Shown here: piece by piece, positions 1 to 64,000 of the stretch
Layout: each line of letters starts with the position of its first letter
How positions within the stretch are numbered: the first letter of the stretch is position 1
DNA from: a virus
Length of the DNA stretch: 64,000 nt
Virus record (IMG/VR): IMGVR_UViG_3300024581_002488
Coordinates: 3,064 to 67,063 of that record
Direction: 5' to 3' (one strand)
Program-made: the position numbers and the translations under genes
The notes under the pieces: generated by a model
Databases searched by the model: none
What the model saw: only the letters and a program-made list of their open reading frames with translations
Told to the model about the DNA's origin: nothing

Positions 1-556
1 CGGATTGTCTTAAAACCTCTCGGACGAACTGACCAGGTCGTATTTATACCTTTTTCTCCTACTGAGCACTTTTTGAAAAATCGCTCACAATGGCGATATT
101 TATATGGTACGGCGTTCTGAGCACTTTTTTGAGCGGTAGCTGATTTCCGTGGAAAACGATATGTTTGGCCGGACCTACTGTCGGACAAGAAAAGTGAGAT
201 AAGTTATTGTTTTTTCTCATCTACTGTTTTCTATTTTATTATAATCCGAATTTCCAAAAAATATTGATTGCTATACACTAAATTGAAAAAGGTCTATTTT
301 GTATACAGTAGAGCAGATATAAAATGATGTGATGTGTGTCAATAAAATAAAAATCAATTTCGGAACGGAAAAGTTTTCAATTAGGCCTGATTGATGCTGA
401 TTGTTCTGATAGATTCTTGTTGGTCAGATAGGCCTTGGTCGGTTGATAATGGGGGTCAAAAATTACTGGTGTTATTCAAGCATTAATTGGAAGCAAAAAC
501 TACTATATTTAAAGTATAAATAGATTAATGATTTTTCAATCAACTGGAGATATACC

Positions 557-904
557 ATGTGCTACACAAACTATCTAGTTACACCTAAAGGCTACTATTT
601 CAAACTAAATGACTTTGCAATGGGCGAATTAGGCTTTGAAGGCTTAAGAAGCTTAGAGGAAGCAGGATGCATTTTTTGTGCGGATAAGATGAGTATGCTG
701 CAGACTCACATTGAAGTGATGGTGAGTATGTGGGGTAATTATGAGATGAAAGCTGAAGAGTTGGATGGAACTCAATATACACTGGCATATGAAGGTACCA
801 GTTTCTTCTACTTTGATGATAGAGGATTTCAATGTACTTTCTCGGATGACATGGATATTACAGCGGAACTGCTTGTACAGGTACTGGTGGAGTTTACACT
901 ATGA
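557..904 (+). CDS. hypothetical early protein
   Basis: 115-aa ORF with GGAG RBS at about 546 and an AT-rich promoter-like region upstream. Confidence 0.75.
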   Translation: MCYTNYLVTPKGYYFKLNDFAMGELGFEGLRSLEEAGCIFCADKMSMLQTHIEVMVSMWGNYEMKAEELDGTQYTLAYEGTSFFYFDDRGFQCTFSDDMDITAELLVQVLVEFTL

Positions 905-1110
905 TGAACGTATTGCAGAAGACTGAATGGATGCTGAAGTTTATTGAAGAGCATGGACATTCGAAGGCTATTTGGATACTCCAGGCTAAGATGGATGATG
1001 CAAATAGTGATTGGGAATATCTTGAAGCTAGACAGTGGTGGCTATGGTGTGTGAATAGGCTGGTACTGCAAACTGGCAACGAGAAGTATTATGCGGAGTT
1101 TGGGTTATGA
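901..1110 (+). CDS. hypothetical protein
   Basis: 69-aa ORF, ATGA-coupled to the upstream gene. Confidence 0.7.
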   Translation: MMNVLQKTEWMLKFIEEHGHSKAIWILQAKMDDANSDWEYLEARQWWLWCVNRLVLQTGNEKYYAEFGL

Positions 1111-1799
1111 GATTTGTGATTGGATTGTGTATTGCGATTTGGATACTCAACGGATGTGTGTTTTAGAGCACCACCTGGTCGATTAGGACTGTTTTCGGAT
1201 GGTCCTTCGGTGTCTTCGCAGAACTGATGCGGTCGAGCTAATTTGGAGTGATACAGAATCCCATAAGGAAATCAATGAGTTAGACCCCACAGGGTCTCCT
1301 TAACTCTCTAAAAACAGCGCCCAATCCAGTATTTTTCTGCCCCGTGCGTGCACGCGACCCTCCGCCAAGTCCCTGATTTCCAAGGCTTTTCCGCTCCAAG
1401 CCCTCTATTCCAGCATACATATCCAGCCCAAACTGAGCAAAATCGCTCCAAACTAGCCTAGATTTCCTCGATTTAGCAAGAATTCTGCCAGGTGTTCTCA
1501 GCCCGAACCGAACATGCTCACGATTCACCAGGATGCGTAATTTTGGGCAAAGGCTGTTTTTGTCAGGGTTAGATTTGACTTTACAGTCTGTAAACTGTCT
1601 AGAATGCATGAATATAGGGCCCAGTCCAGTCCATTCCCACCCCTACCGGGGCGAGGCTGGGCGGGGTGGAGGGTGGATGGACGGGGCGGGGCGCTAAGGG
1701 CGTTAAACTGGTGTTATTTTGACCACTGGATGAGCTATAATAATAGAGTAAATTAAATTATTAATTTATATATTAAACCTGGAAGCAAGGAGATACGTT

Positions 1800-2042
1800 A
1801 TGAGCATATTAGTTTGGGCAAGTCGAGCAGTGGACGAATCTGGTAAACGTGAGAAACGCATTGTACTGGTTGAGAACGCTGAAGATTATAAGGACGCGAC
1901 TGAACGGGCTTTGTGTGAAATGGGTATTCAGAGTGAGGTATCGGTTGGAGAGGTCTTGGCTCTCGAGACTGGAGCGGTTAAATGCGTGACTGGCTGGCAC
2001 TTGGAATGGCTGGTTGTCGATGGGGTCTATGAGATTGAATAG
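1800..2042 (+). CDS. hypothetical protein
   Basis: AAGGAG RBS, TATAAT at about 1737, hairpin TTAGGGCT-GGAG-AGCCCTAA right after the stop. Confidence 0.8.
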   Translation: MSILVWASRAVDESGKREKRIVLVENAEDYKDATERALCEMGIQSEVSVGEVLALETGAVKCVTGWHLEWLVVDGVYEIE

Positions 2043-2345
2043 GTTAGGGCTGGAGAGCCCTAATCTCTCTCTCTCAGCAGGTTCCAGTCCAATCCAGTCC
2101 ATTCCGTCCCGACACGGTGCAAGGCGTGGGAAGTGAAAGGGCTGAAAAGGTATGGACTGGGCCGGAAAATGGAAAAAGGGGGCTGGGCCGGCCCAAGGCT
2201 CGCTCCAAGCCAAGCGTACCAAGGCCTGGGAATCGATTTAGGGACTGATTTGGACTGGGTTTGATGGGATGGGACGGGGACGGGAACGCACGCCATCGTG
2301 CGATAGCGTGCTAATGGATGGGGTTGGACTGGGCTGGGCTGGGCG

Positions 2346-2528
2346 CTATGCGTTTAGCACCATCCGTGCAGTGGCGAGCGTTTCAGCCGACGCACCATTG
2401 CGGTGCAGTTCGTCCATCGTGCGTTGTCGTGCCATTGCGTTTTGATACGCTTCCGTCGCATGTGGATAATCGTCCATTGCGGTTAGCAGGTTGCGGCAGT
2501 ATGATGCCAGCAGTTCGTTACGCGTCAT
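2346..2528 (-). CDS. hypothetical protein (MTRNELLASY...)
   Basis: AAAGGAG RBS before the ATG at 2528; TATAAT on the - strand at 2560-2565. Confidence 0.7.
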   Translation of the reverse strand: MTRNELLASYCRNLLTAMDDYPHATEAYQNAMARQRTMDELHRNGASAETLATARMVLNA

Positions 2529-2584
2529 TGTCGTGCTCCTTTCGTTGCGGTTCAATATAATTATAGCGGGCATACTGCTATGCC

Positions 2585-2628
2585 GCGCTACGATTGCGTT
2601 ACGATTGCGTTACGATTGCGCTACGATT
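2585..2628. repeat. 4 x 11-bp tandem repeat GCGYTACGATT
   Basis: gcgctacgatt gcgttacgatt gcgttacgatt gcgctacgatt read directly. Confidence 0.95.
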
Positions 2629-2755
2629 CAACCCATCGACCGCCGAAGCAGAACGCCGCGAATCCGACCGCGAATCCGGTGATGGAGCCGACAGCGATGC
2701 TACCACATAACACGCCGAAGCCGATAACACATAGGAAACTCATTATGATTTTCAT
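2621..2755 (-). CDS. 44-aa hydrophobic membrane peptide
   Basis: Manual translation MKIIMSFLCVIGFGVLCGSIAVGSITGFAVGFAAFCFGGRWVES; GAGGA RBS. Confidence 0.65.
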   Translation of the reverse strand: MKIIMSFLCVIGFGVLCGSIAVGSITGFAVGFAAFCFGGRWVES

Positions 2756-2774
2756 GGTCTTATCCTCAGACCCC

Positions 2775-3020
2775 TTACTCGGGGTCGTTCTCTAGTTTGA
2801 AGGTTTTAAGTGCGAACTTAGGGTCGAAGTCGTTACGCTCGAGGCAGTCCCAGAATCGAAGAGCTCGGTCGAGGGTAGTGAACTGGGATGCCCAGCCGAG
2901 GAGGCCTTTAGTGTACTCATGTATCACAACCTTTTTCTCAGCGCCGGCAATGCCCTCGGTGATAACCCAAAAGGTTTCTTTGTGCTCGATAACGTGGCAA
3001 CGATAAGTAGTTAAAATCAT
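2775..3020 (-). CDS. hypothetical protein
   Basis: 81-aa ORF with TAAGGA RBS, in the - strand mini-operon. Confidence 0.75.
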   Translation of the reverse strand: MILTTYRCHVIEHKETFWVITEGIAGAEKKVVIHEYTKGLLGWASQFTTLDRALRFWDCLERNDFDPKFALKTFKLENDPE

Positions 3021-3036
3021 AGTAAGTCCTTAGCCA

Positions 3037-3105
3037 TCAAAAGATGATGGCATCAAGAATAATAATGGCAATAGACATTGAGATGGCATGATAGAAATAA
3101 GTCAT
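3037..3105 (-). CDS. possible 22-aa hydrophobic micropeptide
   Basis: MTYFYHAISMSIAIIILDAIIF with AGGA RBS; very short. Confidence 0.3.
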   Translation of the reverse strand: MTYFYHAISMSIAIIILDAIIF

Positions 3106-3134
3106 AACTAAAGTCCTATATTAGTTTAAGTTTT

Positions 3135-3166
3135 TGATAGAAGTCATCATTTGATGACTTCTATCA
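3135..3166. repeat. perfect 15-bp inverted repeat with 2-nt centre
   Basis: TGATAGAAGTCATCA-TT-TGATGACTTCTATCA. Confidence 0.95.
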
Positions 3167-3173
3167 TTTCTAG

Positions 3174-3485
3174 TTATTTAGTTGTAACTTGAGTTGATTG
3201 TTTCTTGTTAGATTTTCTAGGTCTAATAATTTCTAACATCAACTTAGAAGTTGTTTTTGATGAAAGTTTATGATTTTCATTTCTTAATTTACTTGCATAC
3301 CAACTAATACATTCTTTAGTAGTATTACAAACATCTGGAAGAAATTCATTTGTTTTACATTCATGATGAACATTTGATAAAATTTCATCATATGAAAGGC
3401 CTTTCTTAATAACTTCTTTATCAATCTTAACTTCTTCAAATTTCAAAAGATTAGAAATAATAACTTGTTGAATTGTTGTGTTCAT
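3174..3485 (-). CDS. AT-rich putative DNA-binding protein (domain shared with 44911..45309)
   Basis: Motif TTKECISWYASKLRNEN resembles TKKASINWYRNKIREEN; start taken at ATG 3485. Confidence 0.7.
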   Translation of the reverse strand: MNTTIQQVIISNLLKFEEVKIDKEVIKKGLSYDEILSNVHHECKTNEFLPDVCNTTKECISWYASKLRNENHKLSSKTTSKLMLEIIRPRKSNKKQSTQVTTK

Positions 3486-3784
3486 AATATATCTCACTTA
3501 TATAAATTAATATTTAAATTCAAATTAAATAATTTAATATTTAATTTCATGTTTAAGTTAATTTCTTAACTTAATTTAATTATAACCTATTCTATTAATA
3601 AGTACAATTTAAATTGAATTATTTTTATTAAAGTTTTACTACGGTTTAATAACTTAATATTATAACCTGCCCCCTCTTATAATTATAAGTAATATACCCT
3701 CCGCCGCCCTGCATCCATAATTTTTTAGGGGTTCGGCCCCTTTGCACCTATTGTACGCGATACCGTATAAAAATCGCAAACCCT

Positions 3785-3820
3785 CTAACAGAGCTAACAG
3801 TAGCTAACAGCTCCTAACTG
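3785..3820 (+). repeat. 4 x CTAAC(A/T)G direct repeats, about 10-bp period
   Basis: Copies at 3785, 3794, 3804, 3814. Confidence 0.85.
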
Positions 3821-3924
3821 CCCTAGAAGGGGGTGCACCTTTCCTTGGAACAACACTTGCATACTTCGAAGGCTAAAAATTATATGATAGATGTACGATT
3901 TCAAAAACACATAGAGGTGCAAAT

Positions 3925-4056
3925 ATGTTCCTATTCGCAGTATACCACTTTCATTTATTAGGCGAAGTGTACCCACTTGCGCTATTCGCTATCGCAGCAG
4001 CATTGATGGACTACGTTGTAGCCCTTCACCTATGTAAAGCTATCGGGAGACGATAA
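3925..4056 (+). CDS. 43-aa membrane peptide
   Basis: MFLFAVYHFHLLGEVYPLALFAIAAALMDYVVALHLCKAIGRR; GAGGT RBS; TAATG overlap with the next gene. Confidence 0.7.
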   Translation: MFLFAVYHFHLLGEVYPLALFAIAAALMDYVVALHLCKAIGRR

Positions 4057-4271
4057 TGGCAGAACCAACTATCAGCATCAAAGCGTGGGTACCACCAACC
4101 ACACTTGGTCAACGCGTGGGTACAATTCGTACCATCAACGTCTCCGACAATACAGAATTAAAGGCTGAAGAGCATATTCAGTTCTACAACAAAAATCTCG
4201 GCGAACTTCAGCTCAGCATCGATGAAGCTGAAAAGCTCCGAGACTTTTTAAACAAGACTTTAGGAGAGTAG
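4056..4271 (+). CDS. hypothetical protein
   Basis: GGAG RBS, coupled gene array. Confidence 0.75.
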   Translation: MAEPTISIKAWVPPTTLGQRVGTIRTINVSDNTELKAEEHIQFYNKNLGELQLSIDEAEKLRDFLNKTLGE

Positions 4272-4272
4272 C

Positions 4273-4518
4273 ATGAAATATGGCTTAGCAATTTTCGCAG
4301 ATGGGACAGTAGTAAAGCTGCCTCAGGTCTGCGGCATCACACCGATGGGTGTTAACAGCTGTCGTGTAGTCTTCCATGGAGGAGGTGAAATGCGTGTACC
4401 GTGTTCCGCTACTGACATGGCACACCACTTAGCTAGTTGGTTCGAGTCAATAGACTTGAGCCTTAAGCACAAACCTGCTAAAGGGGAGGGTACTGAAAAT
4501 GGACCAGAGAGAGATTAA
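4273..4518 (+). CDS. hypothetical protein
   Basis: GGAG RBS, coupled gene array. Confidence 0.75.
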   Translation: MKYGLAIFADGTVVKLPQVCGITPMGVNSCRVVFHGGGEMRVPCSATDMAHHLASWFESIDLSLKHKPAKGEGTENGPERD

Positions 4519-4738
4519 TAGACTTGCAGCGATGAATCGCGATGCATCCATGTTGGTGGGTGAAGAAAACGTGCGGTCGCTATTCGAAGAGCTCCAGCGT
4601 GTCAACACTGAGCAACTGTCAGAGCAGGCGAATAAGGCGATATGCCGTCCGTCGCAACCTGGTAAGCTCCGCAACAAACCGTGTCCGTGTGGAAGTGGAC
4701 TTAAGTTCAAGAAGTGCTGTATGAATAAGGAGCTCTGA
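4499..4738 (+). CDS. SEC-C motif zinc-binding protein
   Basis: C-terminal RNKPCPCGSGLKFKKCC is the canonical SEC-C motif. Confidence 0.85.
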   Translation: MDQREINRLAAMNRDASMLVGEENVRSLFEELQRVNTEQLSEQANKAICRPSQPGKLRNKPCPCGSGLKFKKCCMNKEL

Positions 4739-4739
4739 T

Positions 4740-4898
4740 ATGACAGACCAAGATTGGTTCGTGTTAGTTATGTGGGGCTGCACCTTTGGCTTGGTTGCAG
4801 CCGCTGCTATTATGGGTATCGCCATTGGTAGAGCGATGAATCGCATTAAGAAGGAAGCACTCCTTCGTCGACTGAAGCAGGAGAACAAAGATGGCTAA
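4740..4898 (+). CDS. 52-aa single-TM peptide
   Basis: MTDQDWFVLVMWGCTFGLVAAAAIMGIAIGRAMNRIKKEALLRRLKQENKDG; AAGGAG RBS. Confidence 0.7.
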   Translation: MTDQDWFVLVMWGCTFGLVAAAAIMGIAIGRAMNRIKKEALLRRLKQENKDG

Positions 4899-5319
4899 AG
4901 GACCAGGCACCTACTTATATGTAGGCTTACGTGCACAGCTTGTCAACTTTGACAAGTATGACGCTAAAGACTTGATAGACCAGGTTAACAGAATGCGCGC
5001 TCCGCATTGCACCCTCATGTATGCAAAGATTGAAGGCAAGAGCAAGGTGTTCCACTCTCGCAGTGAAGTCGCGTACGCTACGGGTATTGTTGACGTGGTC
5101 TATATCCCTCATGCCGACTGCACCTGTTTAATCCTCGAGAAGACGCGTGACTTGGTCAAGCGCCATCGTTACTTTGCGGATATGGGTCTAGACCTGGGTT
5201 ACGAGTTTGACCCTCATGTGACAGTATGTCAAGGCAATCAGGTTAAATTATTCCAAGCTCTTATTGGGGTTGAAGTTAATCTGAATGACGAATACATCCA
5301 AGTTATTGTAAAGGAGTAG
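4891..5319 (+). CDS. acb1: 2H phosphodiesterase, Acb1 / T4 gp57B-like anti-CBASS nuclease
   Basis: Two HxT motifs (HCTLMY, PHVTV); LYV near N-terminus, RHRYF..MG, C-terminal LNDEY parallel T4 57B. Confidence 0.8.
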   Translation: MAKGPGTYLYVGLRAQLVNFDKYDAKDLIDQVNRMRAPHCTLMYAKIEGKSKVFHSRSEVAYATGIVDVVYIPHADCTCLILEKTRDLVKRHRYFADMGLDLGYEFDPHVTVCQGNQVKLFQALIGVEVNLNDEYIQVIVKE

Positions 5320-5322
5320 ACG

Positions 5323-5622
5323 ATGTTTCGAATAGACACTAAAAATATTGACCTGGTGATTGGCCAAGTATATCTACTTAACATCAATCGCTGGATTAAG
5401 TTCAAAGAAGACTTGGAGGTCAAGGCTCCTATGTTCTTTACTGGATACGATGGTGAATACCCATGCTTCAGCAGCGTTATGCAATTCAGTGGCGATATAG
5501 GTTCACACGATGCTATGAACCCTATGCGTATTGGCAAAGCTTTCTATGACGCTTCTGATATGGTAGGCACTATCACTGTTGAAACTGCTTTGGCTCGTAA
5601 GCCCCAAGTTGCCCCAAGTTAA
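5323..5622 (+). CDS. hypothetical protein (paralog of the next gene)
   Basis: DLVIGQVYLL...FFTGYDGEYPCF...IGKAFYDASDMVGTITV. Confidence 0.75.
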   Translation: MFRIDTKNIDLVIGQVYLLNINRWIKFKEDLEVKAPMFFTGYDGEYPCFSSVMQFSGDIGSHDAMNPMRIGKAFYDASDMVGTITVETALARKPQVAPS

Positions 5623-5642
5623 TATCCGTGGAGGTGCTGGCG

Positions 5643-5993
5643 ATGGCGCACAAATTTAAGAACAAACTGAATGGCGATTTGCAGGTAGGTCATGCTTACC
5701 TGATTCGTCTTATTTCTACTAAACCTGTCAAGGAATCAGCTAACTTAGTCGCATTCTACCTTGGCGAGCAAGAAGGCTATCCGGCTTTCACTCCGATTCT
5801 TGACGATACTCCGGCTGAAGGTCACGAAGCCACGCTCGGTCATGAAATCTATACGTCTGAAGACTGTTCCGGTTCCGTGACTGTGGTTGGCCGTTTCGTG
5901 CTACAAGACTGTGACCCGGCTAACCTTACAAAAGGTGGTGCGAAGAAGCGTACCCAGAAGGTGCTGCCTAAGTCAGACGACACTGTGCACTAG
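5643..5993 (+). CDS. hypothetical protein (paralog of the previous gene)
   Basis: DLQVGHAYLI...FYLGEQEGYPAF...LGHEIYTSEDCSGSVTV; GGAGG RBS before ATG 5643. Confidence 0.75.
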   Translation: MAHKFKNKLNGDLQVGHAYLIRLISTKPVKESANLVAFYLGEQEGYPAFTPILDDTPAEGHEATLGHEIYTSEDCSGSVTVVGRFVLQDCDPANLTKGGAKKRTQKVLPKSDDTVH

Positions 5994-6001
5994 GAGGCTC
6001 T

Positions 6002-6196
6002 ATGCGCAAACCACACATAGTGAGGGAAAACCATCTTTGGAAGATGTTCACTGACAAAGAGCGGCATATTTGCATATGTAGGACTTTGCATTTAAGCCAG
6101 ATATTAACGAAACTCCGTGATTATAGAGCTTCCCAGGCCAAGAGCCTCAGTGAAGATGAAATGATGTTCGGCGTTGAGTCGCCCGGAGGTAACTAA
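6002..6196 (+). CDS. hypothetical protein
   Basis: AGGAGG RBS, 64 aa. Confidence 0.7.
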   Translation: MRKPHIVRENHLWKMFTDKERHICICRTLHLSQILTKLRDYRASQAKSLSEDEMMFGVESPGGN

Positions 6197-6197
6197 T

Positions 6198-6563
6198 GTG
6201 GAAGAACTTGAAAGACCTATTGCAGGTTATGACGGTATCTACTGGATTCGCAGAGATGGCACTGTTATCAGTCTCGCCGGTTCCTTACCTACCGAAATAT
6301 CCTGGTTCATAAAGAAGGGCTATTATCATGTCTCACTCTACAAAGATGGAAAGCGAAAAGACCACAGGTTGCACCGTTTGGTCGCCTTGGCTTGGGTTCA
6401 CAATCCTCATCCACGTAAGTGGCGCATCGTGCTTCATAAAGACGACGACAAACTCAACCCTCATGCGGACAACTTAAAGTGGGGTTCACAACTCCACAAC
6501 GTGCGAGATATGGTTAAGAAAGGTCGAAGTCGGAATCAACACACCGGCCGATTGGATAAATAA
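6198..6563 (+). CDS. NUMOD4-HNH homing endonuclease
   Basis: IAGYDGIYWI (NUMOD4) and HRLVALAW...VLHKDDDKLNPHADNLKWG (HNH); GTG start after GGAGG. Confidence 0.9.
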   Translation: MEELERPIAGYDGIYWIRRDGTVISLAGSLPTEISWFIKKGYYHVSLYKDGKRKDHRLHRLVALAWVHNPHPRKWRIVLHKDDDKLNPHADNLKWGSQLHNVRDMVKKGRSRNQHTGRLDK

Positions 6564-6836
6564 ATGATTACACCGCCTGCCTGGGTGGTGTATTATTTTT
6601 ATACTAACAATAAAAAAGGTGACTCGCTTATGGAAAAAATTCTTGATATGTTTGAAGCGCTTATTGTCTGCGTTCTTGACCACATTGTGCCTATGACTAA
6701 GGTGAGTGAGACACCTGTTCTCGTTGACTGTGTTAACGGCAAACCTGTTTATAAGTTCACCGAATGGTATTCAGGCACTGTAGTCATGGCGCATCATTCG
6801 ATGGCGTGGTTCCGTGTTAATGTGGAGGAAGAATAA
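6564..6836 (+). CDS. hypothetical protein (start may be ATG 6630)
   Basis: ORF track; AAGGT RBS before MEKILD. Confidence 0.65.
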   Translation: MITPPAWVVYYFYTNNKKGDSLMEKILDMFEALIVCVLDHIVPMTKVSETPVLVDCVNGKPVYKFTEWYSGTVVMAHHSMAWFRVNVEEE

Positions 6837-7045
6837 TGCCTATATTGCGAGTATTCGTGCGAGACTACCATGCACCAGAGCCAAACCAGTATTTTGAAGT
6901 ACCTGTTGAGTTCCTAACTCAGATGGCTATTGATGAAAAAGTCTTTGGCGTCTCCAATATGATTCGTCGTCTCCAACATGGCAATCGAACTATCTTCCGT
7001 AACATGCAAATAACGGAGTATTACAAATGGCATATCGAATATTAA
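6836..7045 (+). CDS. hypothetical protein
   Basis: GGAGG RBS, TAATG coupling. Confidence 0.7.
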   Translation: MPILRVFVRDYHAPEPNQYFEVPVEFLTQMAIDEKVFGVSNMIRRLQHGNRTIFRNMQITEYYKWHIEY

Positions 7046-7317
7046 TGGAATTCACCCAGAAAATAGCTAAAAGACCTGGCTCACATGCCACGCAGATTAC
7101 CTATTATCTGGCTGTAGATACTCGTGCATGGCTTCGTAAGCACGTAGTGGTTCGAGTTTACGAAGATTATACCAATCTTTTTGAGATGTCGTACGGTCTA
7201 CCAGGTGAAGTAGGTATAATTGAAGACATATACTTCAGAAGTTGGAGCGAAAGCCGTGCTTTTGATGAATATTGGGCTCTATACGATAGAGCATTTAAAG
7301 AAGGAGCCATCATATGA
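7027..7317 (+). CDS. hypothetical protein
   Basis: GGAG RBS, coupled array. Confidence 0.7.
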   Translation: MAYRILMEFTQKIAKRPGSHATQITYYLAVDTRAWLRKHVVVRVYEDYTNLFEMSYGLPGEVGIIEDIYFRSWSESRAFDEYWALYDRAFKEGAII

Positions 7318-7511
7318 TTGAATTTATTACCTCTTTTGGCCTAAACGGCCTATATACATTTGGTTTTCTAGCTACAGGTTGGGCAATTGCCTTCGTTGTA
7401 GGGGTTCTACAGGTTTTAATAGAGCACGCTAAGAGCCCTTTTATGGCGTTTTTCTCTCTTGGTGCAGTAATCGCCTTCATTTGGACGCTAATTCAGTTCG
7501 CAGGAGGCTAA
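7314..7511 (+). CDS. membrane protein (2 TM)
   Basis: Hydrophobic segments; AAGGAG RBS. Confidence 0.75.
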   Translation: MIEFITSFGLNGLYTFGFLATGWAIAFVVGVLQVLIEHAKSPFMAFFSLGAVIAFIWTLIQFAGG

Positions 7512-7512
7512 T

Positions 7513-7719
7513 ATGGGACCATGGCTATTCTTTGTATCAGCCTTATGCTTTTTATGGGCTGGATTATTAGCTGTAGGCTTGATTACTTGTGCAGGAGTAG
7601 CAATCGCTAAGGCATACAACCAATTAATTGAAGAATTTGGCGAAACTCCAGTCGGTTGGTGGATATTCTTTGGCTCAGTAGTTGTTGCAGGGCTTATCAC
7701 GCTAGGGAGATTCATATGA
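7513..7719 (+). CDS. membrane protein (2 TM)
   Basis: Hydrophobic segments; AGGAGG RBS. Confidence 0.75.
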   Translation: MGPWLFFVSALCFLWAGLLAVGLITCAGVAIAKAYNQLIEEFGETPVGWWIFFGSVVVAGLITLGRFI

Positions 7720-8021
7720 TGGACACCGATATGGGTTTAGACTTCAAATGTGACTATGCTGATGCCGTCCTAGAGGAAATCTGGCAGAAAAGCAATGCAC
7801 TGCTAGCTAAAAAGAAAGACCCTAATAAAATAAGAGTATTTTTAGGCTTCCTAGAGCGTAAAGCGCTCGAAGCCTGGCTTCAACAACGCGGCGGCTATGC
7901 TAGTATGCTTACTTTACCAGGTTTAGGTCCAGTCGGTTGTGCTCCTGAAGTATTCGGCTTTCCTATTACCTTTGTCAAAATGGATGAACATCTTAAAGTA
8001 AGGAGCTGGAGTGATGCTTAG
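7716..8021 (+). CDS. hypothetical protein
   Basis: GGAG RBS before ATG 7716. Confidence 0.7.
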   Translation: MMDTDMGLDFKCDYADAVLEEIWQKSNALLAKKKDPNKIRVFLGFLERKALEAWLQQRGGYASMLTLPGLGPVGCAPEVFGFPITFVKMDEHLKVRSWSDA

Positions 8022-8364
8022 CAGAGAATCTATTCAAGCACAAATCAAAGCTATGCTAAAACAGAAGTCAGACCGAGAAGCTGACCTAAAAAGACACCAG
8101 GAGGGACGCTGTCGTTGTGCGGTAAAGTTCCCTCTACGCTGTTCAGGTATGCAAAAAGCAGCAAAATCTATAATTGCTGACTTACGTGGGCAGATTTACC
8201 AACTACGTCAGTTGGAACTCCAGGCAATAACAAAGGAGAAAGCAAATGAAACAGCTTTTCAAGTACACGGGTCAGACAGTGGGAATTCTAACTCACGGAG
8301 AGAAGTACGAGGGCGAGGTCGTTCACGCCGACGAAACCCGCGTAGTCAAAGCAGTAAAGCTTAG
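8014..8364 (+). CDS. hypothetical basic coiled-coil protein
   Basis: AAGGAG RBS; 3' part overlaps the next gene. Confidence 0.6.
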   Translation: MLSRESIQAQIKAMLKQKSDREADLKRHQEGRCRCAVKFPLRCSGMQKAAKSIIADLRGQIYQLRQLELQAITKEKANETAFQVHGSDSGNSNSRREVRGRGRSRRRNPRSQSSKA

Positions 8365-8434
8365 TACACCCAATGGCACTGTAACTGTGCAGAATGGCGG
8401 TCTAGCAAACCTTAAACCAGTAGTAGAGGAATAA
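8246..8434 (+). CDS. small beta-barrel protein, possibly Sm/LSm-like
   Basis: AAGGAG RBS; LFKYTGQTVGILTHGEKYEGEVVHADE resembles the Sm1 pattern. Confidence 0.6.
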   Translation: MKQLFKYTGQTVGILTHGEKYEGEVVHADETRVVKAVKLSTPNGTVTVQNGGLANLKPVVEE

Positions 8435-8437
8435 CCT

Positions 8438-9016
8438 ATGCGAGCAGTCAATGGCGGAATCAAGTCTTATCCGATTACCTTGGTCAAGGAATCGATAGTG
8501 TTTGTTGAAGGCGATACCAATGAGAATTGGCAACGCTTCAAGGGGCAACCTCTAATCTATTTAGGAGTGCATACTACAGGTCAAATGATGTTTGAAACTC
8601 CAAACGAGGGCACTATTTATCTTGAATGTCCGACCATCGGCTGCATCATTCCTCCTGAATACAAAGAACATGTTTTTGATGAAGTCGACGACTTCTTTGA
8701 CGAGCTCGACGACGAAGTACCTGAAGAACGTACACCGACTGACTTCGAAGTACACAGAGCTAAAGAAACTAACGACAATGTTAGCTTACCGGCTGTGCTT
8801 CGAGCTGCAGCTATCTCAGTCGAGCAAAATGAGTTTGGCGGCAAACCTGATGGCGCGATTCTCATCATATCAATTAATGGTACATACCAATATCGCCCAA
8901 TGGCCTTAAACCAGATACAACAAGTTCATGCTTTCGAGTGGTGTAAACTCAATGCCATGGGTGTAGCTTATTTCTCCGACCTAGAGGAAATAAATGATGG
9001 ACCTGAATCAGATTAA
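8438..9016 (+). CDS. hypothetical protein with acidic linker
   Basis: GAGGA RBS, 192 aa. Confidence 0.8.
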   Translation: MRAVNGGIKSYPITLVKESIVFVEGDTNENWQRFKGQPLIYLGVHTTGQMMFETPNEGTIYLECPTIGCIIPPEYKEHVFDEVDDFFDELDDEVPEERTPTDFEVHRAKETNDNVSLPAVLRAAAISVEQNEFGGKPDGAILIISINGTYQYRPMALNQIQQVHAFEWCKLNAMGVAYFSDLEEINDGPESD

Positions 9017-9272
9017 AAAATCCCGTCCTAGAGTAGATGCAGACGACGCAGAAATTTGTTATCGTATGGAGTGTGGCTGGTGTGGCAAGACCTTTATAGT
9101 TCCTAGTGAGGATTCTAAAGGCATGGAAGACGAACAGATTGAAGAAGCCTTCCGTGAGCAAGGTCTCGCACTAGCCCAAGACGATGATTCTTACGGCGTC
9201 GCTTGCAAAAGCTGCCAACACTACCACAATTTAGAGGTATGCTATGAAGACTACACAGACGAAGGAGACTAA
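8994..9272 (+). CDS. putative Zn-ribbon protein
   Basis: CGWC...CKSC cysteine pairs. Confidence 0.7.
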   Translation: MMDLNQIKKSRPRVDADDAEICYRMECGWCGKTFIVPSEDSKGMEDEQIEEAFREQGLALAQDDDSYGVACKSCQHYHNLEVCYEDYTDEGD

Positions 9273-9522
9273 ACTCTACGAATGGCACCTAGCCTATCGT
9301 AAAGGTAAATCAATCTTGGTCATTTACTGCCCTCAAATACAACAGGCTTTTGCCTATGTTTCTAAGCGACTAATGAGCAAGCCAAAGGAACACCTTCAAA
9401 AGCTGTTAGAAACTCAAGCGCTTCAATACCATGATGGTAGTGCAGTAGGTGAGCCACTAAAGGCCTTTGAAAACTATTTAAGTCTAGCAAAAATTGAATG
9501 TACGTATAAACTAGAGCTGTGA
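9244..9522 (+). CDS. hypothetical protein
   Basis: GAGGT RBS, 92 aa. Confidence 0.7.
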   Translation: MKTTQTKETKLYEWHLAYRKGKSILVIYCPQIQQAFAYVSKRLMSKPKEHLQKLLETQALQYHDGSAVGEPLKAFENYLSLAKIECTYKLEL

Positions 9523-9528
9523 TATAAT
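9520..9528 (+). promoter_or_regulatory. extended -10 promoter (TGATATAAT) for the packaging genes
   Basis: TGnTATAAT consensus upstream of terS; similar TGATACAAT at 16848 and TGATATAAT at 51715. Confidence 0.6.
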
Positions 9529-9568
9529 GCCCTGAGAAACCATTAACTAACTTATAGGGCAGAATACA

Positions 9569-10165
9569 ATGGCTGGTGCATTTAGTTCTCGAGCATTAAA
9601 AGGGCGTGTCAAGAAAACCACTGACAACGCCCTTCGCTATTTAGATATGCTAGCAGAAACCGGTAACTTCTCTGCTGCAGCAGAATCTATTGATATTACT
9701 CCTTCTACAGCTTCAGCCTGGCGTAAAGATGATGGCTGGAAAATTACTCTTGAAGGTGAAGAGTATCCTTTTGGCGAGTTATGTGAGCAAGCCATGAAGA
9801 TGTTCGCCGATAAAGTAGAAGCGGAAGTTGTTCGTCGTGCTGTCGAAGGTTATGACGAGCCAATCGTTTACAAAGGACAAATCATGTCTGAGATGGACGA
9901 AGAGTCAGGCAAATGGAAGCCTATCACCGTTAAAAAATTCTCAGACCGATTGCTTGAAGTGCTATTGAAAGGTCAGAAACCTAAATACAATGGCGAGTCT
10001 CAAGTACAAATCAACGCCGGTGAAGCAGGTGGCGTACTAGTCGTTCCTGCTGGCGTAGATGCTGACTCATGGAGTGAGCAAATTAAAGCGCATCAAACTG
10101 ATGCTCGAGCAGGTAAGCCTCTAGGCAAGGATGAGCCTAGTGAGCCTATCGACCCACTATCCTAG
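9569..10165 (+). CDS. terS: terminase small subunit
   Basis: N-terminal HTH, AEVVRRAVEGYDEPIVYKG and FSDRLLEVLLKG motifs; upstream of terL. Confidence 0.85.
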   Translation: MAGAFSSRALKGRVKKTTDNALRYLDMLAETGNFSAAAESIDITPSTASAWRKDDGWKITLEGEEYPFGELCEQAMKMFADKVEAEVVRRAVEGYDEPIVYKGQIMSEMDEESGKWKPITVKKFSDRLLEVLLKGQKPKYNGESQVQINAGEAGGVLVVPAGVDADSWSEQIKAHQTDARAGKPLGKDEPSEPIDPLS

Positions 10166-10176
10166 GAGATAAAACT

Positions 10177-10356
10177 ATGGCTATGAAAGGTGGAATCGTA
10201 TTCCGCGGCGACGCAACTGCATCGTTTAGCTCAATGTCTAAGCCAACTCGCCGTCAAGGTTCTATGCGTAACCCAGCACACCGTGCTCCAGGCAAAGGCA
10301 AAATGGCGAACCCAGTAAAAGCCGCTGGTTCAGTGCTAAAACGTGGCGGTAAGTAA
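10177..10356 (+). CDS. 59-aa basic protein
   Basis: Manual translation MAMKGGIVFRGD...GSVLKRGGK; AGGAG RBS; followed by a terminator. Confidence 0.8.
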   Translation: MAMKGGIVFRGDATASFSSMSKPTRRQGSMRNPAHRAPGKGKMANPVKAAGSVLKRGGK

Positions 10357-10373
10357 AAAATCGCGTTAAGATG

Positions 10374-10399
10374 AAAGCCTCTCTTCGGAGAGGTTTTTT
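10374..10399 (+). terminator. rho-independent terminator
   Basis: CCTCTC-TTCG-GAGAGG followed by a T-tract. Confidence 0.9.
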
Positions 10400-10416
10400 G
10401 TTTTAAGGAGATTCGC

Positions 10417-10707
10417 ATGGCTGGTTTAAAAGAGATGTGTACGTCTACTGTAGACCCTATAGGACACGCAACCCAACTAATTTTAACTCTTCAGCGCATT
10501 CAAATGGATGCGTCTCAACTCAAGGCAGCAGCTGAAAGTGGCTACTACAGCATTGAAGAAATCCATCAACTTAAGCGCGATATTCAAAAAGACCTAGAAA
10601 TGGTGAATGCTCGGTTAGTGTTCGCATGCAATGACCTTGAGAATGCGTCTCGAGGAATCCCTATGCCTACTGTTGATGAGCAAGATGACCCATTTGGAGA
10701 AGAATAA
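10417..10707 (+). CDS. hypothetical protein
   Basis: AAGGAG RBS; TAATG coupling to terL. Confidence 0.75.
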   Translation: MAGLKEMCTSTVDPIGHATQLILTLQRIQMDASQLKAAAESGYYSIEEIHQLKRDIQKDLEMVNARLVFACNDLENASRGIPMPTVDEQDDPFGEE

Positions 10708-12176
10708 TGAATTATACTCCTGAGAAGAAGGAGATTATCAAGTGGATTCCGCAAGCAGGCTCTCAAGTCCTGTTTATGACCTGTCCAATCTTTGAGTGTT
10801 TATATGAAGGTACTCGTGGACCTGGTAAAACGGATGCTCTCTTAATGTCCTTCGCCCAACATGTTAATAAAGGCTTTGGGATTGCCTGGCGCGGCATCAT
10901 CTTCCGTCGTTCACACCCAGAGCTTCAAGATATTATCACCAAATCGAAGAAATGGTTCTCTCAAATTTTCCCAGAGGCCAAATACAACGAGGCGAAGTCC
11001 GAGTGGGTTTGGCCTAGTGGAGAGGCTTTACTCTTCCGCCACATGTCAAAGGATGTTGACTATTGGAAATACCATGGTCACGAATATCCGTTTATTGGTT
11101 GGGAGGAATTGACCAACTGGGCTGATGATAAGTGTTACAAGTTGATGATGTCTTGTTGTCGTTCTGCTCATCCTGGTATTACGCTTCCTGATGGAAGACA
11201 TATGCCTATTCCTCGTATGCTTCGTGCGACAACTAACCCATACGGTCCTGGACATAACTGGGTTAAGATGCGGTTCCGTTTACCAGGTGGACGCGGTATC
11301 GTCATCGACAACTCGTATGACACTGACGGAAACCTTGAGCCACCGAGAGTCGCTATACACGGTTCTATCTACGAGAATAAGATTCTTTTGAGTGCTGACC
11401 CGACTTATATCACAAAGATTGCTGCAGCGGCACGAAATGAGTCAGAGCGTAAAGCTTGGCTTGAAGGTTCGTGGGACGTCGTTGCAGGGGGTATGTTCGA
11501 TGATGTTTGGAAACCTGAAATCAATGTTCTATCGCCAACGCGAGTACCTAGCAGCTGGCAGTTTACTCGTTCTTTTGACTGGGGGTCATCAAAGCCTTTT
11601 TCTGTTGGCTGGTGGGCTGTATCTGATGGCACCAACCTTACTCTCGCTGACGGGCGCACCCTTCATACTGTCCGTGGTGATATGTTTAGGATTGCTGAGT
11701 ATTATGGTTGTATGGACAATCGCCCAAATACTGGTTTACGCCTTACTGCTAAACAGGTTGCTCGCGGTATTATCGAACGTGAGAAAAAACTGGGCATCCA
11801 CGGTCTAGTTCAAGACGGTATCGCTGATGCGGCTATTTTCAACGAAGAGAATAGAATGTGTATCGCTACTGATATGGAAGAAGAAGGTATCTATTGGGAA
11901 CCTGCCGATAAACGTCCAGGCTCACGTAAACAAGGCTGGGAGGCAATGCGTCAGGCATTCCAGAACGCCCATCCAAATGAAGACGGTGCTCCACGTGAGT
12001 ATCCAGGCCTCTTTGTTTTTGACACCTGTGTTGACTTCATTCGTACAGTACCTGTTCTCCCACGTGATGATAAAGATATTGATGATGTGGATACGGATGC
12101 AGAGGACCACGCGGCTGATGAAGCCCGTTACTTTGTACGACGTACAGAATACGAGTTGGAGGAAGGCGACTTCTAA
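10707..12176 (+). CDS. terL: terminase large subunit
   Basis: Walker A GTRGPGKT, Walker B IGWEE, ATTNP, RuvC-like nuclease FDWG...DAA...DHAADE. Confidence 0.97.
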   Translation: MNYTPEKKEIIKWIPQAGSQVLFMTCPIFECLYEGTRGPGKTDALLMSFAQHVNKGFGIAWRGIIFRRSHPELQDIITKSKKWFSQIFPEAKYNEAKSEWVWPSGEALLFRHMSKDVDYWKYHGHEYPFIGWEELTNWADDKCYKLMMSCCRSAHPGITLPDGRHMPIPRMLRATTNPYGPGHNWVKMRFRLPGGRGIVIDNSYDTDGNLEPPRVAIHGSIYENKILLSADPTYITKIAAAARNESERKAWLEGSWDVVAGGMFDDVWKPEINVLSPTRVPSSWQFTRSFDWGSSKPFSVGWWAVSDGTNLTLADGRTLHTVRGDMFRIAEYYGCMDNRPNTGLRLTAKQVARGIIEREKKLGIHGLVQDGIADAAIFNEENRMCIATDMEEEGIYWEPADKRPGSRKQGWEAMRQAFQNAHPNEDGAPREYPGLFVFDTCVDFIRTVPVLPRDDKDIDDVDTDAEDHAADEARYFVRRTEYELEEGDF

Positions 12177-12194
12177 GAATATCGTGGTATGCAA

Positions 12195-12227
12195 GCAGCC
12201 CAATCAGTGATATGATTGGGCTGTTTT
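12195..12227 (+). terminator. rho-independent terminator
   Basis: CAGCCCAATCA-loop-TGATTGGGCTG followed by TTTT. Confidence 0.8.
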
Positions 12228-12298
12228 CATATATGCTCTGTAAAAGCTACCCATACTAGATGGATGCGAAAGGACGGAGCTACTGAGAGGAAATAAAC

Positions 12299-14002
12299 AT
12301 GAGTAACTTGAACCGTGGGCGTTTTGAGAATACTGTGCCACTACCAGGCGTAGAAGGCGGTATTCCTGTAGCGGTTAACCCACATATCCTTGCATCTAAT
12401 ATGCAACTGCTTCGCGTAATCAACCGCGCGTCTCTTGAGGCTACAACTCAAGAAGAAAAGGAAGCCAATGACCCCTCCATTACCACAGATGCACATGACA
12501 GAATGTTATGGCGTACGTTCTTAATGGAATCGTTGTTAGGTGGTACTGAGACAATGCGTGCAGCTGGTAAGACTCTCATGCCTATGTATACGGCAGAGAA
12601 ACAGTCTGACTGGCAAACCCGTTTAAGCCAAGCAGTGCTTTTCAACTACACTGAACGAACATCTTCAGACTTAACAGGTCGTCTATTTAAGACTCCACCT
12701 AAGCTTCCTACTGTTGAAGACGGATTAGACCCAATTATGGTACCGCACTTTGACAATGTAGATGGTGCAGGCACAGGCTTTGAAGAATTCTTATACGAGT
12801 GGTTTAGCGGAGGCTTTAACCTAGGCTTATTCAATGTAATGGTGAATACTCCTCGCAAGGATACTACCACAGCAGCAGACCGTAAGACTCCAACTTGGTC
12901 ATTTGTCCATCCAGATAATATCCTGGCCGCGCATGAGACAAAGCTTCCTGATGGTACAATCATTTTAGACCATGTTCGTATCCTCGAAACTAGAACTGAA
13001 ATGGTAGGCTTTAAAGAAGTTAAAGTCCGCTATATCCGCGTAATTGACATCGGTATGGTTCGAGTCTATCGTGAGAATCCTAAAGCTCGCGGTCGTGAGC
13101 CTAAGTGGATTCTAAACGAGTCATTCTTGACTGACTGGGACCGAGTTCCTCTAGTAACATTCTATGCAGGTAGAAAGGTTAGCCTGATGGAAGCGATTCC
13201 GCCACTACAAGACCTTGCATACTTGAATGTGCGTCACTGGCAGTCTTACTCTGACCAGGCAAACATCCTAACAGTTGCTCGATTCCCTATCTTGGCTGCG
13301 TCTGGTGTATCAAGCTCTCGCGGTTCTAAGACTATCGGTCCTCGTAAACTGTTCCGCATCCCTGACGCTAATGGTAAGCTGCAATATGTTGAACACACTG
13401 GTGCAGCTATCAAGTCAGGCCAAGACGACCTAGAGACTCTTGAGCTAATGATGTCTAAGTATGGTTCAGAGTTCCTTAAAGGCGGCTCAGGTACTAATAC
13501 TGCAGCAACTACTCGTGCTTTAGACTCTTCTGAGTCAACGTCTTCTTTGGTCGCTACGGCTTCAATCTTCGAAGACGCTGTGCACGAGCTGTTAGTCATG
13601 ACTATGCGAGCATTTGAGTCTTTCGATGAGTCTACGGCTGTGCCTCGTGCAGAATTTGTCGTCGATTTGTCTATCAGTGCTACAGATTCTATTGAACTTA
13701 CTACACTTGACCTTGCGCGTCGTCGTAAAGACATCTCTCGTAAGTCATTCCTTGAAGAACTATCTCGTCGTGATATTATGTCTGACACCTTTGACGCTGA
13801 TTCTGACTTTGAGCAGCTCAAGAAAGAGATTGAAGCAGAGAAGGCTATGGGCATCTTCAAGGTTGAGAATGAGTTTGCTATTCCTAATGCAGACAATGCT
13901 CAAGAACGTGCTCAGAGCGGTGAATCCTCTCGTGGTAAACCTGACAACGGTCAAGGTGACACAGGCGAAGGAGATGGTAAGAAAGACCAGACACTCGGTT
14001 AA
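12299..14002 (+). CDS. portal protein (DUF4055 type)
   Basis: Follows terL; RLSQAVLFNY...IPPLQDLAYLNVRHWQSYSDQ motifs. Confidence 0.92.
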   Translation: MSNLNRGRFENTVPLPGVEGGIPVAVNPHILASNMQLLRVINRASLEATTQEEKEANDPSITTDAHDRMLWRTFLMESLLGGTETMRAAGKTLMPMYTAEKQSDWQTRLSQAVLFNYTERTSSDLTGRLFKTPPKLPTVEDGLDPIMVPHFDNVDGAGTGFEEFLYEWFSGGFNLGLFNVMVNTPRKDTTTAADRKTPTWSFVHPDNILAAHETKLPDGTIILDHVRILETRTEMVGFKEVKVRYIRVIDIGMVRVYRENPKARGREPKWILNESFLTDWDRVPLVTFYAGRKVSLMEAIPPLQDLAYLNVRHWQSYSDQANILTVARFPILAASGVSSSRGSKTIGPRKLFRIPDANGKLQYVEHTGAAIKSGQDDLETLELMMSKYGSEFLKGGSGTNTAATTRALDSSESTSSLVATASIFEDAVHELLVMTMRAFESFDESTAVPRAEFVVDLSISATDSIELTTLDLARRRKDISRKSFLEELSRRDIMSDTFDADSDFEQLKKEIEAEKAMGIFKVENEFAIPNADNAQERAQSGESSRGKPDNGQGDTGEGDGKKDQTLG

Positions 14003-14110
14003 TTCGCTGGTTTACAGGTAACCTGGATTAACATAGGATAGCTAGGAGTCACGTGACGTGGCTCCTTTTCTTTTAACCTTATAAAGTGTGATACTAACGA
14101 GGTAATCAAT

Positions 14111-14866
14111 ATGTGGGATTTTTCTCAAAAAGTCGAAGACATCAATTCCGTTCCTGAACAATTCCGTTCAGTCTATGTTAAAGGTGAAGGCGAACACGAA
14201 GGCACATTTATTGTCGGCGAACAGTTCACAGGCCTTACTACAGCAATCATCGGTCTAAATACATCTCTTAAAGCGTCTCGTGATGAGGCAAGTGGTGTTA
14301 AAGCAACTCTTAAAGGTTGGGAAGCTTTAGGTGAAAGCCCTGAAGCGGTGACAACTTCTCTAGAAACGCTAACCAATGAGCGCAACGAAGCATTGGACAA
14401 GAACAAGTCTTTTGACCCAACTAAGATGCGTGAGCAAATCATGGGTGAAGCTCAAGGTAAAATCACTGAAGCTATGGAGCGCTCGGCTCTACTTCAAGGT
14501 GCTTTGAAGCATTCTCTTGTGAACTCATCAGCTCTAGGTGCTATTTCTAAGCACAAAGGTACACCAGAACTTCTAATGCCAATCATTCAGAACATGGTAA
14601 GCATGACTGAAAAAGATGGTAAGTTTGGTGTTCAAGTATTGGATGCTGAAGGCTCAGTACGCTACTCTCCTACCTCAGGCGGTCTAATGACTGTAGATGA
14701 GCTAGTAGAAGAAATGAAAGCCCACCCTTCATACGGTATGGCATTCAAGTCTGATATGAAAGGTGGCGGCGGTGAAGGCGGTGACATGGGTCGTCGTGGT
14801 ATGCACTCTGCTGACACTGGTAACATGTCAGCTATTGACAAGATTTCAGCTGGTCTAGGTGGCTAA
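14111..14866 (+). CDS. capsid scaffolding protein
   Basis: Coiled-coil rich, between portal and MCP, Gly-rich C-terminus. Confidence 0.8.
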   Translation: MWDFSQKVEDINSVPEQFRSVYVKGEGEHEGTFIVGEQFTGLTTAIIGLNTSLKASRDEASGVKATLKGWEALGESPEAVTTSLETLTNERNEALDKNKSFDPTKMREQIMGEAQGKITEAMERSALLQGALKHSLVNSSALGAISKHKGTPELLMPIIQNMVSMTEKDGKFGVQVLDAEGSVRYSPTSGGLMTVDELVEEMKAHPSYGMAFKSDMKGGGGEGGDMGRRGMHSADTGNMSAIDKISAGLGG

Positions 14867-14890
14867 TTCTAGAAAGCTTGGCAATTAAAT

Positions 14891-14922
14891 AAGGTCGGGG
14901 CATTTACAACCCCGGCCTTTTT
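14891..14922 (+). terminator. rho-independent terminator
   Basis: AAGGTCGGGG-loop-CCCCGGCCTT followed by a T-tract. Confidence 0.85.
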
Positions 14923-15052
14923 CGTTAATATTCAAACCAATCGAGGATTGGGAGTGCCTGGTTCTCAACTCTTGACCTATAGCGTGAGGCTTACGGACGA
15001 GAGAATAAACGTTTATATTTTCAATTGTAAGTCTCATATAGAGAGGAATAAT

Positions 15053-15973
15053 ATGCCTACTGTAACTTTACCAGAATCGGCTAAACTGTCTCAGAACCTT
15101 CTAATCCAAGGTGTGATTGAGAACGTAATCACAGTTAACCGTTTCTTCCAAATGCTACCTTTTGAAGGTATCGAAGGTAACGCTCTAGCGTACAACCGTG
15201 AAAACGCACTTGGTGATGTTGAGTTCTTAAATGTTGGTGGTACTATCACTGCTAAAAACCCAGCGACATTCACTCAAGTTACTTCAAGCCTAACCACTAT
15301 CATCGGTGATGCTGAAGTGAACGGTCTTATCCAGGCTACTCGCTCTAACATCAACGACCAAAAAGCAGTTCAAATTGCTTCTAAAGCAAAATCTGCAGGT
15401 CGTCAATACATGCAAACGATGATTACTGGTGACGGTACTGGTAACACGTTCGAAGGTCTAGATGCTCTAATCCCTGTGGGTCAGACTATCCTACCTACTG
15501 GTACAGACGGTGACGCACTATCGTTTGAAGTTCTTGACCAACTTATTGACCTTGTGGTTGATAAAGACGGCCAGGTTGACTACCTAATGATGCATGCTCG
15601 TACGCTTCGTTCGTACATGGCACTTCTACGTGCTCTAGGCGGTGCGTCAATCGGTGACGTAGTAACTCTTCCATCAGGTGAAGAAGTTCCAGCTTACCGT
15701 AGTATCCCAATCTTCCGTAACGACTTTATCCCATTGGATGGTACTGTTGGTGCTACTACCGACGCAGCGACTATCTATGCGGGTACGTTCGATGACGGTT
15801 CTCAGAAATACGGTATCGCTGGTCTTACAGCACGTTCTGAAGCTGGTATCGTGGTTCGCGATATTGGTGAGTCTGAGACTAAAGATGAATCTATCACACG
15901 TGTTAAATGGTACTGTGGCCTAGCTCTATTCAACGAGAAAGGTATTGCATCAGCAACAGGTATCACTAACTAA
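15053..15973 (+). CDS. major capsid protein (HK97 fold, YuA/RDJL-like)
   Basis: VTLPESAKLSQ...LPFEGIEGNALAYNREN...TRVKWYCGLALF; GAGGA RBS before ATG 15053. Confidence 0.95.
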   Translation: MPTVTLPESAKLSQNLLIQGVIENVITVNRFFQMLPFEGIEGNALAYNRENALGDVEFLNVGGTITAKNPATFTQVTSSLTTIIGDAEVNGLIQATRSNINDQKAVQIASKAKSAGRQYMQTMITGDGTGNTFEGLDALIPVGQTILPTGTDGDALSFEVLDQLIDLVVDKDGQVDYLMMHARTLRSYMALLRALGGASIGDVVTLPSGEEVPAYRSIPIFRNDFIPLDGTVGATTDAATIYAGTFDDGSQKYGIAGLTARSEAGIVVRDIGESETKDESITRVKWYCGLALFNEKGIASATGITN

Positions 15974-15996
15974 TCGATAGTTTATTTGATCCCCTA

Positions 15997-16024
15997 AGAG
16001 GCTTCCTAAATGGAAGCCTTTTTT
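15997..16024 (+). terminator. rho-independent terminator after MCP
   Basis: AGGCTTCC-TAAAT-GGAAGCCT followed by a T-tract. Confidence 0.85.
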
Positions 16025-16093
16025 ATTTCCTGGATTAAATGTGGTAAGGTGTATAGTACAATCGATGTCGATTAATCAAGAAGGAGACTCTCC

Positions 16094-16771
16094 ATGTCTA
16101 AGAAAGCAGGCACTAAAGTTGTAGTGCTAACTCTAATGGGCGCCTTTGAAGGCAAAGATAAGGTTTTCCGCGGTCACAAGTTTGTGGCAGGCGAGAAAGT
16201 CCTGTGCTGTGATGATAATGCCCTAGCAGCGGTACTCAATAGCTTCCGCGGTCGACTACCCGTAAGTGAGCCTAAACTACTTGAAGGCTCTGAGGCACTA
16301 GTTGTGTATAAAGACTACTGTGTAGCGGCAAATGTGCCGATTGATGCAGCTGCGGTACACAACTTCGGTAAGCAGAAAGGACAAGTAGACCTTGGCGTGC
16401 TCAACGAAGATGATGAGCAAGACGATTTGGACAAAGAACTTGCCGATTTGGTAGGCTCTGGTAAAGAAAATGATTCTGACACTGACTCTGACAGCGACGA
16501 CGACGAAGACGAAGGCGAAGACGAAGGCGAAGACGACGACGATTCAGAGTCAGAAGAAGAGCCTGAAGAGCTTAACGGCGTGGCAGTTGACCCTGAAGTA
16601 GCTCGTGAGAACGTACTTCGTGCAACTCTTGGTCAGTTAGACCATAGTAACCCAGACCATTGGACTTCAACAAATCTACCTAAGATTGAAGTTCTAGAAG
16701 AATTACTAGGCGGCGATGTGTCACGTAAAGAGCTTAATAAACTCTTCCCTGACTTCAAACGCAACCACTAA
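16094..16771 (+). CDS. hypothetical virion-associated protein with acidic tract
   Basis: AAGGAG RBS; D/E run; C-terminal helical domain; position after MCP. Confidence 0.8.
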   Translation: MSKKAGTKVVVLTLMGAFEGKDKVFRGHKFVAGEKVLCCDDNALAAVLNSFRGRLPVSEPKLLEGSEALVVYKDYCVAANVPIDAAAVHNFGKQKGQVDLGVLNEDDEQDDLDKELADLVGSGKENDSDTDSDSDDDEDEGEDEGEDDDDSESEEEPEELNGVAVDPEVARENVLRATLGQLDHSNPDHWTSTNLPKIEVLEELLGGDVSRKELNKLFPDFKRNH

Positions 16772-16810
16772 GACATGCATGGCGCTTTATCCCTGGTGCC
16801 TTGTTCCTTT

Positions 16811-16834
16811 GCCAGCCTTCGGGCTGGCTTTTTT
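16811..16834 (+). terminator. rho-independent terminator
   Basis: GCCAGCC-TTCG-GGCTGGC followed by a T-tract. Confidence 0.9.
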
Positions 16835-16884
16835 ACGCTTGTATCTATGATACAATGCCCGGATAGTTAACTAGGAGATAAATC

Positions 16885-17460
16885 ATGGCATTTGTAGTTG
16901 AAGACGGTAGCGGTTTAGACAATGCGACATCCTATATCGATGAGGCTTTCGCAGATGATTACTTCTCAGACCGTGGTAATACTGACTGGGCGACTTTGAG
17001 CTCAACAGTTAAGCAACAAGTTCTAATCAAAGCTACTGACTATATTGACAAGCGATTTGGGTTTCAGTTCAGCGGCTACCCTAACTATAAGACTCAACGC
17101 TTACAGTGGCCTCGTTATGGAGCATGTAAGCAGAATGGCTGGTGGATTAACTCTAACGGTGAGTTCTCTATCCCAAATGAGCTTAAATGGGCAACGGCTG
17201 AGTATGCGTTACAGGCTGCTCTTGCAGGTAGCTTAATTGACGGAGGTGCAACAGACGCGACAGCTTCTCCAAAGATTGGTGAAACAATTAAAGTTGGACC
17301 GGTTACAGTTTCGGAGCGATTCTCAGACAGTTCGAGCAAGGCACGAGTATCGGGTGTAGACGTTATTAGCGATTCTTCTATTCCTGAGTACCCAGCGGCG
17401 GACTTAATCATTGCGCACCTTTTAGAATCATCAAGTGAAAGCGACTTAGTCCGAGGTTAA
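16885..17460 (+). CDS. head-tail adaptor (DnaT-like family)
   Basis: MAFVVEDGSGLDNATSY...LIKATDYID...LQWPR pattern. Confidence 0.85.
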   Translation: MAFVVEDGSGLDNATSYIDEAFADDYFSDRGNTDWATLSSTVKQQVLIKATDYIDKRFGFQFSGYPNYKTQRLQWPRYGACKQNGWWINSNGEFSIPNELKWATAEYALQAALAGSLIDGGATDATASPKIGETIKVGPVTVSERFSDSSSKARVSGVDVISDSSIPEYPAADLIIAHLLESSSESDLVRG

Positions 17461-17461
17461 T

Positions 17462-17848
17462 ATGGCAAGCTTAATTGACTACCCTAAACTAGCATTAAAA
17501 GTTCAAAGAGTCATTGAAGGTACGGGCCGAGATGTGACCTTTATCCGTAATGGCGAAGCTCCGGTAGACCCAGCTAAACCTTGGCGCTCTTATGAAGAAG
17601 CTGCTGAAGAGACAGCAACGGCCAAAGCAGTTGCAGATATGGAGAAAGTAGAAGAGCTGGAGGAGAACTTCAATATCCGTACTGGCGACAAGTTCTACTA
17701 TGTCTCAACCAAGTCTCTAGGCGACGCAATAGACCTAAAGCTTTTTGATTCCGTGGTCGACGATGAAGGTCGTTATGAGATTGTTAAAGTCGAGCCAATT
17801 AAACCTGGAGCAATCAAGCTCCTATACATTGTACAAGCGAGACGATAA
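17462..17848 (+). CDS. head closure / head-tail joining protein
   Basis: Synteny; GRDVTF...YEIVKVEPIKPG...QAR. Confidence 0.75.
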   Translation: MASLIDYPKLALKVQRVIEGTGRDVTFIRNGEAPVDPAKPWRSYEEAAEETATAKAVADMEKVEELEENFNIRTGDKFYYVSTKSLGDAIDLKLFDSVVDDEGRYEIVKVEPIKPGAIKLLYIVQARR

Positions 17849-18289
17849 ATGAATATTGAACAAGCTATCGATAGCGTAAACTCGTTTTTCAAAACAGCTT
17901 GGGAAGCGCAGTCTACAGTGCCAATCAAATGGGATGAGACTCCTGACAATGTAATCCCCGGTGATAACACCTTTGTAGACCCTCAACAAGTAACGCCTTT
18001 TGTTGTAGTATCAACTGAGGTTACAGGCTCAAGCCAAGCTACATTGGGAGCTAAGTCTAACCGTCGATTCCGTCGCACTGGTTTAACTATCGTCCGAATC
18101 ATGACTCCCCAGAGACAGGGGCGTACCTTAGCGGACCAACTTGCTAATATAGTGTTCGATTCTCTGGAAGGCGAATGCACACCCGAAGGAGTTGAGCTTT
18201 TCAACTTAGTTCCTTTGGTAGGTTTTCGCGCTGGTGCTTTCCACGTGAAACAAATCAACGTTGAATTTGAATATGATGAAATTAAGTAG
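17849..18289 (+). CDS. tail terminator protein
   Basis: Synteny; RFRRTG...P...G..LADQLA..F pattern. Confidence 0.75.
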   Translation: MNIEQAIDSVNSFFKTAWEAQSTVPIKWDETPDNVIPGDNTFVDPQQVTPFVVVSTEVTGSSQATLGAKSNRRFRRTGLTIVRIMTPQRQGRTLADQLANIVFDSLEGECTPEGVELFNLVPLVGFRAGAFHVKQINVEFEYDEIK

Positions 18290-18298
18290 AGGTATAAC

Positions 18299-19768
18299 AT
18301 GTCTACAGGTGGAAACACTAAATCTTCAAACCGAGTAGGTACCCGTTACGCTGAAGAAATCGCGCTAGGCGTGGTTGACGGCTCTGCGGTATGGACTCCG
18401 GTAGAAGTAAACACTTTCGCTGACTTTGGTGCTACAGTTACCACCGTGGCTCGCGCTCCTATCAGTGCATCTCGTCAAGAGAAGAAAGGTGTGGTAGTTG
18501 ACGTGGAAGCTGCTGGCGGTTTTAACATGGACTTAACTCAGAAGAACATGTTTGACTTCCTACAAGGCTTCTTATTCGCCAACTGGACACTGAAAGCTAA
18601 CTCAGTTACCACTGGCGTAACGGCTACAGGTTTTTCAGTAGCAGACGAGTCTGCCTTCGCAGCAGGTCAACTTATCTTCTCAGGCAGTCACACAGTATCA
18701 GGCAATAACGGTCTTTTCGAAGTAACAGGCACAATCGCTGGCGAAGTCCAAGTGGCAGGTGCAGTAGTTGATGCTTCGGCTGGTACCATTAAAGTCGTAG
18801 GTGAAGTAGCAGGTACAGCCGACTTGGATGTAGATGCTACTACAGACCCACTTCGTCCACGACTAACCTCAACTGTACTAGACTTCACAACTCTAGGCGT
18901 TGAAGTAGGTGAATGGGTTTTCATCGGCGGTGACCTAGCAGCTAACCGTTTTGTTAACGCTGAGAACAACGGCTTCGCTCGTGTCTACTCAATCGCAGCT
19001 AATGAGCTTGTGTTCGATAAGACTTCAGCAACCATGGTCGATGAGACTGGTACAGGTCTTGACGTTCAACTATTCATCGGCGACTTCATTCATAATGAAG
19101 ACGACCCAGCTGATATTGTCACACACTGTTATCAGTTTGAGCGCATTCTAGACTCCGCAAACAATCAGTATGAATACCTGGTTGGTTGTGTGCCGAATGT
19201 TCTAACGGTGACTATGAACACTGCTGAAAAAGTAACTTTGGACCTAGGTTTTGTCGCTACTGATACTGACCTTGACCAAGTAGCTGCTAAAGCAGGTACC
19301 CGTCCTGACTTAGTTGAGTCTGACGCCTTTAACACATCAAGCGACTTCTCTCGTCTAACGATTGAAGGTCAAAGTGTGTCAGGTGAAGGCATCTTCTTTG
19401 AAGACTACTCGCTAGAAGTTAACAACAACGTGACTCCTGTTAAAGCGCTTAAAGTGCTAGGTAACCACGACCTTGTTGAAGGTAACTTTGTAGTGAGCGG
19501 TAACTTCACGGCTTACTTCACAACGGTAGACCTTGTAAAAGCGGTTCGTAACAACGAAGACATCCAGCTGGATTTTGCCTTTGTTAAGAACAACGCTGGC
19601 TTACTGTTTGACATCCCTCTGGCATCATTAGGTGAAGGTCGAATCACTGTAGAGAAAGATGAGCCTATCAAGGTTCCTCTAGCTCAAAACGCAGCGCGTG
19701 ACCCTTACTTAACATACACCCTTGGCGTGATGAACTATGACTACCTTCCAGCTCTAGCGGATGTGTAA
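18299..19768 (+). CDS. major tail tube protein
   Basis: 489 aa; ARAPISASRQEKKGVVVDVEAAGGF motif; synteny. Confidence 0.88.
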   Translation: MSTGGNTKSSNRVGTRYAEEIALGVVDGSAVWTPVEVNTFADFGATVTTVARAPISASRQEKKGVVVDVEAAGGFNMDLTQKNMFDFLQGFLFANWTLKANSVTTGVTATGFSVADESAFAAGQLIFSGSHTVSGNNGLFEVTGTIAGEVQVAGAVVDASAGTIKVVGEVAGTADLDVDATTDPLRPRLTSTVLDFTTLGVEVGEWVFIGGDLAANRFVNAENNGFARVYSIAANELVFDKTSATMVDETGTGLDVQLFIGDFIHNEDDPADIVTHCYQFERILDSANNQYEYLVGCVPNVLTVTMNTAEKVTLDLGFVATDTDLDQVAAKAGTRPDLVESDAFNTSSDFSRLTIEGQSVSGEGIFFEDYSLEVNNNVTPVKALKVLGNHDLVEGNFVVSGNFTAYFTTVDLVKAVRNNEDIQLDFAFVKNNAGLLFDIPLASLGEGRITVEKDEPIKVPLAQNAARDPYLTYTLGVMNYDYLPALADV

Positions 19769-19786
19769 TCATAAGCTAAAAGTTCT

Positions 19787-19808
19787 AAGGGCTCTTCGGA
19801 GCCCTTTC
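19787..19808 (+). terminator. rho-independent terminator
   Basis: AAGGGCTC-TTCG-GAGCCCTT. Confidence 0.75.
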
Positions 19809-19828
19809 TAATTTAAAGGAACAAAGAC

Positions 19829-20242
19829 ATGGTTGCTAAAAACTCTCCATATGCACAATTTCAAACTGATGAGAAGGTCGAAACCCAGGGCATCAACCTG
19901 GACTTTGGCGATTTCGCTATTCGTATTGCTCGTGCAGGTGGTTCAAACAAGAAGTACGCTAAATCCCTTATGAAGCACGTTAAGCCTTACCGTAAAGCGT
20001 TCCAAGCTGGCACACTAGACCGTAAGACTCAAAACGAAATCATGGCGAAGGTATACGCTGACTCAGTTGTTTTAGGCTGGGCAGGTGTTACCGATGCAGA
20101 AGGTAATGAAATGAAGTTCACTTGGGATAATGTAGTTAAGCTACTAACTGACCTCCCTGAGCTATTCAATCAAATTATCTCTGACGCTGAAAACTTCCGC
20201 CTATTTAAAGAAGTTGAAGCGGAAGACATCGCGGGAAACTAG
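19829..20242 (+). CDS. tail assembly chaperone (gpG-like)
   Basis: IARAGGSNKKY motif; ends at slippery G GGA AAC. Confidence 0.88.
   Translation: MVAKNSPYAQFQTDEKVETQGINLDFGDFAIRIARAGGSNKKYAKSLMKHVKPYRKAFQAGTLDRKTQNEIMAKVYADSVVLGWAGVTDAEGNEMKFTWDNVVKLLTDLPELFNQIISDAENFRLFKEVEAEDIAGN
20233..20239 (+). other. -1 programmed ribosomal frameshift site GGGAAAC
   Basis: X XXY YYZ heptamer just before TAG; the -1 frame is open into ORF 20299..20571. Confidence 0.9.
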
Positions 20243-20571
20243 CAGAGGTCATTTGGTTCCAGAAGAAGCATGGTGCGTCAGCTCAGAAGATTATTCGGAT
20301 GGCGCAGAATAGAGGTGAGAAACTACCTGCCTTTATTTTGAACGCACCAGAGCTGTCAGAGTTTGATGTACCCTACTTTGATGCTTATGTAGCTTTAGAT
20401 GGAACACGTGCTAACGGATTTGGCGCGGGTTCCATTCCTTGGTATGCTATCATACAATATGGAAACTACCTTGAACTGGACCCAGAAGACCTCGAAGACT
20501 TTATAGAAGTAATTACTCTCACTGATAACTTTGTGCTTAAGAAGGTCCAAGAAGAACAGGATGCAAAATGA
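20233..20571 (+). CDS. tail chaperone frameshift extension (gpT-like)
   Basis: -1 frame reads KLAEVIWFQKKHG...MAQNRGEKLP...GFGAGSIPWYAI. Confidence 0.82.
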   Translation, partial: GKLAEVIWFQKKHGASAQKIIRMAQNRGEKLPAFILNAPELSEFDVPYFDAYVALDGTRANGFGAGSIPWYAIIQYGNYLELDPEDLEDFIEVITLTDNFVLKKVQEEQDAK

Positions 20572-21044
20572 TGGCTATTCCGTTTGAAGACCTACCAAAG
20601 ACAATTTTAGAATGGGAGAAGAACTTCGAGAAAACCTCCCTAGCCGCTCGTAAAAAGAGCGGCTCTACTTTTTTAGATTCCGTGGTCGATGGGACTCCCC
20701 AAGACACTGGTGAAACTGTTTCAAACTGGCAAGTAGGCGCTGGTGACATTCCACCTTCAGGAATCATTCCTCCATACTTCAAAGGCGTTAAAGGCAGTGC
20801 TCGCGGCGCGAATAAGACTGCTACTAAATCCATTGGTAAGAATACAATCCGAAGACTACGAAGAAACGAAGGCCTATTCATTGTGAACAACTCGCCTGTA
20901 ATGGCGTTGTTGGAAGCTGGTTTATCCACACAGGCCCCGCGTGGTAATATAATTGCCACTGCAGTAGCTCGAGCTCTGAGAGAGTATCGGGAAATTAATA
21001 GCTGGTTGGATGGAACATCTAACCGAATCGATTCGGATGTATAA
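20568..21044 (+). CDS. tail completion / neck protein (HK97 gp10-like)
   Basis: GTPQDTGETVSNWQV...LEAGLSTQAPRG motif. Confidence 0.75.
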   Translation: MMAIPFEDLPKTILEWEKNFEKTSLAARKKSGSTFLDSVVDGTPQDTGETVSNWQVGAGDIPPSGIIPPYFKGVKGSARGANKTATKSIGKNTIRRLRRNEGLFIVNNSPVMALLEAGLSTQAPRGNIIATAVARALREYREINSWLDGTSNRIDSDV

Positions 21045-21046
21045 TC

Positions 21047-23674
21047 ATGGCAAGAGAAGACGTCATTCTTAATTTTATCACTCGAGGTGCGCGAACCGTA
21101 TCGCGCAACTTGGGTGATATTCGTACCCAGTCGGTACGAGCAAGTCGCTCTGTCGGTAACTTAGACCGTGCACTTTCAGCACTCGGTGGTTTTCTGACTA
21201 TCCGAGCGCTTCAACAATACGCCGATACCTTTACACTGTTACAAAACCGTCTACGCCTGGTAACTGAAGGCACTGCGGAACTTAACACTGTGACAGAAGA
21301 ACTATTTGGTATCTCCCAAAGAACATTCACCCGTTTAGAAGATACTGGTACCCTCTACGCCCGTCTAGCCCGTTCCGTTTCTGAGTTGAACATCACTCAA
21401 CGTGAATTGCTGGATATTACTGAGTCTATTAACCAGGCAACAGCATTGTCATCACCAACTATTCAGGCTGCCAACGCCGGTCTCGTACAGTTAGCTCAGG
21501 CTATCGGTTCCGACCGTTTAGGCGGTGACGAATTACGTTCTATCCTAGAGAACATTCCACGTGTTGGTCAAGCTGTAGCAGATGGTTTAGGAGTTCCATT
21601 CCAGAAACTTCGTGAATTAGGTGCGCAAGGCCGATTAACGGCTCAATCAGTATTAGAGGCCTTACAGTCTCAGATTGCAACGGTAGATGCAGAATTCCAG
21701 AAATTTATTCCATCTATCTCATTTGCATTGACTCAGTTAGATAACGCCTTCTTACGCTTTATCGGTCGAACTGACCAAGCAGCTGGCGCATCGCGGGCCA
21801 TCTCGCAAGCTATCACCTTCTTAGCTGATAACTTTGATGCTTTAGCCAAAGCCGTCTTAGCGGCAGGTGCAGTATTAGGTGCAGGGGCAATTGCTGGCGC
21901 GATTGGACAAATTGCGGCAGCTGCTCGAGGCTTAACGGTTGCATTAGGCGCTCTTATTCCTGTTCTTGTTGCTAACCCTATCGGTGCATTCGTTGCAGTG
22001 TTAGGTGCGGCAGTAGCAGGCCTCGTTGCATTCCAAGATAAGATTCGCCCCTTTGAGAATGACATCATCACACTAGGTGATACATTCAGCGCAGTCGGCT
22101 CCTTAATTGAAGAAGACTTTGGAAGTGTATTCCCATCAGTAGGTGATTTCATTGATGCAGCAGGCGATAAGTTTGCTAGCTTAATTGAGACAGTAACTAC
22201 AACAGGCCGAGCTATCCTGGAATTCTTAATCGGATGGCAGAACAACATCATTGGCTTCTGGGTAGGCTCATTCAATGCTACTCAGTTAATCTTTGAACGC
22301 GGCTTTGATGCTTTAATTGATATTGTCAAGACGGACATTACTGAGCTAGGTAATACCTTAATCACGGGTGTTGAAGCGTCTATTAATGCCGTTGCAGACT
22401 TACTTGACCTTGATGACCTACGAGTAAGCGTTCCTCGCTTTGAATTCGATGAGGATGCGAGACGTAACGCACGTCAGTTCTCTGCTGAATTTAACGGAAT
22501 CATCTTTGAAGCCTTTAATACTGACTTTGTAGGCGATGCAGTCAATGGCGTGCTGACTCCACTTGACGACCTGGTGACACGAATCAAAAACCGTGCTGCT
22601 GAAATCGCATTGGCTCGTGAAGCATTAGAGCTGCAAGGTCAAGATGCTCTTAACCGTAAATTAGGCGTAGGCTCAGAAGATGTTGACACTGATGGTTTAG
22701 AAAAGCTTAAGCAGTCAGGTGAATCTACTGCGGACGTGATTAAAGACCTAATCCGTGAAAACGCTATCTTAGCACAACAGTTAACATTGACTACTGATGA
22801 AGCTACTGACTTTGCAAGGGCTCAAAACATTATCAACCGCCAGCTTGACAACGGTCGTGAAGTGACAGCCTCCCAGGCTCAACAAATCCGCGAGTTGGTC
22901 ACACAGCAGCGTGAATTTACAGATACACTGGGCGAACAGCAACGTTTACTGGCAGAGCTGAATGGCGCTCAGGATCAGTACAGCTTAAGCGTACGAGCTG
23001 CGGATAACTTACTGGCTCAAAGTTTGATTACTCTAACTGAATATAATAGTATTCTAAGAGATGTTAAACTTAACCTACTTGACGCCTCAACAACAGGCGT
23101 TGACGGTTTTGAACGTGGCATCCTACGACTAGAAGATAGCCTAACGAACTTTGCAGAAACTGCAGAGAACTTCGTTGGCGGTACCTTCCGCAGTCTAGAA
23201 GACGCTTTTGTTGAGTTCACCCAGACTGGTAAATTGAGCTTCTCAAGCTTAGTTGATTCTATCCTGGCTGACTTAACTCGAATCGCCTTCCGTGACTCAA
23301 TCGCCCAACTATTCGGTTTAGGCGGAGGAGCAGTAGGCAGCGGCGGCGGTGCATTTGAAGGTATTCTTTCAGGCATCGGCAGCCTATTTGGTGGCTTACC
23401 TGGTTTTGCACGAGGCGGCAGCTTCGACGTTGACTCTGGTTCGGCCATTGGTAATGTAGGTGGCACAGATAACCGTCTAATCGCGTTCAGAGCGCGTGAT
23501 GGTGAGAATGTGACAGTAACTCCTCCTGGCGAAAGCAAATCAGGCGGTGAGACAGTCAACAACTTTAACTTTAACATCAATACGCCTGACGCAGACAGCT
23601 TCGGTCGCTCGCAGCCACAGCTTATGGCTCGTGCTTCAGCCGCAGCGCGTCGTGCATCAACGAGGAATAATTAA
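21047..23674 (+). CDS. tape measure protein
   Basis: N-terminal tape-measure domain (QLAQAIGSDRLGGDELRSILEN), Ala/Gly-rich, C-terminal GFARGG...NFNINTPD. Confidence 0.95.
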   Translation: MAREDVILNFITRGARTVSRNLGDIRTQSVRASRSVGNLDRALSALGGFLTIRALQQYADTFTLLQNRLRLVTEGTAELNTVTEELFGISQRTFTRLEDTGTLYARLARSVSELNITQRELLDITESINQATALSSPTIQAANAGLVQLAQAIGSDRLGGDELRSILENIPRVGQAVADGLGVPFQKLRELGAQGRLTAQSVLEALQSQIATVDAEFQKFIPSISFALTQLDNAFLRFIGRTDQAAGASRAISQAITFLADNFDALAKAVLAAGAVLGAGAIAGAIGQIAAAARGLTVALGALIPVLVANPIGAFVAVLGAAVAGLVAFQDKIRPFENDIITLGDTFSAVGSLIEEDFGSVFPSVGDFIDAAGDKFASLIETVTTTGRAILEFLIGWQNNIIGFWVGSFNATQLIFERGFDALIDIVKTDITELGNTLITGVEASINAVADLLDLDDLRVSVPRFEFDEDARRNARQFSAEFNGIIFEAFNTDFVGDAVNGVLTPLDDLVTRIKNRAAEIALAREALELQGQDALNRKLGVGSEDVDTDGLEKLKQSGESTADVIKDLIRENAILAQQLTLTTDEATDFARAQNIINRQLDNGREVTASQAQQIRELVTQQREFTDTLGEQQRLLAELNGAQDQYSLSVRAADNLLAQSLITLTEYNSILRDVKLNLLDASTTGVDGFERGILRLEDSLTNFAETAENFVGGTFRSLEDAFVEFTQTGKLSFSSLVDSILADLTRIAFRDSIAQLFGLGGGAVGSGGGAFEGILSGIGSLFGGLPGFARGGSFDVDSGSAIGNVGGTDNRLIAFRARDGENVTVTPPGESKSGGETVNNFNFNINTPDADSFGRSQPQLMARASAAARRASTRNN

Positions 23675-24300
23675 TGGCTAACCCATTTGTTGAAGAACGC
23701 CTACCTGATGAGGTAGAGCGAAATGCTGTCGGTGGACCTGGTTTTAAGACGATTATCACGCCTTTACAGTCAGGTCACGAGCAACGAAACATCCAGTGGT
23801 CACAGTCTAGAGCAAAGTGGGATATTGGTTACGGCCTATCCCACTTGAATCCTGGTAAGTCGCAATCCTATCTTAACTTAGTGATTGCGTTCTTCTATGC
23901 TCGACGAGGAAGAGCAGTCGGCTTCCGCTTTAAAGACTGGACGGACTTTGAGCTTAACGACCAACTAATTGGCGTAGGTGATGGTTCGACCTCTGCATAT
24001 CAGATTGTTAAAGTCTACAATGAAGCAGCGGTAAGTTATACTCGCATCCTAAGTAAGATTGTAGATAGCTCTGAGACAGTCACTATTAACGACGTCCCAA
24101 CAGCTGCCTACACAATTGACTATAATACTGGCATTATTACTTTAGATAGCCCACTAGCTCTAAATGACCTTCTGCGTGTTACCTGTGAGTTTGACGTGCC
24201 AGTCCGTTTTGACACCGATGAACTTGACATTACTGCTGTCACCAGTGAAGCAGGCTTCATCGGGTCAATCCCAATTATTGAGGTTCGCCAAGATGCCTAA
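23674..24300 (+). CDS. distal tail protein (DUF2460, RcGTA g12-like)
   Basis: SGHEQRNIQW...FFYARRGRAVGFRFKDWTD...FDVPVRFDTD. Confidence 0.92.
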   Translation: MANPFVEERLPDEVERNAVGGPGFKTIITPLQSGHEQRNIQWSQSRAKWDIGYGLSHLNPGKSQSYLNLVIAFFYARRGRAVGFRFKDWTDFELNDQLIGVGDGSTSAYQIVKVYNEAAVSYTRILSKIVDSSETVTINDVPTAAYTIDYNTGIITLDSPLALNDLLRVTCEFDVPVRFDTDELDITAVTSEAGFIGSIPIIEVRQDA

Positions 24301-25378
24301 GACTATCTCAGCGCCAATGCAGACGCACATTGAGTCAGAAGTAACTTCTCTGGCTACTTGTTGGAATTTAGTTCTGCGAGATGGCTCTACTATCCGTGTC
24401 ACCGACCATGACACGGATATTACTTTTGGAGGTAATACCTATCTTGCTTCCATTGGTGTCACTCGCTCAGCTGTCCAAGACCGTTCGGATATGTCAGTTG
24501 ATAACATGGAGCTAGCTGGTATTATCGATAGCTCTGTAATCACTGACGAAGACATCCGAGCAGGTCGATATGACTATGCTGATGTAGAATGTTTCCTTGT
24601 CAACCATGAAGACCCAGATGCCTTTGGAGATATTAAGCTTCGTAAAGGCACAATCGGTGAAGTCCAAGCTAACCCAATTATTGGCACTTATACTGCAGAG
24701 TTCCGTGGTCTATTAGACCGCTTTGCTCAAAATACTATGAATGTGTACCAGAATGAGTGTCGAGTTGACTTGGGCAGTACAAAGTGCGGCGTAATTTTAG
24801 AAGCTCCTGAGATTGAACGCGTTACTGTTTATGCAGTAGGCGATGTAGTATCAGTGGCAACAGATGGAGCATTCACAGATGGACGAAAATATGAAGGTCG
24901 GCAGTATGTTTGCACTGTTGCTGGTACCACCGACGCTGTTGAACCCGCTTTTGATACCGTTATTGGTAATCCTACTGTTGACGGAACCGCTACTTTCACC
25001 TGCGAGTATAGTTTTACTCAGTACGTTACCGTGGATACTGTAATCAATAACCGCTCATTTACTATCACAGCTCCTGAGAATGATTCTATTGCTGTTGATA
25101 ATTGGTTCAAGTATGGACGTTTAACGCTACTGACTGGGCTTAATTCATTTAAAGCCTACCAGGTCAAAGCATATACTCAATCTTCGAAGCTTGTGGAGTT
25201 GTTAATCGCATTGCCATATACACCGAGTTTTGGGGATGTAATCAAAATCCAAGCAGGGTGCGGTAAAACCATCCAGACCTACTGTCGCGACAAGTTCAAC
25301 AACGTTGTAAACTTCAGAGGTGAGCCGTTCATCCCTGGTTCTAACCAATTCTTGCGTTATCCAGACGCTAAGGGCTAA
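24293..25378 (+). CDS. tail hub protein (BR0599 / RcGTA g13-like)
   Basis: TDHDTDI...AGCGKT..CRDKFNNVVNFRGEPFIPG; ATG 24293. Confidence 0.92.
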   Translation: MPKTISAPMQTHIESEVTSLATCWNLVLRDGSTIRVTDHDTDITFGGNTYLASIGVTRSAVQDRSDMSVDNMELAGIIDSSVITDEDIRAGRYDYADVECFLVNHEDPDAFGDIKLRKGTIGEVQANPIIGTYTAEFRGLLDRFAQNTMNVYQNECRVDLGSTKCGVILEAPEIERVTVYAVGDVVSVATDGAFTDGRKYEGRQYVCTVAGTTDAVEPAFDTVIGNPTVDGTATFTCEYSFTQYVTVDTVINNRSFTITAPENDSIAVDNWFKYGRLTLLTGLNSFKAYQVKAYTQSSKLVELLIALPYTPSFGDVIKIQAGCGKTIQTYCRDKFNNVVNFRGEPFIPGSNQFLRYPDAKG

Positions 25379-25380
25379 TT

Positions 25381-25806
25381 ATGGAACTCAAAGACCAAAT
25401 CGTTGAGGTTGCTAAAACCTTTCAGGGTGCTAAATGGGTGCACCAAGGTCGCAGTAAGACCCGCATGGATTGTGCGGGTCTTATTGTAAATGTAGGTACG
25501 GTTTTAGACTTACTGCCTGCTGATTTTGTTGACTATACCAACTATCGCCGTCACCCAGATGGATTCCGCTTCAAACAGATGTTTGAGAAGTACGCGGTTC
25601 CAGTCAACCGTGGTCAAATGCAGAATGGTGATATTCTCATCTTTGGTGAAGGTCGCTACGGCTATCACTGTGGCATACTCTTCATTGAGAATGAGACATT
25701 ATATATGGTTCATAGCTATTACGAGCGCGGCAAAGTCGTAATTGAGGAGATTACTCCAAAATGGCGCAAAGTGCTCAAAAACGTTTATAGATACCAAGGG
25801 GTATAA
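25381..25806 (+). CDS. NlpC/P60 tail peptidase (RcGTA g14-like)
   Basis: WVHQGRS...DCAGL...HCGI...VHS catalytic motifs. Confidence 0.92.
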   Translation: MELKDQIVEVAKTFQGAKWVHQGRSKTRMDCAGLIVNVGTVLDLLPADFVDYTNYRRHPDGFRFKQMFEKYAVPVNRGQMQNGDILIFGEGRYGYHCGILFIENETLYMVHSYYERGKVVIEEITPKWRKVLKNVYRYQGV

Positions 25807-25808
25807 GC

Positions 25809-28800
25809 ATGGCACGAATTGTCCTTCCAGTTGCAGGTGCGATAATCTCAACCTATCTCGGCGCAGGCCCAGCGGTAGGTTGGGCTGCAGGTTCTGCAAT
25901 CGCAGGCGTATTCTTCCCGCCTGACTTAGGTAATGTAGTTAGTGAGGGAGCTCGTCTAAACGACCTTAAAATTACCAACGCTGACTATGGCGCCATCATG
26001 CCCAAGTCCTACGGCACTGTAGGCGGCATCGGTGGCACTGTTATCTGGGCCGAAGAAATCGAAGAAGAGAAGATTACCAACTCTCAAGAAGTCGGTGGCA
26101 AAGGCGGCGGAGGTGGCACGGTCACATCTATTGAATATAAATACTATGGCACATTTGCAGTTGCCTTCGGTGAAGGTGAAGCGGTAGAAGTTCTACGTAT
26201 CTGGGCCGATAGTAAAATCATCTATGATGCACGAGAAGACGCAGACAGTGGCGGCACCATCTTTGATAGTGGCTTTACTGGCTTCACATTCTACCCTGGC
26301 TCTGAGACCCAGGAAGTAGACCCTCTAATTGCAGCAGACCAAGGTGATTTAGCCAACGCAAACCGTGGAGTCTGCTATATTGTGTTTGACCGCTTACCTC
26401 TACAGAATTTTGGTAACCGTTTACCTAATATTACAGCTGAAATCAAGTTTGAAGGCTCAGCAAGCGTCTTAACGGACGTGCCTCTTAATTCTACTGGCTT
26501 AACAGGCGCTCCGTCTACGCATGATACGGCTGCAGTAGATTGGGACAGTGGAGCAATTTATGCTTTATCTGCTGACTACTCTCCAGCTCGTTGGGAAAGT
26601 CCAACTGCTGCTCCTTACACCTCTACTATCACATTGCAAGACTCACTGCGTGCTTGGTTAGATACTACTGTAAACTTTGGTGCCGAGCTGCCTATTATAT
26701 CTAAGATTAACAAGATTGGCTATGTGATGATGAATTCAGTGTCAGGATTTAACGGTATTGTAGCTGTAAACCCATCGACTCTTGCAGTTGTAGCCAACTG
26801 GTCAACTTCGACTCCACCAGTAGCACAAATGACAAGTGTAGTAGTTCCAACCGGCACACCAGGCGTAGATGTTGAGTATGTAATCCTATCAGGCACAGCA
26901 TCTACCTTGCCTAATAACCGTCAGTCATTCTATATTCTACAAGTTACAGGTACAGAGAACATTTTCAGTAGCCCATATGGTGAAATGAGAATTTCTTATT
27001 CAAACGATGGCTCATTTGAAACAGACTTTGGCGCCGCTACTCAACCAGGCGGCGGTTTAGATGCAGGCGGCTACCTATCTTGGGCTGTTAGACCTTTAAC
27101 TAATGATGTACAGTCTTTTGAAGTTATTTGGGTATCAGGTTGGGAAGGCACAGGCCTTGCAGGTGTAGGTGGAGATGAGTCTACTGACTGGAAGATTATC
27201 GGTGTTGAAGCTCAAGCGGTAGGGGTTCTAACAGATAACCCTCTAGGGCCATTCTTAACTAAAACCCGTGAGTTCTACTATAACTTAGGCGAACTGCGTG
27301 GTTTATTCCCAGACCTAGACTGGCCTGCAACTGAAGTCGGCGTCCACTTCCAACGAGCTTGTGCATTTGATAAGTCAGACTATAACACCTTTGTCATTCA
27401 GCTATCTGTTGAAGAGCTAATTGATGACACCAATATCCGCTATTTCTACTTCGGTTATGATATGACAACTGAGTCTTGGATTTGGGCTAAGCCAGAAGCT
27501 GACTTCTCACTAGGTACAGAATGGAAAGTAAAAACTCTTGCTACAGGACATAACCAGCATACTTTATTGAACAGTAATACTTACGGAAGTTCGTTCCGCT
27601 TTGAAAACAACTTAATCTCTGAGTTTGATATGGCGACAGGTGAACTAGTTCAAACGTGGCCTGCTGTTCTTGATGACCCCGAGCATGCAACCTATGACGT
27701 TCAAGCTCGTGGAGCAGTATTTGAGAAGCTAGCTCGTGACGAGCCAAGCATCTTAGACTTTAATAGCGGAACACGTGAAGCGGTACCCGTTCAAGACATC
27801 CTTGATGACCTTGCTACTCGTGCAGGTTTTGAAACTAACCCTTACCTTGAAACTACTCCTGCTGTATCACAAGGCTACTTTATCGGTCAAGGTGAAGCAG
27901 TTCGACAGTCAATTGAACGCTTAGGGCTAGCGTACAAGTTCAACGTTATTGAATCTGACTTTGGTCTGAAGGTTAAAAACCTAGCATCTCCTCCAACTGC
28001 GGTAGACATCAACGAAACTGACCTAGTGCTTAAAGACGAGAAGATGCTTGAAGAAAGTCGTATAAGTGAAACCTCTATGCCTACAGCATACAGTTTAACC
28101 TTCGTCGACCAAGACTTCGACTATCAACCTTCTACTGTTACAGCCAAAGTTTACAACTCAGGCGAGAAGGTAACAGAATCGAATAACGTAGCAGCTACTA
28201 ACTTAAACATCGTTATGAATAAGGATGAAGCTAAGGGCCTATGTGAATCTATCCTTGAGACGACTTGGCAAGAGCGCTGGGGCGTTGAGTATGGACTATC
28301 GCAGAAATACCTACAGCTTGAGCCGTCTGATATTGTAGACTTGACTGCATCATCAGCCTTATTTAATAACCGTATCGCTTCATTTGACCTCGGCACAAAC
28401 TTTCAAATCGAGGTTCAAGGTGTGAACTCGGACAGCTCTACATACTCTGCAGACTCTACTACTGATGGTAACTTAGGCTTCCGTCCACCAACACTTCCAT
28501 CGGCAAATGACGGCTTCCATTTCATTATTGATACGCCTCTATTACGAGATGGAGATAACATTGGTTCTACGTCGGACCAAATTTACCACTCCGCCGGTCC
28601 ATTTGGCATTAGTCAATGGCAAGGTATGCTATTCCAGAAATCACTTTCGGGTTCTGCATACGGTACATTAGGCCAATTTACTGTGCCTGCAGTTTGGGGT
28701 TCAGTTCGAACTACTATGTCTGATACTGACATGCCTTTTACTCCTGATGAAGAGACAGTATTAACTCTATCAGTTGTGAGTGGCTCGCTTCAATCTATTA

Positions 28801-29480
28801 CAGACGACGAACTTTACACTGACTTCTTGAATGCGATTGCAGTCTATAAGTCGAATGGCGATATTGAGGTTATTCAGTTCCGAGATGTAGTAGACCTAGG
28901 TAACAACGAGTATGAGGTATCTTTCATCCTTCGTGGCCGACGTGGTACGGACTATGCAACTGGTAATAATATCGCGGGTGCAACCTTTGTACTTCTTCAA
29001 CTTGACGGCAGTGTGCAAGCATTTGCTCAACCAGTCGAAGAAATTAACACCACTACTTACTATCGTGTAATCCCATTTGGTCAAACTGTGCTAGAGGCTA
29101 GAACGCAGACATTCATCAGCGAAGGTAATAGTTTAAAACCTTATGCGCCAGTAAACCAAACTGCAACCACTGATGCAACAGATATTACCTTCACCTGGGA
29201 TAGACGCACTCGCGTAAACGGTGGCTTACAAAACGGCACAGGTGAAGTACCATTAATCGAAGCATCTGAAGCCTACGAGCTTGACATCTATGATACGCCA
29301 GGTGGCTCAGTCATTAGGACTCTGACTTCAACCTCAGAAACTGTTGACTACTTAAATGCTGACATTATCACGGACTTCGGCGTTGGCCCAACTGAAATCA
29401 CTATCGCAGTGTATCAGATGAGCGAGGCCGTTGGGCGAGGCTTTACAACTATTAAGACTATCGAGGTTACAAATGTCTAA
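25809..29480 (+). CDS. tail tip / host-specificity protein (RcGTA g15-like)
   Basis: YGAIMPKSYG...VLRIWADSKIIYD...FGNRLPNITAEI; C-terminal RGRRGT, TFTWDRRTR. Confidence 0.9.
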   Translation: MARIVLPVAGAIISTYLGAGPAVGWAAGSAIAGVFFPPDLGNVVSEGARLNDLKITNADYGAIMPKSYGTVGGIGGTVIWAEEIEEEKITNSQEVGGKGGGGGTVTSIEYKYYGTFAVAFGEGEAVEVLRIWADSKIIYDAREDADSGGTIFDSGFTGFTFYPGSETQEVDPLIAADQGDLANANRGVCYIVFDRLPLQNFGNRLPNITAEIKFEGSASVLTDVPLNSTGLTGAPSTHDTAAVDWDSGAIYALSADYSPARWESPTAAPYTSTITLQDSLRAWLDTTVNFGAELPIISKINKIGYVMMNSVSGFNGIVAVNPSTLAVVANWSTSTPPVAQMTSVVVPTGTPGVDVEYVILSGTASTLPNNRQSFYILQVTGTENIFSSPYGEMRISYSNDGSFETDFGAATQPGGGLDAGGYLSWAVRPLTNDVQSFEVIWVSGWEGTGLAGVGGDESTDWKIIGVEAQAVGVLTDNPLGPFLTKTREFYYNLGELRGLFPDLDWPATEVGVHFQRACAFDKSDYNTFVIQLSVEELIDDTNIRYFYFGYDMTTESWIWAKPEADFSLGTEWKVKTLATGHNQHTLLNSNTYGSSFRFENNLISEFDMATGELVQTWPAVLDDPEHATYDVQARGAVFEKLARDEPSILDFNSGTREAVPVQDILDDLATRAGFETNPYLETTPAVSQGYFIGQGEAVRQSIERLGLAYKFNVIESDFGLKVKNLASPPTAVDINETDLVLKDEKMLEESRISETSMPTAYSLTFVDQDFDYQPSTVTAKVYNSGEKVTESNNVAATNLNIVMNKDEAKGLCESILETTWQERWGVEYGLSQKYLQLEPSDIVDLTASSALFNNRIASFDLGTNFQIEVQGVNSDSSTYSADSTTDGNLGFRPPTLPSANDGFHFIIDTPLLRDGDNIGSTSDQIYHSAGPFGISQWQGMLFQKSLSGSAYGTLGQFTVPAVWGSVRTTMSDTDMPFTPDEETVLTLSVVSGSLQSITDDELYTDFLNAIAVYKSNGDIEVIQFRDVVDLGNNEYEVSFILRGRRGTDYATGNNIAGATFVLLQLDGSVQAFAQPVEEINTTTYYRVIPFGQTVLEARTQTFISEGNSLKPYAPVNQTATTDATDITFTWDRRTRVNGGLQNGTGEVPLIEASEAYELDIYDTPGGSVIRTLTSTSETVDYLNADIITDFGVGPTEITIAVYQMSEAVGRGFTTIKTIEVTNV

Positions 29481-30189
29481 CAACATTCTATGGAATGAAG
29501 TAGCGGCTGCACAGAACCAGAAGGAAGCAGTAATTAACCAGCAAGCGAGTTATATCGATGCTGCCCTAACAGAGCAAGCCACTCTGTTAGGGACTGGGCC
29601 CTTCACTCTGACAGACACAGAGCTTCAAAGGCTTGTCAATATTAAAGTAGATGCCGCGGCGACGTCCGTGGCTTTAACTATTACAGGCCATAAGAAACTA
29701 TTTATCTTCGACAATAAAGCAGGTACAGTTGAAGCAACGGTTACAAAAGGAGCCACTACTATTGTAGTTCCAGTTGGAGTTGCTCTACCTTTTTATAGTG
29801 GCGATGGAGTCAATGACCTATTCAAATTGACAGGCTTTGATACCGACCCGGTAAGTATCACCGTTAGTGCTTTTAAAGCACAAGGTCCGAGCGCCGGAGA
29901 AACTTTGCTTTTATGGGTATTCAACCGCGATGTCACGTTCCCAGTTGGTCTAACTGACTCTCAAGCTTATGCTGGACTAACTCCTACTACTCCAGTTTCT
30001 GTTGACATTCAAAAGAACGGAGGTAGTATTGGTTCAGCGGACTGGGTCGCAAGTGCGAACGTTGGCACTTTTACCTTCGCCACTGAGACGAGCTTCACTT
30101 CTGGAGACGTGCTTGCTCTTATCGCACCAAATCCAGCAGATGCAACTTTTGGTGATATTTCAATCTCATTAGTAGGAACAACATCATGA
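29473..30189 (+). CDS. tail fibre adaptor (DUF2793-like N-terminus)
   Basis: LWNEVAAAQNQKEAVINQ...IDA; paralog of the N-terminus of 31444. Confidence 0.75.
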   Translation: MSNNILWNEVAAAQNQKEAVINQQASYIDAALTEQATLLGTGPFTLTDTELQRLVNIKVDAAATSVALTITGHKKLFIFDNKAGTVEATVTKGATTIVVPVGVALPFYSGDGVNDLFKLTGFDTDPVSITVSAFKAQGPSAGETLLLWVFNRDVTFPVGLTDSQAYAGLTPTTPVSVDIQKNGGSIGSADWVASANVGTFTFATETSFTSGDVLALIAPNPADATFGDISISLVGTTS

Positions 30190-31247
30190 GCCTTTTAGGA
30201 ATCTTTGACCAATGTAATGCTAGACCATGGGATGGCACTAACTCGCCGACAGATACCCGTAATAGTGTGCAAACAAGTGGTACGTATATTGACACCACTT
30301 TCACAACTTCTGCTTTAAGCCTTACAGCTTATAATACTTATCCAACTGAGCATCTTTATAGTGACCTGACACCTGCTGCTTATGATGCCTCATCTACTGT
30401 ATATTGGCTACACTTTGTAACTACTATGCGAGCAGCTCGTCCGTTCCCAGACTCTATCGGCCTATACGACGGCTCAGGCGTACCAATTTGGATTCTACGA
30501 ACTAATACCACTACTTCCCGCGGTCGTATTTACTTTGAAACCTTTAATGATGCTGGTGCACTTGTGACTTCGACACTAATCCGCGATGAGTCATCTGGCT
30601 CATACATTCAGGATAACTACGATATTAGCATTGACCCTGATAATGATGAAGTGAAGGTATATCTTGACGGAGCAATTGATGGTACCTATTCATTTGATGT
30701 CTCAACTCACCGTACAGCAGCAACTAACATTGAAAGACTTGTACTTTTGTCTCGTGCTACAAGTTCAGGCACTAGTGTAACTTCTCAATGTTTCTCTCAA
30801 GTGCTTTTCGCAGACGAAGAGACTATTGGCTGGCGTGTTGCGCAGCTTCAGCCTAATGCAGCTGGCTCAAATGCAGATGAAGGTGGAGTTTATACCAATA
30901 TCGATGAAAATGGTTTTGACACTGCAACTTTTAACACTCTCACTGCCGCAGGTTTAGAAACCTTTGAATATTCAGATATGCCAGACCTAACAGCTCTCAG
31001 TTTGGAAGTAGTTGAAGTAGTCATTGGCACGGCAGTTGAAGCCGATGTTGGTGCAACAGCTCCAAATGTCACAAACCAGATGTACGCTAGTTCGACTGCG
31101 TACGATTTAGGTTCGGCCGTCGATGCTACCGGGTTAGACTATGCGGACCCTGTAGTGACACGATTAGCTACAAATCCGGCAACTGCTACGGATTGGACTG
31201 AGTCTGACCTGAATAATGCTGAGTTTGGCTATAAAACCACAGTATAA
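30186..31247 (+). CDS. putative virion structural protein
   Basis: Thr/Ser-rich beta content; ends NPATATDWTESDLNNAEFGYK; in tail module. Confidence 0.7.
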   Translation: MSLLGIFDQCNARPWDGTNSPTDTRNSVQTSGTYIDTTFTTSALSLTAYNTYPTEHLYSDLTPAAYDASSTVYWLHFVTTMRAARPFPDSIGLYDGSGVPIWILRTNTTTSRGRIYFETFNDAGALVTSTLIRDESSGSYIQDNYDISIDPDNDEVKVYLDGAIDGTYSFDVSTHRTAATNIERLVLLSRATSSGTSVTSQCFSQVLFADEETIGWRVAQLQPNAAGSNADEGGVYTNIDENGFDTATFNTLTAAGLETFEYSDMPDLTALSLEVVEVVIGTAVEADVGATAPNVTNQMYASSTAYDLGSAVDATGLDYADPVVTRLATNPATATDWTESDLNNAEFGYKTTV

Positions 31248-31259
31248 GGAAGGTGATGC

Positions 31260-31433
31260 ATGGCTGATACCTACGTTGTACGGCAGTCTGTCGCTGTCGT
31301 ACTTAAACCGCTCCCAGCTACTACGGTTGTTCGCCAATCAGTGGCAGTGGTACTTAAACCCGTTACAGTTCCATTAGGTCCAGCGCCTAGAATTGCAACG
31401 GCGACTTACTTAGATAATAAACCAGCAAGTTAA
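31260..31433 (+). CDS. 57-aa peptide with duplicated VVRQSVAVVLKP
   Basis: Manual translation; AAGGAAGG RBS; fills the gap between tail genes. Confidence 0.75.
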   Translation: MADTYVVRQSVAVVLKPLPATTVVRQSVAVVLKPVTVPLGPAPRIATATYLDNKPAS

Positions 31434-31443
31434 GGAGAAACTC

Positions 31444-33750
31444 ATGCCAGGTAATCTCAACTGGTCAGACATCCCTACTGCTACTACTGGATTAGAGCAA
31501 AAGTCCGATTTGATTAATGCTCAACGTGGTATCTTGGATGCAGCTACTACTGAACAGCTGGATATTGCAACAGATGTGTCTGATGTTCTAACAACGGATG
31601 AATTCGGCGATAATATGGCGTTTATCATTCCTAACGCTAATACCGGAGCAGTGAGTTTAACTGTTCCAGCTAGCTACCCTCGAATCTTTGCCGTTGTAAA
31701 TGAAAGTGCTTTTGAAGTTACAGTCATTAAAGGCTTAACTAGCCTTGTTATCGAGGCCTCTAATTCTGAGCTGTTCTATGCGGATGACACTGCTGACGGT
31801 CTTGTAAGGGCCACCCCTACTGAAGAGGATATAGTCCGTAGCATCATGGTGAATGTGTATGCTGAAGGTTCATATAGCGCAGGCGAAGTAGTAGGGCTCT
31901 ATTCGTTTATTGATTCGGGTAACATCCCGACTGGATTTACTAACTCTATCTTTAAACTTGACACCGCGACAACAGGCGCTGTGTCATTCGATGTGCAAAA
32001 GAACGGCGTTAGTATCGGTACTATCGACTTTGCAGCTGCGGCGACGTCTGCGACCTTTACAGGCGGTAATGCTGACTTCTTAGAAGGTGACGTACTTGCG
32101 ATTGTTGCGCCTAATCCGGCTGATGGCACTGCAGCAGGATTGCACGGCGTATTAGAAATCACTGTGAACTTCAGTCCTCCTGTAGTAGCAACTCAATTCG
32201 GCTTCCAAGTATATGTTGACCCTGTGAATGTTGACGACCTAATTGCAGATTTCCCTCTTGTTATCACAGAGCGTGATATGCCTGCAGAGTTTTGGACTAA
32301 TGGAGATGAGACTACTATTCAAGCATATGACGAGACTGGTCAGACTGCCTTTGACACTGAGGTAGCATGGTTCGACAGTGTAAATGAACGTTGTCGTATC
32401 CATGTTAAAGTTCCAGGTATCTCACAACTTGCTGGTGCAGTAGTTAATGTCTTCTGGGATGTTACCCCTACTGCTGCTGCTGCAGTCTTCACTATGTACG
32501 ACATCGTTGTGCCTCTTAAAGTATTAACAGAAGGCGATGTGGATAACTATGGCTCTGAATCAATTACTTTAATCTTTGATGAAGGCACAGGTGGACCGCT
32601 TAACTATACAAATGACGGTTTAGTATTTACAGGCACCGACGACCAAACTATTAAAGCCAATATGACTGCTAAAAATGACTACTATGCTGTAGTACGAGGC
32701 AGACAGGATGACGCAACCCAGAAGACCATGATGTCTATTCATGTTAGTAGCGCAAACCGTGCCAATATCACAATTGATAACGGTAATGAAGCTTCAGCAT
32801 GGGATAGTACTAATGGTTGGTTTGATACTAGCCCTATTCAAGACCCTGGTACTAGTGACTTTTTTGTCATCGGCTATAAAGTAGAAGATGCAGTTGAGCG
32901 TAATATTTGGTTTAATGGTGGGTTTAAAGGCACAGATAATACCATCTCAGCTACGACTGACCGTACAGCCTTCCGAATTGGTATTGCAGCTAACGATGCA
33001 GAAGATTGGAACGGCCCAATCTCAGAAGCTCGTTTAGCAGGTGATATTACCCCCTTTACGGATGAGTTCGTTAAGCTTGAACATGCGAACTTGAACAATA
33101 TAGATGAATATTCGGTGACTGCAATCGAAGTAGATAATGAGAAAGAAGTACCGATTAACCAGACTAACGTCTCTTTCTATTTAAGTACAGTCGGCGAGGC
33201 TCCAGGCAGTCAAGTCTTCCATGATGAGTCCGCAAATGATTTTGCTATTACTACAACTGGTAATACCAACGTGCAAGCTGATGGGTCTATTTACTTTGAT
33301 GGCAATGGAGACTGGCTAACTGTCCCGCATGACTCCCAGATTAGTGTAGCTAACTCAAATGATATGCTATTTGAAGTTGAGTTTAACTGGGATGGCACAG
33401 GTGATACCACTCAATGTTTCTTCAATAAGCGGGATGGTGGTTCAGCTGAAGAATTCCGTATGACTCTTAATGGAGGCAAAATTGAGTTTATCACCTTTAT
33501 CTCTGGCTCGGCGGATGTTAACTTGATAGACTCTAGTTCTGTTTCAGCAGGCACGTGGTATAATTTCAAAGCTGAGCGAATCAGCGGCACTTGGACAATC
33601 TACCTTGATGATGTTGAAATTGCAAGCGCTACTGAAGCAGGTACTCCTAGCGCAAACGGAGCAGACCTCCAAATCGGTCGAAGCCGCTTTAACAGTGCGC
33701 GTGAGTTCAAAGGCTATATTCGCAAAGCTAAGATTGTTCAAATCCCTTAA
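31444..33750 (+). CDS. receptor-binding / tail fibre protein (DUF2341 + ConA/LamG-like domains)
   Basis: DFPLVIT...IHVKVP (DUF2341-like); SIYFDGNGDWLTVP...WYNFKAER..GTWTIYLD (LamG-like). Confidence 0.82.
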   Translation: MPGNLNWSDIPTATTGLEQKSDLINAQRGILDAATTEQLDIATDVSDVLTTDEFGDNMAFIIPNANTGAVSLTVPASYPRIFAVVNESAFEVTVIKGLTSLVIEASNSELFYADDTADGLVRATPTEEDIVRSIMVNVYAEGSYSAGEVVGLYSFIDSGNIPTGFTNSIFKLDTATTGAVSFDVQKNGVSIGTIDFAAAATSATFTGGNADFLEGDVLAIVAPNPADGTAAGLHGVLEITVNFSPPVVATQFGFQVYVDPVNVDDLIADFPLVITERDMPAEFWTNGDETTIQAYDETGQTAFDTEVAWFDSVNERCRIHVKVPGISQLAGAVVNVFWDVTPTAAAAVFTMYDIVVPLKVLTEGDVDNYGSESITLIFDEGTGGPLNYTNDGLVFTGTDDQTIKANMTAKNDYYAVVRGRQDDATQKTMMSIHVSSANRANITIDNGNEASAWDSTNGWFDTSPIQDPGTSDFFVIGYKVEDAVERNIWFNGGFKGTDNTISATTDRTAFRIGIAANDAEDWNGPISEARLAGDITPFTDEFVKLEHANLNNIDEYSVTAIEVDNEKEVPINQTNVSFYLSTVGEAPGSQVFHDESANDFAITTTGNTNVQADGSIYFDGNGDWLTVPHDSQISVANSNDMLFEVEFNWDGTGDTTQCFFNKRDGGSAEEFRMTLNGGKIEFITFISGSADVNLIDSSSVSAGTWYNFKAERISGTWTIYLDDVEIASATEAGTPSANGADLQIGRSRFNSAREFKGYIRKAKIVQIP

Positions 33751-33759
33751 GGAGAGAGT

Positions 33760-34242
33760 ATGATTTTTCCAGCATGGATACATGTAGCGGCTATCACAGC
33801 CGCTTTCATCACAATAGCGCAAGCTGAACCGCAAGAGTTCACAGCTGAAGACGAGCAGTGTATGATAGACAACATCTTTTATGAGGCCGTAAGTGAGCCT
33901 CTACTCGGCCAAATACTAGTGGCTGAGGTTGTCAAAAACCGCACCAATGACGAACGCTGGGGGGATACAATCTGTGAAACAATCTACCAACCAGAGCAAT
34001 TCTCCTGGACGCTCATCCCAGTGTACAAACTGTGGGCATTCAAGCAAGAAAACATTGAAGACTATACCGCTATTGCCACTGCTATGGCAAATAGTGATAT
34101 TTTTATGTCTGCTGATGCCCCGGCTGGCTTCGAAGGCGTTAATCATTATCTACGTTGTGACGCTAAAAGTCCAGAGCGCTGGGAAGACAAGATGGAGTTT
34201 CTTGGTCAAGTTGGTGCACACTGTTTCTATCGCGATAAATAA
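33760..34242 (+). CDS. endolysin, SleB / Hydrolase_2 family, with N-terminal signal sequence
   Basis: CMIDNIFYEAVSEP..GQILVAEVVKNR...YQPEQFSW...GAHCFY. Confidence 0.88.
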   Translation: MIFPAWIHVAAITAAFITIAQAEPQEFTAEDEQCMIDNIFYEAVSEPLLGQILVAEVVKNRTNDERWGDTICETIYQPEQFSWTLIPVYKLWAFKQENIEDYTAIATAMANSDIFMSADAPAGFEGVNHYLRCDAKSPERWEDKMEFLGQVGAHCFYRDK

Positions 34243-34301
34243 GCTTCGGTATGCAGCCTGTTTAGTGCGAGCCTTGAAACATAGTCGAGCAGGACAGAGA
34301 T

Positions 34302-34547
34302 ATGGAAAACGAGCAAATAGAGACTAAACCGACGCCTAGGCTAGATACATGGCCTAGGCGTCGTCGTATGATGCACCAAGTTTTAGTGTTTTGTATGGCG
34401 GTAATCACTTTCTGTTTATGGCAGGAACCCGCACATGGTGATACAGCTATCGAGTATAGCTTCATAGTGATTGGCATTACAGTCCTGGGTTACGTATTCG
34501 GCGCGATATTGGATGATAATGCTGTAACCCTGTTTAAGAGGAAATAA
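34302..34547 (+). CDS. holin (2 TM)
   Basis: WPRRRRMM followed by two TM helices; between endolysin and spanins. Confidence 0.7.
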   Translation: MENEQIETKPTPRLDTWPRRRRMMHQVLVFCMAVITFCLWQEPAHGDTAIEYSFIVIGITVLGYVFGAILDDNAVTLFKRK

Positions 34548-34549
34548 TT

Positions 34550-34960
34550 ATGCCTTTCATGCAATATTTTAAGTGGGGAGCAATTGTACTTTTCGTCGTT
34601 TTGGCGCTAAGTGCTTATTCTCGTTACAATTCAGTAGTTTCCGAACGCGACTTATTAGTACAGAATAACGCTGTACTTGAAGACGCTTTTGAGAGGGAGC
34701 AAGAAGCGACAAAAAAGCTCCAAGCCTTGCTGGACAAGGCATACGAAAAGTTTGATGAGTTTGAAGCCACTTTAAAAGACTTTAACGATAATCAACAAAC
34801 CGCTCGTAAGGAATTGGAGGCGTTGAATGGTAAATTTAGGAAACATGACCTGGAAGCACTTGCCAAAAAGAAGCCTGGACTTATTGAAGATAGGCTTAAT
34901 AATGGCACTCGTGACACTTTCAGGATGCTCGAAGAATCTACTGAACCTAGAACCGACTGA
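34550..34960 (+). CDS. i-spanin (Rz-like)
   Basis: N-terminal TM, coiled coil, KKPGLIEDRLNNGT motif. Confidence 0.85.
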   Translation: MPFMQYFKWGAIVLFVVLALSAYSRYNSVVSERDLLVQNNAVLEDAFEREQEATKKLQALLDKAYEKFDEFEATLKDFNDNQQTARKELEALNGKFRKHDLEALAKKKPGLIEDRLNNGTRDTFRMLEESTEPRTD

Positions 34961-35246
34961 AGTAGTAGTGAATGAGCCGACGGTTGTAGTTTTACCAGAC
35001 CCCCATCCAGTAAAGCTATACAATATTAACTGGGAAGTGATTATAGTCAAAGACCCTGACGGGACAGAGAAGGTATATTTTGCTTTGTCTCCGGGTGACT
35101 ACGAAAACCTCTCACTCAATATGGCGGAGATTCTTCGTTGGATTAGTGAAGCTCAATGGCAGCTTCGTTACTATCAAAACGAGGTAAATAACAATGGCAA
35201 TGAACGAGGAAGAGACCAAGCGAATCGTGGAGATGACAGTTCGTGA
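34845..35246 (+). CDS. o-spanin lipoprotein (Rz1-like)
   Basis: Lipobox LSGC after a signal peptide; overlaps the i-spanin; YENLSLNMAEILRWI motif. Confidence 0.82.
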   Translation: MTWKHLPKRSLDLLKIGLIMALVTLSGCSKNLLNLEPTEVVVNEPTVVVLPDPHPVKLYNINWEVIIVKDPDGTEKVYFALSPGDYENLSLNMAEILRWISEAQWQLRYYQNEVNNNGNERGRDQANRGDDSS

Positions 35247-35469
35247 AACAGTTCCCCACGTGGTCAAAGACACACTCACAAGTTACGGTATTGATGCATC
35301 CAACCCTATTGAGGTGCAGAAAGACCAACAGCATCTCCGCAAGTGGCGAACGCGACTTGATACCGCAGGCGGCCGATTCTTCTTAGTCGCAGTTTTAGCA
35401 GTTATGGGCTTCGGGTCTCAACTGTTAGGTTCAGGCGCTGTAGACTGGCTCAAAAGTCTAGTAGCATAA
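35194..35469 (+). CDS. membrane protein with C-terminal TM
   Basis: GAGGT RBS; GIDASNPIEVQKDQQHLRKWR followed by a hydrophobic helix. Confidence 0.75.
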   Translation: MAMNEEETKRIVEMTVRETVPHVVKDTLTSYGIDASNPIEVQKDQQHLRKWRTRLDTAGGRFFLVAVLAVMGFGSQLLGSGAVDWLKSLVA

Positions 35470-35522
35470 TTCCTCTAGGTAGCTTCGGCTACCTTCTCTC
35501 ATTTATGGATTGGAGAAATACC

Positions 35523-36761
35523 ATGAAGACTAATAAAGGCGTAACGTACAGCAAAGAACACCTGGAGGCCATTTACCCCTTTGCTGTCGGTCAACAAAAA
35601 GTCTATATTGACTATATGTTGCAGAATGATTGCTCAGCAGCGTATACCGCAAAGCAACTCGGTAAGAATTCAGCTACGGTTGCACATGCTGTACAAGCCG
35701 TAGAACGAAAAGCTGCTAAAGCTAACGTTGGACCTGACTATTTGCATCTCGCTCAAGGCGGGCCACTTGCGCCAGGTCAACAATTAGGCAAGCAGACTGT
35801 TCACGTTAAAGACGGTAAAATTGAACAGGTTTGGAACCGCTACGAGTTCGATAAAGACTTTGACAAGCTTGAGCTCCTGAAAGACGCTATCACTTCTATG
35901 TTAGCCGACTATCCTGCTGCAGCTTGCATCGACCGCGTCCGTCATAACTACTATGACGAGAATGTCATTCCATGGTATAACATCGGTGATGCCCATATTG
36001 GTATGCTAGCCCACGAAATGGAAGTAGGCGAGAACTTCGATATTAAGAAGGCGACTCGCGAATTATCCGTTGGTCTATGTAGCCTAATCCGCAATACTGA
36101 ACCCGCAGCTAAATGTGTTATTAACGACTTCGGTGATGCAACTCACTACGAGAACATGGCAGGCGTCACAGAAGCTAGTGGACACATGCTCGACTGTGAC
36201 GGTCGCTTTGTTAAGATGATTCAGGCATACGTTACGGTGATGATTGAGGCGATTGACACAGCGCTTGACGTCCACGACGAAGTTGACGTTATCATCAACC
36301 AGGGTAACCACTCTCGGACCAATGATTTGTGGATGGCTCAACTTCTACGAATGCACTACCGTGATGAACCTCGTGTTAATGTACTGGACAATACAAATGT
36401 CTTCACTTTCTACCGTATGGGCAAGACGCAAGTCTTGACACACCACTCTGACAAATGTAAGCCTGACAAACTCATCGACGTTCTAATCAATGACGGTCGT
36501 AAAGACTATGGCGAGTGTGAACACCACTATATTTGGGTTGGCCATATCCACCATCGTCACACTAGTAACGAGTTCCGCGGCATCACTATTGAGTCGTTCA
36601 ATACTCTAGCCAACAAAGATAAGTATGCCCACGATGGCGGTTGGCGCAGTCAGCAATCTATCACCCGTGTTGACCTTCACAAGGAGTACGGTGAAATCGG
36701 TCGTGCCACTCTAAACATTCGAGCGGTTCGAGCCATTATTGAATCTCAAGGAGGTCTCTGA
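35523..36761 (+). CDS. calcineurin-like metallophosphoesterase with N-terminal HTH-like region
   Basis: GDAH, GD..H, GNH, HH, GHIHH metal-binding motifs. Confidence 0.85.
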   Translation: MKTNKGVTYSKEHLEAIYPFAVGQQKVYIDYMLQNDCSAAYTAKQLGKNSATVAHAVQAVERKAAKANVGPDYLHLAQGGPLAPGQQLGKQTVHVKDGKIEQVWNRYEFDKDFDKLELLKDAITSMLADYPAAACIDRVRHNYYDENVIPWYNIGDAHIGMLAHEMEVGENFDIKKATRELSVGLCSLIRNTEPAAKCVINDFGDATHYENMAGVTEASGHMLDCDGRFVKMIQAYVTVMIEAIDTALDVHDEVDVIINQGNHSRTNDLWMAQLLRMHYRDEPRVNVLDNTNVFTFYRMGKTQVLTHHSDKCKPDKLIDVLINDGRKDYGECEHHYIWVGHIHHRHTSNEFRGITIESFNTLANKDKYAHDGGWRSQQSITRVDLHKEYGEIGRATLNIRAVRAIIESQGGL

Positions 36762-37120
36762 TGCGATGCGTAAATATTGAAAGTCCCTTCGCAGGCAACT
36801 GGGAAGAAAACCTCCGCTATTTACGGGCTTGTATGCAAGACTGCCTTTTAAGAGGCGAAGCCCCATTTGCGAGTCATGCGCTATATACTCAGGAAGGCGT
36901 ATTGAATGACGAAATCCCTGCACAACGTCGCCTAGGCATGGATGCAGGCTTTGAGATTAACTCTCGTTTGGACGCAACCGTGGTCTATACGGATTTAGGC
37001 ATTTCGAAAGGCATGGAAGAAGGTATTGAGCGAGCGTTGGATGATGGCCGACCGGTCGAATATCGAACGCTCCTCGGCTGGAATCTGGAGCTAAGCACCT
37101 GGCAATACGGCACCGATTAA
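36761..37120 (+). CDS. nucleoside deoxyribosyltransferase-like small protein
   Basis: VNIESPFAG...GEAPFASHALY...VYTDLGISKGMEEGIERA pattern. Confidence 0.65.
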   Translation: MRCVNIESPFAGNWEENLRYLRACMQDCLLRGEAPFASHALYTQEGVLNDEIPAQRRLGMDAGFEINSRLDATVVYTDLGISKGMEEGIERALDDGRPVEYRTLLGWNLELSTWQYGTD

Positions 37121-37578
37121 TGACGTCTTTTGCATATTAAATCAAGGGCATGGTTTTCGACTATCTTGCATACTCGGGCTAAAATAGCTGCTAAATCGTG
37201 CCCTTTACAAATACTTATAAGCCCTAGTTCTATATACTCAACACCTTCTCTAAGTCTAGGTCCATAGGCGCTATTGACCACGTAATATTCAGCTTTTGCT
37301 CCACTGCCTACTTGAATCAAATAGTGAGTAATACAGCCTGCTGTGCGCTTCTTGCGGTGCCATTGGATTTGCCCTTTACGGATGTGCCTCAAGGCTATGA
37401 CCCCTTTCTTAGGCATAGGAGCGCATTTAAGCTCTAGCCACACATCGATATTACCACGAGATAGGACTAAATCAGCGGTGCCATTGCCACTACTGTTTTC
37501 AATACGCTCGTGGAACCAGCTTTTAGGCTTCTGCTTCACACATTTACTGCTTAGGGTCTTTTCGGCCGTTGCGCTCAT
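37117..37578 (-). CDS. PD-(D/E)XK nuclease (VRR-NUC / Holliday-junction resolvase-like)
   Basis: RIEN..GNGTADL...WLELK...Q..W motif. Confidence 0.85.
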   Translation of the reverse strand: MSATAEKTLSSKCVKQKPKSWFHERIENSSGNGTADLVLSRGNIDVWLELKCAPMPKKGVIALRHIRKGQIQWHRKKRTAGCITHYLIQVGSGAKAEYYVVNSAYGPRLREGVEYIELGLISICKGHDLAAILARVCKIVENHALDLICKRRH

Positions 37579-37852
37579 AGACTGCCTTCCTTAGTTTATT
37601 AAATAGGTCAAGTTTAGTAGCTTGTTTAACGCACCAAGCCCTTACATTGGCATCGTACTCATCTTGCTGCCAGAACTCTGATTCTTTAGGAATTCGGCTT
37701 ATAAATGAAGCACTAACGCTATACTTAACTTGCCGATAATGCGTCTCAGGCTCAGGTATGTAGAGGTAAAGTGTACAGTTTGGAAAACGCGGGCCGTGCT
37801 CTACATAAAAGCGAAGTTTTGACAGATTAAAGCCACCATATTTCTTAGCCAT
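37544..37852 (-). CDS. hypothetical protein
   Basis: GGAGG RBS, TAATG coupling. Confidence 0.7.
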   Translation of the reverse strand: MAKKYGGFNLSKLRFYVEHGPRFPNCTLYLYIPEPETHYRQVKYSVSASFISRIPKESEFWQQDEYDANVRAWCVKQATKLDLFNKLRKAVYERNGRKDPKQ

Positions 37853-38517
37853 TAGAAACCTCCAAATTCATCAACATCAGGTATAGACTCCGCAGGCTTG
37901 CGAGCCTTCTTACGCTTATGACGCTCACTTACCATACTGGAGCAGTCAGCACTCTCAGAATTACGGCAAGAGACAGAGCGAGTCTTTTTCTTGGTCACAA
38001 GATGAGAGCAGTCAGCCTCTTCAGGGTCACGTGAACCTTCATCTCCAATGAAAGTGCTGATAGCTTCTTCAGTCGCTTTCTGGCGGTCGTGCTCTTCTTG
38101 CACGTCAGCAGTCCAGTTCATCTCTTCTTGCTTGGCTTTCCAGAACTTCGTCCATACCCATAAAGAGTCTTGACCGCTTGCATTAATAGCTCCTTTTATG
38201 AGCTTTTTAGGAATCCAAACTTTAACAGGTTTGTCGCGGTCGTCCCACTCGAATAGAACGGCTTTGTTAGTAGATTGAACCACGGTTCCATAGACCTTAG
38301 TATGGTAGTGAAAAGGGTCTCGTAAATAAGTACCCGCATAATCTGAATAGGTCGGTGCGTAATAAGGCTCATCATTGTCCATAGCTAGATTCATGTAGTA
38401 GTCAGCCATTTCACCCATATCTTCATCTCCTGATGGACCGCAAGGCCCTAGTTGCATAAAGTCGTCATCTTCCATATTAAAACGTGGACTTATAGGCCCG
38501 TCTTCACCAAGATACAT
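37852..38517 (-). CDS. hypothetical protein
   Basis: GGAG RBS; STNKAVLF...VWIPKKLI small beta-domain motif. Confidence 0.75.
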   Translation of the reverse strand: MYLGEDGPISPRFNMEDDDFMQLGPCGPSGDEDMGEMADYYMNLAMDNDEPYYAPTYSDYAGTYLRDPFHYHTKVYGTVVQSTNKAVLFEWDDRDKPVKVWIPKKLIKGAINASGQDSLWVWTKFWKAKQEEMNWTADVQEEHDRQKATEEAISTFIGDEGSRDPEEADCSHLVTKKKTRSVSCRNSESADCSSMVSERHKRKKARKPAESIPDVDEFGGF

Positions 38518-38520
38518 AGA

Positions 38521-38955
38521 CTAATCTCCGAATTCAATTGCTGCCATGTAGTTACGTGCCAGGCGTTCAACTTCCTGACATCGCTCAACGGTAAACATAC
38601 CGATGTGAGTCATAGCGGGAGTTAAACCAAGTTGTTTTGAAAGCCAAGCGTACGCCTGCGGTCGTGACATATGCCCTTCACGCCAAATACGGTCGAAGGC
38701 ACGGTGCGCTTGAGACTTAGCCCAGCGGAGCTTTTCGTCTGCTAAACGCCCCAGAGGGATAATTGTTCCTTTGTGCGTTCCAACGTACGCTCTTTCGTGC
38801 GGTCGGAAGTGAGTTCCTTCACACAAGTAGAAGTTCAAGTACGCTAGGTCTTTACGGTGAGGATAGATTTCATTGCCTTTCACCAGGCGCGCCACACTGT
38901 CACAGTAAGGACAACGTACTGGGTCAACTTGTCGCTTATTACGTCTTTTACCCAT
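38521..38955 (-). CDS. zinc-finger protein (DUF3268-like)
   Basis: CPYC...YLC...YVGTH..T..PLGRLAD..LR..K..AH..FD..W...R..AY.WL..LG....HIGMF. Confidence 0.88.
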   Translation of the reverse strand: MGKRRNKRQVDPVRCPYCDSVARLVKGNEIYPHRKDLAYLNFYLCEGTHFRPHERAYVGTHKGTIIPLGRLADEKLRWAKSQAHRAFDRIWREGHMSRPQAYAWLSKQLGLTPAMTHIGMFTVERCQEVERLARNYMAAIEFGD

Positions 38956-38958
38956 AAT

Positions 38959-39120
38959 CTACCTCCAACTTAAATACTTTTGATGAGTTCGAGCTACACG
39001 GCCATCTTCAAACATGATGGCAAACATCTTGCAATGGGTGCACCAGCCAATTAGATGCACTTCTGTAGGAGTAGCATGCTTATTAAGTATCAGCACCCAT
39101 CGCGGAGTTAAACAGTTCAT
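38959..39120 (-). CDS. 53-aa hypothetical protein
   Basis: Manual translation MNCLTPRWVL...CTHCKMF...KYLSWR; ATGA-coupled to the deaminase. Confidence 0.6.
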   Translation of the reverse strand: MNCLTPRWVLILNKHATPTEVHLIGWCTHCKMFAIMFEDGRVARTHQKYLSWR

Positions 39121-39575
39121 ATGTAGATAACCTTTACATCAGCTTCTTGTAAGTATGATAGCGCCTTTTGAAGGTCTTTAAACCTAGAACTCTGCCTATC
39201 GTGCCCTTTCGAAGGACTGTGAATGATTACCGCCGCAATGCCGTTTGGGATGATGTGGTCAATCACACATCGAACGCACGGCGAGCGAGTCACAAATAAG
39301 TAGCAACCTCGTACGTTAAACGCAGCGTTACTAAGCGCATTCGCTTCGGCATGACGCATTAACTCGTTCTTCAGCGCTTTGTCGTTGAGACGCTCTGTCG
39401 TGTCTGCAATGCCTGCTGGAAAACCGTTGAAACCTAGGGAGAATTGCCTAAACGAAGGAGGAGCCACACAGGCTCCAACTCCGACTTTAGGGTCTTTACT
39501 CCACTCCTTGGCTTCAAGCGCGAGATTCATCCCGCGTTGAAGCCATTTAGAGTCTGAGAGTTTGACCTCATTCAT
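39117..39575 (-). CDS. dcd: dCMP deaminase
   Basis: WSKDP..VGA..A...GFNGFPAG...HAEANA...PCVRC; ATGA-coupled to the TS homolog. Confidence 0.92.
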   Translation of the reverse strand: MNEVKLSDSKWLQRGMNLALEAKEWSKDPKVGVGACVAPPSFRQFSLGFNGFPAGIADTTERLNDKALKNELMRHAEANALSNAAFNVRGCYLFVTRSPCVRCVIDHIIPNGIAAVIIHSPSKGHDRQSSRFKDLQKALSYLQEADVKVIYI

Positions 39576-40582
39576 ACTGCTACCTCCGGTCGTTGAGCTA
39601 ACCCTGGCATGATACAATTACGAGCGCCTTCGCCCACCATGCCGACAAACTCATTGGAATGCCCCGTGATTTCGCTAACTGACCAGCCTGGTAATTTAGG
39701 AGCCATGGTTTGGCCTGTCGTCATTTCACTAGTAATCCATGAGCGCTTATGTTCACGGTAGTGTCGCATAGCTTCTTGAGCTAGCTCCACATGATTGTCA
39801 TACATATGCGGATTGCCTAAGAAGGTTGACATACTACCATGGTCTAAGTTGGCAAGCATGCACAACTTTTCATGTAGGACAGGGTCTGAATTCGGGCTAC
39901 TGATAAGCTCGTACGTCGCTCTTTGACGAATTTCGTGCACTAATGCATCTACTACGTAAGCAGTGCACATAATGTCGTACGGCAAGCCTACGTACAAATC
40001 TGAAGAGCGAATAAAGTAGCTACACATTAATTTGCCATTAACAATGTAGAAGCTCATTGCGAAAGGACACGGAACATTCTTTGTACCCATGTTCATAAGG
40101 CCATCGTCGCCTGGGTCCCAAGCACAAAGCACAGTGCGGCGGTTTGACGGGTCTTTCATCAGACACTGTACAAGGTCTTCAACTTGGTCACGACCGAAGT
40201 GCTTACGCCAGCGATAGCCATAAGCTGCTTTAATCGTTTTGCCATCATTTTCAGTGAAGTCTTTCCAGATGCCGCAGTATTGCTCAATGAAGGTTGAGTC
40301 TTGTTCACCGCGAAAGAACCATGCACACTCAGCGGCGGCAGTCTTCGGGTAGAAGTTGCGAAGCATTGACAAAGGCAAGTACTCCGAGAGTTTGAAACTA
40401 AAGCCAATGCCGCTCGTAAATGTATGACAGATTTGACCTGTACGCTCATTTCTAACGGCTTGAAGCTTGCTAGAATCTACATTCAGCAAGCGAACTGTTT
40501 GATTGATAACTTCAAAGTAGAGCTCATCAAAGCCTTTATTAGCTTGACAGTCTACAGTTGGCATCATTAATTGACTATTCAT
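39572..40582 (-). CDS. thymidylate-synthase-superfamily enzyme with Asp at the specificity site (possible dCMP methyl/hydroxymethyl transferase)
   Basis: AYGYRWR, DP.NRR, PCP, RSSDLYVGLPYD, HMYDNH. Confidence 0.85.
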   Translation of the reverse strand: MNSQLMMPTVDCQANKGFDELYFEVINQTVRLLNVDSSKLQAVRNERTGQICHTFTSGIGFSFKLSEYLPLSMLRNFYPKTAAAECAWFFRGEQDSTFIEQYCGIWKDFTENDGKTIKAAYGYRWRKHFGRDQVEDLVQCLMKDPSNRRTVLCAWDPGDDGLMNMGTKNVPCPFAMSFYIVNGKLMCSYFIRSSDLYVGLPYDIMCTAYVVDALVHEIRQRATYELISSPNSDPVLHEKLCMLANLDHGSMSTFLGNPHMYDNHVELAQEAMRHYREHKRSWITSEMTTGQTMAPKLPGWSVSEITGHSNEFVGMVGEGARNCIMPGLAQRPEVAV

Positions 40583-41307
40583 TATCGTGCTCCAATAGCC
40601 GGGAATGCTTCAGGGTTCATTAACCATTCAGCATAGAAGTTACTATAGTTCACCAGGTCAAGCACAGAGTCTAATATGCTCTCATTGTTGACTTCACCTT
40701 TGAACTTGTCAGGGTTGAGGTTTTTCAGACGCTCAATCTTCATGTGCAGCATTTGCAGGAAGCTTGTGTGTCCGAATGGGAAGTAGACATTCCAATGACC
40801 GTAATCATTATCTTTCTTAGCATGTAGCTTAGCCACATGAATAGCGACAGGCGACAAGCTGAACACCCAATCGTGGTTAGGCGGCTGCCAACCTTCAGGT
40901 TTGACAGCATCATTGCCACCAGATTCAGGACGTTTAGCCAACTTGCCTTTCTTCTTAGCCAGGTTAGCTTGGATAATATCTTCAAAGCAGTGACCTGCAG
41001 GGACATTCATCTCAAGCACCGCACCAAGGCCGAAAACATCCATGTCTAGGAAGGCATCGATAACTTCACCATGGTCACCACGCTGGTATGCCGCAATAGC
41101 TTCTTCAAGCTCTTCAAGGCAGGCTTTCACACGGAACATAAAACGTTCAGGTTTTAAAGGTACAACACCACTATCATCAGCTTTAAGGTCGAGTACTGCA
41201 CCATTAAAGTCAGCAGTGCGCTCATAACATTCAGTTAGTAGGCCCTGCACTCGCATAATTTCCATATAGAGTTCTGCTTCTTGCTGGGGAGTTAAAACAT
41301 TATTCAT
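40582..41307 (-). CDS. MazG/DR2231-like NTP pyrophosphohydrolase fused to a DUF1599/Nmad1-like domain
   Basis: EELEE...EVIDAFLD...QANLAK...KPEGWQPP, then KKDNDYG...K..RL...ES..D...DL.NY. Confidence 0.82.
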   Translation of the reverse strand: MNNVLTPQQEAELYMEIMRVQGLLTECYERTADFNGAVLDLKADDSGVVPLKPERFMFRVKACLEELEEAIAAYQRGDHGEVIDAFLDMDVFGLGAVLEMNVPAGHCFEDIIQANLAKKKGKLAKRPESGGNDAVKPEGWQPPNHDWVFSLSPVAIHVAKLHAKKDNDYGHWNVYFPFGHTSFLQMLHMKIERLKNLNPDKFKGEVNNESILDSVLDLVNYSNFYAEWLMNPEAFPAIGAR

Positions 41308-41386
41308 TGACTGTCTCCGTTAACGAAATAGACCTGATAATTATATCAGGTCTTTAATAGCTTTTATCAAACGATTGGCCCTGCGA

Positions 41387-41992
41387 TTAGTCAGACTTGA
41401 CTTCCAATTGCAAATCTGCTTTACGAGTGACGACCACATCATGCTTAACTTGTTCGGCAGATTTGGGTGCAACAATAGTAGTCACCCCCAAGACTACGTA
41501 CGAATTACCGTATTTAGCCGCCATGTCTTGAGCATCGCTAATAGCTTCATCTTCATCTACGTACTTCTTCAACGGTGGCTGCGTCGGACAGCTTCGGTCG
41601 TGAATATTGTAGCGAATATCGTCGTGCACACCGGCAATCATGTAGAAGTCGGTTTGGACGGCCATTTTCTGTTGTAGAGCATCAATGCGATGAGCTTCAA
41701 CCATAGTGTTGACATCACATTCCATTTCTAGTGGGAATAGGAACGCAAAGCCGCGGCGAGTTTCAGGCACTGGGTCTAGCACATCAAGTAGCTTAGGAGC
41801 CATTGCTGTCAAAGCAAAGCGCGAAGTCTTATCTTCTGGATACGGTATACCCTGAGGCGATAGTTTCCATGCTACGCGGAATGAAGAGGTGCCGACGTCT
41901 TCAATCACACCAATCGCACCATTGCGGTCGCCAGATTTACCATTGATTACAGCTTGACCTTTCTTAAGGTAGTTCTGTTTAGATTTAGGCAT
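41387..41992 (-). CDS. hypothetical protein
   Basis: GGAG RBS, 201 aa. Confidence 0.75.
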   Translation of the reverse strand: MPKSKQNYLKKGQAVINGKSGDRNGAIGVIEDVGTSSFRVAWKLSPQGIPYPEDKTSRFALTAMAPKLLDVLDPVPETRRGFAFLFPLEMECDVNTMVEAHRIDALQQKMAVQTDFYMIAGVHDDIRYNIHDRSCPTQPPLKKYVDEDEAISDAQDMAAKYGNSYVVLGVTTIVAPKSAEQVKHDVVVTRKADLQLEVKSD

Positions 41993-42003
41993 AAGTCTAT
42001 CTC

Positions 42004-42723
42004 CTAGTTTAGGATGTCAAATTCCCAAGGCTCAACACCTTCAGGAACAACAGTTTTAACGCAGTCACCCACGATGTCATAACCCCAACCTTGGTCTCGG
42101 TTTGCACATGATAAATGACTTAATACGTTTGAGCGGCTCATGTCAAATTTAGACATACACTCAACGATAGGTTGCGGAGTATCCTGTAAGAAGAACTCGC
42201 AAACCATACCGCGCTTACTTTGTTTCTTCAATGGCTTAAAACCTTCAGGATTTACTTCTTTACCAGCTGAGCGCTGCTTCTTCGGCTTTTGAATGATAAT
42301 GCCAGAAACATCTTCACCATTCGCCTCCATAGCGCCCACAGCTTCTGCCGTCATTACTTTCGGCACTTCAGCACCAAGCTCTTTCATAATGATAGAAGCT
42401 CGAAGCCAATCTTTGTTCATGCCTAGTTTAGCAAAGTGATGCCACTTCTCTAGCAAGAACTCTTTCCAGAATTCGACATCCATGTCGTAACGCTGGCACG
42501 GCTCTTGTCGGCCGTTGTTTAGCACGTTTATTTCCCCGCAGTGGTTGGCTACATCCCAGCCTTGAAAGTTGAATGGGTCGAAGACCAACGAACGCTTAGG
42601 ACCTTGGATAATAAGAGCTCGAGCATATCCGTTGCCAGCAGGCTCTTTAATATGATAGTTCTGCGGTAGAACTTTGTTTGCGTGAGCCCCAGCATAGTAG
42701 ACTCTGATTAATTCAACTTTCAT
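42004..42723 (-). CDS. putative DNA-binding protein with C-terminal winged HTH
   Basis: KRGMVCEFF...CMSKFDMSRSNVLSHL...GWGYDI; ATG 42723 downstream of a TATAAT. Confidence 0.7.
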   Translation of the reverse strand: MKVELIRVYYAGAHANKVLPQNYHIKEPAGNGYARALIIQGPKRSLVFDPFNFQGWDVANHCGEINVLNNGRQEPCQRYDMDVEFWKEFLLEKWHHFAKLGMNKDWLRASIIMKELGAEVPKVMTAEAVGAMEANGEDVSGIIIQKPKKQRSAGKEVNPEGFKPLKKQSKRGMVCEFFLQDTPQPIVECMSKFDMSRSNVLSHLSCANRDQGWGYDIVGDCVKTVVPEGVEPWEFDILN

Positions 42724-42788
42724 AGCTTGTACTCTTGTTTGTTGATTTAAGTTAATTATACTACTATTCGGTAAGAAGTAACCATACG

Positions 42789-43457
42789 TTACTTCCACCC
42801 TTTCAAGTAATTAAGTGCGCGGCCGTAAGTCTGAGGCGGAATGCTAAGCATGGTCTGAATGTCTTTAGGTTCATAGCCTTTAGAGTACATTTCCCACAAT
42901 AGGTCTAGGTCTTTCTTAGGCAGCACGTTGATTTCAACCCCCATGTCAAATATCTTCTTACGGATAACATTCCAGGTCAAGTGCGGAAGCTGGCGCAATA
43001 CTTCTTGCTTACCAAGTTCGTTGACTTGCAGCATGATAGCTTTATCTTCATCTGATAGGCGAGTCATGCCATATTGTCGCACGATGCCGTATCGATGCGC
43101 ACAGCTCTGAATAGACTGCCAGTTGCGCGTATTAAAGACTGCTAAAACTACATGCTTCGGTGCATTAGGATAGATAGCTTGTAAAACCCCAATTTCACCG
43201 GTCGTCCAACGCTCGCCATAGTTAACAGGTATAACGTCCAGGTCACGGCGAACACCGTGCTTAGTAGCCTTAACCTTGATTCCGCGCCAACTTCGGCCTG
43301 GTAATGCAAGCAGTAAGTCTTCAACAGAAGCCCGAGGATACATTCTTTCAAGGATTTCAAGCTCTTTGTCAGTCCAGTTAGGGTTTTGTCGAGGGACTTT
43401 AGCCTTGCGGGCTTCATTCACGTCCAGGAATCGTGGGGCATCTAATAAATCAAGCAT
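42789..43457 (-). CDS. Myb/SANT-like repeat HTH protein
   Basis: WTDKELEIL...LPGRSWRGIK; WTTGEIGVL...RNWQSI; third repeat plus C-terminal HTH. Confidence 0.78.
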   Translation of the reverse strand: MLDLLDAPRFLDVNEARKAKVPRQNPNWTDKELEILERMYPRASVEDLLLALPGRSWRGIKVKATKHGVRRDLDVIPVNYGERWTTGEIGVLQAIYPNAPKHVVLAVFNTRNWQSIQSCAHRYGIVRQYGMTRLSDEDKAIMLQVNELGKQEVLRQLPHLTWNVIRKKIFDMGVEINVLPKKDLDLLWEMYSKGYEPKDIQTMLSIPPQTYGRALNYLKGWK

Positions 43458-44064
43458 AGGCTTTCTCCATACCGTAACAGTTAACTTTAATCAGGCTTTC
43501 AAGGCGGTCAAGATACTTGACTCGATGGGCAGATTTGCCGATGCGTAAAACCTGAGTGCGAAGGTATTGATACTCAGTAATTCTACCTTGGTCATAGAAT
43601 TCCTCAAGCTTCATATAACAGATTCGGTGCACGTAGTTCGAAGAGAGCTCGAATTTCTCTGCAATCTCTGAACACGTCATGTCAGGGTCCATAAACAGTG
43701 CCATGATGAGGTCAATATCTTCATCAGGTAGCATGCAGTTACGTTCTGTCAACCCTAGGCGCTGAGCACGAGAATAGATGCTTACCTTAGTGCGATGAGG
43801 TAGGTGACGCTCTTGAATAGTCTCTGCGCCAATAAGCTTGAACCAGCGACGAAGGATTTGGTCCTCCTCAGGAGTATAGTCTTTGGTATACTCTTTAGTG
43901 GAGTCCTTCTTGATGTCTAGTTTATGCAGACGGGCTTTAATAGCGCCTAGGGTACGACCAGGTAGCTTATCGACCAGGAGTTTATTTGGAGTAGTGGCAC
44001 CGTGATTAAGAAGTATATTGTCTTCGAGAGCAGTCCACGCGTTCATGTTATTGGTTGCAGCCAT
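43450..44064 (-). CDS. Myb/SANT-like repeat HTH protein
   Basis: WTALEDNIL...LPGRTLGAIK; YTPEEDQIL...RTKVSIYSRA; SEIAEKFELS HTH. Confidence 0.78.
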   Translation of the reverse strand: MAATNNMNAWTALEDNILLNHGATTPNKLLVDKLPGRTLGAIKARLHKLDIKKDSTKEYTKDYTPEEDQILRRWFKLIGAETIQERHLPHRTKVSIYSRAQRLGLTERNCMLPDEDIDLIMALFMDPDMTCSEIAEKFELSSNYVHRICYMKLEEFYDQGRITEYQYLRTQVLRIGKSAHRVKYLDRLESLIKVNCYGMEKAYA

Positions 44065-44144
44065 ATTCAGGTCTCGTTGTTGTTTGAAGTTATTGTAATA
44101 ATAGACCGTATAGCTGCTGAAGTAATCAAACATTAAACCAATAA

Positions 44145-44180
44145 AAAAAGGCTCCCTTTTTCAAAGCATGGGAGCCTTTT
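44145..44180 (-). terminator. bidirectional rho-independent terminator
   Basis: AAAAGGCTCCC-loop-GGGAGCCTTTT with A/T tracts on both sides. Confidence 0.88.
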
Positions 44181-44455
44181 AATTACTTACACAATACGTA
44201 GAAACAATCATCGGTGGTTAATCGGATGGTTGTATGCTATTTACAGAGTTTGGGACTAGTATATAGCTGGTAGCCCTCTAGACTCTCGACTGGCGTAACT
44301 TCGGTCTCACGGTCGGTAAACGGTGATAGCAGTTACAATCTAGAGGGCTAGCAGCTATACACTCAGAGGAAAAATGCGGATAAAAACCCTAAGTGATAGC
44401 CGGAGAGTTAAGATTGGATGTGCGACCTACCAATCAACTAAACGTCTCTCGAACT
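44181..44455 (-). ncRNA. candidate structured RNA downstream of the holin-like gene
   Basis: 25-bp stem 44258-44282 / 44339-44363 (one mismatch, one GU on the - strand), nested GTAACT/AGTTAC, plus two further hairpins; no ORF. Confidence 0.6.
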
Positions 44456-44653
44456 CTAGCTCTTTTTATGGAGCTCAGGCTGAGACAGTAAACGGAACAC
44501 GATAAACACTAGACCCATAAGGCGGTAAACCCATTCCGATGCTGTTTGTGGAACTACATTATCAGCCATCCACCACTCAGCAATGGTGTAAATAAGAGCA
44601 ACCTGAACTGAGTGCATCTTAAGAGCTGATTTCCAGTTATCAATAAGTTTCAT
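44456..44653 (-). CDS. holin-like membrane protein
   Basis: MKLIDNWKSALKMHSVQ N-terminus and two hydrophobic helices ending RLLSQPEL, typical of a small phage holin family; AGGAG RBS. Confidence 0.75.
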   Translation of the reverse strand: MKLIDNWKSALKMHSVQVALIYTIAEWWMADNVVPQTASEWVYRLMGLVFIVFRLLSQPELHKKS

Positions 44654-44671
44654 AAACTTACTCCTGAAGGT

Positions 44672-44747
44672 TGGCGATGGATGCGGGACTCGAACCCGCG
44701 ACTCCTTGATTAACAGTCAAGCACTCTACCAACTGAGTTAATCCATC
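44672..44747 (-). tRNA. trnN: tRNA-Asn(GTT), CCA encoded
   Basis: 76 nt: GATGGAT/ATCCATC acceptor stem, CTTGA-CTGTTAA-TCAAG anticodon arm, GCGGG-TTCGAGT-CCCGC T arm, G73 then CCA. Confidence 0.97.
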
Positions 44748-44907
44748 AACTCGAAAGGCTCTCTGTCCGGAGATACTCCTAGACTTCTAATCTCTTACCC
44801 GTCAATATCGTGGCAGCGGGTAACTTCTCACATCCACGCTAGTTTTGATTAGAATTTGAAAACCTTTCGAGTTGCCCTCTGCAGGCTTAGGAGGTCAGAG
44901 GGCTACC
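44748..44907 (-). ncRNA. candidate structured RNA abutting the tRNA 5' end
   Basis: 11-bp closing stem 44748-44758 / 44863-44873, inner stems TTCTAATC/GATTAGAA, TTACCCG/CGGGTAA, GGAG/CTCC; upstream hairpin GCCCTCTG/CAGAGGGC. Confidence 0.6.
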
Positions 44908-44910
44908 CGG

Positions 44911-45309
44911 TTAAGCTGTAGGGTCTACATCTTTACCTTTACCACCTTTGTCTGCTTTAGCAGCTTTGGCTTTGTCCGCTTTTTCTTTTGCTTTAGCCGC
45001 TTTTTCAGCAGCTTTCTTTTCAGCATTGCGGGCTTTAGTGATGTCACGTGAAGTTTGCACCTTCGGATTTTCTTCACGGATTTTGTTACGGTACCAGTTG
45101 ATGGAAGCTTTCTTAGTCTTCGCATCAGGGAAGGCTTTAAGCACTTCAGCTAGCGCTTCATCGTTGTCTTTACCCGCTAGGATTGCTGCAGTAGCAACAC
45201 TTGCGATAGTAGGACCTTCAGAAGGCTGACGACCGCGTGGCTTTTTCACATCGTCTTTTGCTTTAGCAGCGTCTGCTTTACCTGCACCTTTACCTTTATT
45301 CTCAGCCAT
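44911..45309 (-). CDS. Lys/Ala-rich DNA-binding protein
   Basis: GAGGA RBS; KKPRGRQ; helical domain GKDNDEALAEVLKAFPDAKTKKASINWYRNKIR; histone-like KA tail. Confidence 0.8.
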   Translation of the reverse strand: MAENKGKGAGKADAAKAKDDVKKPRGRQPSEGPTIASVATAAILAGKDNDEALAEVLKAFPDAKTKKASINWYRNKIREENPKVQTSRDITKARNAEKKAAEKAAKAKEKADKAKAAKADKGGKGKDVDPTA

Positions 45310-45399
45310 AATCGAGTTCCTCTTGTTTGTTATCTGCATCATCGCTTAAGTTGAATTAAACTATAAACACTCTTAGTTGAGTTGTTAACCAGCAAATGA

Positions 45400-46902
45400 T
45401 TATTTTGCTAAATACGCTTGGTCTATCGCGTCTAAGTAGTCTCGTAATGCTTGACCAACAACCGATTCACGTACTTGGGCCTTGGCAATAAGGTTCTCAA
45501 TAATTCTTGTTTCAATGAGTCCAGGGTAGATGAGGTCTGTGAGCCAGACTGAATCACCTCCCACAACAGTTGCTCTCTCGTTTGCTTGATTGCGCACTTC
45601 TGCGTTATAGGTATGTGAATACCAAACCATACCGCCCGCTGCTGAAAGGTTGAGACCTTCCCCCGCGGACATAGGCTGTCCGATGAAGAGTCGGGTTTTA
45701 GGGTCATCTCTAAAGCTATCGATAGCGTTGTTCTTCTCATCTTCTTTCACGCCTCCGTAGTAGCGTACTGGATTATACTGCTTAAGCTCCTTATACAGCA
45801 TTTCAATGTCATAACGGAAGTGACACCAAATGATTACCTTATCGTCAGTGTCTTCTAGCAGCTCTTTAAGCGCTATTACCTTTGGATTGTCTTTAGGCTT
45901 GATGATTTCATAGACTTCATTGGCCTCAGTATCCTTGATGAATCCGCTGGTGATTGTCTGCAGTTTGATATTGAGTGGACCGCCTTCAAGGATTTCAACA
46001 ACTATGTCATCTAGGTCCTGGGTTTGAAGCGTCACGCATAGTTCATCTATTGCTTCACGGTACTTGGCTTCTTGCTTCGGAGACAGTTCGAGGTACATCG
46101 GCTTCTCGATTAGCTCCGGAAGGTCTTCACAGTCTGAACGTCGCACTAAACTTGAGTATTTTGCAAGCTTCATGCGTAAGTTGTCCAGGTTCTTGTACTC
46201 TTTGAGTTTAGGGAACGTGCGGCCGCCCGCTCCATAGCCATCTTCATAAGTAGCATAGAAGTCTTTGAACTCAGCATACTTATCAAACCCAAGTAGACCT
46301 GGAGCAAGCAGTTCATATTGACTGAAGCACTTCAATGGACTGTTATCCATAACGGAACCGGTCAAGATACGCTTATGAGAGGCACGCTTTGCTAAACCCC
46401 TGGCTCGCTTGGTGCGCTTGGAGCCTGTTGTGCCAAACTTGTGGGATTCGTCAAATACTACCATAAAGCGAGGGTATCGTTTCATCCAGCGGATAATGTG
46501 TGCCTTACATTGGTCAAATTGCAATGAATCAATAGGGATAGTTAGCACACCCATCTTCATGCCTAGTATAGACTCAAGAGCCTCTTTGAACTCAGGCTGT
46601 CGAGCATCTCGCTTAGGATGAGAGTAATAGAAAGCATTGTAGGGAACACAATCCCAACCGTGAATAGGCAGCTCGCGGAGCACCCAGTTACTGTGTACGC
46701 CATTGGGAGCAAAGACCAACACACCATCAATCTGATTCTCACAGAAGAGATAACTAGCTTGGTCAATGATGAGCTTAGTCTTGCCGGTACGCATTTGCCA
46801 CAATAGGGCGCGGATTTTGCTATCTTTTGAAAGTTGAAACTCCTTATGCTGATGGGTATAAGGAGTTGTCTTCATTCGTGGGTCTGGTTTAGTCATTACC
46901 AT
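45400..46902 (-). CDS. SNF2-like superfamily 2 helicase
   Basis: MRTGKTK, VFDESH, ILTGS, GEGLNL, QANER motifs. Confidence 0.93.
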   Translation of the reverse strand: MVMTKPDPRMKTTPYTHQHKEFQLSKDSKIRALLWQMRTGKTKLIIDQASYLFCENQIDGVLVFAPNGVHSNWVLRELPIHGWDCVPYNAFYYSHPKRDARQPEFKEALESILGMKMGVLTIPIDSLQFDQCKAHIIRWMKRYPRFMVVFDESHKFGTTGSKRTKRARGLAKRASHKRILTGSVMDNSPLKCFSQYELLAPGLLGFDKYAEFKDFYATYEDGYGAGGRTFPKLKEYKNLDNLRMKLAKYSSLVRRSDCEDLPELIEKPMYLELSPKQEAKYREAIDELCVTLQTQDLDDIVVEILEGGPLNIKLQTITSGFIKDTEANEVYEIIKPKDNPKVIALKELLEDTDDKVIIWCHFRYDIEMLYKELKQYNPVRYYGGVKEDEKNNAIDSFRDDPKTRLFIGQPMSAGEGLNLSAAGGMVWYSHTYNAEVRNQANERATVVGGDSVWLTDLIYPGLIETRIIENLIAKAQVRESVVGQALRDYLDAIDQAYLAK

Positions 46903-47459
46903 AAAGCTGGTACCTTACTTCTTAGTGCTGCTTTTTCCTTAGCGCGGTTGATTCGTCTCTCGCGGCGTCGGGTGATACCATTCTCAATCTTCATTGGGAA
47001 CTCTGAATCACGCCATTGACGCATCTCACGCTTAGCCATTACATCGCAACGGTGATTAAAGAATGCCTGGTGGCTAGAGTGTTTAGGCTGGTGACCTTTG
47101 ATAGTCTTAATCTTGATAGCTAGAGCATCCATGATATTCTTAGCCGCTGTCACCAAACGGTATAGTTCTCGTTGTGCAGGGGTGATACGACGGAAAGCTT
47201 CGCGGATACCTGGTGCATCAGTGACGATAGTCACAGTGTGGAAAGACTTCAAGTCAAGAGTCTCAGAGGCATGTAGAACTCCCATGCATACTGCGATTAA
47301 TTCAGCAGTGACGGAGTTGCGAACAGTTAAATGGAAGCGGCCTTTATGCTTTTGGTAGGCCTTTTTGTCTTTGTCTTCTACAAGACAGATACCAAAGCCA
47401 GAGCATCCCGTGTTAGGACAGAATGAGCCGTCAGTAAAAATCCTCAGGTGGTTTTCCAT
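46896..47459 (-). CDS. rnhA: ribonuclease HI
   Basis: IFTDGS...AELIAV...IVTDA...IKGH...NHRCDVMAK catalytic D-E-D-H-D. Confidence 0.92.
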   Translation of the reverse strand: MENHLRIFTDGSFCPNTGCSGFGICLVEDKDKKAYQKHKGRFHLTVRNSVTAELIAVCMGVLHASETLDLKSFHTVTIVTDAPGIREAFRRITPAQRELYRLVTAAKNIMDALAIKIKTIKGHQPKHSSHQAFFNHRCDVMAKREMRQWRDSEFPMKIENGITRRRERRINRAKEKAALRSKVPALW

Positions 47460-47494
47460 AGAATTTACTCTGTTATTAATGACAGTATAAATAT

Positions 47495-47537
47495 AAAACG
47501 ACCGCACGCATCAGTAAACAAGCGAACGGTCGTTTTA
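47495..47537 (-). promoter_or_regulatory. inverted repeat enclosing the GTTCGCTTGTTTAC promoter motif
   Basis: AAAACGACCG / CGGTCGTTTT arms; TTTACT-N17-TATATT on the - strand. Confidence 0.65.
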
Positions 47538-47543
47538 GTAGGT

Positions 47544-49637
47544 TTATTTACGGTATCGTATACCTTGCCATCCTTCAGCTGCAACTGGACAGCCTTTACC
47601 CCATGGCGGCAATGTAGCCATCAGTTCTTCAAACTCCTGGTAGCTGCCGACGCCTTCATCACATTCAGCCAACAATTCATCGTGTACTGATGCGATTACA
47701 TCATATGAGGTCTTAGCAATACCTCGAATTGCATAACCCATGAAGTCACGAGCGATAGCTTGCACCACGTTCTCCGTAAGCTTTCCGCCGTAGGTATCTG
47801 TACGAACCCACTTCTTGGTCATACCGTCGACACTCATATAAGTCAGTGCATCGGTCGTTCCACCCCAAGGGAGCGACTTCTTCTTGACTCTAGGGTCACG
47901 ATAATAAAGCACACGGCCACTCGGTAGCTTACATCGTAAGAAGCCGTTGCTGAACTTAAAGAGCAGCTTGTCGCCGCAACGAACAACCTTACCTTTGTTT
48001 TTAACCGCTCTAATAGCACACTTCTCGATGTTTGACCAAAAAGCTTTCACTTTAGCATAGCGGATACGGTAGGCATCTACTACTGTTTGAGCTAGTTCAT
48101 CAGAGATGACAGTATCATAAGAGTCGAATAGTGTGAATTGGAACTTACTCCAACCCATTTGGTATCCAAGACCTAGAATCGCTTGCTTACCCATACGACG
48201 CTCTTCACCTTCTTTGTCAATCTCGTGGTATTCTTTATGGTAGATTGAGCAGGCCATATCAATATAGATGTCTTTACCGCTGAAGAATACGTCAAGGCCT
48301 TTCTTGTCGTTAACCAGCCAGATAAGAACTCGTGCTTCAATGGACGAATAGTCAGCCACAATTAGTTCTTTACCAGGGGCGGCCATGATAGCACCACGCA
48401 AGGCACTTGATAGGACTTCCATAACTGATAGCTTAGGACTCCACATCATCTCAATGAGCTCACGGTCGCCAGTACGAATGATTTCAGCGGCTGCAAATGA
48501 GCCTTTAGGTTTAAGGCTACCACGAGGGAAGTTATGCGGCTGGATACCTTTACCTGTCCAACGACCTGTACCAGCGCCATGATACATCAGCATGTCTCGG
48601 ACTCGTTGGTCTGGGACGAGTTTGTCTCGCATGCCTTTATACTTAGCAGTCGAGGAGCGGTTGATGTCAATACACAGCTCTAGGACTCGCTTGACGTTAG
48701 CGTCTACAGTAGCCATGGCTTCTTCGTTCTTCAAGGCTCGTTTGATAGTCTTACCTTTGGTGTCAGGTAAGTTGAGAGTACTATTCTCGTTCACGTACTT
48801 CAGCAAAGCTTGTCGCTGAGTACCTGCTCGTAATTTACCACCTGATACTTCATACAGCTCTTTATTGAGAATTTCCGTTTGTTCGGTAATAATATCAAGG
48901 GCTTTGTTTACCATCTGCGCATCGAAATACACGCCGCGCCAGTTAATTTCTTGGTCTATGAGCCAGAGCTCAAGTTCTTCAGGAGGGAGAGGTGGAAGAG
49001 TGTTAGATAGAGCTTCTTCCGCAATAACATCCTGTTTGCAATAATCAAAGAGCCCTTGGAACATCTCTCTGCTTTCATGCCACAAGATGGGCCAGTCTTC
49101 TTCAAACGGTCCATATTGCATCGCCAGTTCTTTTTTCTGAAGTTTAGTAGGTTTACGAGGCTTACACATTTTAAGCATAAGCTTTTTACCATCAGCGCTT
49201 TTCTGTTTATCTACATTCATGCCTAGTGCGCGAGTTGCACCGTCAAGGTCGCGAGGGATGGCACACATAGCTGCACGGGACGCAGAGCATCGCCACTGGT
49301 CTGCAGGCATCTCAGGCCAACCGTATCTTTTGACCATGATGTTTGTCCAGACACATCGCTCAAAGAAGGCATTATGAGCTTCTACTTCAGCTCCGTTAGC
49401 AATATCATTGAATAGAGCATCAAGAGCAGCTTGAACCATCTCAGGCGGCTCGCCAGAGAGTTCACACTCTTCAATGCCTAAGTGTGGAAAGGCAGGATGC
49501 CATAGAAAGGCTTCTACATCGCCTGGCCATTTGAAAGCCATACACAATGCTTCAGTAGTACTATCAAGGCTGTACTTATAGCCTCCTGCTTTCTTGAGGT
49601 CACAGGTAGACCTAGTTTCGAAGTCGATAGTAATCAT
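47544..49637 (-). CDS. polA: DNA polymerase family A (Chi-like) with 3'-5' exonuclease
   Basis: IDFETRS, AHNAFFER, YCKQD, TGRWTG, ADYSSIEAR, RRMGKQAILGLGY, VHDE. Confidence 0.97.
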   Translation of the reverse strand: MITIDFETRSTCDLKKAGGYKYSLDSTTEALCMAFKWPGDVEAFLWHPAFPHLGIEECELSGEPPEMVQAALDALFNDIANGAEVEAHNAFFERCVWTNIMVKRYGWPEMPADQWRCSASRAAMCAIPRDLDGATRALGMNVDKQKSADGKKLMLKMCKPRKPTKLQKKELAMQYGPFEEDWPILWHESREMFQGLFDYCKQDVIAEEALSNTLPPLPPEELELWLIDQEINWRGVYFDAQMVNKALDIITEQTEILNKELYEVSGGKLRAGTQRQALLKYVNENSTLNLPDTKGKTIKRALKNEEAMATVDANVKRVLELCIDINRSSTAKYKGMRDKLVPDQRVRDMLMYHGAGTGRWTGKGIQPHNFPRGSLKPKGSFAAAEIIRTGDRELIEMMWSPKLSVMEVLSSALRGAIMAAPGKELIVADYSSIEARVLIWLVNDKKGLDVFFSGKDIYIDMACSIYHKEYHEIDKEGEERRMGKQAILGLGYQMGWSKFQFTLFDSYDTVISDELAQTVVDAYRIRYAKVKAFWSNIEKCAIRAVKNKGKVVRCGDKLLFKFSNGFLRCKLPSGRVLYYRDPRVKKKSLPWGGTTDALTYMSVDGMTKKWVRTDTYGGKLTENVVQAIARDFMGYAIRGIAKTSYDVIASVHDELLAECDEGVGSYQEFEELMATLPPWGKGCPVAAEGWQGIRYRK

Positions 49638-49930
49638 CGTTGTTTAATCCTATCTAAGTCTTGAGGGTCAACTTCATTTAAGAAGTCTTCACCCAAGTCG
49701 GCTACAGTGTTCAAAAACTTAGCCCGATTGATTTCTTCTTTAGTGATACCGCACTTTCGACCTGCAGAATAGACGTTCTGCTTCAACGCATTACCGAGCT
49801 CAACTATGCGGTCAGCTTGTTCAATGCGTCGCCCCAGGTCTTTGAGAATCTCTTCTCGTGAGATGGCTAGTTCTTCGTAGTTAGGAATGTTAGCCATATC
49901 AGGGGTCTTAGTATTCATGTCACGTGGCAT
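49634..49930 (-). CDS. hypothetical protein
   Basis: GGAGG RBS; ATGA-coupled to polA. Confidence 0.75.
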   Translation of the reverse strand: MPRDMNTKTPDMANIPNYEELAISREEILKDLGRRIEQADRIVELGNALKQNVYSAGRKCGITKEEINRAKFLNTVADLGEDFLNEVDPQDLDRIKQR

Positions 49931-49955
49931 ATACTTACCTCCATATAAAATAATA

Positions 49956-49979
49956 AGCCAGACTCGCGTCTGGCTTAAT
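49956..49979 (-). terminator. hairpin terminator
   Basis: AAGCCAGAC-TCGC-GTCTGGCTT, T-rich on the - strand. Confidence 0.75.
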
Positions 49980-50005
49980 CAGCATTTATCTATGATTTTA
50001 TACTG

Positions 50006-50569
50006 CTAGATTTCGACTAGCTCTGTACAGGATTTAGAGGTAATCATAACCCCAACGAGTTTTTCTTTGACGCCTACAATATCTTCAAGTTCTGGACCCG
50101 CTAACACCGGTAAAAAGGCAGTATAGTAATATCCTTCAATGAAGCATTCGGCTAAGGGGTTGTCGATGCTGGCTAAATCAAAGCCGCCAATCATACCGTC
50201 TTGCTTCACCAACTCTGATGGGACGGAGTCCATAATCAAAGGGAGTAAAGGTACTGACGCAAAAGGTACGCACTCGGTTCCAAGCACTTCAACATCGCCT
50301 ATGTACTCATCGTTTGAAGGAGCAAATACAGAAACCCCTTTAATGTTGTGCATACATCCAATGCCCATGATGTTAAAGCCGTCGATTTCACTTTGACTGA
50401 CAGGCACTTCATGCATTACATTAGGAGTAAAACCGGTGCCGTTATATAGGTCTGAACCTACAGGTTTAGTAACAGCGGCAGTAGCTGCAAAGGCGAATAC
50501 TACAGCCATACAGACTAACACAATACCTAGAGCCAAACCAGACCCGTAACCTTTCATATATTTCATCAT
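50006..50569 (-). CDS. secreted / periplasmic protein with signal peptide
   Basis: MKYMKG + LALGIVLVCMAVVFAFA-ATA signal-like N-terminus. Confidence 0.72.
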   Translation of the reverse strand: MMKYMKGYGSGLALGIVLVCMAVVFAFAATAAVTKPVGSDLYNGTGFTPNVMHEVPVSQSEIDGFNIMGIGCMHNIKGVSVFAPSNDEYIGDVEVLGTECVPFASVPLLPLIMDSVPSELVKQDGMIGGFDLASIDNPLAECFIEGYYYTAFLPVLAGPELEDIVGVKEKLVGVMITSKSCTELVEI

Positions 50570-50582
50570 ACTTTACGTCCTT

Positions 50583-51101
50583 TTAGTTGTTAACGTTATC
50601 CATCCAGTCTGACATACCATCTCCGTGAGCAGGAGGAGTTTTAGGTTCGTTGTCAAGTAGGACTTCAGTGACAAACATTACTTTGAATGCTGGCATATAT
50701 TGCAAGTCAATATCCCAGGAGCGATGCTTATCTTTTAAAGCTGGAGTGTTGAACTCATCAGCTATCTTATCAAAGAATACCTGGTTAAAGTCTAACATAG
50801 CTTGACCGTGGGATTTTTGAATCTGCATGCGAGTTGAGTTGGCATCATTGATAACGCCTTCAAGCTCGGCACGTTGTTGTTCTAATACGCCTGCTCGTTC
50901 ATAAAGAGCGTCCAGCTCTTCATCTACTTTATCCATAGCCTCATGAGCTTTATCTATGGTCTCATCGTAAGGGGCTAAATTCTGAGTTAAAGCTTCAGCT
51001 CTTTCACAGGCTTCTTTAAAATAGGTATCAAGAGTGCCCGACTTTGAGCCTCCAGAGCCTAGCATTATCTGTATGGGATTTCGTTCTTGCTCAGTTGCCA
51101 T
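50583..51101 (-). CDS. coiled-coil hypothetical protein
   Basis: GAGGT RBS before ATG 51101; long heptad region. Confidence 0.75.
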   Translation of the reverse strand: MATEQERNPIQIMLGSGGSKSGTLDTYFKEACERAEALTQNLAPYDETIDKAHEAMDKVDEELDALYERAGVLEQQRAELEGVINDANSTRMQIQKSHGQAMLDFNQVFFDKIADEFNTPALKDKHRSWDIDLQYMPAFKVMFVTEVLLDNEPKTPPAHGDGMSDWMDNVNN

Positions 51102-51621
51102 CTTTAGTACCTCTAGCATCGATTTCATGAGACATTGAATTGACAAAGTGGCTCATAATAGTAGCCAAGTTGCCATTTAAAAACCCCATGATTTTAACAC
51201 AAAGGTTATGCACCTTAGAGCTGAGGTTCTTTAAAAAGGTATAGCATCGGCGGGAAACAGTACCGGTCGCGAAAGTACCTTCAAGCATCATACAGGTATT
51301 GCGCAGCATCATGCTCATACTGGCTAATTCGTACGCAGCCTTATAAGTAGGCTGGTTAATACTAATGTTGTGAGGTCGAGCCAATACAACTCGCGCATTT
51401 AAAATATCAGAATTTAAACCACGTACAAATTGGTTGAACTCCGGGGCAAGTAAAATAGCTTTCAATTGCTGCGACATCTTAATGCCTTCTGTATTTACAC
51501 GATTCGCAGAGTGTCTAATGCCGAGCTCATTTGACTCAGAAAGTCTAATAGCATACTTAGAATATTCATTCAGCACGCTTTGGATAGATAAGCAATAAGG
51601 AGTTTCAGGGTTGTTTTTCAT
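51091..51621 (-). CDS. hypothetical protein
   Basis: GAGGT RBS; promoter TTTACG-N17-TATATT upstream. Confidence 0.7.
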   Translation of the reverse strand: MKNNPETPYCLSIQSVLNEYSKYAIRLSESNELGIRHSANRVNTEGIKMSQQLKAILLAPEFNQFVRGLNSDILNARVVLARPHNISINQPTYKAAYELASMSMMLRNTCMMLEGTFATGTVSRRCYTFLKNLSSKVHNLCVKIMGFLNGNLATIMSHFVNSMSHEIDARGTKDGN

Positions 51622-51654
51622 TACGTTAGACCTCGATGCTTAGTTGATATTATG

Positions 51655-51692
51655 AATATAAACACTAACCGCTTAACCGTAAACAAGCGAAC
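51655..51692 (-). promoter_or_regulatory. promoter with GTTCGCTTGTTTAC motif
   Basis: 14-bp identity with 47514-47527; TTTACG-N17-TATATT. Confidence 0.7.
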
Positions 51693-51763
51693 AGCTTAAA
51701 ATGTAGATTTGTCATGATATAATTTCCAGCGTTCATATGTTCACATACTTAGGAGATTTGCAG

Positions 51764-52120
51764 ATGAGCAGTTCACGAATCTATACAGTCACAGGCGCGG
51801 TAGCAGACGGAGACTTTCTCTTATCTGACGCTTTAGGCGAAAAGATGAGCGACTCTTTCACTACAGGCGTCGTGTCGGTGACCATGTATACTGATGACAC
51901 ATTCTCAACCGCTGTAGCCGCTACCGCTGGTACTTTGACTGTTACAGCCACTGAAGATGGTTTTAACTTTGGCACTGTTGATAATAACGTTGTCGACTTG
52001 ACCGTTGCAACTTATTCTCGTCCAAGCTGGTATTCTCGAGTTAATGACCTTAACTTCGCCTGGGCAGGTGTTACAGGCGCCACTCATTTCCAAATTCAAG
52101 TTTGGCGTGTATCTAACTAA
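51764..52120 (+). CDS. putative virion structural protein (inverted cassette)
   Basis: AGGAG RBS; Thr/Val-rich beta-sandwich-like; TGATATAAT promoter at 51715. Confidence 0.72.
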   Translation: MSSSRIYTVTGAVADGDFLLSDALGEKMSDSFTTGVVSVTMYTDDTFSTAVAATAGTLTVTATEDGFNFGTVDNNVVDLTVATYSRPSWYSRVNDLNFAWAGVTGATHFQIQVWRVSN

Positions 52121-52132
52121 TAGGAGCTTATT

Positions 52133-53425
52133 ATGTCTAGTTTCCCAAGCATCCCCGGTCAAGGAGAAGGCGGTGCTCCTTTTGGAGGTGGTGTAAATGA
52201 TGCAGCTTTCGGTCCTAGTTGGAACGGAGACACTACCAATGCAGCGAGTCGTAATGCCATCTACGATAAAGTAGAGCCTATGGCTGCTGACATTGCCACT
52301 AACACTGCTAACATTTCTACCAATGAAACTGAAATCAACCAGTTGGACTCTCGAGTAGACGCTCTGGAGAATGCTGGTGGTGCAGCGCCTACGTCTGACG
52401 AAACCTATACTATTGGAGTAGGTCAGGACTATACGAGTATTCAGGAGTTCTTGAATGCTCATAAAAATCGTCCTCGTAATCAATACACTATTACAGGTAC
52501 TGTCCAGTTTGGCGACACAATATCGACTAAGGTTGAACAGGTTGGCGGGGACTTCACGGGAGTCATTGTTGAGCTTAGTGTCTTCGGCACAGACTGTGAC
52601 CTGACTACTTTACCATTCGAGTTCATTGAGTGTCACCCGGCTCCTGTCTTCACCACAGGCAAGATAAACACCACATCTCTTAACTTTGGTGAGAAGTTAT
52701 TCCATTACTACGGTTGTAGTGGTGCTATCGGAGGTTTGGAGGTAGATACAACCGGAGGAAGCGACCCTCAAGAAATCTTCTACCTGGAGCACTCGCGTCT
52801 ACTTATGCTGCCGTCGTCCTTCCCAACCTACAGCTCGGACAGTGACCATTTGTTCTATCTTACAGGTAGTGACTTGTACCTTGACACCTTTACGCTGGCA
52901 GGCAACTCCCGTATTGCCTATGCAGATAATGGCTCTCACATCCAGTCTGCCCGAGGCAGTGTGTTCCAGTGGGTTTGTACGCTATCAGGTACTGCGCCAA
53001 CTAAATCACCGATGCTGGAGGCTGTAGGAGGCAGTGCAATCAACCACGGTGAGGCGACGTACACTGGAGCATTCAATGGTACGTTACTTACTACTACGGA
53101 CTCTACTAGTCATAATATGCACTTCGTAGGAGGCAACGTCTTCTTCGGACTAGATACTACTGACTCTATTGTATATGGTTTAGACTTAGACATCTCAGGC
53201 GCAACGTTCAACACTGTTGACGCGACCGGGTCTGATGTAGGAGTAAACATTTCAAACATAGGTTTTGACGGTGGAGATATGGTCGCAGTGCGCTCTACAC
53301 TGAGAACCAATAAAGCTGATACCGTGACGTATTCTGAAGGTTCAATGTGTTACACGGAAACGCTTGTCACAGCAGACCCTAACAAGAACACTGTTAGTGA
53401 GGACGGAATACATATGACTCCTTAA
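52133..53425 (+). CDS. putative trimeric fibre / spike protein (coiled coil + beta-helix-like body)
   Basis: SWNGDTTNAASRNAIYDKVE anchor, IATNTANISTNETEINQLDSRVDALE coil, TYTIGVGQDYTSIQE cap motif. Confidence 0.75.
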   Translation: MSSFPSIPGQGEGGAPFGGGVNDAAFGPSWNGDTTNAASRNAIYDKVEPMAADIATNTANISTNETEINQLDSRVDALENAGGAAPTSDETYTIGVGQDYTSIQEFLNAHKNRPRNQYTITGTVQFGDTISTKVEQVGGDFTGVIVELSVFGTDCDLTTLPFEFIECHPAPVFTTGKINTTSLNFGEKLFHYYGCSGAIGGLEVDTTGGSDPQEIFYLEHSRLLMLPSSFPTYSSDSDHLFYLTGSDLYLDTFTLAGNSRIAYADNGSHIQSARGSVFQWVCTLSGTAPTKSPMLEAVGGSAINHGEATYTGAFNGTLLTTTDSTSHNMHFVGGNVFFGLDTTDSIVYGLDLDISGATFNTVDATGSDVGVNISNIGFDGGDMVAVRSTLRTNKADTVTYSEGSMCYTETLVTADPNKNTVSEDGIHMTP

Positions 53426-53447
53426 GTGAGCATTTTGTAGAAGCATA

Positions 53448-53481
53448 AAAAGAGCCTACACTTAACCATGTAGGCTCTTTT
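53448..53481. terminator. bidirectional terminator
   Basis: AAAAGAGCCTACA-loop-TGTAGGCTCTTTT between convergent genes. Confidence 0.9.
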
Positions 53482-53500
53482 TCATACTTAGGATTTAGCG

Positions 53501-54124
53501 TTATGCTAGTGGGTCATCGTCATCATCGTCGTCACCACCTTCTTGGTGGCCTGCACCCATCATGCCATCTAAATCTTCATCATCCCACTCGTCATCAGCG
53601 AAGTCGTCTTCAGCAGATGTACGGCTTGAGAATGATTCATCATCAGCCAGCTTCTGAATGTTGTATAGGCCGAAGGCAGCACCTTTACCGATGTTGTCAT
53701 AGCCGTATACAGTCAATGTTGCGCGACACCAGCAACCTGCGTATAGCTCTTCAGGGTCGTCAATTTCGACGCCATCCAAGTCAATAACACCAGGACGCAT
53801 TTTAGAAGAAGCGGAAGCAAAGCGACAACCATCACCGTAACCGTCTAAATCAGGCTTTTCGTCACCGTCGCGAAGAGGCTGCTTGATGTTAGAAGGAATC
53901 TTTTTACCTTTCGCGATTTTGAACTTGTCACGAATAGCAGTGTCTGCAGCTTTTTCCATAGCTTTAAACGCAGCCAATTGTTTCTTGTTCATCTTCTCAG
54001 GGTAGAACAACATAGAAATGCTGTACTTAGGCGCTGAGCCTTCGTATGACGAAGGAGCGAATACGTTAGGGAAAGATAGACGGAATGGGGGTGTGCGAAG
54101 TTTCACACGTTCTTGCTTAGCCAT
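53501..54124 (-). CDS. ssb: single-stranded DNA-binding protein (DUF2815, T7 gp2.5-like)
   Basis: RLSFPNVFAP..Y.G..PKYS...PLRDGD...LYAGCW.RA...GAAFGLYNIQK..D; acidic tail. Confidence 0.93.
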   Translation of the reverse strand: MAKQERVKLRTPPFRLSFPNVFAPSSYEGSAPKYSISMLFYPEKMNKKQLAAFKAMEKAADTAIRDKFKIAKGKKIPSNIKQPLRDGDEKPDLDGYGDGCRFASASSKMRPGVIDLDGVEIDDPEELYAGCWCRATLTVYGYDNIGKGAAFGLYNIQKLADDESFSSRTSAEDDFADDEWDDEDLDGMMGAGHQEGGDDDDDDDPLA

Positions 54125-54244
54125 AATTGGCCTCCTTATTTTAATTGCACCATGCACGAGTTTACTACTTTTATTTCAAAAGGAGTGTTCTTGTTGAGAA
54201 CGATGTAACTATAAGCTTAGTCACATCGTTCGTATACCAGTATA

Positions 54245-55672
54245 TTACTTACCAGGGATTGCTAGTTCGTCTTCATCGTCGTCATCATTAAAGTCAGATG
54301 CAGCCGAAATACGCACTTCAGCACGTTTATCGCTCATCGGCACTACGGTCGTGCCGCTCGATTCAGATAAGATTAGTGCATCGAGCTCTTCGCAGTCCGG
54401 AAGCAATTTAAGCATCTGAGCCGGTGTGAGTAGTTTCTCTTGAATATACTCGCCCTTCTTAAATCGCTTCTTCTTCATCAGCTTGATAACTGCTTCTTCA
54501 TCCGTGTATTTCTTAGTGGCACGTTTAGCCACACGTTTGAAGCCAGGAATAGTATGCCCATTCATGGTGAAGTTATCAGCTCCTTGCTCAACAGCTTTAA
54601 GCCACTTCTTCAACATCGGCACCCAGAGCATTGCGCGTTGCATTTGCTCCTGGGTTTGAGGCAGAGGAAGAGCATCGAGTTTAGCAGGCGGCTCATCGAC
54701 CATGAAGTCATTTGCGGCATTGGCAATCATCTCTGAGCGGAACTTAGGACAGTCATGCACGGCGTCACACCATTGGCATGCTTCTTCACAAGCATGGAGG
54801 TAAGGCGTGATTGTTTCGATTACTTTAACATTTAAGTAGTCGGGGTCGTCACAATACTGCTCTTCTAACTGCAGGACTTGCTCTTCAACTTCTACACAAA
54901 TTTCAGCAGCTGGGAAGGCAGTGTCTTTGAAGTAGTCATAGATATACTTACCCGTCGTATACCATACACGACATTCACCGCCAGAGTGGAAAGCGCGAGG
55001 TTGCACGATATGTAGAGCCACTTGGTCATACATTGGCAAGTTCTCGCCAGCATAGGCCGCAGCATAGTACATAAGCTGACTGTTATCATCCGGGTCTACC
55101 GCTATGCCTGCGCCATACTTGAAATCGACAATGTGAAGCACACCGTCAATAAACGCTTCCAAGATGAAGTCCGAGGTGCCAAACATATGCTTAAGCCAGT
55201 AGTGCTGAGGCTCTTCACCTTTGACATCCGTCCAAAGGGCATTCAGACTGCCTGACTTCTCAATGAACTCTTCTGAGTCAAATAGACACTGACTGCGGAG
55301 GATGTCAATATACTCAAGGTAACACTGTACCGCACCAGCCATTTCTTCAGTAACAACAAAGACATACTCATGTCCGGTGTCATTCTTAATGTCATCGTCA
55401 GGCACAGACGCATCGAAAAGCGGACCTTCAGGTACAACCTTCATGCCAAGGTATTCTGAAGCATTGGTGTTATGCTCAAGACAGTGTTCACACAAGAAGT
55501 GAGCAGCTGAACCTTCAGCAGCATAGACCGTTTGACCACGTTTAAGTGCCGGGTCGACGCGTAACGAAAGGGACACTGAGCCGTTACAGTTAATCCAGCG
55601 GTGAGAGCCTGATGCGGATAGGACCGCGTGAGCTCGTTCGTCTGGCGTTCTTAAATCTCTATTCTCAGCCAT
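54245..55672 (-). CDS. Cas4-like PD-(D/E)XK exonuclease (DUF2800)
   Basis: HAVLSASGSHRWINC.GS...EGSAAH...GTSD...IVDFKYGAG..V....N.QL..YA...HIVQPR...CQWC. Confidence 0.92.
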   Translation of the reverse strand: MAENRDLRTPDERAHAVLSASGSHRWINCNGSVSLSLRVDPALKRGQTVYAAEGSAAHFLCEHCLEHNTNASEYLGMKVVPEGPLFDASVPDDDIKNDTGHEYVFVVTEEMAGAVQCYLEYIDILRSQCLFDSEEFIEKSGSLNALWTDVKGEEPQHYWLKHMFGTSDFILEAFIDGVLHIVDFKYGAGIAVDPDDNSQLMYYAAAYAGENLPMYDQVALHIVQPRAFHSGGECRVWYTTGKYIYDYFKDTAFPAAEICVEVEEQVLQLEEQYCDDPDYLNVKVIETITPYLHACEEACQWCDAVHDCPKFRSEMIANAANDFMVDEPPAKLDALPLPQTQEQMQRAMLWVPMLKKWLKAVEQGADNFTMNGHTIPGFKRVAKRATKKYTDEEAVIKLMKKKRFKKGEYIQEKLLTPAQMLKLLPDCEELDALILSESSGTTVVPMSDKRAEVRISAASDFNDDDDEDELAIPGK

Positions 55673-55690
55673 ATTGCTCTCCAAAATAAT

Positions 55691-55714
55691 AAGCCAGGAA
55701 TTGCTTCCTGGCTT
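55691..55714 (-). terminator. hairpin terminator
   Basis: AAGCCAGGAA-TTGC-TTCCTGGCTT. Confidence 0.75.
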
Positions 55715-55732
55715 GATCAGTAGAATGGGTTA

Positions 55733-56293
55733 TTATGCTAGTGGGTCGTCGTCGCCGCCACCAATAGCTGTCATCAAATCACCGTACTCGCACTCTTCAA
55801 CGTCTGACAGACACTTAGCTGGAGTCGGAAGGCTGGCTAGGATAGCACCAAGGGCTTTTTTACCAGCAGCTTGTGTTTTGTAACCTTTCATGAACTTACC
55901 TAGTTCTTCTCGGATGTCGTCGAGGGTGTATTCAACGGCTTCGTCAACAGCATTATCTTCATCTGCTTCTTCTTCGCCTTCTTCATCATCCGCTTCAGGT
56001 TCTTCGTCGTCAGTCTGTTCTTCTTCGTCAGACTCTTCTTCAGACTCTTCAGACTCTTCTTCCGAAGCTTCTTCATCTTCTTCAGGGTCTTCTTCTGGCT
56101 CTTCGTCAGCTTCAGCTTCTGCTTCTTCATTAGCCACCTCTTCAGCCGCAGCTTCATCAACTGTTGGCTCTGGACCGTTAGTCACTTGATTATTGACAAC
56201 CGTGGTCGGCAGGGGGCCGCCCGCAATTAGTTCTAGGATTTGCATTGCCAAAGTAGGAGACACTTCAACAGATAATTTAACAGTCTTAGACAT
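55733..56293 (-). CDS. highly acidic protein (replication module)
   Basis: About 70-aa E/D tract; C-terminal helical domain; ends GGGDDDPLA. Confidence 0.85.
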   Translation of the reverse strand: MSKTVKLSVEVSPTLAMQILELIAGGPLPTTVVNNQVTNGPEPTVDEAAAEEVANEEAEAEADEEPEEDPEEDEEASEEESEESEEESDEEEQTDDEEPEADDEEGEEEADEDNAVDEAVEYTLDDIREELGKFMKGYKTQAAGKKALGAILASLPTPAKCLSDVEECEYGDLMTAIGGGDDDPLA

Positions 56294-56378
56294 ATGGGTT
56301 CTTCCTTCTATTCGCTCAATGAACTCGTATATAATAAAGGCTAATGATTGCAGTTAAAACAAGCATTAGCCTAGTATA

Positions 56379-58919
56379 TTACTTTTTAATAGGTGTGACT
56401 TTGGAATTGTCGTTAGCTTTAACAGCTTCGCGGGCTTCTTTGACAAATGCTTGAACATTAACAGGTTTATTATCCTCAGGTTCAAACTCTCGGGCTGTTC
56501 CCTTGGTGTACTTAATACAGTATAGAGCTAGAACTTTAGTACCTTCACCACGAGTCTCAAGCACTGGCTGCCAAAGTTCTTGGTTCCGCACTACTAGAAT
56601 ATCGTCGCGGATATAACCATCTTTGGTACGATACTTGACATCTTGTCTGTACAAGCAGCCTTTATCTTTCAAGTAGGTACACACTGTGCCCTGACGAATC
56701 TTAGTAAAGCCTGCATCTTTAAGCAACTGAATAATGTCTCGTAAACCGAACACATCATATTTAAAGGTGCCTTCTTTATTGTCAATCAAGTAGTCAAGTT
56801 CTGCTTGCCAATCAGAGCGGTTAGCTTTAATCATTTGTTTGAAAGCCTTGGTCTGCTTAGGTAGAACATGTGGATTGAACTTAGAAAGGTCACGAGTTGC
56901 TAATTTATGCATGATAGCAGACAGAGCAGCTTGATAGTCTGGATTCTGAGGTACATTGATATACTCCCATAATTCAGCACACAACTGTTTAATCTCGCTA
57001 TCCAATCGCACTTGAGTCTTGGTATTGATAACGTAGTAGCGGCGCTCACCTTCGTCAGCACGAACTGCATCATCATAGTTAGATGTTAGGATAAAGTCAG
57101 CAAAGTTTTTAGCCTTCACAACATCCATACCTTTACGCTCGACACTGACAATAGTGTTGGCAATGTATTCTTTCAGTTTGTTGGCAATTTCAAGAGTACC
57201 AATATCATGACACTCATCAAGTAGCAGCAAACGTCTATCCATCATCCAACCGTTAAAGTCTTTCTTAACTTGTCCTGCTGATACACTTTGGAAGTTAGAA
57301 GCGCCTACTAATTCACCCATCAGGTTAGCTAACAATGTCTTACCTACCCCGTGGTTACCGATAAGTACAATAGCGAATGACATTTTGTGACCTGGATTCT
57401 GAACAATATGAGACAAGAAGTCTAAAACCACTTCTCGGTCTTCTTTATCAGGAATAGTACGCTCTAAGAAGCGGTCGAAAACAGTAGTGTCGCCAGCTAC
57501 AGGTTTAGTATTCGATGGTCTATAACTATTATAGACGATTGAGCTGCCATCCCGGGGGTCCATTGTGAATAATGCTTCACCTGGTAGATACTCGCGGTCG
57601 TCCACTTTGACCAACAAGCCAATATCAGATGCTGCATCCTCTGCAGACTCTTTGCCTTGGATTAAGCTTTTATAGTGAGATGCAAATGATGAGCGCTTGT
57701 AAATCTTACCAGTGTAGTGGTTGTGAATGCGGTCTTCACCCATGATTGAAATGAGCTTGGCCGTATTAGGTCGCTCTGGAAACATGGCTACTAAACGTTC
57801 AACCTTGGAGTTCTTCTTGACCTCTACTTTTTCATGAGCTGTCATCTCTGGTTTGATTTTGTCGTTTAGCTTTGGGTTAATGACCTGACCGGTCTCAGGA
57901 ATCACAATCTGAAGAGCTTCTTCGCTATAAATATCGTCTTCGTCATCAGATTTAAAGTCAGCGTGCACCGACATGATGCCGAGCGGTTCTTTAGCATATG
58001 TGTAAGCGTGAGCTGCAATACGTTGAAGGTCTTCAAAATCCCATTCTGGGGTACAGCGGGGGTTGTAATATTCTTCAGCCAGCTCAATAGAAGTATCTTC
58101 TGTCAAGCCCATGTCTCGTAGGCGTGCAAATAGTTGGAAGGTGGTGTTATCACCGCCCTCGCCTTCAATTGCAGGTGGATGCTCTGACACACAGTAGAGT
58201 CGACCTCGACTGACCGCGGCATCGGTATCTACATCTTCTTCATCTATTTCACAAGCAACACCTTTAGTTGGAGATTCTGCGGTCTCTTCTAGTTTGGTGC
58301 GATAATGCTCTGGTAGCTCAGCAAAGGCAATTTTACCTTTAGACTCTCGAGTGTAGTACAGCCATTCAAGGTCTTCTTTATATAGAGTCTGATAGTCAAA
58401 ATCACGATACGCAATTTCGCCTTTCTCAGGGTGGTTGAATACCTTGTCAACTAATAAACCTTCAATGACTTGCTTGTCTAATACTATAGAGCCTGGAGCT
58501 ACTACATAGCCACCAACGCCACGAGTATCAACGTCAGTTAATAGACCGCCAGCAGTATTGCCTAAATCATTAGGCTGCTTGAAATAGTAATGAAGACCGC
58601 CTGAAGCAGTCTTGACAGTAAAGGTAGGGGGAATGTCACCATAGAGCATTTCCAGGTCAAACTGAATCTCTTCCGCTGTCTGATGCTTGGTGTCAATATC
58701 GATAACTAGTAAACCGGATTTACCCGTGTCAATACCAATGTTATGACCGCGGTTGACCCACTCGAGGATTTTATCCCAGTCATTAGTAGACTCGTCAGCC
58801 CACATGCCTTTAGGCACTTTACGGTGCTTCTTAATAGGAAATAAGTAGCATCCGTTGTTTACTAGAGCTTTGAATAATCGCTTTCTATTCTTCATGAAAT
58901 CAGCATTTGGTCTGCTCAT
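56379..58919 (-). CDS. bifunctional primase-polymerase / SF3-like helicase (DUF5906)
   Basis: NIGIDTG...VIDID...TASGGLHYYF...DTRG.GGYVVAPGS; GNHGVGKT Walker A; LLLDE; TSN. Confidence 0.93.
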   Translation of the reverse strand: MSRPNADFMKNRKRLFKALVNNGCYLFPIKKHRKVPKGMWADESTNDWDKILEWVNRGHNIGIDTGKSGLLVIDIDTKHQTAEEIQFDLEMLYGDIPPTFTVKTASGGLHYYFKQPNDLGNTAGGLLTDVDTRGVGGYVVAPGSIVLDKQVIEGLLVDKVFNHPEKGEIAYRDFDYQTLYKEDLEWLYYTRESKGKIAFAELPEHYRTKLEETAESPTKGVACEIDEEDVDTDAAVSRGRLYCVSEHPPAIEGEGGDNTTFQLFARLRDMGLTEDTSIELAEEYYNPRCTPEWDFEDLQRIAAHAYTYAKEPLGIMSVHADFKSDDEDDIYSEEALQIVIPETGQVINPKLNDKIKPEMTAHEKVEVKKNSKVERLVAMFPERPNTAKLISIMGEDRIHNHYTGKIYKRSSFASHYKSLIQGKESAEDAASDIGLLVKVDDREYLPGEALFTMDPRDGSSIVYNSYRPSNTKPVAGDTTVFDRFLERTIPDKEDREVVLDFLSHIVQNPGHKMSFAIVLIGNHGVGKTLLANLMGELVGASNFQSVSAGQVKKDFNGWMMDRRLLLLDECHDIGTLEIANKLKEYIANTIVSVERKGMDVVKAKNFADFILTSNYDDAVRADEGERRYYVINTKTQVRLDSEIKQLCAELWEYINVPQNPDYQAALSAIMHKLATRDLSKFNPHVLPKQTKAFKQMIKANRSDWQAELDYLIDNKEGTFKYDVFGLRDIIQLLKDAGFTKIRQGTVCTYLKDKGCLYRQDVKYRTKDGYIRDDILVVRNQELWQPVLETRGEGTKVLALYCIKYTKGTAREFEPEDNKPVNVQAFVKEAREAVKANDNSKVTPIKK

Positions 58920-59155
58920 GTATTAGCCCTCTCGTACATAATACGATTGATTATGTCTTGTTATATGCGTCTTGCAATCTAATTTTTGTCTAGAGTTAAG
59001 GTTTTAGATATTACACACATATAAAGACGCGATAAACCACGTAGTGAATTCGGGTTTACCTGGATACTGCATATCGTTATTATTGCTTTATCGTTCAACC
59101 AACTGATGAACGGTCAAAGTCTATTTCGTGAACACTATAACTTCCTTTTCGTACA

Positions 59156-59189
59156 CCCGCCTTGCGTTATCGTTCGGCGGGTCTTTTTT
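59156..59189 (+). terminator. hairpin plus T-tract in the divergent intergenic region
   Basis: ACCCGCC-loop-GGCGGGT followed by CTTTTTT. Confidence 0.65.
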
Positions 59190-59245
59190 ATGTATCATCT
59201 GGGCGCCTGGGCGGTTTATAGTTATTCTATCAATCACAACGGAGT

Positions 59246-59635
59246 TTGACTATGGAACATAGACCCGCTACCCATCCTAATGAATTTAAAAAGCTAATGC
59301 TTGAAGAAAGGCAAAAGGCCTTTTTGCTCAAGTATGAATACGCCTATGAAGTGGTGCGTAAACTTGCAGCAGGCTTTGATGTCGAAACTAGAGCTTATTC
59401 TAGACGCCAGCAGGGGGCCCTATGGGCGGTACTTCATAGAGTCATGGGTTCTAATCTTCCTATCGCGTGGTATAAAAAGAAGACACCCGAGGCTCTAGCG
59501 AAAGAGATTGGACCTAGTTACTGGGTATTCCATCTCATGACTACAAGTCAAGTTAGAACATATAAATGTGCCCGAGGATACAAGAGGCATTTACAGCGTA
59601 TAGTTAATCGCCCCCATGACGATAATATATGGTAG
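59246..59635 (+). CDS. hypothetical early protein
   Basis: GGAG RBS (start 59246 or 59252). Confidence 0.75.
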   Translation: MTMEHRPATHPNEFKKLMLEERQKAFLLKYEYAYEVVRKLAAGFDVETRAYSRRQQGALWAVLHRVMGSNLPIAWYKKKTPEALAKEIGPSYWVFHLMTTSQVRTYKCARGYKRHLQRIVNRPHDDNIW

Positions 59636-59644
59636 GAAACAATT

Positions 59645-59995
59645 ATGAAAACCCAATTTACTCACACTGCTCAAATAACTCTAGTAGGCATGAATGGCTC
59701 ATTAGGTATAGCGTCTGCTGAGTTTGAAGTCGCGGGCACCAAGAAGCTCGATGGCTCTGAATACCTGGATAGTGTACTAAAAAGCGCTTATGAGGCGGTC
59801 TTGGCAGAACAAAAGGTTACTGTCGACAACGTAGCAGTTAATATCAGCGGTATGTATTCTGCGAATCAATTCCATCGCTATGTCTGTAATGTACTAGTTA
59901 AGGGCACCATGGAGTCAGGCGAAAAAGGCTCATTTAGCGATGAAGTTCACGTGTATGTTGACCGCACTACTTTCAAACCGATTGAGAAGGAATAA
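59645..59995 (+). CDS. hypothetical protein
   Basis: AGGA RBS. Confidence 0.75.
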   Translation: MKTQFTHTAQITLVGMNGSLGIASAEFEVAGTKKLDGSEYLDSVLKSAYEAVLAEQKVTVDNVAVNISGMYSANQFHRYVCNVLVKGTMESGEKGSFSDEVHVYVDRTTFKPIEKE

Positions 59996-59999
59996 CCTT

Positions 60000-60371
60000 A
60001 TGAATCTATTTGTACCGTGTTTTGATGAGTTCCAAGCGTTTATTGACAAGGTAGTTGAAGACAATCCAGGCGACCCGGCAGTATTAGAGCTTCAGCAAAT
60101 TGTTGACAACGGTCGCGATGGCATGGGAGTTCATCAGATTTCAGGCGATGGTAGCAATATCGTTGACAGTGAAGAAGTTTTCAGTATCGTTCAGCTGCAT
60201 AATACATGCTTTGAGTATCCCGAAGGCTTCTTTGACAAGTGGATTCTCGTGGTCACTATGAACTTCAGTCATACTCGTATGGATGTCTTCTGCCATGCTG
60301 AACTTGACCCTGCAGATGTGTACAAACAGCTTCAAGACGATTTCATGCGAAATTGCGGAATTAAAATTTAG
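60000..60371 (+). CDS. hypothetical acidic protein
   Basis: AAGGA RBS before ATG 60000. Confidence 0.75.
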   Translation: MNLFVPCFDEFQAFIDKVVEDNPGDPAVLELQQIVDNGRDGMGVHQISGDGSNIVDSEEVFSIVQLHNTCFEYPEGFFDKWILVVTMNFSHTRMDVFCHAELDPADVYKQLQDDFMRNCGIKI

Positions 60372-60372
60372 A

Positions 60373-60418
60373 GCAAAGGCTCTTTTTGCTCGTTAGGGCA
60401 AAGGCTCTTTTTGCTCGT
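60373..60418 (+). repeat. 2 x 21-bp direct repeat GCAAAGGCTCTTTTTGCTCGT
   Basis: Copies at 60373-60393 and 60398-60418. Confidence 0.95.
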
Positions 60419-60515
60419 GGCCGACTCTCAACTATTATTCACGCCCGGATGATAGTATCAGAGTCGGCCATTTTATTTGCCTGGACTTAAACTAGCTTTA
60501 AATGGATAAAAAACT

Positions 60516-60530
60516 TACTACTATTATATT
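60516..60530 (+). promoter_or_regulatory. early promoter motif TACTACTATTATATT
   Basis: Identical at 60941-60955; 12-bp core at 62403-62414; each precedes an RBS and gene. Confidence 0.75.
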
Positions 60531-60562
60531 GTCAGCGAGACAAATCAACTAAGGATACTGCT

Positions 60563-60919
60563 ATGAAAAACTTTGAAGCAATTATTATCGCATTGGCAAT
60601 CGATGAATTTGAAGGTTGCGATGTTAAGGTACATAAGTACTCTGGCCGCGGTATGAATGGACGAGAGACTTGGGCTGTCACGTCAGAACTAAAAGTGTCT
60701 GATGTAATGGGTTATCTAGCAGGATACTTATTCGGCCGAGATGTCAATGACGTTGCTGAAGAAATCCTAGCGAATACTCATTTATATCCTAATGTACTTG
60801 AAATCCCTCCTTCAGACTATGATTGCACAGACGCCTTAGTGGAAGCTCTTGAAAACGAAGTTGAATTCGTCAAAGGCTTCTCAACTGATAACCTTGGATA
60901 CGATTACGTAATTTACTAG
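60563..60919 (+). CDS. hypothetical protein
   Basis: AAGGA RBS; YSGRGMNGRETWAV...DNLGYDYVIY. Confidence 0.8.
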   Translation: MKNFEAIIIALAIDEFEGCDVKVHKYSGRGMNGRETWAVTSELKVSDVMGYLAGYLFGRDVNDVAEEILANTHLYPNVLEIPPSDYDCTDALVEALENEVEFVKGFSTDNLGYDYVIY

Positions 60920-60978
60920 TATCATTTGGCCTACTGGTTATACTACTATTATATTAAATCAACTGACGGAGTGACCAC

Positions 60979-61485
60979 ATGACTCGTATCAATACACATG
61001 TTCCTATTATCGACGAACACCTTCGTGCTGCTCGCATTGAGTACTGCCGCATCCCTAACAGCGTGCTCAAGTATTTTGATGGCGATTGTATGGAAACCTT
61101 ACATCGCAAGTTGGCTCGTGAGCAACCTCTTCAATACACTGTTCGCACTAATGATAACCCGGCGGGCGGTAAAGGCCACATGCTGTTCTTCTTTGATAAG
61201 CTTATGTTTGTTGAGCAGCAATATCGTGCTGTCTTAGCCGAGTGCGGTCGTCGCGGTTTTGTCAACGATGATTGGTGGCCTTCTGACCGTATCAGCGACA
61301 TTCACCAATTCAACCGCGGTTGGCTTCCTAGCTATCCTGATATAACGCTTTGCAAGACTCGTCAAATTGAACGTATCCCTAAAAAGCCGCATATCTACGG
61401 CCTCCTTGTTACTCGCGAAGAAGCTGAGCTAGCCATAATCGCAGACCGATTACCACGTCGTATCATGGAAGCTATTCATGCGTAA
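60979..61485 (+). CDS. denV: pyrimidine-dimer DNA glycosylase / endonuclease V
   Basis: MTRIN N-terminus, DEHL...E..R, GKGHMLFFFDKL..V..Y.....EC.RRGF, aligned by eye to T4 DenV. Confidence 0.92.
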   Translation: MTRINTHVPIIDEHLRAARIEYCRIPNSVLKYFDGDCMETLHRKLAREQPLQYTVRTNDNPAGGKGHMLFFFDKLMFVEQQYRAVLAECGRRGFVNDDWWPSDRISDIHQFNRGWLPSYPDITLCKTRQIERIPKKPHIYGLLVTREEAELAIIADRLPRRIMEAIHA

Positions 61486-61984
61486 AAGAGTAAAGTGGAA
61501 GCCGCGGTTTAAAGTTGTACCAGGTTCGCAAGGTCGAATCTGGTACATGATTCAATACCAGCAAGGATACAATCCGTGTGAGCTTTATCCACACTACCGT
61601 TTCTATTGGGCTCATCAAGTTCGCTGGTTCATGAAGCTGGATGGTGACAGGCCGACGTACAAAAAGCAACAGCGGGACATGCTTAACTGGAATATTGGCT
61701 TCTTTCAACCTATGTATGGCTGGTATCGCTCTATTTGGGGGCGGGGCGAGCAGACTGATGACATATATGAAATCCAGCGAAGTTGGCCTGGACGCGGAAA
61801 AAGCCGACTACAGTTGATTGTTAATTTCTTGATAGACGAAGGATATGGTTATGCGAAAAGAGGAATCGTTTCCCCTATACTACTTCGGCCCTGCGGTCGA
61901 CCTAGACTTAGCGGACTTAGAAGCACGTTTAGTGAGCTTGCCGCAAGTGGAGAGCGCTGCAGCGAGTCAACAAGTGCACGATGA
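61478..61984 (+). CDS. hypothetical basic/aromatic protein
   Basis: Coupled to denV; 3' end overlaps the next gene. Confidence 0.65.
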   Translation: MRKRVKWKPRFKVVPGSQGRIWYMIQYQQGYNPCELYPHYRFYWAHQVRWFMKLDGDRPTYKKQQRDMLNWNIGFFQPMYGWYRSIWGRGEQTDDIYEIQRSWPGRGKSRLQLIVNFLIDEGYGYAKRGIVSPILLRPCGRPRLSGLRSTFSELAASGERCSESTSAR

Positions 61985-62357
61985 GCTTGTAATGGCAGTC
62001 AAAGGCTGCGATGCTATTGACCCGAACGAACTCGGCGACGCTATTGAGGAGCTGATAAAAACGATGCAAGCCGAGAAGCAGAAACGCAAGAAACGAATCG
62101 TGGTTTTAGGAGCTGGACCTGTTGCGATGCAAGCGGCTCTTAAGTCTTTAGAAGGCCGAGCCGATATTATATACGCTTGTGATGATAAGATAGCTGAACT
62201 TAAAGCTCCTGCGAATCTTCAATTAGACCGGTATATTGAAGCTTTGGACGAGCTGCCTTTTGAAGACTTTGATGTTACCAGTGCACACCTCAATTACGAA
62301 GAGAAGCAGAAGCTGATGACTAAAGGCTGTCGAAGTAAACGGCGTCGGAAGTGGTGA
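61851..62357 (+). CDS. hypothetical protein with PolA-like and Rossmann-like motif fragments
   Basis: DLADLEARLV, QVHDELV, RIVVLGAGPVAMQAAL; AAGGA RBS. Confidence 0.7.
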   Translation: MRKEESFPLYYFGPAVDLDLADLEARLVSLPQVESAAASQQVHDELVMAVKGCDAIDPNELGDAIEELIKTMQAEKQKRKKRIVVLGAGPVAMQAALKSLEGRADIIYACDDKIAELKAPANLQLDRYIEALDELPFEDFDVTSAHLNYEEKQKLMTKGCRSKRRRKW

Positions 62358-62377
62358 GCAAATTCTGGAGTTAAACT

Positions 62378-62401
62378 AGCGTCTTTCGGGACGCTTTTTT
62401 A
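62378..62401 (+). terminator. rho-independent terminator
   Basis: AGCGTC-TTTCGG-GACGCT followed by a T-tract. Confidence 0.85.
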
Positions 62402-62447
62402 TTACTATTATATTAAGCATGTAAACAACGCAACTAAGGAGGCGCCC

Positions 62448-62636
62448 ATGCTTTTTGATAATCAAGTTGAACACGAGTTAGACATCATTGACGCTGAAGA
62501 AGCTCGACAACAGCAAGAACAAGCTTTGCTAGATGCTGAACTTGGTCTTGATACCTTAGAAGCCGGAGACCTGTTAGACGACCTGGCTTTCCTAGAAGAT
62601 ATGGGTATCGACCCTATGGATGCATTCGAGGTATAG
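62448..62636 (+). CDS. small highly acidic protein
   Basis: AAGGAGG RBS; D/E-rich 62 aa. Confidence 0.8.
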   Translation: MLFDNQVEHELDIIDAEEARQQQEQALLDAELGLDTLEAGDLLDDLAFLEDMGIDPMDAFEV

Positions 62637-62637
62637 A

Positions 62638-63198
62638 ATGGATAAACGAATTACATTTGAAGCCCTTAGTAAACGTAAGGGCACTATTGAACCTATTCTT
62701 GCAGGTACGGTCACTGGGCGCCTTGGGGCGTCTAAACCTGAGCTTCAAAATTTGCTCCCTAAACCTATGGATACTCGTCGACTAAAAGACCGCAGAACGT
62801 GTGAGCCTAAGATTGTAATAGGCCCTCGCCATGAATGGGTGCGAACTCGCTGGCCGGATTCTCCTGCCGATTTAGGCGCTTCTATTCATCAACAAATAGA
62901 CCGTGTACTTCGACACCAAGACCATGAGTTGGCGAAAGCTATCTTGTTTGGTAACTGGGATAACGAGCCTAAAGTGAATCAAGTCCATGATAGCCTTATC
63001 GTAGACGAACACGACTGGGATGCGATGAAAGAGTATTGTGAAATGGACATTATGGCTACTGAGCAAGCTCTGAAGTCTACTAAGCAAATCATGGCCGCGA
63101 TGGAAGACACTTTAGAGCTTGACCTCTTTGGCTCCGACGAGCCTGAATACAATGGTGACGATTTGATGGCAGCCGTTAGAAGTTTCTGTCGTCGATAA
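62638..63198 (+). CDS. hypothetical protein with scrambled PolA-like motif fragments
   Basis: GTVTGRLGASKPELQNL, AKAILFG, QVHDSLIV, EYCEMDIMATE; GAGGT RBS. Confidence 0.75.
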   Translation: MDKRITFEALSKRKGTIEPILAGTVTGRLGASKPELQNLLPKPMDTRRLKDRRTCEPKIVIGPRHEWVRTRWPDSPADLGASIHQQIDRVLRHQDHELAKAILFGNWDNEPKVNQVHDSLIVDEHDWDAMKEYCEMDIMATEQALKSTKQIMAAMEDTLELDLFGSDEPEYNGDDLMAAVRSFCRR

Positions 63199-63282
63199 TG
63201 GCATTAAACTTGTTTTATTAAGCGACTGGATAATAGCATAATTAATTTATCAACTGAGCAACAACAACATAAGGAGCCCATT

Positions 63283-63390
63283 ATGGCTAAACAATCAATG
63301 CATACCTCTAAACATCTTTCAAAAGCTAAACGTGCCAAGCGATTAGCTCGCAAAAGCAAGGAGCGTTATGTCAAGCATTATTGTAATTAG
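63283..63390 (+). CDS. 35-aa basic peptide
   Basis: MAKQSMHTSKHLSKAKRAKRLARKSKERYVKHYCN; AAGGAG RBS. Confidence 0.65.
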   Translation: MAKQSMHTSKHLSKAKRAKRLARKSKERYVKHYCN

Positions 63391-63598
63391 TCTGGTTGCC
63401 GCATTTACCTGGCGTGTCGTTGAGTTATGGCGATACGCTCAGGTGGAGCGAGAAATCTATCAGCAACACTCAGATTTTCTACTAAACCAGCTCAAAAGGA
63501 AGCGTGCCAATGTTTACATTGACAATTCTAGCAATAGTTCTAACGCCTTGCGTTCTTCTAGCAAAAGCTTTACAGTGGGAACGCCAGCGCAACCGTGA
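63368..63598 (+). CDS. single-TM hypothetical protein
   Basis: AAGGAG RBS; N-terminal hydrophobic helix. Confidence 0.65.
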   Translation: MSSIIVISLVAAFTWRVVELWRYAQVEREIYQQHSDFLLNQLKRKRANVYIDNSSNSSNALRSSSKSFTVGTPAQP

Positions 63599-63725
63599 TA
63601 AAGGCGTGCCAAACCTGGAACACATTCCCCTGGTTCTAGGTTATCATATGCACAAAGCGAACGGGCAATACCGATACGATAAGTATAAGGCTAAGTACGA
63701 CGCTATTAAATTCACCGAGGAGTGA
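63510..63725 (+). CDS. single-TM hypothetical protein
   Basis: AAGGAAG RBS; N-terminal hydrophobic helix. Confidence 0.6.
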   Translation: MFTLTILAIVLTPCVLLAKALQWERQRNRDKGVPNLEHIPLVLGYHMHKANGQYRYDKYKAKYDAIKFTEE

Positions 63726-63729
63726 TACC

Positions 63730-64000
63730 ATGAGTAATATCCTGAATAGTCAACAACTTATATACTCAATGACTAACCACAAGCTAGGCAATTCTGGTAT
63801 AATCTGTGTTGGCTATACGACCAACGTAATTGCGACCTTGCACGTCCAACACACTAAAGATTTCTGCTATGACTATATGCGACTTTTCTGCGCCAAGCAC
63901 TTGAAAATCCCATACGTTCATAATGATACTGAGTTGGTCATAAATGAGAAGCTTCAGACTATCGACCTCTATCGCCGTAAGATACCATACAAAGTAGATA
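63730..64000 (+). CDS. hypothetical protein, truncated by the window end
   Basis: GAGGAG RBS; open frame MSNILNSQQL... to 64000. Confidence 0.65.
   Translation, partial: MSNILNSQQLIYSMTNHKLGNSGIICVGYTTNVIATLHVQHTKDFCYDYMRLFCAKHLKIPYVHNDTELVINEKLQTIDLYRRKIPYKVD

What the first reader, a model, noticed from the sequence alone, without database searches (positions are those of the whole stretch)
62638..63198. 186-aa early protein built from scrambled DNA-polymerase-A signature motifs
In order it contains GTVTGRLGASKPELQNL (PolA TGRLSS.xPNLQN motif), LAKAILFG (motif B-like, running into GNWD like the terminase AWLEGSWD), NQVHDSLIV (motif C) and KEYCEMDIMATEQAL (Exo III-like; compare this phage's own pol FDYCKQDVIAEEAL). 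Exo III comes after motif C, the reverse of real PolA, motif A is missing, and the spacers are far too short to fold a polymerase. The TGRL-type motif resembles host or T7-type PolA more than this phage's TGRWTG. Inference: a mosaic of conserved replication/packaging epitopes, perhaps a decoy for host pattern-recognition defences (Avs-type sensors recognise conserved phage proteins) or a product of illegitimate recombination.
Basis: partly seen in the sequence, partly recalled or inferred. Interest (0 to 1): 0.72.

Follow-up and report, generated by a model that had tools for sequence, protein, structure and literature searches.

The report
Small phage protein from polymerase-gene scraps
A fast-evolving 186-residue early gene of an uncultivated 75-kb phage keeps short, out-of-order pieces of a Pol I-type DNA polymerase gene but cannot be a polymerase. 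It is most likely a reused gene remnant, not a purpose-built decoy.

Summary
The ORF (window 62638-63198, +, 186 aa) is real and reads as quoted.

**PolA likeness, by block:**
- The TGRL block is beyond chance: 0/3000 shuffles, and E=6.8e-4 in a six-frame scan of the genome.
- The motif-C block is supported at p about 2e-4 to 3e-3.
- The Exo III block plus the helix after it is supported: phrog_403 is matched by all 5 family members, best E=1.3e-4.
- The "motif B" and terminase "GNWD" likenesses are not above chance.

The supported blocks are in non-native order (TGRL, motif C, Exo III). TGRL is Pol I-type, unlike the phage's own PolA.

**The gene itself:**
- Only four homologues exist in about 15 billion proteins. 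All sit in the same slot, just after a conserved 62-aa acidic gene.
- It is under purifying selection (omega about 0.15-0.26), yet it is the fastest-evolving gene in its neighbourhood.
- Sister phages have lost the TGRL and motif-C blocks. The motif-C block is flanked by 8-bp direct repeats. So those motifs are not what selection keeps.
- It lacks Exo I and II, the motif A aspartate and the fingers subdomain. AlphaFold confidence is low, with no fold match.

**Verdict:** a non-catalytic, chimeric remnant of a PolA gene, reused as an early protein that probably acts by binding. The decoy idea is untested and somewhat disfavoured.

The parts
62638..63198 (+). ORF of 186 aa (P0001), including the stop. 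This is the PolA-vestige early protein.
   Evidence: Four syntenic homologues. omega 0.15-0.26.
62698..62769 (+). Residues 21-44: Pol I-type 'TGRL...P.LQN' block, from the thumb/palm junction of the pol domain. It lies in a basic N-terminal part that is predicted disordered.
   Evidence: pLDDT is about 30. Eroded or deleted in P0003-P0005.
62821..62958 (+). Residues 62-107: the most conserved family-specific stretch (GP..EWVR.RWP.SP.DLG ... DHE..K..L.GN). It includes the weak motif A-like and motif B-like strings.
   Evidence: Invariant columns. PolA likeness here is not significant.
62954..62961 (+). First copy of the 8-nt direct repeat ACTGGGAT, flanking the motif-C block.
62959..63018 (+). 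Residues 108-127: the motif-C-like block (NQVHDSLIV). It is absent from the short forms P0004 and P0005.
63014..63021 (+). Second copy of the direct repeat ACTGGGAT. The short forms keep a single copy (AAC TGG GAC in L001/P0005; no DNA was held for P0004), as expected after slippage deletion.
63016..63123 (+). Residues 127-162: Exo III-like motif (YC..D) within a long predicted helix, plus a following stretch that resembles the exo-pol linker of PolA. Y133 and D137 are invariant.
   Evidence: Helix.
63124..63195 (+). Residues 163-186: a variable acidic linker and an invariant C-terminal helix (GDDLMAAVRSFC).
62448..62636 (+). A 62-aa, very acidic (pI 4.05), highly conserved ORF. Its stop is 1 nt before the P0001 start. 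It is adjacent to the P0001 gene in every genome that carries it.
62378..62395 (+). Terminator-like hairpin followed by a T run, between the upstream gene (61845-62357) and the acidic-ORF/P0001 pair.
   Evidence: a consensus match only.

Best explanation
P0001 is a real, translated, fast-evolving early gene. Its product is a non-catalytic chimera of leftovers from a Pol I-type family A DNA polymerase gene, which is not the phage's own replicative PolA.

**Pieces, in order:**
- A thumb/palm 'TGRL' piece in a basic, disordered N-terminus.
- A motif-C hairpin piece.
- The Exo III helix with the exo-pol linker, in an acidic, helical C-terminal half.

**Shown:** the likeness to PolA, the non-native order, purifying selection, and the loss of the pol-type blocks in sister phages.

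**Inferred:**
- The pieces were joined by illegitimate recombination or serial deletion. The simplest route is a junction across two tandem PolA copies, which gives the order TGRL-(A/B)-C then Exo III.
- The remnant was kept for a new role that rests on the conserved middle stretch, the Exo III-like helix and the C-terminal helix.
- That role is binding a protein or DNA partner early in infection, not catalysis. The neighbouring acidic 62-aa protein, made from the same coupled message, is a candidate partner.
For: **PolA likeness from unbiased libraries**
- Pfam DNA_pol_A E=0.0086.
- phrog_17 E=5e-4, best in family 9e-5; phrog_403 in 5/5 members, best E=1.3e-4.
- Pol nu is the top PDB hit.
- The nearest ESM Atlas clusters are short viral PolA-domain proteins. 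Scores of 0.87-0.89 make this a lead only.

**Own tests**
- Full PolA HMM: 14.8 bits, 0/3000 shuffles.
- Exo HMM on residues 45-186: 2/3000. On P0005, which lacks TGRL and motif C: 2/3000.
- Exo-C HMM: 9.7-10.4 bits, reached by 2/3000 shuffles (P0001) and 0/3000 (P0005).
- Motif C PSSM p=2e-4. hhalign P=2.9e-5 for TGRL and 0.0021 for motif C.
- The ORF is the only non-PolA frame in the genome with a notable PolA score.
- None of 26 related phage genomes has any extra PF00476 hit at E<=1.

**Foreign type**
- TGRL shares 12/23 residues with Pol I-like PolAs, against 6-7/23 with the own lineage.
- There is no DNA likeness to the phage's own polA.

**A real gene**
- omega is 0.15-0.26, and the frame is intact in 5 genomes despite indels.
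- It has a Shine-Dalgarno site and a 1-nt gap to the upstream gene, conserved in all genomes.

**Not catalytic**
- 186 aa, with no Exo I or II, Ser at the motif A Asp position, and no fingers.

**The pol motifs are dispensable**
- The block deletions are in-frame, and the motif-C block is flanked by 8-bp repeats.
- omega is about 0.4 in the N-terminal 60 residues, against 0.05-0.25 in the C-terminal part.
Against: - Each likeness covers only 15-60 residues, and every score is far below the family cut-offs.
- Shuffled sequences are a lenient null for helical segments.
- The five family members are close kin, so their matches are not independent.
- hhalign offers a rival colinear alignment and gives the Exo III alignment only P=0.13.
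- The pairwise Exo III match to the phage's own PolA is not significant (67/1000 shuffles).
- No longer intermediate form was found in about 15 billion proteins.
- The direction of the indels is inferred, because the tree is unrooted.
- dS is near saturation, so omega values are rough.
- Both AlphaFold models are of low confidence (pLDDT 49 and 60), so neither fold nor disorder is established.
- No partner or activity is shown.
Confidence: 0.55

Rival explanations
1. It is a colinear, internally deleted relic of the polymerase domain only: TGRL, degenerate motif A, motif B, motif C, then the C-terminal palm helix. The fingers and spacers are deleted, the Exo III likeness is a coincidence, and nothing is scrambled.
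For: - hhalign places 115-162 on motif C plus the helix after it (P=0.0021), treating the Exo III-like 15 residues as an insert.
- The Pol nu alignment runs colinearly through TGRL, an A-like stretch and motif C.
- The Pfam HMM hits profile positions 113-141 and 330-362 in order.
- 'AKAILFG' matches E. coli 'AKAINFG' at 6 of 7 residues.
Against: - phrog_403 (exonuclease subunit) is matched by all five members, best E=1.3e-4.
- The exo-C HMM gives p<=7e-4, including in P0005, which has no pol-type block.
- The HMM of the phage's own PolA lineage picks Exo III as the best hit in all five members.
- The motif A/B region is not significant.
Confidence: 0.12
2. It is a functional mimic or decoy. 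The protein displays PolA surface elements, above all the proofreading-cleft Exo III helix, to occupy or blunt a host defence that senses phage DNA polymerase. Its PolA origin would be the means to that end.
For: - Defence systems that sense phage PolA exist: Borvo escape mutations map to the proofreading cleft (bioRxiv 10.1101/2022.08.27.505566).
- The gene sits among early genes and is a local divergence hot-spot: dN is 0.2 against 0.007-0.07 in most flanking genes (two small adjacent ORFs also diverge, dN 0.07-0.35), and DNA identity is 53-88% against 90-100% in the immediately adjacent DNA. This is typical of arms-race genes.
- The Exo III Tyr and Asp are invariant.
Against: - Two of the three PolA-like blocks are eroded or deleted in natural variants that keep the gene.
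- The TGRL region is the least constrained.
- No defence or anti-defence family was matched in Pfam or PHROGs; PADLOC was not searched.
- The host and its defences are unknown.
- One helix out of a five-motif active site is a poor structural mimic.
Confidence: 0.1
3. It is an unrelated orphan early protein, and its PolA-like strings are chance or convergence.
For: - All scores are below the curated cut-offs.
- The exhaustive sequence search links it to no PolA.
- There is no fold match.
Against: - Library-wide E-values reach 9e-5 to 5e-4 for two different PolA parts in two different segments.
- The genome-wide six-frame E is 6.8e-4.
- There are zero comparable hits in 26 related genomes.
- The shuffle tests agree.
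Confidence: 0.1
4. It is a dying pseudogene remnant with no function of its own, kept open only by chance or by translational coupling to its neighbours.
For: It is the fastest-evolving gene in its neighbourhood, with several indels and low predicted order.
Against: - omega is 0.15-0.26 while dS is about 1, so amino-acid changes are clearly selected against.
- All indels are in-frame, and the frame is intact in five diverged genomes.
Confidence: 0.05

Closest known systems
Family A DNA polymerases (E. coli Pol I Klenow fragment, Pol nu PDB 4xvi; Pfam PF00476 with the PF01612-type 3'-5' exonuclease)
   Same: P0001 has a TGRL...P.LQN block, a QVHD-type motif C block, and an Exo III Y...D helix followed by a linker-like helix. 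All three are detected by profiles.
   Different: - It is 186 aa, against 600 or more.
- The order is TGRL, C, Exo III rather than Exo III, TGRL, C.
- It has no Exo I or II, no motif A Asp and no fingers.
- The motif C Glu is Ser.
- It scores 15.5 bits against a 34.3-bit cut-off.
- No polymerase fold is predicted.
Split or truncated phage PolAs: 'DNA polymerase exonuclease subunit' (phrog_403), and the exo/pol gene fission in T7-like S-SBP1 phages (Czernecki et al. 2023, PMC10201439)
   Same: These are small phage ORFs that carry only part of a PolA. phrog_403 is matched by all five family members.
   Different: - Split PolAs are colinear halves that together make a complete enzyme and sit in the replication module.
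- Here only about 22 of 321 profile positions match.
- The pieces are out of order.
- The phage already has a complete PolA of another lineage.
- The gene lies among early genes.
The phage's own replicative PolA (window 47544-49637, - strand; PaMx74/Xp12-like lineage)
   Same: The Exo III string has the same pattern, YC..D[IV].A.E.AL.
   Different: - The own enzyme has TGRWTG...QPHNFP and SVHDEL, not TGRL...LQN and QVHD.
- There is no DNA similarity.
- So this is not a recent internal duplication.
The neighbouring gene at window 61845-62357 (P0129)
   Same: It holds the only other 'QVHD' in the six-frame translation of the genome (QQVHDELV). It is the third-best PolA HMM score in the genome (E 0.17-0.29). 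hhalign of the two families gives P=0.0085 over the motif-C block.
   Different: It has no TGRL or Exo III likeness, it carries a Rossmann-like GxGxxA string, and it is much better conserved at 77-80% identity.

Membership tests
Family A DNA polymerase (PF00476) | Reaches the Pfam gathering score over the polymerase domain. | tested here: not met
   15.5 bits against 34.3, and only residues 22-49 match. A second fragment scores 1.9 bits.
Family A DNA polymerase (PF00476) | Motif A with the catalytic Asp (D[YF]SQIELR). | tested here: not met
   The aligned position is Ser82. The motif A PSSM is not significant at that site.
Family A DNA polymerase (PF00476) | Motif B O-helix (R..K...F...Y) in a fingers subdomain. 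| tested here: not met
   'ELAKAILFGNWD' keeps K and F but lacks R and Y. PSSM p=0.53. Only 18 residues separate the A-like and B-like strings.
Family A DNA polymerase (PF00476) | Motif C (VHDE) with the catalytic Asp. | tested here: inconclusive
   QVHDS is present in 3 of 5 members, with Glu replaced by Ser (p=2e-4 to 3e-3). The block is absent from P0004 and P0005.
DnaQ-like 3'-5' exonuclease domain of PolA (PF01612 / phrog_403) | Exo I (DxE), Exo II (N..[FY]D) and Exo III (Y...D), in that order. | tested here: not met
   Only Exo III is present, with Y133 and D137 invariant. The Exo I and II PSSMs are not significant.
Split-PolA subunit | A complementary gene supplies the rest of the enzyme, colinear and nearby. 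| tested here: not met
   The six-frame genome scan finds only the complete own PolA, this ORF, and a weak motif-C string in P0129.
Anti-defence decoy or mimic of a sensed phage protein | The mimicked element is conserved in all members. | tested here: not met
   The TGRL and motif-C blocks are eroded or deleted in P0003-P0005. Only the Exo III-like helix is invariant.
Anti-defence decoy or mimic of a sensed phage protein | Binds or blocks a host sensor, and changes the phage's sensitivity to a defence system. | not testable with these tools

The most novel reading that the evidence does not exclude
Phages can recycle scraps of a polymerase gene into a small early protein that mimics the proofreading-cleft helix of PolA and so blinds, or competes for, a host factor or immune sensor that recognises phage DNA polymerases. 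Together with the neighbouring motif-C-bearing gene, this would be a small family of 'polymerase-mimic' counter-defence proteins.
Probability: 0.1. Interest if true: 0.8.

Novelty: new variant of a known kind. Interest (0 to 1): 0.4.

Why it matters
Partial, split and permuted family A polymerase genes are known in phages, but they still make a polymerase. This gene seems to be a different outcome. Fragments of a foreign Pol I-type gene, joined in the wrong order, are kept under purifying selection as a small non-enzymatic early protein, while its polymerase motifs are being shed in sister phages.

If that reading is right, it is a clear natural case of an orphan gene born from the wreck of an essential enzyme gene. 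It would also give a dated series of intermediates: long forms, a degenerate form, and deleted forms.

It is also a caution for annotation. Motif-level hits to DNA_pol_A in small phage ORFs need not mean a polymerase.

The practical weight is modest unless the protein turns out to interact with replication or defence machinery.

Tried and rejected
- **Searches for more relatives found none beyond the four homologues.** Tried: tblastn and megablast against 50,697 phage records; pattern scans of IMG/VR and JGI metagenomes with the family alignment; and the exhaustive phmmer search. The one extra hit of that search, P0007, is a spurious match to Listeria-Bacteroides repeats.
- **E. coli Pol I homologue search** returned only sequences of 94% identity or more and was useless for a profile. 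I replaced it with PolAs taken from the 80 IMG/VR loci (78 were long enough to use).
- **Complex prediction of P0001 with the acidic 62-aa neighbour** gave no verdict (score 0.00, controls not run). This is not evidence either way.
- **The look-up of sequencing runs** listed no RNA holder and only small-share DNA rows, so it says nothing about expression or habitat.
- **AlphaFold2** of the long form (pLDDT 48.9) and the short form (pLDDT 60.5) gave low-confidence, mostly helical models. Foldseek against the PDB found nothing at E<=0.001.
- **DUF7939**, the top Pfam row, is matched by one member only and was dismissed.
- **Exo II reading of 'NQVHD'** is not supported by the PSSM.
- **A beta-clamp-binding reading of 'ELDLF'** was considered and dropped, because the Phe is not conserved in P0002 and P0003.
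- **A shared intergenic motif, TTATTAAGC,** is at chance level.
- **More distant relatives' contigs** start just downstream of the early region and are not held for further reading. So the syntenic slot in them could not be inspected.

Full report
**What is there**

Window 62638-63198 (+) is an ORF of 186 codons. GAGG lies 6 nt before its ATG. Its start sits 1 nt after the stop of a 62-aa, very acidic ORF (62448-62636). A terminator-like hairpin (62378-62395) precedes the pair.

The genome is a 75,257-bp siphovirus record. It has a tape measure and tail genes. Its replication module, on the other strand, holds PrimPol/VapE-like, DUF2800, SNF2 and a complete 697-aa PolA. That PolA is less than 50% identical to those of PaMx74-, Xoo-sp2- and Xp12-like phages.

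**The family**

In about 15 billion proteins there are four homologues, 59-67% identical by BLASTP (63-72% over the alignment columns). None was found in the phage, IMG/VR or JGI scans. All sit in the same slot: after the 62-aa acidic gene with a 1-nt gap, and before a 35-aa ORF, in the early-looking block next to PrimPol.

The alignment shows three indel blocks.
- Residues 11-32, which hold the TGRL string, are deleted in P0005 and degenerate in P0004. P0003 has G to W.
- Residues 45-55 are absent in P0004 and P0005.
- Residues 108-127, which hold NQVHDSLIV, are absent in P0004 and P0005.

The invariant parts lie elsewhere: GP..EWVR.RWP.SP.DLG, DHE..K..L.GN, WDA..EYC..D..AT..AL, IMAAMEDTL.LD and GDDLMAAVRSFC.

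**Is the PolA likeness more than chance?**

*Unbiased libraries*
- Pfam DNA_pol_A: E=0.0086, residues 22-49, 15.5 bits against a 34.3-bit cut-off.
- phrog_17 'DNA polymerase': E=5e-4, and 9e-5 in another member.
- phrog_403 'DNA polymerase exonuclease subunit': E=0.012 for residues 123-144. It is matched by all five members, best E=1.3e-4.
- The top PDB chain is Pol nu, E=0.052.

*My own HMM.* I built it from 80 PolA sequences: 78 Pol I-like viral ones plus E. coli Pol I and the phage's own PolA.
- P0001 scores 14.8 bits, against at most 6.8 in 3000 shuffles.
- In a six-frame scan of the whole genome the ORF ranks second, after the real PolA, with E=6.8e-4.

*Split tests*
- The N-terminal 60 residues against the pol HMM give 14.3 bits, 0/3000 shuffles.
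- Residues 45-186 against the exo HMM are reached by 2/3000 shuffles, and against the post-TGRL pol HMM by 10/3000. For P0002 the last figure is 0/3000.
- P0005, which has neither pol-type block, still matches the exo HMM, 2/3000.
- An HMM of the exo C-terminal part (Exo III and linker) gives 9.7 bits for P0001 (2/3000) and 10.4 bits for P0005 (0/3000).

*Other tests*
- An ungapped PSSM test gives TGRL p=0.0005, motif C p=0.0002, Exo III p=0.02, and motif B p=0.53.
- hhalign of the family against the PolA alignment gives TGRL P=2.9e-5, motif C plus the following helix P=0.0021, and Exo III P=0.13.
- Against an HMM of 121 PolAs of the phage's own lineage, the best hit of all five members is Exo III, p about 5e-4 to 2.4e-3.

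*Empirical control.* In 26 related phage genomes, no PF00476 hit at E<=1 falls outside the true polymerase gene. The own genome has two such hits, both in this ORF.

*Conclusion.* TGRL is solid. Motif C and Exo III are each moderately supported. Motif B and the terminase 'G[NS]WD' likeness are not supported.

**Order and type**

The supported blocks run TGRL (about residue 26), motif C (about 116), Exo III (about 133). No PolA has this order, because Exo III is N-terminal to the pol domain.

TGRL is Pol I-type: 12/23 residues identical to Pol I-like viral PolAs, against 6-7/23 for the own lineage. The own enzyme reads TGRWTG...QPHNFP. There is no DNA similarity to the phage's own polA.

A colinear alternative exists. 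It reads TGRL, weak A, weak B, C, then the C-terminal palm helix, with Exo III as a chance insert. It must dismiss the phrog_403 and exo HMM results, so I give it 0.12.

A single junction across two tandem PolA copies, followed by internal deletions, would give the observed order. This is inference only.

**Is it a working gene?**
- Nei-Gojobori omega is 0.15-0.26 over all pairs. It is about 0.4 in residues 1-60, 0.13 in the motif-C block where that is present, and 0.05-0.25 in the C-terminal 60 residues. dS is about 0.9-1.7, so the values are rough.
- All indels are in-frame.
- The gene is a local divergence hot-spot. DNA identity to L004 and L002 falls to 53-88% inside it, against 90-100% in the DNA immediately on either side (a second, smaller dip lies at about 63352-63590). 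dN is about 0.2, against 0.007-0.07 in most neighbouring genes. Two small adjacent ORFs (63368-63598 and 63504-63725) also diverge, with dN 0.07-0.35. The acidic upstream gene is 95-100% identical in the same genomes.
- The motif-C block is flanked in every long form by the 8-nt direct repeat ACTGGGA[T/C] (window 62954-62961 and 63014-63021). The short form whose DNA was read (L001, P0005) keeps one copy. This fits slippage deletion. An insertion with a target duplication cannot be excluded, because the tree is unrooted. But the degenerate TGRL of P0004 and its deletion in P0005 show that the trend in that clade is loss.

**What it cannot be, and what it may be**

With 186 residues, no Exo I or II, Ser at the motif A Asp position, no fingers, and Ser for the motif C Glu, it cannot polymerise or proofread.

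AlphaFold2 gives pLDDT 48.9 for the long form. Residues 1-73 score about 30, and the rest is helical, with a long helix at 124-162 that carries the Exo III string. The short form scores 60.5 and is all-helical. Foldseek finds no PDB match.

The N-terminal 110 residues are basic (pI 9.8) and the C-terminal 76 are acidic (pI 4.2).

The ESM Atlas feature search points to clusters of short viral proteins with PolA domains, but with scores under 0.9. That is a lead only.

My best reading, at 0.55, is a reused chimeric remnant of a foreign PolA gene that acts by binding, not catalysis. Its selected function resides in the conserved middle stretch, the Exo III-like helix and the C-terminal helix.

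**The decoy idea**

Sensors of phage PolA do exist. Borvo escape mutations map to the proofreading cleft (bioRxiv 10.1101/2022.08.27.505566). The gene's fast evolution and early position would also suit an arms-race protein.

Against this, two of the three PolA-like blocks are dispensable in nature, and nothing links the protein to a defence system. I give the idea about 0.1 and keep it as the novel case.

**Context from the scan**

I met it independently. It is the third-best PolA HMM score in the genome (E 0.17-0.29) and holds the only other 'QVHD' in the six-frame translation. hhalign of the two families gives P=0.0085 over the motif-C block. Its claimed motif A likeness was not supported by my PSSM, p=0.59.

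Other notes of the scan describe split and permuted PolAs in other phages. Those still encode complete enzymes, unlike this case.

**Limits**
- The family is small and closely related.
- The matches are short.
- Shuffles are a lenient null.
- dS is saturated.
- The models are of low confidence.
- The host is unknown, and there are no expression data.

Noticed in passing
window 61845-62357 (+), P0129: This 170-aa gene holds 'QQVHDELV', the only other QVHD in the genome's six-frame translation and the third-best PolA HMM score. It is followed by a Lys/Arg-rich linker and a Rossmann-like 'VVLGAGPVAM'. It is 77-80% identical in two relatives. Its claimed motif A likeness was not supported by my PSSM.
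   Followed up: partly
window 62448-62636 (+): This 62-aa protein is very acidic (20 D+E, 1 K+R; pI 4.05) and 77-100% identical among relatives. It is always placed 1 nt upstream of the P0001 gene. It could be a partner of P0001 or a DNA mimic. The complex prediction gave no verdict.
   Followed up: partly
window 60979-61485 (+): A T4 endonuclease V-type pyrimidine-dimer glycosylase (phrog_1183, E=2.5e-18) lies among the early genes.
   Followed up: no
window 61478-61984 (+) versus 61845-62357 (+): A 168-codon ORF overlaps the start of P0129 by about 140 nt in another frame. In relative L001 the gene called at the start of this slot is only 121 aa (4495-4860). So the long overlap here may be read-through of a shorter gene, not true double coding.
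   Followed up: no
window 63352-63590 (+): A second local dip in DNA identity to the relatives (72-75%) lies just downstream, over the small ORFs 63368-63598 and 63504-63725, which overlap in two frames. It is unclear which of them is the real gene.
   Followed up: no
L001:2707-3051 (relative contig ERZ650152 NODE_279): The relative carries an HNH_3 homing-endonuclease-type gene in its early block. No large early-block ORF of the window that I scanned gave such a hit (not searched for directly). This suggests mobile-gene traffic in the region.
   Followed up: no
L093/L094/L095 (IMGVR_UViG_3300030397_000385) versus L002 (same sample 3300030397): One sample holds a contig with PrimPol and PolA 96% identical to the window's. 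It also holds a separate contig whose P0001 homologue is only 63% identical. This points to either two co-occurring related phages or strong mosaicism at the early region.
   Followed up: no
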